Shown here: positions 1 to 10,041 of the stretch, piece by piece | How positions within the stretch are numbered: the first letter of the stretch is position 1 | Layout: every line of letters starts with the position of its first letter | Source: Candidatus Margulisiibacteriota bacterium | GTDB lineage: Bacteria > Margulisbacteria > WOR-1 > O2-12-FULL-45-9 | Assembly (NCBI GenBank): GCA_034723395.1 | Contig: JAYEOW010000041.1 | Location: forward strand, 1 to 10,041 | Direction of reading: 5' to 3' | Length of the DNA: 10,041 bases | Program-made: the position numbers and the translations under genes | Notes under the pieces: model-generated | The model's input: only the letters and a program-made list of their open reading frames with translations | Database searches by the model: none | Told to the model about the DNA's origin: nothing

Positions 1-1528
<1,528 letters not shown>

Positions 1529-1532
<4 letters not shown>

Positions 1533-2032
1533 TCTTCCGATATTTTAAAAGCGACCGGTATCTCAAATAAACTCGCGATCGCATTCCCGCCTTGGCTGGC
1601 CGGAGAAAAGCTCCATTGCGAAACCGCTGCTTTGGCCGACTCATCAAACTCGGCCAACCCTGCAGATTGTTTAACCTCTACTCTCTCCGGCTTTCCCGCC
1701 ATCCCGATGTACACCGACAAGATGGTTACCCCTTCAAGATCCTGTTCCAGCGCAGATATCGGATATTTCGGTAAAACCGAATAAGAAACCGTAGGCGGAA
1801 CAATTGGCAAAGGGGTCACGATCTTTGATTGAGGCATAGGCGCAGGAATGACCTTTGCCTGCGCTTTGGTGTTAACCATCGGCTTTGCGACCGTTTTTGT
1901 TACCACTAATTCCTCCCCCATAAAAACCGGCGCATCTTTTATCACCGGCTTGGATATCATCGTCGATCCAACAAACAGACCAACCGTCAGGATCATCCCT
2001 ATACTTATATAAGTTAAAGTTTTACTATTCAT
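1529..2032 (-). CDS. tonB: TonB-family protein (N-terminal hydrophobic anchor, Pro-rich linker, TonB C-terminal domain)
   Basis: Hydrophobic residues ~6-26, Pro-rich linker (PAPMPQ...PLPIVPP), then PKYPxxA...EGVTILSVYIGxxGxPxxVEVxQSAG...FDESAKAAVSQWSFSPA...IPVAF, which matches the TonB_C pattern. SD AGGAG upstream. Immediately downstream of a TonB-dependent receptor. Confidence 0.85.
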
Positions 2033-2046
2033 TGTTTTCTCCTATT

Positions 2047-2082
2047 TTATTTCTTAATTGATTAATTGTTAATTCTTAATTG
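2047..2082. repeat. Heptamer tandem repeat (5 units, (C/G)AATTAA on the minus strand) spanning the receptor stop codon
   Basis: Minus strand: CAATTAA GAATTAA CAATTAA T CAATTAA GAAATAA. Confidence 0.6.
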
Positions 2083-3864
2083 AACAGATATATTATACCT
2101 TCTCCCCGGCATCGGGTAAACATCTGAAAACCCGTAGGATTCGGCATAACTCTCGCCAAATAGGTTTTCAACTTCACCTTTAATTGTATAGATGCCAAAA
2201 TCTTTCGATAAGGATAGATCGACAACAGTATAACTCGGCAGTTGAGTGCTATTTACAAGATTGGTATAGCGCTCCCCTACATATCTTACAACTATATTAG
2301 AATCAAACTTATCCGGATCCCTATATTTCAACCCGGCATTCAACTGGTTCTGCGGAGCATAGTCGAGAAAATTACCTGAACCGGCATCCTTTGCCAGCTG
2401 GTAGCCAAAATTAATGAACGTTTTTAAATACTTCGCGATTTCTTTCTCATACTCAAACTCGATCCCTTGGATATCGGCGTCGCTGATATTGGTCGGCGTC
2501 CAGAAGGCATCGATCGTCGAAGTAGAGGTATTCGTCCAGCGGATCATATCTTTTATCTGATTCACATAATAACTTAACCGGGCCGAACTTTTATGGCTAA
2601 GCTTCCGCTCCAAGGTAATATCAAAGCTCTGGGAAGTTTCCGGCTTTAGGTTCGGATTCCCCTCGGTGGTAACTACTCCCGACGGCCAACCCGGCTCAGT
2701 CAACCTCGACCAATAGAGATCATCGATCGTTGGCGCTTTAAAAGATTTTCCCCAGGAAGTTTTTAGTAAAGTATCATGGCGCAAGTTAAAGACAAATCCT
2801 ACTCGCGGATTAAAATGGCTGCCATAAGAAGAAGTTATATCCTCACGCGCCCCAATTACCATCGGTCCAAGCTCCGCTTGGGCATAAACCGCTTTATTGG
2901 TCAAGTCATGGTTGCCGGAATTCGTGCTCCGGCTGTTATCATTTCTGATCTCCAATCCAGCGACATAATCTCCGATGGATTCCTGAATATTCAGATTTGT
3001 ACTGGTCGTTTTGTGGGTTGAAAGAATGGCAAAAGTCGGATTTTCGTATTTTTGGTCCAAGGTCGCCTGCGAAAGGGTCGCTTTTAATCCTGCCTTATCC
3101 GCCTTGTATACTAGATCGTAGAACATATTCTTATCGCTCTGTCTCGCTTGCGGAGTAAGGAAATCGAGCGATCCAGGAGAACCCTTATCAGTATTGCATT
3201 TCTTGATCCCCGCCTCAAAATACCCATTCATCAAGCGGAGATTGAGATCTTGTGCCCTGTAAGCGCTGTTAGCGCGGAATCCGTCGGAGTCAATCGCCGC
3301 CGCCGAGAAAAAGTAGTTCGGCCCGGAGCCTGCGACAGACAAATTCCGCGTCGCATACTCTCCATAACCGGCAGAAACGACAACCTCCGGCTTTTCGGTC
3401 GCTTTTCTGGTGATAATATTGATAACCCCGCCAACAGCATCCGCCCCGTAAAGCGAGGAAAGCGGCGCTTTTACGATTTCGATCCGCTCCACATCGGTTA
3501 ACAAAATATCTCCAAGGTCAAAAGTCCCTAGCGAAGGTGAATTTATCCGGTTCCCGTTCAACAGCACCAATACTTGCTGTGAATTTGATCCACGGAGCCG
3601 TGCTGAGATCTGAGAACTTAAACCACCGTTTGCCTTAACCGAAACTCCCGGAACCGTTCGAATAATATCGCCTATTTTAGCGGCGGTTGAATCTTCAATA
3701 TCTTCTCGAGTAATAACTGTAGTATCCCAGGGAATAGAAGATTTTAGGCGGGGAACACGCAGCGCGGTAACGACGATCTCCTCACCATAGAAACGCGGAA
3801 TGTCAGCAAAAGAACCAGCGGAAAAAACGATCAAACCAACCAATAAAATTATTAACTTTTTCAT
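2062..3864 (-). CDS. TonB-dependent outer-membrane receptor, BtuB/CirA-like (600 aa; substrate unknown)
   Basis: Start moved from 3927 to ATG 3864: SD AAGGAG upstream and a signal peptide MKKLIILLVGLIVFSAGSFA|D. TonB box EEIVVTA. Plug motifs (VITREDI, PGVSV, RGS...VLVLLNG, ERIEIVKAPxSSLYGADAVGGVINIIT). Barrel motifs FKAPT, GNPNLKPE, VENLF, PGRRY. Confidence 0.93.
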   Translation of the reverse strand: MKKLIILLVGLIVFSAGSFADIPRFYGEEIVVTALRVPRLKSSIPWDTTVITREDIEDSTAAKIGDIIRTVPGVSVKANGGLSSQISARLRGSNSQQVLVLLNGNRINSPSLGTFDLGDILLTDVERIEIVKAPLSSLYGADAVGGVINIITRKATEKPEVVVSAGYGEYATRNLSVAGSGPNYFFSAAAIDSDGFRANSAYRAQDLNLRLMNGYFEAGIKKCNTDKGSPGSLDFLTPQARQSDKNMFYDLVYKADKAGLKATLSQATLDQKYENPTFAILSTHKTTSTNLNIQESIGDYVAGLEIRNDNSRSTNSGNHDLTNKAVYAQAELGPMVIGAREDITSSYGSHFNPRVGFVFNLRHDTLLKTSWGKSFKAPTIDDLYWSRLTEPGWPSGVVTTEGNPNLKPETSQSFDITLERKLSHKSSARLSYYVNQIKDMIRWTNTSTSTIDAFWTPTNISDADIQGIEFEYEKEIAKYLKTFINFGYQLAKDAGSGNFLDYAPQNQLNAGLKYRDPDKFDSNIVVRYVGERYTNLVNSTQLPSYTVVDLSLSKDFGIYTIKGEVENLFGESYAESYGFSDVYPMPGRRYNISVQLRINN

Positions 3865-3986
3865 CTCTATACTCCTTTTTATTATGGAATATAGAGTCTC
3901 GGGAAACTCTACTTTTTTCCAGACCAAGGCAGGGTTAGAACCTGCTAATTAACTATTCCTCTCCCGTTGAGTAACTTGACCGGAAA
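3865..3986 (-). promoter_or_regulatory. Candidate cis-regulatory RNA: tRNA-like domain plus alternative SD-sequestering hairpins
   Basis: Hand-folded. CUCUAUAUUCC (3896-3886) pairs 11 bp with GGAGUAUAGAG (3875-3865, covering the SD). A competing 9-bp stem forms between 3912-3904 and 3899-3891. A tRNA-like acceptor/D/T arrangement lies at 3981-3921. Confidence 0.5.
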
Positions 3987-4641
3987 CCACGAGGACAATC
4001 TCGCCTCGCACCTTTTTATCACTTATTTTTTCCAGCACATCACCTGCCTTCCCCCTGATTATCTCCTCAAACTTCTTGGTCATCTCCCGGCAGACAGCAA
4101 CTTCGCGATCTCCTAAAATCTCTTTAACCTCTACCAAAGTTTTGACTAAACGAAAAGGAGATTCGTAGATTATAATCGTCCGCGGATCGTCTTGCAAGCT
4201 TCTTAAAACTTTTCGCTTCTTGCCCGGTTTCTTAGGAAGGAATCCTTCAAAGACAAAACGCTCAGTCGGTAGACCGGAAACAGCCAGCGCAGAGATTGCA
4301 GCCGAAGCTCCGGGGATCGGCTCAACCTTAATCCCCGCCCCTACTGCGTTGCGAACCAATTCATATCCTGGGTCAGAGATTGCCGGCATTCCGGAATCCG
4401 AAACTAATGCAATATTTTGTCCTTGCTTAATTAATTCGATGAGCTTGGGCGTCTTAGCCTTAATGTTGAACTTGTGATAAGAGGTTAATTCTGTGTTAAT
4501 TTGATATTTATTTAGCAGGATCTTGGTTGTTCGGGTATCTTCCGCGGCAATCAGATCAACTTCCGAAAGTATGCGGACTGCGCGGAAAGTAATATCTTCC
4601 AGATTGCCGATCGGGGTCGCGACTATGAATAGCGTACCCAT
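3949..4641 (-). CDS. rsmI: 16S rRNA (cytidine1402-2'-O)-methyltransferase
   Basis: MGTLFIVATPIGNLEDITFRA, AAEDTR, LVSDSGMPAISDPG, PIPGASA, FEGFLP, IYESPFRL, REMTKKFEE, RGEIVLVV. TAATG overlap with the bactofilin stop. Confidence 0.96.
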   Translation of the reverse strand: MGTLFIVATPIGNLEDITFRAVRILSEVDLIAAEDTRTTKILLNKYQINTELTSYHKFNIKAKTPKLIELIKQGQNIALVSDSGMPAISDPGYELVRNAVGAGIKVEPIPGASAAISALAVSGLPTERFVFEGFLPKKPGKKRKVLRSLQDDPRTIIIYESPFRLVKTLVEVKEILGDREVAVCREMTKKFEEIIRGKAGDVLEKISDKKVRGEIVLVVSGQVTQRERNS

Positions 4642-5051
4642 TAAGCAATGGGAAGTTTATCTTCGATAATGATCTCTTCTTCTATTTCTGATTTCCCTGT
4701 TTCAACACGGACCCTTCCACGGTAAGAAGATCCCTCTTCAATGCTGATCCTGCCGCCGGTTAGGTCGCCATTGACCCTTCCGCTCTTGGTTATTTCCAAG
4801 CTCTGTAAAGCGGTAATATTGCCGTTTACCTTACCCGAAACAACTACGTGTGAGCCCTCAACATCACCCAGGATCTTGCTGCCGCGCCCGATAATAACTT
4901 CACCTTCCGACGATAACTTACCTTCAAATCCACCATTAACGCTTACTGCTCCGGGAGTAACTAATTCCCCTTTAAATTTCGCTCTTTCACCAATCACCGA
5001 ATCAACTGCTCCGTGAATTACCGATTTTTTTTCTCCGCCAAACATACCCAT
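4641..5051 (-). CDS. Bactofilin (polymer-forming cytoskeletal protein, CcmA family)
   Basis: Beta-helix repeat pattern SVIG...FKGEL...VNGGFEGKL...VIIG...GDV...VVVSGKVNGNITA...LEITKSGRVNGDL...ISIEEG...GRV. Strong SD GGAGGAGG. Downstream of an M23 peptidase. Confidence 0.92.
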   Translation of the reverse strand: MGMFGGEKKSVIHGAVDSVIGERAKFKGELVTPGAVSVNGGFEGKLSSEGEVIIGRGSKILGDVEGSHVVVSGKVNGNITALQSLEITKSGRVNGDLTGGRISIEEGSSYRGRVRVETGKSEIEEEIIIEDKLPIA

Positions 5052-5052
5052 T

Positions 5053-5967
5053 TTACCTCCTCCAGATTTTACTAGCTGTTAATATATTCAAATTCAGGTA
5101 AGAAACCGGATTAATCGCTTTATTCGCTTTACGGACCTCATAGTGCAGATGGGGCCCGGTCGTATATCCGGTATTCCCCACATAACAAATAATCTGGCCC
5201 TTTTTAACCTTTTGGCCTGCCTTTACCGCATATCTTGAACTATGGGCATAAAGGGTAGAAATCCCGTGATCATGCCTAACCATCACTGTTTTCCCGTAAC
5301 CTTTTCTCCAGCCGGCAAAACTAACTAGCCCGTCCGCAGTAGACCGGATCGGCGCCCCATAACCTCCAGAGATATCGATCCCGGAGTGAAATCCTCTCCA
5401 GGGATAAATGCGGTATCCAAAACGCGAAACAATCCTTCCATTAAGCGGCCAGCGTGAAGGGGTGGAGGCATATCGCTGCCTTACCCTGCTCACCCAACCC
5501 TTTAGCTCGTCGAGACTTTTCTGCCTTTCCGTGATCCGCATACCCGCCACTTTAAACTCATAAGATACCTTTTCGGCCGAAGTTTTTGGATTGTTTTCTT
5601 TTATCGCGGTAGATAATTTGAGCTTCCCTTTCCAATTTTTCATCCCCAGCAAACTTCTTAGATGATTGTCTTCCCTGACCAACTCTTCGATTGCCTCATT
5701 TACTTTCCTTGTCTTTACGCCAAATCCGTCAATTACCCTCTGTTGTTCCTGGTTTTGGGCGATCGTATTCGCGTAATGGACTAACCGTCTCGAAACCAGC
5801 GTAGAATAAACGATCGAAGATCCAACCACCGTAGTGGAAAAAAGGATCATCGCAATCATGGTATAAATAGCAAATACAGGGATTTTGATACCAATAGTAC
5901 GCGCCCCCGGATCATGGGGGATCATCATGAAGGTATAATGCTTACGCTTCTTAGATTTCCTCTGCAT
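5053..5967 (-). CDS. M23-family metallo-endopeptidase (TM helix, coiled coil, LytM domain)
   Basis: N-terminal basic tail, TM ~31-57, coiled-coil-like region, then PSRWPLNG.I.SRFGYR, HSGID (HxxxD), GYGK.V...H, YAH, VGNTGYTTGPHLHYEV (HxH). Confidence 0.93.
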   Translation of the reverse strand: MQRKSKKRKHYTFMMIPHDPGARTIGIKIPVFAIYTMIAMILFSTTVVGSSIVYSTLVSRRLVHYANTIAQNQEQQRVIDGFGVKTRKVNEAIEELVREDNHLRSLLGMKNWKGKLKLSTAIKENNPKTSAEKVSYEFKVAGMRITERQKSLDELKGWVSRVRQRYASTPSRWPLNGRIVSRFGYRIYPWRGFHSGIDISGGYGAPIRSTADGLVSFAGWRKGYGKTVMVRHDHGISTLYAHSSRYAVKAGQKVKKGQIICYVGNTGYTTGPHLHYEVRKANKAINPVSYLNLNILTASKIWRR

Positions 5968-5976
5968 TATTACTTA

Positions 5977-6006
5977 AGTATATCAGTAAAATTATTATCT
6001 AGTCAA
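5977..6006 (-). promoter_or_regulatory. Sigma70-type promoter for the M23-bactofilin-rsmI genes
   Basis: TTGACT (6006-6001), 18-nt spacer, TATACT (5982-5977) with extended TGn; 9 nt to ATG 5967; no SD. Confidence 0.65.
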
Positions 6007-6603
6007 CTAGTACAAGCCCTTCGGTATTCCAGGGATCTTGGGCATTTTGAATTTTTTATACCCCGCTGGAAGTTCAAAAACCGAAGCCGGCTGCTTCCCT
6101 CTTTTGATATTCTTATACTCTACCATCCAGGACCCATCCGCCGTTTTTGTTCTAACCGGGATCATATCTTTTGACAGCCATTGATAAACCGTCTCTGATT
6201 TACCGCCGCTTTTATAGGTGATCTTATACTTATCACACATGACCCCATTTACTTTTCCTGACCCAACTTTTTTCCGGTTCATCTCCCCTGGCATTTTTGT
6301 TGTTAACCCCCTGGACTTATCCTCGGTATACTTCATCTCCATATACGTTTTCTGCCCCGGCATCAAACTCCAAACTGTCTTTTTGTCCGCGCGGATAATC
6401 GAGGTTGCTTTTTTACCGTAAACCGTCATATCCGTCCGCCATTTATTATTGGCCACATAAATTTTCCCTCGCTGGGTCATTCCTCCAAACTTCATTACCA
6501 TATCTGCCGAAAATTCTTTCGTGGCACTGGGGCCCGCGCAACCGAGGATCGAAACCATCACAAAAACCGAAACCAATGAAAAACCGATCATCTTCCTAAA
6601 CAT
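6007..6603 (-). CDS. Predicted lipoprotein, DUF4412 / LolA-like fold
   Basis: Basic N-terminus, hydrophobic core and lipobox ILG|C22. Motifs GKIYV...WRTDM, IIRADK...WSLMP..KTYMEM, GSGKVNGVMCDKY, SVFELPAGYKK resemble DUF4412 proteins. SD AAGGAGGT. Confidence 0.7.
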   Translation of the reverse strand: MFRKMIGFSLVSVFVMVSILGCAGPSATKEFSADMVMKFGGMTQRGKIYVANNKWRTDMTVYGKKATSIIRADKKTVWSLMPGQKTYMEMKYTEDKSRGLTTKMPGEMNRKKVGSGKVNGVMCDKYKITYKSGGKSETVYQWLSKDMIPVRTKTADGSWMVEYKNIKRGKQPASVFELPAGYKKFKMPKIPGIPKGLY

Positions 6604-6643
6604 ATTTTTACCTCCTTAATAAATGGTCGGGGTCCCGAAAAAA

Positions 6644-6717
6644 TCGGAGCGACTGGATTCGAACCAGCGACCTCACGCTCCCGAAGCGTGCGCTCTACCA
6701 AGCTAAGCTACGCTCCG
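6644..6717 (-). tRNA. tRNA-Pro(CGG), CCA not encoded
   Basis: CGGAGCG-TA-GCTT AGCTTGGTA GAGC-G-CACGC TTCGGGA GCGTG-AGGTC-GCTGG TTCGAAT CCAGT-CGCTCCG-A. Full cloverleaf, C1-G72, A73. Confidence 0.96.
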
Positions 6718-6751
6718 ATTTTCCTCGGGACTACCCCCCGTTAATCAAAAA

Positions 6752-6827
6752 TCGGGACGGCGGGATTTGAACCCACGATCTCTACCACCCCAAGGTAGCG
6801 CCTTAGACCAAGCTGGGCCACGTCCCG
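6752..6827 (-). tRNA. tRNA-Pro(GGG), CCA not encoded
   Basis: CGGGACG-TG-GCCC AGCTTGGTCTA AGGC-G-CTACC TTGGGGT GGTAG-AGATC-GTGGG TTCAAAT CCCGC-CGTCCCG-A. Separated from the plsY stop by 1 nt. Confidence 0.96.
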
Positions 6828-6828
6828 A

Positions 6829-7428
6829 TTATAGATACTTTTTCATCGCCTGGGAAGTCTTTAACTCCCTCCCAGAAACCAACCGCATTATATCATCCCG
6901 ATGCGTATACAACACAAGGGCAAAGGCAAGAACTCCGAAAATTATAAACTCATGCCTTTTACCGACAACAAACATCATGATCGGGATCGATCCTGATATA
7001 ATTAACGTAGAGAGAATAAAGTACCGGGTAACAACAATTAGCAAGATCCATAACGAAAGAGCGATAATGGCAAAAAATGGATCAATCGCCAATAAAACTC
7101 CCCCCATAGTCGCAATTCCCTTTCCGCCGCGAAATCTTAAAAAGATCGAAAAAACGTGTCCGGCAATCGCCGCTAATCCAGCCAGCGTCATCGCCCACGG
7201 AGTACCGAGGTACTGCCCCGCCAGATAGGCACACAGATATCCCTTGCCAACATCCCCAATTAGGGCCAGGGCGCCAAAGATCGGTCCCGCAACAACCAAT
7301 GCATTGGTCGCTCCCACATTCTTTGTCCCCGCCTCACGCACATCTTTGCCTTTTAATTTTGGAAAGATATGGCTAAAGGGTATCGAGCCTATAAGATATG
7401 ATAGAAGAATAAAAAGAAATAGGTCCAT
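6829..7428 (-). CDS. plsY: Glycerol-3-phosphate acyltransferase (acyl-phosphate dependent)
   Basis: SYLIGSIPF, DVREAGTKNVGATN, D.GKG, GHVFSIFLRFRGGKGIAT, HRDDIMRL..G.E; multiple TM helices. Confidence 0.94.
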   Translation of the reverse strand: MDLFLFILLSYLIGSIPFSHIFPKLKGKDVREAGTKNVGATNALVVAGPIFGALALIGDVGKGYLCAYLAGQYLGTPWAMTLAGLAAIAGHVFSIFLRFRGGKGIATMGGVLLAIDPFFAIIALSLWILLIVVTRYFILSTLIISGSIPIMMFVVGKRHEFIIFGVLAFALVLYTHRDDIMRLVSGRELKTSQAMKKYL

Positions 7429-7431
7429 ATT

Positions 7432-7911
7432 CTACTTCAGGTTAAACACTTTATGTAAGATTTGGACCGCTCGCTTCCCCTGTTCCCGCTTAATTACACA
7501 CGAAACCTTGATCTCCGAAGTCGAGATCATCTGAATATTTATTTTATTTTTCGAAAGGGCATCGAACATTTTAGCAGCAGTCCCAGGTTGGCTGATCATC
7601 CCCTTGCCGACCAGCGACACTTTACAAACATCCGGGTCCGAAACTACCCCTTCGGCCTTTAACTCCTTAGCTGCCTTTTCAATGACCTGAATAGTCCTTT
7701 TTGCGTCCGGCCTGTCTACGGTAAAGGCCATATCCGCCAATTCCCCTTTAGAGTGGATACTTTGAACGATCATATCCACGTTAATCTTTTCATCCGCCAG
7801 AGCGCCAAACAGCTTTGCCGCGGTCCCCGGCTTATCTTGAATTTTTAGTACTCCGATCTTTGCTATGTTCTCGTCAAGGGCAATCCCCCTGACCGCTTCT
7901 TTTTTCTCCAT
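7432..7911 (-). CDS. Aspartate kinase beta subunit (in-frame internal start at Met255, 159 aa)
   Basis: AAGGAGGT (7926-7919), 7 nt, then in-frame ATG 7911 at the kinase/ACT boundary. Same arrangement as B. subtilis AKII and C. glutamicum lysC. Confidence 0.8.
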   Translation of the reverse strand: MEKKEAVRGIALDENIAKIGVLKIQDKPGTAAKLFGALADEKINVDMIVQSIHSKGELADMAFTVDRPDAKRTIQVIEKAAKELKAEGVVSDPDVCKVSLVGKGMISQPGTAAKMFDALSKNKINIQMISTSEIKVSCVIKREQGKRAVQILHKVFNLK

Positions 7912-8673
7912 CTTAGATACCTCCTTGTTCGATTCGATCTCTTTTGACGACATTATCAATGTCCCCTTTTCTTCCTTGGTGCTCGACCGGAGGTGAATGA
8001 TAATATCGTAAATGCTGGCGCACTCTACCGCCCGCGGATGCAACACTTGGGCCCCTAGGCTGGCAAGCTCTAGCATCTCCTCATAGGAAATAACACTCAG
8101 TTTTTTTGCTTCCGTGACAATCCGCGGGTCTGTTGTATAGACTCCGTCCACATCCGTGTATATATCACAGACATCCGCCTTCAATGCGGCCGCGATCGCC
8201 ACCGCAGAAGTGTCCGAGCCTCCGCGACCGATAGTAATAATATCCCCTTTGCTGTCGATCCCCTGAAAACCGGTAATAACAACCACTTTATTATCATTAA
8301 TCTCTTTTCTTAGGCGGTCAAGGTGGATATGTTTAATGCGAGCTTTCCTATAGATATCTTCAGTCACTACGCCCGCCTGCCCCCCAGTTAACGAAATAGC
8401 GGGACAGTCCATCGATTGAAGCGCCATTGCCAGAAGGGAAGCAGAGACCTGTTCTCCGGTCGAAACCAGCATATCGTATTCGCGATGATCGGGATTATCG
8501 GTAATCTGGCCCATCAGATCGATCAACTCATCGGTAGTATGCCCCATCGCGGAAACGATAACAACAACTTGATTCCCTTTATCGCGGACCTTTTTTACGC
8601 GGCGTGCTACATTTTTTATCTTCTCCGGGGATCCGACTGAGGTTCCGCCGTATTTGTGGACAATAATTGCCAT
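7432..8673 (-). CDS. lysC: Aspartate kinase (alpha subunit; kinase domain plus two ACT domains)
   Basis: IVHKYGGTSV, VSAMGHTTDEL, STGEQVS, GFQG, TIGRGGSDTSAVA, IYTDVDGVYTTDPR, YEEMLELASLGAQVLHPRAVE; ACT domains DKPGTAAKLF and ISTSEIKVS. Confidence 0.96.
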   Translation of the reverse strand: MAIIVHKYGGTSVGSPEKIKNVARRVKKVRDKGNQVVVIVSAMGHTTDELIDLMGQITDNPDHREYDMLVSTGEQVSASLLAMALQSMDCPAISLTGGQAGVVTEDIYRKARIKHIHLDRLRKEINDNKVVVITGFQGIDSKGDIITIGRGGSDTSAVAIAAALKADVCDIYTDVDGVYTTDPRIVTEAKKLSVISYEEMLELASLGAQVLHPRAVECASIYDIIIHLRSSTKEEKGTLIMSSKEIESNKEVSKMEKKEAVRGIALDENIAKIGVLKIQDKPGTAAKLFGALADEKINVDMIVQSIHSKGELADMAFTVDRPDAKRTIQVIEKAAKELKAEGVVSDPDVCKVSLVGKGMISQPGTAAKMFDALSKNKINIQMISTSEIKVSCVIKREQGKRAVQILHKVFNLK

Positions 8674-8683
8674 AACGAAAATT

Positions 8684-8692
8684 ATTATACCA
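8684..8692 (-). promoter_or_regulatory. Extended -10 element upstream of lysC
   Basis: TGGTATAAT overlaps the pseudouridine synthase stop; 10 nt to ATG 8673; no SD. Confidence 0.55.
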
Positions 8693-9386
8693 TATTTAAG
8701 CTGCGGATTTCAGTTCGAGTCAAGTATTCGTATTTACCAACCTTAAGGTTGCCCAATTGTATGTTTTTAATTCTGACTCTTTTCAAAAAAACCACTTCGT
8801 TCCCCAGAGCTTCGACCATCCTTCTGATCTGCCGGTTTTTTCCTTCGCGAAGCACAATATTAAAGCGCTTGCTCCCTTTTATAAATATTCTGGCTGGTAA
8901 AGTTTTTTCTTTTCCAATCACGGGCCCCTCTTTGATTTTTTTGATCTGTTCCGGCTTAAGCGGGCCCCTAACTGAAACCTGGTACTCTTTTTCGTGTTCA
9001 TAGCGGGGATGCATCAGGCGATTTGCCAACTCGCCGTCATTAGTTAAGATCATCAATCCCTGGGAATCGGCATCCAGCCTGCCAACTGGATATAGGCGAT
9101 ATGGGATATCTGATATGAGGTCTAAAACAGTTTTCTTTCCCCTCTCTGAACAGGAACTGATAATTCCGCGCGGTTTATTTAGCTTAATATAGATCTTTTT
9201 TTCTTTTTTCTTGAGTTTCTTCCCATTAACGATAATAATATCTTTTTCGGGATCGATCTTGGTCCCCAGTTTCTTGATAATTTCCCCATTTACCTTCACT
9301 TTGCCTGAAACAATCAGCTTTTCAGACCTTCTCCGTGAGGCAACTCCGCATTCGGCTATATATTTTTGAAGTCTTACTTCAGACAT
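8685..9386 (-). CDS. rRNA pseudouridine synthase, RsuA/RluB/RluF family with N-terminal S4 domain
   Basis: Likely start ATG 9386 ([23 protein letters not shown] upstream; 8-nt overlap with the macro gene) rather than 9425. Motifs LNKPRG, YPVGRLD (catalytic Asp), GLMILTNDGELA..LMHP, EKEY, EGKNRQIRRM, LKRVRI. Confidence 0.93.
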   Translation of the reverse strand: MSEVRLQKYIAECGVASRRRSEKLIVSGKVKVNGEIIKKLGTKIDPEKDIIIVNGKKLKKKEKKIYIKLNKPRGIISSCSERGKKTVLDLISDIPYRLYPVGRLDADSQGLMILTNDGELANRLMHPRYEHEKEYQVSVRGPLKPEQIKKIKEGPVIGKEKTLPARIFIKGSKRFNIVLREGKNRQIRRMVEALGNEVVFLKRVRIKNIQLGNLKVGKYEYLTRTEIRSLNMV

Positions 9387-9939
9387 TGATATAAGCCTCA
9401 TAAGTTTCATTATTATAGAGAACAAAACAGACCTCTTTGATCGAGCTTTCTTGTTGAAGGAACTCTTTTACCGCGCCAATCGCAACCGGCGCCGCTTTAC
9501 CCAAAGGATACCTGTAAGCTCCAGTCGATATTGAAGGAAAGGAGATCGACTTTAATCCTTCTTCCGCAGCCAGCCTTAACGATTCAATGTAACAACTTCT
9601 CAGTTTTTCCTCCTGATTCCCCCCGATATTCCTTGATTCCCCCTGTTTCCCTTTATAAATCGGTCCCACCGTATGTATCACATACTTCGCGGGAAGCTCT
9701 CCTCCGGTAGTGAGGACTGCCTTCCCCGTCGGAAGTCTTTCAATCTTTTTTATGATCGCATCACACTCTTTAAGAATGGCTGGCCCTCCTGCCCGATGGA
9801 TCGCTCCATCGACTCCTCCCCCGCCCATCAGGCTGGAATTTGCCGCGTTAACGATCGCATCCGTCTTTTGCTTGGTGATATCGCCTTTTAGGAAAATGAT
9901 TTTCGATCGATTAATTTCGATTTCTTTCATCTTAATCAT
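9379..9939 (-). CDS. Macro-domain protein, O-acetyl-ADP-ribose deacetylase (YmdB-like); start at 9939 or 9930
   Basis: GDIT...[60 protein letters not shown]. Confidence 0.93.
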
Positions 9940-9940
9940 T

Positions 9941-9953
9941 ATTATAGTATAAT
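9941..9953. promoter_or_regulatory. Overlapping divergent -10 elements (candidate bidirectional promoter)
   Basis: Plus TATAAT 9948-9953 lies 7 nt before ATG 9961. Minus TATACT 9951-9946 lies 6 nt before ATG 9939. Minus TATAAT 9946-9941 lies 10 nt before ATG 9930. Confidence 0.6.
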
Positions 9954-9960
9954 TCTATTC

Positions 9961-10041
9961 ATGGCTAAAGACCATTCATTCGATATAGTTTCTAAACCAA
10001 ACCTGCAGGAGATCGATAATGCGATCCGGATGGCGATGAAG
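9961..10041 (+). CDS. yajQ: YajQ-family nucleotide/c-di-GMP-binding protein, 5' fragment
   Basis: Manual translation [27 protein letters not shown] matches the YajQ N-terminal SFDIVS...QE..NA signature. Truncated by the window edge. Confidence 0.88.

Follow-up and report, generated by a model that had tools for sequence, protein, structure and literature searches.

A likeness of the cognate receptor's Ton box at the D-box position of a TonB protein from Saganbacteria (WOR-1), a lineage with almost no ExbB-ExbD

The window, by which we mean the whole stretch of 10,041 nucleotides that was analysed, carries on its minus strand a run of genes for an M23 peptidase, a bactofilin, rsmI, a TonB-dependent receptor, a TonB-like protein, queA and the start of tgt. 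This M23-bactofilin-rsmI-receptor-tonB-queA(-tgt) arrangement is found again across the genomes of the order. The tonB-like gene (167 aa, 1529..2032, minus strand) overlaps the start of queA with its stop by 4 nt. Of 25 order loci, 22 have the receptor gene immediately upstream of tonB, and the remaining three are contig ends or cases in which the receptor is further off. All the features described below are likewise on the minus strand.

The receptor gene (2062..3864) encodes 600 aa counted from MKKL, with Pfam Plug (89.2 bits) and barrel (151.2 bits) domains. Its score with the NCBIfam model TIGR01779 (TonB-B12) is 236.7 bits, under the equivalog cut-off of 599.7, and it is therefore called only BtuB-like here. 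Plug matches number one per genome in all five of the high-quality relatives. Residues 1-20 (MKKLIILLVGLIVFSAGSFA, 3805..3864), followed by D, are read from the sequence as a predicted signal peptide, and just past the predicted signal-peptidase site, between SFA and D, begins an extended Ton box (residues 21-33, 3766..3804) of the form P-R-F-Y-G then acidic-V-V-V-T-A. The part of it that corresponds to a standard Ton box is E-E-I-V-V-T-A, and the P-R-F-Y-G in front of this is a lineage-specific extension.

The receptor-tonB operon has a conserved mRNA leader (3865..3925) with a predicted hairpin that buries the Shine-Dalgarno sequence. The leader fold has a minimum free energy of -17.7 kcal/mol (z-score -3.54; none of 200 shuffles was as good), its consensus 10-bp helix holds in all 18 aligned leaders, and an upstream hairpin competes with the one burying the Shine-Dalgarno sequence. 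Searched against Rfam, the leader matched no family at the gathering score; relaxing the search to E<=10 gave a chance match to STnc400 (12.6 bits). The idea that the rsmI 3' end is tRNA-like was rejected, as the ARAGORN output was empty and the fold had a z-score of 0.30, with 117 of 200 shuffles as good. Compensatory changes in this 3' end are confined to a T-arm-like hairpin.

The product of the tonB-like gene has the features of the TonB family, namely a TonB_C domain and the fold of a TonB C-terminal domain (CTD). Pfam PF03544 (TonB_C) matches residues 88-164 at 63.6 bits, against a cut-off of 24.6. The CTD as delimited by pLDDT and fold match spans residues 76-167 (1532..1807) and includes a conserved PLPIVPP lead-in. 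AlphaFold2 models it, from an alignment of 77 sequences, with a pLDDT of 86-98 by block, and VIA-align superposes the model on Neisseria 9dc4_T with a Z of 12.5 (rmsd 1.7 A over 86 residues) and on 2gsk_B, the TonB chain of the BtuB:TonB complex, with a Z of 10.5. At the other end of the protein, residues about 5-27 (1952..2020) form a stretch of 23 uncharged residues that AlphaFold2 predicts to be helical at 5-25 and to lead into a low-confidence stalk; from this we infer a membrane anchor rather than a cleaved signal peptide. Many of the orthologs have small-x-small residues within the anchor, which by our own reading could be taken for a peptidase site. The stalk includes a variable linker of ~30 residues with several prolines (residues 46-75, 1808..1897), which is poorly conserved and has low pLDDT in both AlphaFold2 models (block means 46-70).

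Six residues past the anchor begins the segment with which this study is concerned, the self-box (residues 33-45, 1898..1936). It lies within TonB, at the D-box or motor-box position, rather than at the N-terminus of a receptor plug, and has the core P35-x-F37-x-G39-E40-E41-(V/I/L)42-x-V44. Its sequence, DAPVFMGEELVVT, aligns without a gap with residues 21-33 of the receptor, DIPRFYGEEIVVT (nt 3766-3804), and 9 of the 13 residues are identical. At the DNA level 22 of the 39 nucleotides are identical, and different codons are used at seven of the nine identical residues. The match of 9 in 13 and its differing codons, on which the original prediction was built, are thus reproduced. The window's TonB copy reads E-E-L-V-V-T-K from E40 on, which agrees with the Ton-box consensus acidic-x-hydrophobic-x-V-T-A at six of seven positions.

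The match between the two boxes is real and goes beyond chance. When shuffled TonB sequences were compared with the whole receptor, the best 13-mer identity was 5 to 7, and 9 or more was found in none of 300 shuffles; against the first 60 receptor residues the maximum was 8, seen once, and again none of 1000 shuffles reached 9. A six-frame scan of the 1.68 Mb genome, covering frames open for at least 60 aa, found two sites of the form P.F.GEE[VIL].[VI], and these are the TonB box and the receptor box. The shorter GEE[VIL]xV is commoner, with 10 sites in the genome. A second TonB/receptor pair of the same genome, on contig C10, has no similar likeness, its best 13-mer identity being 5 and falling within the hydrophobic leaders. 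The identity of the window's pair is also the highest among 23 pairs of the order, for which the mean is 5.3.

Of the order's 30 other genomes, 25 were found to have an ortholog of the TonB; in the class, 52 of 65 genomes have one. Counted over 26 TonBs from the order, conservation is 22 for P35, 25 for F37, 22 for G39, 21 for E40, 19 for E41, 23 for V/I/L42 and 18 for V44; T45 is present in just 2, and K, Q or R prevails at position 46. Positions 42 and 44 are conserved, and position 43 between them is variable. The motif, retained across 25 genera of the order, is the sole conserved island of the TonB stalk: the commonest residue accounts on average for 17 of 26 sequences at positions 35-44 vs 9.4 of 26 in the linker (45-72). 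The original prediction, which inferred selection at the protein level from the codon differences, depended on orthologous TonBs having the motif. We looked for it there and found it present and conserved, and since it is kept among the 26 TonBs of the order, protein-level selection on the box is supported. Of the 23 receptors of the order, all retain F and T45, while E41 and V44 are each present in 22, and P and G each in 21.

Across the class the TonB motif is looser than in the window's order, with P.F in 38, P.F.G in 21 and P.F.GEE in 13 of 52 TonBs, so that the class-wide core is better written P-x-F..E-hydrophobic-x-V (one variant reads P-T-F-V-Y-E-E-V). The receptor copies of the 45 class pairs remain near P-x-F-Y-G-E-E-V-V-V-T-A. 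Position 36 differs systematically, being V or I in TonB and R or T in the receptor, and T45-A46 is invariant or nearly so in receptors and not kept in TonB; the two boxes are therefore not under identical constraint. Nor do they co-vary, which the original prediction had proposed to check in orthologous pairs: over the 45 cognate pairs the mean identity was 4.53 vs 4.52 for shuffled pairings, 2397 of 5000 permutations being as high or higher, and the BLOSUM scores were 19.44 vs 19.26. A single pair, L083, looks co-changed by eye (TonB LVFSSTETVV, receptor PTFRSSEYVV). A representative library gave 108,516 matches at E<=0.001; the best 150 of these include 44 short single-domain proteins, of which three contain P.F.GEE.

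On the receptor side, the P.F.G extension appears from the sequences to go with the window-type TonB. It is found in 35 of 45 receptors encoded beside such a TonB (34 by script, L100 being added by eye). It is missing from all four class receptors that are syntenic after rsmI and have no window-type TonB, in genomes G013, G142, G143 and G144 (completeness 86, 95, 90 and 51, respectively). G142 and G143 carry ExbBD instead of the window-type TonB, and in G013 the tonB site is occupied by unrelated ORFs. Ten relatives among TonB-dependent receptors, from other lineages or from elsewhere in the class, also have short boxes without P.F.G. Two further genomes (G012 and G115) have a P.F.G receptor and no TonB match, and their contigs end at the place where tonB would be expected. 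As an evolutionary signal the co-occurrence draws on roughly two independent lineages.

On the current view, TonB-dependent uptake requires an ExbB-ExbD motor, a histidine in the TonB anchor and a D-box that is gripped by ExbD. In this lineage the receptor-TonB pair is kept almost entirely without ExbB and ExbD, a few genomes excepted. ExbD (PF02472) is found in 72 of 146 genomes of the phylum, in 3 of 65 genomes of the class and in none of 60 genomes in class families f1-f12; in the order it is found in one of 31 genomes, the window's own, on contig C10. MotA_ExbB (PF01618) is found in one of 31 order genomes and, for the class, in seven of 65; in four of these seven the matches are MotA-like proteins of ~255-260 aa in genomes without ExbD. 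Incompleteness of metagenome-assembled genomes may hide genes in such counts; 37 of the class genomes are at least 90% complete. The TolR model gave no credible match at E<=1 in five near-complete relatives, one of which is a single contig of 98% completeness. Because ExbB and ExbD are all but missing from the lineage, the case of the self-box is unusual. ExbD had been considered as its binder, and was dropped as nearly absent from the lineage (1/31 in the order, 3/65 in the class).

In canonical TonB the anchor histidine belongs to an S-H-L-S motif and contacts ExbB. No histidine lies inside the anchor in any of 52 class orthologs, four of which have H as the last residue of the segment. S-x3-H is present in all 14 of the TonBs taken from elsewhere in the phylum, outside the class; these have ordinary D-box-like strands, 11 of the 14 are encoded beside ExbB-ExbD, and P.F.GEE occurs in none. 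The contig C10 cluster of the window's genome comprises a NikR-like gene, ExbB and ExbD, another TonB with another receptor, and Znu-like ABC genes. Of 27 genomes in the order with a TonB_C match, this one alone has two; the other 26 have a single one.

Short strands that imitate a Ton box are known from outside the receptors, as group B colicins are non-receptor proteins with a Ton-box mimic. In the colicins, and in the binding of the TolB N-terminus to TolA domain III (6S3W), a foreign short strand occupies the same strand-addition site on a domain of the TonB/TolA type. The boxes of TolB and the colicins sit on a partner protein or a toxin, whereas the self-box sits on TonB itself. Compared with the Ton box as described in PMC6118199 (structures 2GSK and 2GRX), the self-box shares the acidic-hydrophobic-x-V core, a predicted strand character and an alternate conserved face; the Ton box, however, is the N-terminus of a receptor plug, whereas the self-box is in TonB by the inner membrane and lacks the T-A end in the majority of orthologs. 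A precedent for self-capping and strand exchange by an internal strand is the E. coli TonB NMR structure 1XX3 (Peacock et al. 2005), in which, as described in PMC6118199, beta6 covers the strand that binds the Ton box and must be exchanged. Formed by the C-terminal tail of the protein itself, beta6 does not resemble a Ton box in sequence and belongs to a motor-coupled TonB, whereas the candidate cap described here lies ~30 residues upstream of the CTD and mimics the receptor box.

The closest known feature by position is the D-box. According to Loll et al. (2024, J Biol Chem, PMC10907165), canonical TonB has a conserved strand just past the anchor that an ExbD dimer captures through beta-strand recruitment, with a Kd of 19 uM, and the D-box pattern is given as an alternation of hydrophobic and hydrophilic residues between prolines, ISVTMVT in E. 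coli. A 2025 survey, 'Origin and Evolution of Bacterial Periplasmic Force Transducers' (Mol Biol Evol, PMC12204202), calls this strand the motor box and reports it for all TonBs. The original prediction had stated that canonical TonB is not known to contain such a box; the statement needs amending to the extent that a beta-strand handle, the ExbD-binding D-box, is known at the same position. The self-box occupies the slot of the D-box, yet its P-x-F-x-G-E-E-V-x-V is unlike the D-box pattern, and the partner of the D-box, the ExbD dimer, is nearly absent from the lineage. Unlike the D-box, moreover, the self-box copies the Ton box of the cognate receptor, including its lineage-specific extension. 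We found no report of a TonB that itself bears a copy of the ligand it binds, among the first 15 of 132 matching papers as judged by title and abstract, nor any paper on TonB in Saganbacteria or Margulisbacteria.

Structure prediction was applied to the binding of the self-box. With an alignment of 26 sequences AlphaFold2 leaves the motif as coil (pLDDT about 46-51); with 77 sequences it places strands at residues 36-38 and 42-45, their blocks reaching a pLDDT of 81 and 71, next to a linker at 52-57, and the pTM rises from 0.56 to 0.65. In this model the two strands could form a hairpin of their own about G-E-E instead of pairing with the CTD. A complex prediction of the CTD (residues 62-167) with the protein's own segment 28-60 scored 0.46 (runs 0.45-0.47), and the best of three controls scored 0.01. 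Contact agreement between runs was at least 92% and the partner's pLDDT at least 59. Of 157 solved complexes, 116 reach the mark that this score passes, as do 2 of 215 mismatched pairs, and passes scoring <=0.60 comprise only 18 of the 157 solved complexes together with both of the passing mismatches; as a custom alignment was used, these calibration counts are only roughly valid for the present case. The pass may reflect likeness to solved structures of TonB with a Ton box, and the complex prediction lends weak support to binding of the self-box by the CTD. Several NMR entries superpose on the model from residue 32-38 on. The ends of these chains are floppy, as PMC6118199 describes, and the superposition table gives the first and last aligned residues only, so nothing is drawn from it.

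Our preferred reading, which we hold tentatively and would give not quite an even chance, is that the D-box slot of this motor-less TonB now holds a Ton-box mimic that is bound by the protein's own CTD. In Saganbacteria (WOR-1) one BtuB-like receptor is encoded together with one short TonB, which would work with no ExbB-ExbD motor, and the CTD, the sole TonB_C domain found in most such cells, would have two alternative and near-identical handles to choose from. It would capture the self-box by beta-strand addition, either in the same molecule or between molecules, which would give a parked or capped state next to the inner membrane, and it would bind the receptor's box in an engaged state. The receptor box, being the fuller of the two (V-V-V-T-A, with R or T at position 36), would win the competition once exposed, and the receptor would be gated without proton-motive force. 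Since 26 of the 27 order genomes have one TonB_C match, the own CTD is the only known Ton-box binder present; carried on a stalk of ~30 residues, it is also the only known strand-capturing domain that would reach both boxes, which favours the self-box. The decoy or self-oligomerisation site put forward in the original prediction is compatible with the data as far as it goes, and the computed evidence, the complex score of 0.46 and the predicted strands, points weakly in its direction. A passive TonB cannot drive uphill transport, and the model leaves the energising of uptake unexplained. We are rather doubtful of a broader version, in which the receptor is motor-less class-wide, the CTD toggles between self-box and receptor box, TonB is a self-latching passive gate or tether, and D-box and Ton box are interchangeable handles, perhaps of common origin.

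The main rival to binding by the own CTD is that the D-box has been kept, or re-tasked, as a handle for some inner-membrane or periplasmic protein that is not ExbD, perhaps a motor that has escaped recognition, and that its likeness to the Ton box reflects convergence together with the common demands of beta-strand capture. We consider this unlikely, though it deserves serious attention. The self-box is exactly at the D-box position given in PMC10907165, where the D-box was itself predicted by analogy with the Ton box, both being short strands with alternating hydrophobics; the motor-linked TonBs of the phylum, however, have ordinary D-boxes without the motif, and the motif is off the hydrophobic/hydrophilic pattern as published there. 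The conserved face of the TonB strand (positions 42 and 44) would suit any strand-capturing groove, but strand propensity leaves unexplained the shared upstream P-x-F-x-G-E-E, which is unique in the genome. We counted in favour of a re-tasked D-box both the lack of co-variation between the boxes and the MotA-like proteins of ~255-260 aa in four class genomes without ExbD; against these stand the missing anchor histidine and the fact that ExbD/TolR was not found in 62 of 65 class genomes and MotA/ExbB/TolQ not in 58 of 65. The two boxes could instead share descent, the N-terminus of TonB having come by recombination from the 5' end of the receptor gene, which encodes its leader and Ton box, or be recognised by a common export, sorting, chaperone or protease reader, which we hold to be quite improbable. 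Each motif stands about 1 to 10 residues from an N-terminal hydrophobic export segment, the SHLS-type histidine is lost as would be expected of a replaced N-terminus, and the small-x-small residues of many anchors offer a possible peptidase site. But the hydrophobic segments are unlike, the spacing before the motif is 20 residues in the receptor vs 32 in TonB, and the uncharged segment of 23 residues resembles an anchor more than a cleaved leader. With 22 of 39 nucleotides identical and seven of nine codons different, no recent transfer of DNA is visible; class-wide conservation would in any case require ongoing selection, and no candidate for a common reader is known.

Two other explanations carry far less weight with us. 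That the likeness is functionless, a by-product of acidic, valine-rich strands, is very improbable: E-E-V-x-V does resemble the commonest Ton-box consensus, and GEE[VIL]xV does occur 10 times in the genome, but the full motif is unique to the pair, the observed identity was reached in none of 1300 shuffles, and the motif is the sole conserved island of the stalk across 25 genera. Least probable of all, and scarcely credible, is a relay in which a second, motor-driven TonB grips the self-box and the window's TonB in turn pulls the receptor, an adaptor role that the original prediction had also entertained. Contig C10 of the window's genome does encode another TonB beside ExbB-ExbD, but this genome is the only one in the order with a second system, and the motif is conserved in lineages of the order that lack one. 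Among the 27 order genomes with a TonB_C match, 26 have just the one, and the second energised TonB required by this idea is not found in the rest of the order. The ExbBD-bearing genomes G142 and G143, moreover, have no window-type TonB, and their receptor lacks P.F.G.

The anchor histidine, the published D-box pattern and, in nearly all genomes, the motor are lacking here, and yet the pair is under selection in more than 50 genomes. According to PMC10907165, the Ton-box site is under discussion as an antibacterial target, and if our preferred reading of capture by the own CTD is true, the self-box would be a natural competitor peptide for that site. The organisms are uncultured, and the value of the system lies in biochemistry with recombinant parts. 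If the CTD does bind the self-box, the pair would provide a test case for the gating of a receptor without proton-motive force, and likewise for regulation by strand exchange at the Ton-box site and for the kinship of TonB's two handles.

The genes for an M23 peptidase, a bactofilin, RsmI, the BtuB-like TonB-dependent receptor, TonB, QueA and Tgt follow one another on the reverse strand of the window (534-6603). This order, from M23 peptidase to tgt, and its confinement to a single strand are preserved throughout the order to which the organism belongs (the window and loci L032-L055). The start of queA overlaps the stop of tonB by 4 nt (1529-1532), and queA and tgt form the downstream continuation of the receptor-tonB operon. 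Two tRNA-Pro genes, with anticodons CGG and GGG, lie on the same strand at 6643-6718 and 6751-6828, between a membrane-protein ORF and a DUF4412 gene.

The operon has a conserved 5' leader (3865-3925, reverse strand), which is also found at L032-L055. Within it, an 11-bp hairpin, CUCUAUAUUCC...GGAGUAUAGAG, sequesters the Shine-Dalgarno sequence immediately 5' of the start codon. A second hairpin upstream, UAGAGU-UUCCCGAG-ACUCUA, contests the same CUCU with the first. The leader helix and its CCCG loop are unchanged in all 18 aligned leaders, and the leader has a fold z-score of -3.54. An Rfam search of the leader returned no match. The leader looks like a candidate riboswitch or thermosensor platform.

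Directly past the rsmI stop lies a T-arm-like hairpin, GCAGG-UUCUAAC-CCUGC (3929-3945, reverse strand). It is kept throughout the order, with compensatory changes from CG to UA in four sequences and from AU to GC in two. The 3' end of rsmI, upstream of this hairpin, resembles a tRNA D-arm. Neither ARAGORN nor Rfam identified a tRNA at the rsmI 3' end, and shuffled sequences fold as well as the wider region around it (z 0.30).

Elsewhere in the class, families f7 and f8 encode a longer TonB of about 200-210 residues (loci L093-L102). Its motif, V-P-E-F-T-I-A-G-E-L-D-V, is one residue longer, and its stalk carries a further conserved block, K-D-A-V-K-V-G-x-F-M-S-L-A-K. Four genomes with this longer TonB encode MotA-like proteins without ExbD. 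In one relative (G013), the position of tonB, an interval bounded by receptor and queA (locus L133, 2385-3403), holds small unrelated ORFs; no TonB remnant was detected at this site (best tblastn E 0.12), and the receptor box has diverged to D-F-I-Y-Y-Q-D-E-I-V-V-T-A. When the TonB profile was run against the representative library, the top proteins among the matches listed were long and carried 4 to 9 TonB_C domains in tandem (P0001, P0002, P0006 and others), one of them having 1080 residues and nine matched stretches.

The window's genome also encodes a second, canonical Ton system on another contig (C10, about 2497-9191), comprising a NikR-like gene, a short ExbB (145 residues), ExbD, TonB, a receptor and Znu-like ABC transporter genes. 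This TonB has the anchor histidine, which binds the motor, and an ordinary D-box-like (ExbD-binding) strand. Within the order, the system is limited to this genome. ExbB and ExbD 55-62% identical to the C10 pair occur in two genomes of a different family of the class (G142 and G143), a pattern suggestive of gene transfer.

What the first reader, a model, noticed from the sequence alone, without database searches (positions are those of the whole stretch)
3916..3986. Anticodon-less tRNA-like element overlapping the rsmI stop: candidate sensor of a new RNA switch
Seen (minus, 3981->3921): GGUCAAG-UU-ACUC AACGGGA GAGG-A-AUAGUUAAUUA-GCAGG UUCUAAC CCUGC-CUUGGUC-U. This gives a 7-bp acceptor-like stem (2 G-U), U8, a D-arm with GG, and a 5-bp T-stem with a UUCnAnY loop at tRNA spacing. 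Only 11 nt replace the anticodon and variable arms, and there is no CCA. The stem extends by UUUCC/GGAAA (3986-3982 with 3920-3916), using bases needed for the ON fold, so forming it would favour SD occlusion. The loop UUCUA could also pair with UAGAG (3911-3907) as a pseudoknot, and the GG-UUCUA..C-CC hairpin plus nearby A-run loosely resembles a preQ1-I aptamer. Inference: a tRNA mimic or ligand sensor upstream of tRNA-modification genes, possibly also gated by ribosomes finishing rsmI. The alternative is a decayed tRNA pseudogene.
Basis: partly seen in the sequence, partly recalled or inferred. Interest (0 to 1): 0.8.

Follow-up and report, generated by a model that had tools for sequence, protein, structure and literature searches.

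The report
tRNA-shaped leader RNA controlling a B12 importer
The tRNA-like fold is real: it is the sensor half of a conserved, previously unlisted RNA switch ahead of a vitamin-B12-type outer-membrane importer, sitting exactly where sister lineages carry a classical cobalamin riboswitch, so it is probably a new kind of B12 riboswitch built on a tRNA scaffold.

Summary
Window 3994-3856 (minus strand) is a ~139-nt leader. It has a three-way junction with an acceptor-like P1, a D-like arm, a T-like arm and no anticodon arm. This is followed by a hairpin (H4) and a Shine-Dalgarno sequestor that compete for one CUCUA segment.

As a single sequence it is not significant (z -1.0; ARAGORN and Rfam negative). 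Comparatively it is strong:
- It is single-copy in 29 of 31 genomes of the order and 46 of 65 of the class (Saganbacteria/WOR-1, by record titles), and in none of 46 genomes from other classes of the phylum.
- All helices covary.

The regulated gene is always a BtuB-like TonB-dependent receptor, not queA/tgt. In two genomes corrinoid-salvage genes follow the receptor: cobS, a CobC-like phosphatase and cobU in both, plus cobQ in one and btuF and cobT in the other. Sister families lacking the element carry a classical Cobalamin or AdoCbl-II riboswitch in the same rsmI-receptor slot.

Best reading: a new corrinoid-responsive translational riboswitch candidate. Its D-loop (CGGGA) pairs with UCCCG in the expression platform, and ligand binding is inferred to withdraw it. 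The preQ1, pseudoknot and pseudogene ideas are not supported. Ligand binding is untested.

The parts
3856..3994 (-). Whole conserved leader element (sensor domain plus expression platform), as matched by the covariance model
   Evidence: R1 match at 132.3 bits, E 1.6e-30. Alignments.
3975..3986 (-). P1 5' strand (acceptor-like: UUUCC + GGUCAAG). It lies inside the rsmI coding region.
   Evidence: 10 of 10 P1 pairs change on both sides across 69 sequences.
3958..3972 (-). D-like arm: stem (A)CUC/GAG(G), loop AACGGGA (3968-3962). CGGGA at 3966-3962 is complementary to UCCCG at 3904-3900.
   Evidence: The register is fixed by covariation in L047 (CUU/AAG) and L060/L062 (UUC/GAA). Loop letters are near-invariant.
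3946..3957 (-). 12-nt linker in place of the anticodon and variable arms. It contains the rsmI stop codon UAA (3951-3949).
   Evidence: Linker sequence and length differ between families (UAGUUA type, AAACGG type, about 6 nt in L060/L062/L065).
3929..3945 (-). T-like arm: 5-bp stem GCAGG/CCUGC, 7-nt loop UUCUAAC
   Evidence: 5 of 5 pairs change on both sides, 99.7% paired. Loop U, U, C, A at positions 1, 2, 3, 5 are invariant or nearly so.
3916..3928 (-). P1 3' strand (CUUGGUC, U bulge, GGAAA)
3892..3911 (-). H4 anti-sequestor hairpin UAGAGUU(U)-CCCG-(AG)ACUCUA. The loop carries UCCCG (3904-3900).
   Evidence: 4 of 7 pairs change on both sides, 92% paired. The loop CCCG is near-invariant.
3886..3896 (-). 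5' strand of the SD sequestor (CUCUAUAUUCC). It shares CUCUA with the H4 3' strand.
   Evidence: 7 of 11 pairs change on both sides; the 10-bp core helix is 99.9% paired. The sequestor state is more stable than the H4 state in 68 of 69 sequences, mean -5.0 kcal/mol.
3865..3875 (-). 3' strand of the sequestor: SD GGAG (3875-3872) + UAUAGAG, ending directly before the AUG
2062..3864 (-). Regulated gene: BtuB-like TonB-dependent receptor (ATG at 3864)
   Evidence: Pfam Plug + TonB_dep_Rec_b-barrel. The best NCBIfam model is TIGR01779 TonB-B12 at 236.7 bits, below its 599.7 cut-off.
1529..2032 (-). TonB-family gene, next in the apparent operon
   Evidence: PF03544.
1..1532 (-). queA (534-1532, overlapping the tonB stop) and tgt (1-537, cut by the window end). 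They are downstream neighbours in many but not all genomes.
3949..4641 (-). rsmI-like methyltransferase. Its last ~12 codons are encoded by P1 5', the D-like arm and the linker.
   Evidence: PF00590. ORF.
4169..4197 (-). Promoter-like site inside rsmI (TTGCAA-17-TATAAT, 10 of 12). Only a candidate start for a receptor transcript.
   Evidence: Consensus scan only. Not otherwise tested.

Best explanation
The element is the 5' leader of a btuB-like receptor-tonB operon and works as a translational riboswitch-type switch.

Sensor domain. It is a three-way junction that copies the upper half of a tRNA: P1 matches the acceptor stem, P2/L2 the D arm, and P3/L3 the T arm. The anticodon arm is replaced by a variable linker.

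Expression platform. One CUCUA segment pairs in one of two ways:
- with an upstream UAGAG, forming hairpin H4. The SD is then only weakly paired and the AUG region is free (ON);
- with UAUAGAG next to the start codon, forming an 11-bp helix that buries the SD (OFF). This is the thermodynamically favoured state.

Coupling. The sensor is linked to the platform through a loop-loop contact, not through an adjacent shared strand. The D-like loop CGGGA pairs with UCCCG in the H4 loop, which props up the ON hairpin.

Inferred steps:
- The effector is a corrinoid (B12 or a precursor).
- Binding locks the D-like and T-like loops into a tRNA-type elbow.
- The D-loop is thereby pulled off UCCCG, so the sequestor wins and import is shut down.

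Shown: conservation, all helices, the mutually exclusive H4/sequestor pair, and the gene association. Inferred: the loop-loop contact (complementarity plus two lineage-specific variants), the effector, direct binding, and the sign of regulation.
For: Reality and structure:
- Found in 29 of 31 genomes of the order (16 of 16 high-quality), with one full-length copy each. Exceptions are G013, where an insertion splits the copy and a third weak match aligns like a tRNA, and G003, a fragment at a contig end (G013).
- Found in 46 of 65 genomes of the class.
- Found in 0 of 46 genomes of other classes of the phylum.
- Covariation supports P1, D, T, H4 and the sequestor, with 0 of 500 shuffles reaching the observed values. 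The slid controls are far lower.
- The sequestor is more stable than H4 in 68 of 69 sequences.

Loop-loop contact:
- The four G-C pairs are complementary in 65 to 69 of 69 sequences.
- L065 has CGGAA with UUCCG, which is compensatory after a one-base shift.
- G109 has a rebuilt platform without H4. There UCCCG opens a 14-bp sequestor and pairs with a second CGGGA that ends in the AUG.
- Five lineages carry insertions of about 55-370 nt between P1 and H4: about 100-370 nt in four metagenome contigs and about 55 nt in G013. This rules out coupling through adjacent strands.

Corrinoid link:
- The receptor's best family is TonB-B12.
- In G104 the receptor is followed by cobS, a CobC-like phosphatase, cobU and cobQ.
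- In G101 it is followed by a PF01902 gene, cobS, a CobC-like phosphatase, cobU, a BtuF-like binding protein and cobT. These genes are tightly packed.
- Families f7 (8 of 8) and f9 (2 of 2) lack the element but carry RF00174 at 57-95 bits. In these ten genomes the receptor follows in 9 and rsmI lies upstream in 9; both flank it in 8 (one rsmI match, L078, is partial and about 1.3 kb away).
- G040 has AdoCbl-II (54.4 bits) in the same slot.
- In a quick tree, receptors behind Cbl riboswitches nest among those behind the element.
- The window's genome has no Cobalamin-family match (best 11.8 bits). It has a MetH-like B12-dependent enzyme and no CobS.

Precedent: the yjdF riboswitch uses a ligand-stabilised D-loop/T-loop elbow (PMC9142559, abstract read).
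Against: - No binding or expression data exist. No RNA sequencing run holding the region was listed.
- No cobalamin-riboswitch hallmark is present. There is no CM match at E<=10, and no GCCACUG even with one mismatch inside 3856-3994.
- The junction strands, where small ligands usually sit, are poorly conserved.
- The loop-loop pairs are invariant, so they show no column-wise covariation. [quoted passage not shown]
- G019 has the element and also a sub-threshold AdoCbl-II-like match (35.1 against 36.5 bits) on another short contig.
- The loop-loop contact favours ON. A B12-OFF switch therefore needs the extra assumption that the ligand breaks this contact. Classical Cbl riboswitches do the opposite (recalled).
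- The alignments were fitted to the model's P1, T and sequestor helices, which leans the pair counts towards them.
Confidence: 0.55

Rival explanations
1. The RNA and platform are the same, but the tRNA-like domain is read by a macromolecule that recognises tRNA elbows. Candidates are RNase P or RNase Z (processing the receptor mRNA out of an rsmI read-through transcript), a tRNA-binding protein, or the ribosome. B12 responsiveness, if any, would be indirect.
For: - The conserved letters are exactly the elbow-forming ones (D-loop GG, T-loop UUC.A, G-C closing pairs), while the junctions vary.
- The model's next-best genomic matches are alignments with 21-24-nt insertions at the D-arm, as real tRNA genes would give (26-28 bits).
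- P1 plus the T stem form an acceptor/T-type stack.
- The element often lies in or directly after rsmI with no room for a promoter.
- Long insertions between the domain and the platform are tolerated.
Against: - There is no CCA or discriminator, and P1 continues as a helix beyond 7 bp.
- A pure processing signal does not explain the conserved D-loop:UCCCG complementarity or its retention in the rebuilt G109 platform.
- It also does not explain the one-for-one replacement of cobalamin riboswitches in the same slot.
Confidence: 0.2
2. It is a non-sensing structural leader. The tRNA-like fold acts constitutively as a translation enhancer or mRNA stabiliser. The H4/sequestor pair is a separate module, for example kinetic or thermal.
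For: - The yjdF study reports that authentic tRNAs grafted into leaders activate translation (PMC9142559 abstract).
- The domain and the platform can be separated by about 100-370 nt.
- There is no conserved pocket in the junctions.
Against: - Mutually exclusive helices with covariation in both are typical of a regulated switch.
- UCCCG complementarity to the D-loop persists across two platform designs.
- The element occupies the slot of ligand-sensing riboswitches in sister families.
Confidence: 0.12
3. It is a riboswitch for another small molecule. This includes the first reader's idea of preQ1 or a queuosine-pathway metabolite, or some other substrate of the receptor.
For: - queA and tgt follow tonB in the window and in many relatives.
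Against: - No preQ1 family matches at E<=10.
- queA is often separated from tonB by gaps of about 200-900 nt, or is absent from the operon. In G104 and G101 cob/btuF genes take that place.
- Orthologous receptors sit behind cobalamin riboswitches.
- The last T-loop base before the stem is mostly U, not a conserved C.
Confidence: 0.08
4. It is a decayed tRNA pseudogene or a chance fold.
For: The single-sequence fold is not better than shuffles. tRNA finders are negative.
Against: - It is conserved at a fixed position across a bacterial class, with compensatory changes in every helix.
- No tRNA of the genome stands out as a source (46 tRNAs compared).
Confidence: 0.01

Closest known systems
Cobalamin riboswitches (Rfam RF00174 Cobalamin; RF01689 AdoCbl-II)
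   Same: - They occupy the same genomic slot (rsmI to BtuB-like receptor) in sister families.
- They have the same kind of regulon (btuB, tonB, cob and btuF genes).
- Both use translational control by SD sequestration.
- Both have a 7-nt T-loop-type hairpin closed by GG/CC (consensus seen).
- Both have, or are inferred to have, a loop-loop contact between the sensor and the platform hairpin.
   Different: - No CM match at all.
- No GCCACUG box.
- A three-way instead of a four-way junction, with a sensor of about 70 nt.
- The contact favours the ON hairpin, whereas in classical class II switches the kissing loop is ligand-stabilised and OFF (recalled).
yjdF riboswitch (tRNA-like aptamer; PMC9142559, abstract read)
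   Same: The aptamer mimics tRNA with D-loop and T-loop equivalents forming an elbow. Control is translational. One tRNA-like loop alternatively pairs with the expression platform.
   Different: - yjdF is a four-helix junction that binds azaaromatics and turns translation ON. Its T-loop pairs with the SD.
- Here there is no anticodon-arm equivalent, and the D-loop pairs with an anti-sequestor loop.
- The context is B12 import.
- No Rfam family, yjdF included in that library by recall, appears at E<=10.
tRNA
   Same: It has an acceptor-like helix stacked on a 5-bp T stem. The T-loop has U54, U55, C56 and A58 equivalents with G53-C61. The D-loop has A14, R15, GG and A21 equivalents. The element's own model picks what look like real tRNA genes as its next-best hits.
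   Different: - No anticodon or variable arm, and no CCA.
- Position 57 is a pyrimidine and position 8 is not U.
- P1 is extended beyond 7 bp.
- It is not detected by ARAGORN or RF00005.
- It is embedded in an mRNA leader.
Other anticodon-less tRNA mimics (tmRNA tRNA-like domain, bacterial YrlA Y-RNA module, viral 3' tRNA-like structures). Recalled, not tested.
   Same: Acceptor/T-arm stack with a reduced D region and no anticodon arm.
   Different: Those are stand-alone or 3'-terminal RNAs that are aminoacylated or protein-bound. This one is an internal 5' leader domain wired to an SD switch.

Membership tests
tRNA (RF00005 / ARAGORN) | Detected by tRNA covariance model or ARAGORN | tested here: not met
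   Searches find only the two tRNA-Pro genes at 6643-6828. (E<=10) gives no tRNA match at 3916-3986.
tRNA (RF00005 / ARAGORN) | Anticodon arm and 3' discriminator/CCA | tested here: not met
   A 12-nt linker replaces the arm. P1 continues as a helix and there is no CCA.
tRNA (RF00005 / ARAGORN) | Acceptor stem, D arm with GG, T arm with UUC.A loop | tested here: met
   Covarying P1, D and T helices with conserved loop letters. Position 57 is U rather than a purine.
Cobalamin riboswitch (RF00174, RF01689) | Match to the family covariance models | tested here: not met
   No match at E<=10 in the window region or in a divergent member. The own genome's best RF00174 match is 11.8 bits, elsewhere in the genome.
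Cobalamin riboswitch (RF00174, RF01689) | Conserved GCCACUG box and four-way P3-P6 junction (consensus as printed) | tested here: not met
   No GCCACTG with up to 1 mismatch in 3856-3994. There are only three helices in the sensor.
Cobalamin riboswitch (RF00174, RF01689) | Lies upstream of B12 transport or salvage genes | tested here: met
   Same slot as RF00174/RF01689 in sister genomes.
Cobalamin riboswitch (RF00174, RF01689) | Binds a corrinoid directly | not testable with these tools
   Needs in-line probing or ITC.
yjdF riboswitch | Rfam model match; four-helix junction; upstream of yjdF | tested here: not met
   No Rfam family listed at E<=10 apart from chance rows. Three helices. The downstream gene is a TonB-dependent receptor.
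preQ1-I/II/III riboswitches | Rfam model match | tested here: not met
Riboswitch in general (cis sensor plus expression platform) | Conserved sensor domain, mutually exclusive platform helices involving the SD, consistent gene association | tested here: met
Riboswitch in general (cis sensor plus expression platform) | Direct ligand-dependent conformational change | not testable with these tools

The most novel reading that the evidence does not exclude
This is a third, structurally unrelated class of cobalamin riboswitch, made by exapting a tRNA (or converging on one). The corrinoid would drive formation of the D-loop/T-loop elbow in an anticodon-less tRNA scaffold. This would release a kissing contact that otherwise holds the anti-sequestor hairpin. 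The device would have displaced the classical Cbl riboswitch in situ within one bacterial class, and its 5' half would double as the last codons of rsmI.
Probability: 0.4. Interest if true: 0.88.

Novelty: new variant of a known kind. Interest (0 to 1): 0.78.

Why it matters
- If corrinoid binding is confirmed, this is a new riboswitch class for a classic ligand, with an aptamer about half the size of the canonical one and built on a tRNA-like fold.
- It would be the second case, after yjdF, of a tRNA scaffold serving as a small-molecule sensor. It would also be a natural example of one riboswitch architecture replacing another at the same locus.
- It gives an annotation handle for B12 uptake in Saganbacteria/WOR-1 genomes, where Rfam currently finds no cobalamin riboswitch.
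- It is a compact candidate part for B12-responsive gene control.
- Even if the effector turns out to be a protein or RNase, a class-wide tRNA mimic wired to an SD switch is unusual.

Tried and rejected
- ARAGORN and Rfam (gathering and E<=10) on the window and on a divergent member found no known family.
- The T-loop UUCUA:UAGAG pseudoknot shows no covariation beyond shuffles.
- RNAalifold and the model put the D stem in the register CUC/GAG with a 5-nt loop. Covariation in L047, L060 and L062 favours the 7-nt-loop register, so I rejected the model's register.
- Looking for a parental tRNA: none of the 46 tRNAs of the genome stands out.
- QueG as a link between B12 and the neighbouring queA/tgt: no QueG_DUF1730 match in the genome.
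- Extra model hits in G104, G013 and G040 align with 21-24-nt insertions at the D-arm, as real tRNA genes would.
- Pattern hits in Selenomonas, Helicobacter, Corynebacterium and similar records are chance (15 of 29). 5 of 53 metagenome hits are chance.
- The G106 receptor has no such leader and sits in another context.
- No RNA holder was listed among sequencing runs, and read laying was not used.
- Literature searches gave nothing on this motif: 'cobalamin riboswitch' + 'tRNA-like', 'Saganbacteria' + 'riboswitch' (0 papers), 'btuB'/'T-loop'/'riboswitch candidate', 'Margulisbacteria' + 'cobalamin', and 'tRNA-like' + 'riboswitch' + 'TonB-dependent' (0 papers). For these I saw listings only, except the abstract and outline of PMC9142559.
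- The careful TBDR tree did not finish, so only the quick tree is reported.

Full report
**What is there.** On the minus strand the window reads rsmI (4641-3949), an 84-nt gap, a TonB-dependent receptor (ATG at 3864, ending at 2062), tonB, queA and tgt. The isolated 71-mer folds into the proposed cloverleaf without an anticodon arm. However, it folds no better than shuffled sequence (z -1.02; 35 of 200 shuffles as good). ARAGORN and Rfam at gathering score, and Rfam at E<=10 on 3780-4120, report nothing at the site. Taken alone, the sequence would not pass.

**Comparison changes the picture.**
- A BLAST of 3800-4100 against 41 related genomes matched 27. The matches run through the intergenic region up to the next start codon.
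- The aligned region is far more conserved than the rsmI coding sequence upstream of it.
- A covariance model (R1) finds a full-length copy in 29 of 31 genomes of the order (16 of 16 high-quality). G013's copy is split by an insertion, and G003's is a fragment at a contig end.
- It finds the element in 46 of 65 genomes of the class, and in 0 of 46 genomes from other classes of the phylum.
- Record titles of the true hits in the public species-genome collection name Candidatus Saganbacteria, Margulisiibacteriota or WOR-1 for 12 of 14. The other two are labelled 'bacterium' and 'Omnitrophota'.
- A metagenome scan with a D-arm/T-arm pattern gave 53 loci. 48 are real and 5 are chance.

**Structure.** I used 85 aligned copies, 69 of them distinct. 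Changes on both sides of a pair occur as follows:

| Helix | Pairs with changes on both sides |
|---|---|
| P1 | 10 of 10 |
| T-like stem | 5 of 5 |
| D-like stem (7-nt-loop register) | 3 of 4 |
| H4 hairpin | 4 of 7 |
| SD sequestor | 7 of 11 (10-bp core helix 99.9% paired) |

No shuffle out of 500 reaches the observed values, and the slid controls fall to 26-56% paired.

There are three caveats:
- The alignment is fitted to the model's P1, T and sequestor helices.
- 43 of the 85 rows were retrieved with a pattern that fixes the D-loop, the T-loop and two T-stem pairs.
- The rows are related sequences.

The D-like loop (A-R-CGGGA) and the T-like loop (UUC-N-A) keep the letters that form the tRNA elbow. 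The linker that replaces the anticodon arm varies in sequence and length between families. The model's next-best genomic hits align with 21-24-nt insertions at the D-arm, as real tRNA genes would. No single tRNA of the genome looks like a parent.

**Expression platform.** One CUCUA segment pairs either with an upstream UAGAG (H4) or with UAUAGAG next to the AUG. The second pairing extends into an 11-bp helix over the SD. Both alternatives covary; for example UGGAG/CUCCG/UAUGGAG in L023 and L029. The sequestor is more stable than the H4 state in 68 of 69 sequences (mean -5.0 kcal/mol). H4 therefore needs help to hold the ON state.

P1 and H4 share no bases. They are separated by a variable spacer, which is about 55-370 nt long in five lineages: about 100-370 nt in four metagenome contigs and about 55 nt in G013. 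So does the T-loop:UAGAG pseudoknot.

The only conserved complementarity between sensor and platform is D-loop CGGGA with UCCCG in the H4 loop. Its four G-C pairs are intact in 65-69 of 69 sequences. Two lineage-specific variants support it:
- L065 has CGGAA with UUCCG.
- G109 has lost H4, but starts a 14-bp sequestor with UCCCG. That UCCCG pairs with a second CGGGA ending in the AUG. The D-loop can therefore compete directly for it.

This contact is inferred, not proven.

**What it controls.**
- The next gene is the receptor in 83 of 91 locus rows. The other 8 run off their contigs within about 240 nt.
- The upstream gene is usually rsmI. It is a type III glutamine synthetase in G034 and an unrelated ORF in G032.
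- rsmI ends before the element in G104 and G099.
- So the element belongs to the receptor. Its overlap with the rsmI stop is frequent but not required.

**Which signal.**
- The receptor's best NCBIfam model is the vitamin B12 receptor, at 236.7 bits and below its cut-off.
- In G104 the receptor is followed by cobS, a CobC-like phosphatase, cobU and cobQ.
- In G101 it is followed by a PF01902 gene, cobS, a CobC-like phosphatase, cobU, a BtuF-like binding protein and cobT, with overlapping or abutting frames.
- Within the class, the families without the element are exactly those with a classical Cobalamin riboswitch: f7 (8 of 8) and f9 (2 of 2).
- In those ten genomes the receptor orthologue follows the riboswitch in 9 and rsmI lies upstream in 9. 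Both flank it in 8, and one of those rsmI matches (L078) is partial and about 1.3 kb away.
- G040 carries AdoCbl-II in the same slot.
- Genomes with neither RNA (G008, G029, G031, G087) also lack the receptor with this query.
- In a quick, unrooted tree, receptors behind Cbl riboswitches nest among those behind the element.
- The window's own genome has no Cobalamin-family match. It has a MetH-type B12-dependent enzyme and no CobS.

**Mechanism proposed.** The D-loop:UCCCG contact favours the ON fold in both platform designs, and an importer should be shut off by its substrate. I therefore infer that the corrinoid stabilises the D-loop/T-loop elbow and withdraws the D-loop, letting the sequestor form. 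The yjdF riboswitch is a precedent for a ligand-stabilised tRNA-type elbow in a translational switch (PMC9142559, abstract).

Arguments against this reading:
- The junctions are poorly conserved.
- No cobalamin-riboswitch hallmark is present.
- The sign of the contact is opposite to classical kissing loops (recalled).
- G019 carries a sub-threshold AdoCbl-II-like match as well as the element.
- There are no binding or RNA data at all.

**Novelty.** Nothing like it is in Rfam 15, and five full-text searches found nothing. Subscription-only papers were not searched. I rate it as a new variant of a known kind: a riboswitch-type leader with a new architecture for a probably known ligand.

Noticed in passing
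window 3949-3986 (minus): The last ~12 codons of rsmI are encoded by P1 5', the D-like arm and the linker, and the stop codon sits in the linker. Nucleotide conservation here ignores codon position. The overlap also occurs in G096, but not in G104, G099 or G098.
   Followed up: partly
L120, L131, L133, L168 (metagenome contigs) and G013:C9:17331-17563: Insertions of about 55-370 nt lie between the tRNA-like domain and the H4/sequestor platform. Some contain short tandem-like repeats. Both modules stay intact.
   Followed up: partly
L174 (G109:C3, about 46204-46341): A rebuilt expression platform without H4. A 14-bp SD/AUG sequestor (z -4.0) opens with UCCCG, and the T-loop has U in place of C56.
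   Followed up: partly
L178 1973-2638 (G036) and L179 2016-2690 (G101): A PF01902 (Diphthami_syn_2-type ATP-binding) gene lies directly after the receptor. In G101 it precedes cobS-cobC-cobU-btuF-cobT. It may be an unrecognised corrinoid-salvage function.
   Followed up: no
window 1-2032 and relatives (L066, L069, L176, L177, L180, L181, L184): queA, and often tgt, follow tonB in many genomes. In the window queA overlaps the tonB stop. No QueG-type B12-dependent epoxyqueuosine reductase domain was found in the genome, so the reason for this synteny is open.
   Followed up: partly
Receptor N-termini in L006, L007, L008, L011, L012, L016, L018: Signal peptides are preceded by variable basic extensions encoded by short DNA repeats (ATCAAGG-like heptads). 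The window's own receptor lacks them.
   Followed up: no
G019:C30:2539-2629: A sub-threshold AdoCbl-II-like match (35.1 against 36.5 bits) sits at the end of a 2.8-kb contig, in a genome that also has the new element. The downstream gene is not assembled.
   Followed up: no
window 6643-6718 and 6751-6828 (minus): Two tRNA-Pro genes (CGG and GGG anticodons) in tandem.
   Followed up: no
G000:C6 (L169 1915-4347, minus): A MetH-like protein of 810 aa with homocysteine methyltransferase, pterin-binding and two B12-binding domains. No reactivation domain was listed by Pfam.
   Followed up: partly

Follow-up and report, generated by a model that had tools for sequence, protein, structure and literature searches.

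The tRNA-Pro(CGG) gene described here lies between the two ends of what looks like an older tRNA-Pro gene, and the locus is probably the decayed remnant of a tRNA-replacement module, in which only the inner gene is functional, enclosed in a dead shell, and the long helix around the tRNA came about as a by-product. According to this reading, a unit with complementary ends (5'-TCCCG...CGGGA-3') and a complete tRNA-Pro(CGG) would have taken the place of a resident tRNA-Pro, whose positions 1-10 and last 9 nt (with CCA) would remain as the shell, and the inverted ends of the unit would have given rise to the long leader/trailer helix. The window (the whole stretch of 10,041 nucleotides that was analysed, from the genome hereafter called G000) is by itself a decayed, nuclease-less example, and its value comes from tying the relic to complete versions of the same locus in relatives.

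Anatomy of the tRNA-Pro(CGG) locus

The nested structure comprises 117 nt of the minus strand (6740..6624), as read from the sequence. In 5' to 3' order, the locus and its neighbours are the following:

6829..7428, minus strand: plsY, glycerol-3-phosphate acyltransferase gene (PF02660, 1.8e-46)
6752..6827, minus strand: tRNA-Pro(GGG), found by ARAGORN and Rfam, abutting the plsY stop codon
6741..6751, minus strand: spacer TTTTTGATTAA, 11 nt, from tRNA-Pro(GGG) to the outer 5' fragment
6731..6740, minus strand: outer 5' fragment CGGGGGGTAG, 10 nt, corresponding to tRNA-Pro positions 1-10
6718..6730, minus strand: 5' arm TCCCGAGGAAAAT, 13 nt, pairing with the 3' arm
6644..6717, minus strand: inner tRNA-Pro(CGG), 74 nt, found by ARAGORN and Rfam (RF00005)
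6633..6643, minus strand: 3' arm TTTTTTCGGGA, 11 nt, complement of the 5' arm
6624..6632, minus strand: outer 3' fragment CCCCGACCA, 9 nt, with the 3' acceptor strand, discriminator and CCA
6007..6603, minus strand: DUF4412 lipoprotein gene, with the Shine-Dalgarno sequence AAGGAGG at 6617..6611

The original prediction of a tRNA-Pro(CGG) nested in a tRNA-Pro-like acceptor shell ending in ACCA was confirmed in its anatomy by the sequence, ARAGORN and Rfam. The inner tRNA reached 64.9 bits with RF00005 (gathering score 29), was assigned the anticodon CGG by ARAGORN and has the C1-G72 pair and A73, with its CCA unencoded. It is the sole CGG isoacceptor gene of the assembly, shares 97% and 95% identity with the syntenic tRNAs of G003 and G011, respectively, and is presumed to be the working gene. 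As for the shell, CGGGGGGTAG is one base off the CGGGGCGTAG common in the family and occurs twice when both strands of the 1.68-Mb assembly are counted, with 21 occurrences for CCCCGACCA; the 5' piece may be read as a relic and the 3' piece as that of an older tRNA-Pro. The shell consists of 10 + 9 nt only and, devoid of D, anticodon and T arms, makes no second tRNA. Its origin is deduced from these short matches together with the comparison with relatives. The outer end of the 5' arm is TCCCG, a hairpin-unit terminus common across the family, and the unit that contains tRNA-Pro(CGG) has terminal inverted repeats with no flanking target-site duplication.

On its upstream side, plsY is the conserved neighbour of tRNA-Pro(CGG), the best PlsY match lying at most 1.3 kb from this tRNA in all 16 genomes of the family. 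The tRNA-Pro(GGG), which is 4.7-5.6 kb distant from tRNA-Pro(CGG) in 12 relatives, has been relocated beside plsY in G000; its CCA is unencoded as well, and its own leader and trailer form an imperfect inverted repeat of 9 nt. The small membrane-protein ORF found upstream of the tRNA-Pro(GGG) of G006 had no tblastn match in G000 (E <= 1e-5). Downstream, the Shine-Dalgarno sequence of the DUF4412 gene begins 6 nt past the outer 3' fragment, no terminator was found between tRNA-Pro(CGG) and this gene, and the gene itself is syntenic in G002, G003, G008 and G011. A promoter scan gave three promoter-like sites (1.6 expected), none of them convincingly positioned for the tRNAs. Scanning of 11 ORFs of the window detected no nuclease, integrase or transposase gene. 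An insertion of the integrase type was considered and rejected, given this absence of an integrase and the distance of 11 nt from the tRNA end to the displaced end.

The leader/trailer helix

Folding of the 117 nt gave -58 kcal/mol (z = -4.6), and none of 200 shuffles was as stable. In the minimum free energy structure, the 7-bp acceptor stem is lengthened by 13 pairs (6731-6718 with 6644-6632), with one unpaired G, two G-U pairs and pair probabilities mostly of 0.7-1.0 (range 0.5-1.0). The 3' arm plus A73 forms 12-13 pairs with the 5' arm, and a repeat search recovered the arms as inverted repeats of 12 nt at 100% and 12 nt at 83%. Five further outer pairs (GGG/CCC and GG/CC) are interrupted and weaker, with probabilities of 0.55-0.67. 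Folding thereby bore out the proposal that the flanks pair and extend the acceptor helix, through 13 inner and five weaker outer pairs. A comparable helix was found in 3 of the 46 tRNA genes of the assembly: tRNA-Pro(CGG), a tRNA-Met on contig C6 and one artefact at a contig end. Unrelated tRNA-Pro loci with TCCCG 3-14 nt upstream were used as controls (80 loci taken from at least 119 stretches, of which two were left out because their downstream sequence was missing), and among the matches listed the contiguous leader/trailer extension was 0-3 bp in all 78 loci scored. Because an alignment of five flanks misplaced the arms, arm pairs were counted by hand.

An assembly or chimera artefact can hardly explain such a structure. 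A true fold-back artefact does exist in the same assembly, at the end of contig C16 around tRNA-Arg(CCT), but the present site is located mid-contig, its arms are imperfect and homologous relics are found in other genomes. Moreover, a Logan contig of run X1 (10,793 nt, depth 17), an independent assembly though not an independent sample, X1 being probably the source, showed 0 differences over 801 nt when compared with positions 6300-7100 of the window, so that the check on assembly support advanced with the original prediction ended in refutation of an assembler artefact. All RNA-labelled runs contained a fraction of 0.05-0.07 of the sampled words. In runs X21, X22 and X2 only the tRNA bodies were covered, with many differences, from which it follows that these reads come from other organisms.

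The palindrome could also have been generated by fold-back or template switching at the acceptor stem (a quasi-palindrome extension), involving neither an element nor a function. The arms continue the acceptor stem from the -1/73 pair in G000 and G011, in G004 A73 is unpaired and the arm begins at -1/74, in many tRNAs of the group a run of A in the leader is opposite a run of T in the trailer, and the end of C16 offers a product of precisely this kind, there an artefact. Such a route is nevertheless quite improbable, as it leaves unexplained the outer tRNA fragments, the shared TCCCG/CGGGA ends and the hairpin pairs in D- and T-loops described below.

The whole 117 nt might also be a functional elongated tRNA-like RNA, processed or charged at its outer end, a role suggested by outer ends that mimic the acceptor end of tRNA-Pro with an encoded CCA, which the inner gene lacks. 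This role is very improbable. The outer helix is weak and interrupted, the outer 5' and 3' pieces are conserved together as a pair in no relative compared, and the tRNA-Met locus keeps nothing of the kind, only 5 of 7 pairs being left in its decayed outer acceptor (counted by eye). The idea of a 117-nt tRNA with its own processing or aminoacylation, put forward earlier, also conflicts with the missing D, anticodon and T arms of the shell and with the patchy distribution of the arms among sister genera.

The same plsY-linked locus in relatives

A nuclease-bearing version of the locus is found in G001, where the order is promoter, outer 5' part of tRNA-Pro(CGG), GIY-YIG gene, intact tRNA-Pro(CGG) and outer 3' part. 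The resident tRNA-Pro(CGG) of G001 carries a hairpin pair in the D-loop (5' part) and another one in the T-loop (3' part), and the GIY-YIG gene encodes 88 aa (PF01541, 5.7e-19) with 58% identity to copies in the tRNA-Asp array of G000. A GIY-YIG gene abuts tRNA-Pro(CGG) in G012 too. Other relatives keep parts of the arrangement: G015 has 16 nt of the tRNA-Pro 5' end (TCGGGGCGTAGCTTAG), then TCCCGAGAAA and then the tRNA, with the 3' arm lost; G008 shows CCGGGGATAG at the place of the outer 5' fragment; and in G002 the tRNA is followed by a 63-nt insert and then by the displaced GTCACCCCGACCA TTTTTAAAC, whose end ...CACCCCGACCA matches the outer 3' piece. Among the three options of the original prediction, the counterparts in G015 and G002 make the relic of a tRNA inserted in, or replacing, a tRNA-Pro the best fit, and complete versions of a nested replacement are found in G009 (tRNA-Met) and in G001 (tRNA-Pro(CGG), at the same locus).

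Arms of 11-12 bp with other sequences are found in G004 and G011, and one clear compensatory change in the arms is TCCCG/CGGGA versus TCCTG/CAGGA. In some relatives (L009, L033 and L037) the CCA is encoded on tRNA-Pro. The state of the locus differs among sister genera and also within a genus (G004 versus G013; G015 versus G001).

Part of this pattern would suit a selected RNA processing element, by which the leader/trailer helix releases a CCA-less tRNA from a plsY-DUF4412 transcript, the duplex being cut by RNase III or guiding maturation and the tRNA-like outer ends being incidental. In three genera 11-13 positions are still paired despite differing sequences, and in G000 the two non-Watson-Crick pairs both read G-U on the tRNA strand, a slight point in favour of maintenance at the RNA level. 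In addition, no terminator precedes the next gene, whose ribosome-binding site is at most 30 nt away in G000, G004 and G011, and an RNase III gene is present in the genome. However, most members of the family have no arms or only half of them. A contiguous extension of at least 6 bp was found in 5 of 16 genomes, and in two of the five it amounts to no more than a run of A opposite a run of T; G003 and G008 lack arms in front of the same downstream gene, the 3' arm is lost in G015 and sister genera differ. The inverted ends of a unit account for the pairing without RNA selection, and we regard a processing element as rather unlikely.

Scanning of metagenome contigs for PlsY provided 14 loci, the closest with 63-68% PlsY identity. 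Plain tRNA-Pro(CGG) or none was found in L066, L068, L069 and L067 (a G019 contig), L070 was without tRNA, and no before/after pair for the tRNA-Pro(CGG) locus was found among the 14. A species tree from aspartate kinase plus PlsY (15 rows, omitting G003 and G008 because of missing or partial genes) gave good support to 2 of 12 inner branches, and since this two-protein tree is mostly unresolved, independent gains and losses cannot be counted on it.

Nested tRNA-Met and other tRNA loci

Nesting is not confined to tRNA-Pro. Contig C6 of G000 carries an intact tRNA-Met with a leader/trailer helix of ~16 bp (z = -4.0) inside a tRNA-Met-like shell, which hairpin pairs interrupt behind position 10 and within the T-loop. 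At the same site, which runs from a promoter to a membrane gene, a plain tRNA-Met lies directly behind the promoter in 5 of 12 loci examined (G004, G008, G012, G013 and G014), indicating that the C6 shell is the old resident gene. The nesting is precise in G009, where a 155-nt block consists of one hairpin plus TCCCGAT..inner tRNA..ATCGGGA and a second block is a 72-nt hairpin pair; once both blocks are removed in silico, ARAGORN recognises a perfect 76-nt tRNA-Met in which no nucleotide is duplicated or missing. Between the inner and outer tRNA-Met copies of G009, the acceptor and T stems show compensatory changes.

Two known kinds of insert were compared with these loci and rejected. A MITE would agree with the terminal inverted repeats, but has no counterpart here for the target-site duplication, excision in G009 leaving the exact tRNA. 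An archaeal-type tRNA intron or a split tRNA does not fit either, as there is a working inner copy at each nested locus and the organism is a bacterium (tmRNA).

When all TCCCG..CGGGA hairpins with a stem of at least 6 bp were removed from G000, no hidden tRNA was gained and two tRNAs were lost, tRNA-Ala CGC and the tRNA-Pro CGG of the nested locus. ARAGORN with introns allowed found no tRNA-Asp in G000; every visible tRNA-Asp copy of this genome has a hairpin, and the tRNA-Asp array runs off the contig. A blastn-short search with the 46 tRNAs against the genome returned only one 3'-end duplication, in two copies, and two chance matches, the relics being too short or too diverged for this method. 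Duplications of tRNA 3' ends are found at tRNA-Met on C29 (21 nt) and at tRNA-Tyr on C25 (12 nt).

Hairpin units and small GIY-YIG genes

The terminal motifs of the arms belong to a dispersed hairpin family, TCCCG...CGGGA, which is located inside tRNA-derived sequence in 10 genomes. TCCCG or CGGGA abuts tRNA-derived fragments on contigs C41, C6, C12 and C22 of G000 and in G001, G004, G005, G006, G009, G011, G015 and G022. There are 56 TCCCG..CGGGA hairpins with a stem of at least 7 bp, compared with 5-45 (median 14) for 13 control motifs, and the junction word CGGGATCCCG occurs 29 times, compared with 0-21 for 12 controls. Copies of hairpin units that are 82-93% identical sit at other sites in other genera. 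The arms of the nested locus share with the dispersed hairpins the terminal 5-6 nt only, and no copy of the tRNA-Pro(CGG) cassette was found at a non-orthologous site.

Small GIY-YIG genes accompany these hairpins. Three of them, of 81 aa, are found among hairpin units on contig C12, and GIY-YIG genes adjoin tRNA-Asp and tRNA-Gln in G000. Their products match Pfam PF01541 only, with 1ZG2 and 1YWL, both UPF0213, as best PDB relatives. A single-domain GIY-YIG gene flanked by hairpin units is found on C12 and at the G001 locus, and is absent from the window. A RAYT-driven (REP/RAYT) unit was rejected, as the sole Y1_Tnp match of G000 is a broken 81-aa frame flanked by different hairpins, and GTAG is inconstant, preceding the unit at 3 of about 14 junctions (by eye) with left flanks not conserved. 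The published SRM pattern was likewise discarded as a description of the hairpins, with 7 matches in G000 versus 5 in a mononucleotide shuffle and none at the units.

The repeat search confirmed that TCGGGAC/GTCCCGA of the arms repeat the acceptor ends of tRNA-Pro(GGG), as noticed in the original prediction; the match stands, but derivation from the neighbouring gene is not required, since TCCCG...CGGGA is the generic end of the dispersed family. The same match underlies an explanation without any mobile unit, in which a tandem array of tRNA-Pro paralogues would have gone through unequal recombination, gene conversion and internal deletions, GTCCCGA being the 3' end and TCGGGAC the 5' start of lost copies of the tRNA-Pro(GGG) type. 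Besides these 7 nt, G007 has a chimeric tRNA-Pro whose core is of the GGG type and whose acceptor and T arm are of the CGG type, which indicates that tRNA-Pro paralogues do recombine, adjacent Pro-Pro pairs are found in G007, G036 and G040, and tRNA-Pro(GGG) of G000 has itself moved next to plsY. We still find the array unlikely, given that two independent internal deletions would be needed, each sparing the acceptor halves only, that TCCCG/CGGGA-bounded hairpins are also found at tRNA-Met, tRNA-Asp and the rRNA spacer with no tRNA-Pro involved, and that G009 and G001 contain precise insertions, not deletions.

A model of tRNA gene replacement

The replacement module that we favour for tRNA-Pro(CGG) would be part of a family-wide system, made up of short palindromic units together with mini-nuclease genes of the GIY-YIG type that are accompanied by a replacement tRNA. 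Units of this kind would insert precisely in the loops of tRNA genes, without target duplication, and in the history that we infer for G000 the locus would descend from such a module by loss of the nuclease gene. Maturation of the precursor would still require trimming by RNase P and by an activity that processes the 3' end, followed by addition of CCA by the CCA-adding enzyme. Genes of a CCA-adding-type enzyme and of RNase III are present in the genome, and the search for RNase Z (TIGR02651) gave weak sub-threshold matches only.

A further step, which we advance tentatively and hold to be somewhat doubtful, would unite hairpin units, GIY-YIG mini-nucleases and replacement tRNAs in one active drive that replaces tRNA genes through single-stranded DNA. 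The nuclease would cut single-stranded loops of the tRNA gene (D-loop, positions 37-40 and T-loop), repair would copy in the cassette, with a tRNA allele whose stems are altered enough for immunity, and the palindromic units would label or shield the places where the disabled resident gene was cut. The C41 cassette might then be a passenger without nuclease that could still be moved, excised or flipped in trans.

tRNA genes are usually seen as the most static parts of genomes and as passive landing pads for integrases. Those described here appear to have been overwritten repeatedly, with a working copy that arrives within or next to a very small nuclease gene and short palindromes, and with a shell as the remainder of the old copy. 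If true, this would be a strategy of selfish DNA that is harmless to the host because it supplies its own replacement for an essential gene; it would also move tRNA alleles between lineages, reshuffle isoacceptor genes and leave tRNA fragments and odd precursor helices that annotation could mistake for introns, split tRNAs or regulatory RNAs. A literature search whose scope lay mostly outside the subscription journals turned up no report on nested tRNA genes associated with hairpin units, nor on tRNA-linked mini GIY-YIG cassettes in bacteria.

Comparison with known systems

Integrative elements leave partial tRNA genes behind, as attL/attR duplications of tRNA 3' ends. The displaced tRNA 3' end downstream of a working gene (CCCCGACCA in the window, GTCACCCCGACCA in G002) and the 3'-end duplications at the tRNA-Met of C29 and the tRNA-Tyr of C25 are reminiscent of them. 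However, there is no integrase here, a 5' fragment is left too, the insert is of ~100 nt with a whole tRNA between inverted repeats, and the insertions of G009 are precise, with no duplication. Short dispersed palindromes, often paired, are also typical of REP/BIME (RAYT, Y1 transposases) and of the IS200/IS605 'peel and paste' elements, which insert without target duplication via single-strand hairpins. The units described here share this dispersal and pairing, with GTAG before the unit in three cases, whereas the sole Y1_Tnp frame of G000 is broken and the left flanks of the units are not conserved.

The leader and trailer of rRNA operons form stems that are cut by RNase III and are conserved and functional. 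A long duplex made from both sides of a stable RNA is common to both cases, but the duplex described here is unevenly distributed among relatives and follows from the inverted ends of the unit. In heterocystous cyanobacteria, small dispersed palindromic repeats reportedly nest in each other and in structured RNA genes (work of Elhai and coworkers in 2008). To our knowledge, no nuclease or tRNA cargo has been described for those repeats, which come from a different phylum and have different sequences.

Ssn proteins, single-strand-specific GIY-YIG nucleases with NTS/SRM hairpin repeats, are among the closest known systems (Chenal et al. 2025, PMC11893778). The authors likened the NTS-ssnA-NTS layout to an insertion sequence, and the main text of that paper contains no occurrence of tRNA (PMC11893778). 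Both systems have small single-domain GIY-YIG genes among many short GC-clamped hairpins, and the Ssn dRS3/NTS core, ATTCCC-N8-GGGAAT or TTCCCGCG..CGCGGGAA, resembles the TCCCGC..GCGGGA units. Unlike in Ssn, the published SRM search pattern, as given there, misses the hairpins studied here, units lie within tRNA genes, one of them encloses a whole tRNA and the C41 locus is without nuclease gene. The link to hairpin-specific GIY-YIG nucleases (Ssn, 2025) hints at a place to look for new ssDNA nucleases that are specific for sequence or structure.

Another close system is SegB of phage T4, a free-standing GIY-YIG homing endonuclease encoded in a tRNA gene cluster, whose recognition site includes a conserved tRNA T-stem-loop motif and which drives the joint inheritance of itself and neighbouring tRNA genes (PMC2330249). 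This phage protein has an additional DNA-binding part (PMC2330249), and the abstract of that report describes no nested tRNAs, hairpin units or relic shells. Homing is invoked here by analogy. On the side of similarities to what is reported there, GIY-YIG genes are found among tRNA genes (beside tRNA-Asp and tRNA-Gln in G000 and, at the orthologous locus, in G001 and G012, though not in the window), the T-stem-loop target of SegB can be compared with the hairpin pairs lodged in T-loops (TTC|GAA), and stem sequences are not the same in replacement and resident tRNA copies.

Organization of the tRNA-Pro locus

The source genome (G000) is a metagenome-assembled genome of 1.68 Mb in 55 contigs with 45% G+C, which carries a tmRNA gene and therefore belongs to a bacterium; the window is its contig C41. 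In minus-strand order, the locus comprises:

7428..6829, minus strand: plsY, first in this order
6827..6752, minus strand: tRNA-Pro(GGG), starting one base past the plsY stop codon
minus strand: spacer of 11 nt between tRNA-Pro(GGG) and the outer 5' fragment
6740..6731, minus strand: outer 5' fragment, CGGGGGGTAG
6730..6718, minus strand: 5' arm, TCCCGAGGAAAAT
6717..6644, minus strand: inner tRNA-Pro(CGG)
6643..6633, minus strand: 3' arm, TTTTTTCGGGA
6632..6624, minus strand: outer 3' fragment, CCCCGACCA
minus strand: ribosome-binding site, 6 nt past the outer 3' fragment
6603..6007, minus strand: DUF4412 lipoprotein gene, after the ribosome-binding site

CCA is encoded by neither of the two tRNA-Pro genes, and a gene for a CCA-adding-type enzyme lies elsewhere in the genome. 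The assembly contains no other CGG isoacceptor gene, so the inner copy is presumably functional. The flanks of tRNA-Pro(GGG) (window 6744-6759 / 6821-6836) form an imperfect inverted repeat, ATCTATAAT / ATTTTTGAT (7/9), whose 5' arm overlaps the plsY stop codon.

The extended acceptor helix

The nested layout and lengthened acceptor helix of the original prediction are real and non-random, since a folding z-score, a genome scan, an outside control and a second assembly agree on them. The 117-nt locus folds at -58 kcal/mol (z = -4.6; 0/200 shuffles as good), with the acceptor stem of tRNA-Pro(CGG) extended by 13 inner pairs, two of them G-U and interrupted by one unpaired G, and by 5 further, weaker outer pairs; the arms were also recovered independently by a repeat search. 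When the acceptor stems of the 46 G000 tRNA genes found by ARAGORN were folded with 30-nt flanks, three stood out: the C41 tRNA-Pro(CGG) (-27.0 kcal/mol beyond the stem, z = -3.7), a tRNA-Met on contig C6 (-25.6 kcal/mol, z = -4.0) and a tRNA-Arg(CCT) at the end of contig C16. The last was rejected as a third case, as it is an assembly or library artefact: a perfect contig-end palindrome in which the reverse complement of the true downstream gene forms the left arm, the real locus lying on C54 (C54:1-200). This 29-nt palindrome (C16:44700-44844) is a fold-back chimera with the strand switch within the acceptor stem.

The outside control consisted of at least 80 tRNA-Pro loci from many phyla, selected for TCCCG 3-14 nt upstream (78 scored, 2 skipped). 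Contiguous leader/trailer extension never exceeded 3 bp among the 78 scored loci listed: 9 had none, 44 had 1 bp, 20 had 2 bp and 5 had 3 bp. Concerning read support, window 6300-7100 is reproduced without a difference in a Logan contig of sequencing run X1 (10,793 nt, depth 17); X1 being probably the source sample, this match tests the assembler and not the sample.

The tRNA-Pro(CGG) locus in relatives

The family comprises 16 genomes in 15 genera, none congeneric with G000. tRNA-Pro(CGG) and the best PlsY match are within 1.3 kb of each other in all 16, and the DUF4412 gene follows the tRNA in G002, G003, G008 and G011. The inner tRNA has 97% identity with its G003 counterpart and 95% with the one in G011. 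The shared plsY and DUF4412 neighbourhood therefore marks the inner tRNA as orthologous to the tRNA at this site. In G009:C56 (L029), tRNA-Pro(CGG) stands beside plsY on the opposite strand, inverted with respect to the other 15 genomes. In 12 of 41 genomes searched, the two tRNA-Pro genes share a contig at a distance of 4.7-5.6 kb; they are adjacent only in G000, G007, G036, G040 and, by BLAST coordinates, G039.

The comparison proposed by the original prediction revealed relics or arms of a similar kind in five relatives. G015 shows TCGGGGCGTAGCTTAG, TCCCGAGAAA and then the tRNA, that is, a longer form of the G000 5' fragment and the same arm, with the 3' arm lost, and G008 has CCGGGGATAG upstream of the tRNA. 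In G002 the tRNA is followed by a 63-nt palindromic insert and by GTCACCCCGACCA TTTTTAAAC, a displaced tRNA 3' end with CCA like CCCCGACCA TTTATTAA of G000. The G004 order is TCCCGTCAAAT, tRNA and ATTTGACGGGA, set between a T-arm fragment (GTGGGTTC) and TCACCC; that of G011 is TCCTGAAAGAT, tRNA and ATCTTTCAGGA, with no shell visible at the locus.

Contiguous extension outward from the acceptor stem reaches at least 6 bp in 5/16 genomes (G000, G001, G004, G011 and G015), in G001 and G015 as an A-run facing a T-run. Many tRNA-Pro genes of the class (L002-L036) have an upstream A-run and a downstream T-run that add 3-9 A-U pairs to the acceptor stem, and tRNA-Pro(GGG) of G040 carries an 11-12-bp extension (AAAAAGAAGAAT / ATTCTTCTTTTT). 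The state of the locus changes quickly among relatives: in the supported sister pair G004/G013, the former has arms and a relic and the latter nothing, and G015 and G001 differ within one genus, in a tree otherwise mostly too poorly resolved for independent events to be counted. Such fast shifts argue against an anciently conserved processing element, and it is unlikely that the long helix is a selected processing stem.

A tRNA-Pro(GGG) chimera in G007 (C7, L025, 303-467) combines D and anticodon arms of the GGG type with acceptor and T arms identical to the CGG-type gene of G000, so tRNA-Pro isoacceptor genes do recombine. This would suit an origin of C41 as a decayed tandem array of tRNA-Pro paralogues, which we nevertheless consider rather improbable.

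Dispersed hairpin units

The C41 arms share their ends, TCCCG / CGGGA, with a family of small palindromes, in which one sort of unit is GC-rich (15-20 nt) and another has an AT-rich centre (36-43 nt), often with TATAAT. Units are frequently in tandem, giving the junction CGGGA/TCCCG. TCCCGA occurs 1523 times in G000. The genome-wide palindrome count, taken as TCCCG..CGGGA hairpins with a stem of at least 7 bp, gave 56; 13 control motifs gave 5-45 (median 14), and two of them, at 45 and 36, approach the TCCCG count. Similarly, there are 29 copies of CGGGATCCCG, compared with 0-21 for 12 control palindromes, and 13 of these copies were read as two-unit junctions. G000 units lie in tRNA-derived sequence at four loci (C41, C6, C12 and C22), in the 16S-23S spacer (C28) and at several intergenic sites; the spacer pair (C28:3980-4033) lies ~25 nt past the 16S 3' end. 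Other genera carry copies of 82-93% identity at different sites, G007 alone giving 13 matches, which marks the units as dispersed repeats rather than single-copy orthologous sequence. Units nested within loops of other units occur in G011 and in the third C6 hairpin.

A second repeat family, with CTCGACTCG..CGAGTCGAG-like ends and a GAGCGAGCGAAGCGAG-like core (C29:74019-74198, C25:1543-1875, many tRNA flanks), duplicates the tRNA 3' ends at which it lies (21 nt of a tRNA-Met, 12 nt of tRNA-Tyr), and part of its tRNA-Met copy recurs on C25. A link of the units to RAYT is unsupported: the IS200/RAYT-like Y1 transposase frame of G000 (C19:37834-38058, L058) is broken, with 81 aa and a shifted continuation, and its flanking CCGACAAT..ATTGTCGG hairpins are unlike the TCCCG units.

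Nested tRNA-Met genes

On C6 an intact tRNA-Met lies within a tRNA-Met-like shell that is interrupted at three points: after position 10, where two hairpins stand (GGGTAG/TCCCGA...); between the D and anticodon arms, which are parted by the inner tRNA with its own arms; and in the T-loop, which holds two more hairpins (GGTTC/.../GAATCC). Among 12 family genomes compared at this promoter-to-membrane-gene site (a 13th locus, G003, being left out), a plain tRNA-Met directly follows the promoter in five (G004, G008, G012, G013, G014), and relics or nesting are seen in four (G000, G005, G009, G011). In G009, two blocks were removed by coordinates, one of 155 nt (one hairpin plus TCCCGAT..inner tRNA..ATCGGGA) and one consisting of a 72-nt hairpin pair in the T-loop, and ARAGORN found in the remainder a perfect 76-nt tRNA-Met; the insertions were therefore exact, with neither duplication nor loss. 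Compensatory changes in the acceptor and T stems distinguish the inner from the outer tRNA-Met, as would be expected of alleles from different lineages.

GIY-YIG genes beside tRNA genes

Downstream of plsY, G001 (congeneric with G015) holds a complete module at the tRNA-Pro(CGG) locus, in the order:

promoter
outer tRNA-Pro(CGG) 5' part, with a hairpin pair in the D-loop
open reading frame of 88 aa
intact tRNA-Pro(CGG)
spacer of 27 nt
outer 3' part, with a hairpin pair in the T-loop

The 88-aa frame is a GIY-YIG domain (PF01541, 5.7e-19) with 58% identity to GIY-YIG genes of G000, and in G012 a GIY-YIG frame also abuts tRNA-Pro(CGG). Four of the five GIY-YIG matches of G000 lie beside tRNA sequence, three in a tandem array on C12 and one behind tRNA-Gln(TTG) on C39; the fifth is within a 426-aa frame. 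Every GIY-YIG gene of the C12 array is preceded by a hairpin-interrupted, 3'-truncated tRNA-Asp copy. The array occupies the minus strand of C12:1-1350 (L060/L202), where at least four tandem units come after an HNH endonuclease gene and continue to the contig end. Each begins with a tRNA-Asp 5' part that has a decayed T-arm and, at position 39/40, a single hairpin unit or two; a GIY-YIG gene of 81 aa comes next and a promoter last. A plain tRNA-Asp occupies the equivalent site in 10/10 relatives checked; no intact copy was found in the G000 assembly, where the array runs off the contig. On C39 (15350-16250), a repeat of the second family and a GIY-YIG gene of 101 aa come after tRNA-Gln(TTG), into which a 279-aa frame reads from upstream. 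The window contains no nuclease gene, and no integrase is present.

Origin of the C41 structure

Altogether, C41 is probably the worn-down product of a system of hairpin units and tRNA replacement. A unit with TCCCG/CGGGA ends carrying tRNA-Pro(CGG) would now occupy the site of a former resident tRNA-Pro, and its inverted ends would give rise to the long helix. Among the origins offered by the original prediction, a tRNA inserted where a resident tRNA-Pro stood is thus the best supported, by the relics in relatives and the exact nesting in G009 and G001. The outer shell cannot itself be a tRNA, the resident gene apparently surviving only as its first 10 and last 9 nt. The proposed match of the arms to the acceptor ends of tRNA-Pro(GGG) holds, but these are equally the generic ends of dispersed units.

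Several observations count against replacement: the shell is very short, and both wobble pairs of the arms are G-U on the RNA-sense strand. Moreover, the arms share with the dispersed units only their last 5-6 nt, and the neighbouring tRNA-Pro(GGG) carries these nucleotides at its acceptor ends too; no second copy of the C41 cassette was found. Because of these points, the lack of a nuclease in the window and the recombination in G007, the processing stem and the decayed array are retained as alternatives, together with growth of the palindrome by template switching, which is very improbable.

Comparison with known systems

In the full-text literature searched, which includes few subscription journals, no description of nested tRNA genes with such hairpin units was found, and the main text of the paper on Ssn, a GIY-YIG nuclease acting with hairpin repeats, does not mention tRNA (PMC11893778). 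The G000 hairpins do not follow the published SRM search pattern of that system (7 matches vs 5 in shuffle), but they resemble its dRS3/NTS core (PMC11893778). Ssn nucleases are described as cutting single-stranded DNA in a structure-specific manner (PMC11893778), and the recognition site of SegB, a GIY-YIG homing endonuclease of phage T4, as including a tRNA T-stem-loop motif (PMC2330249). Insertion into tRNA loops without target duplication, and the link with GIY-YIG genes, suggest that unit movement may follow one of these precedents, either by Ssn-like structure-specific cutting of single-stranded DNA or by homing of the SegB type.
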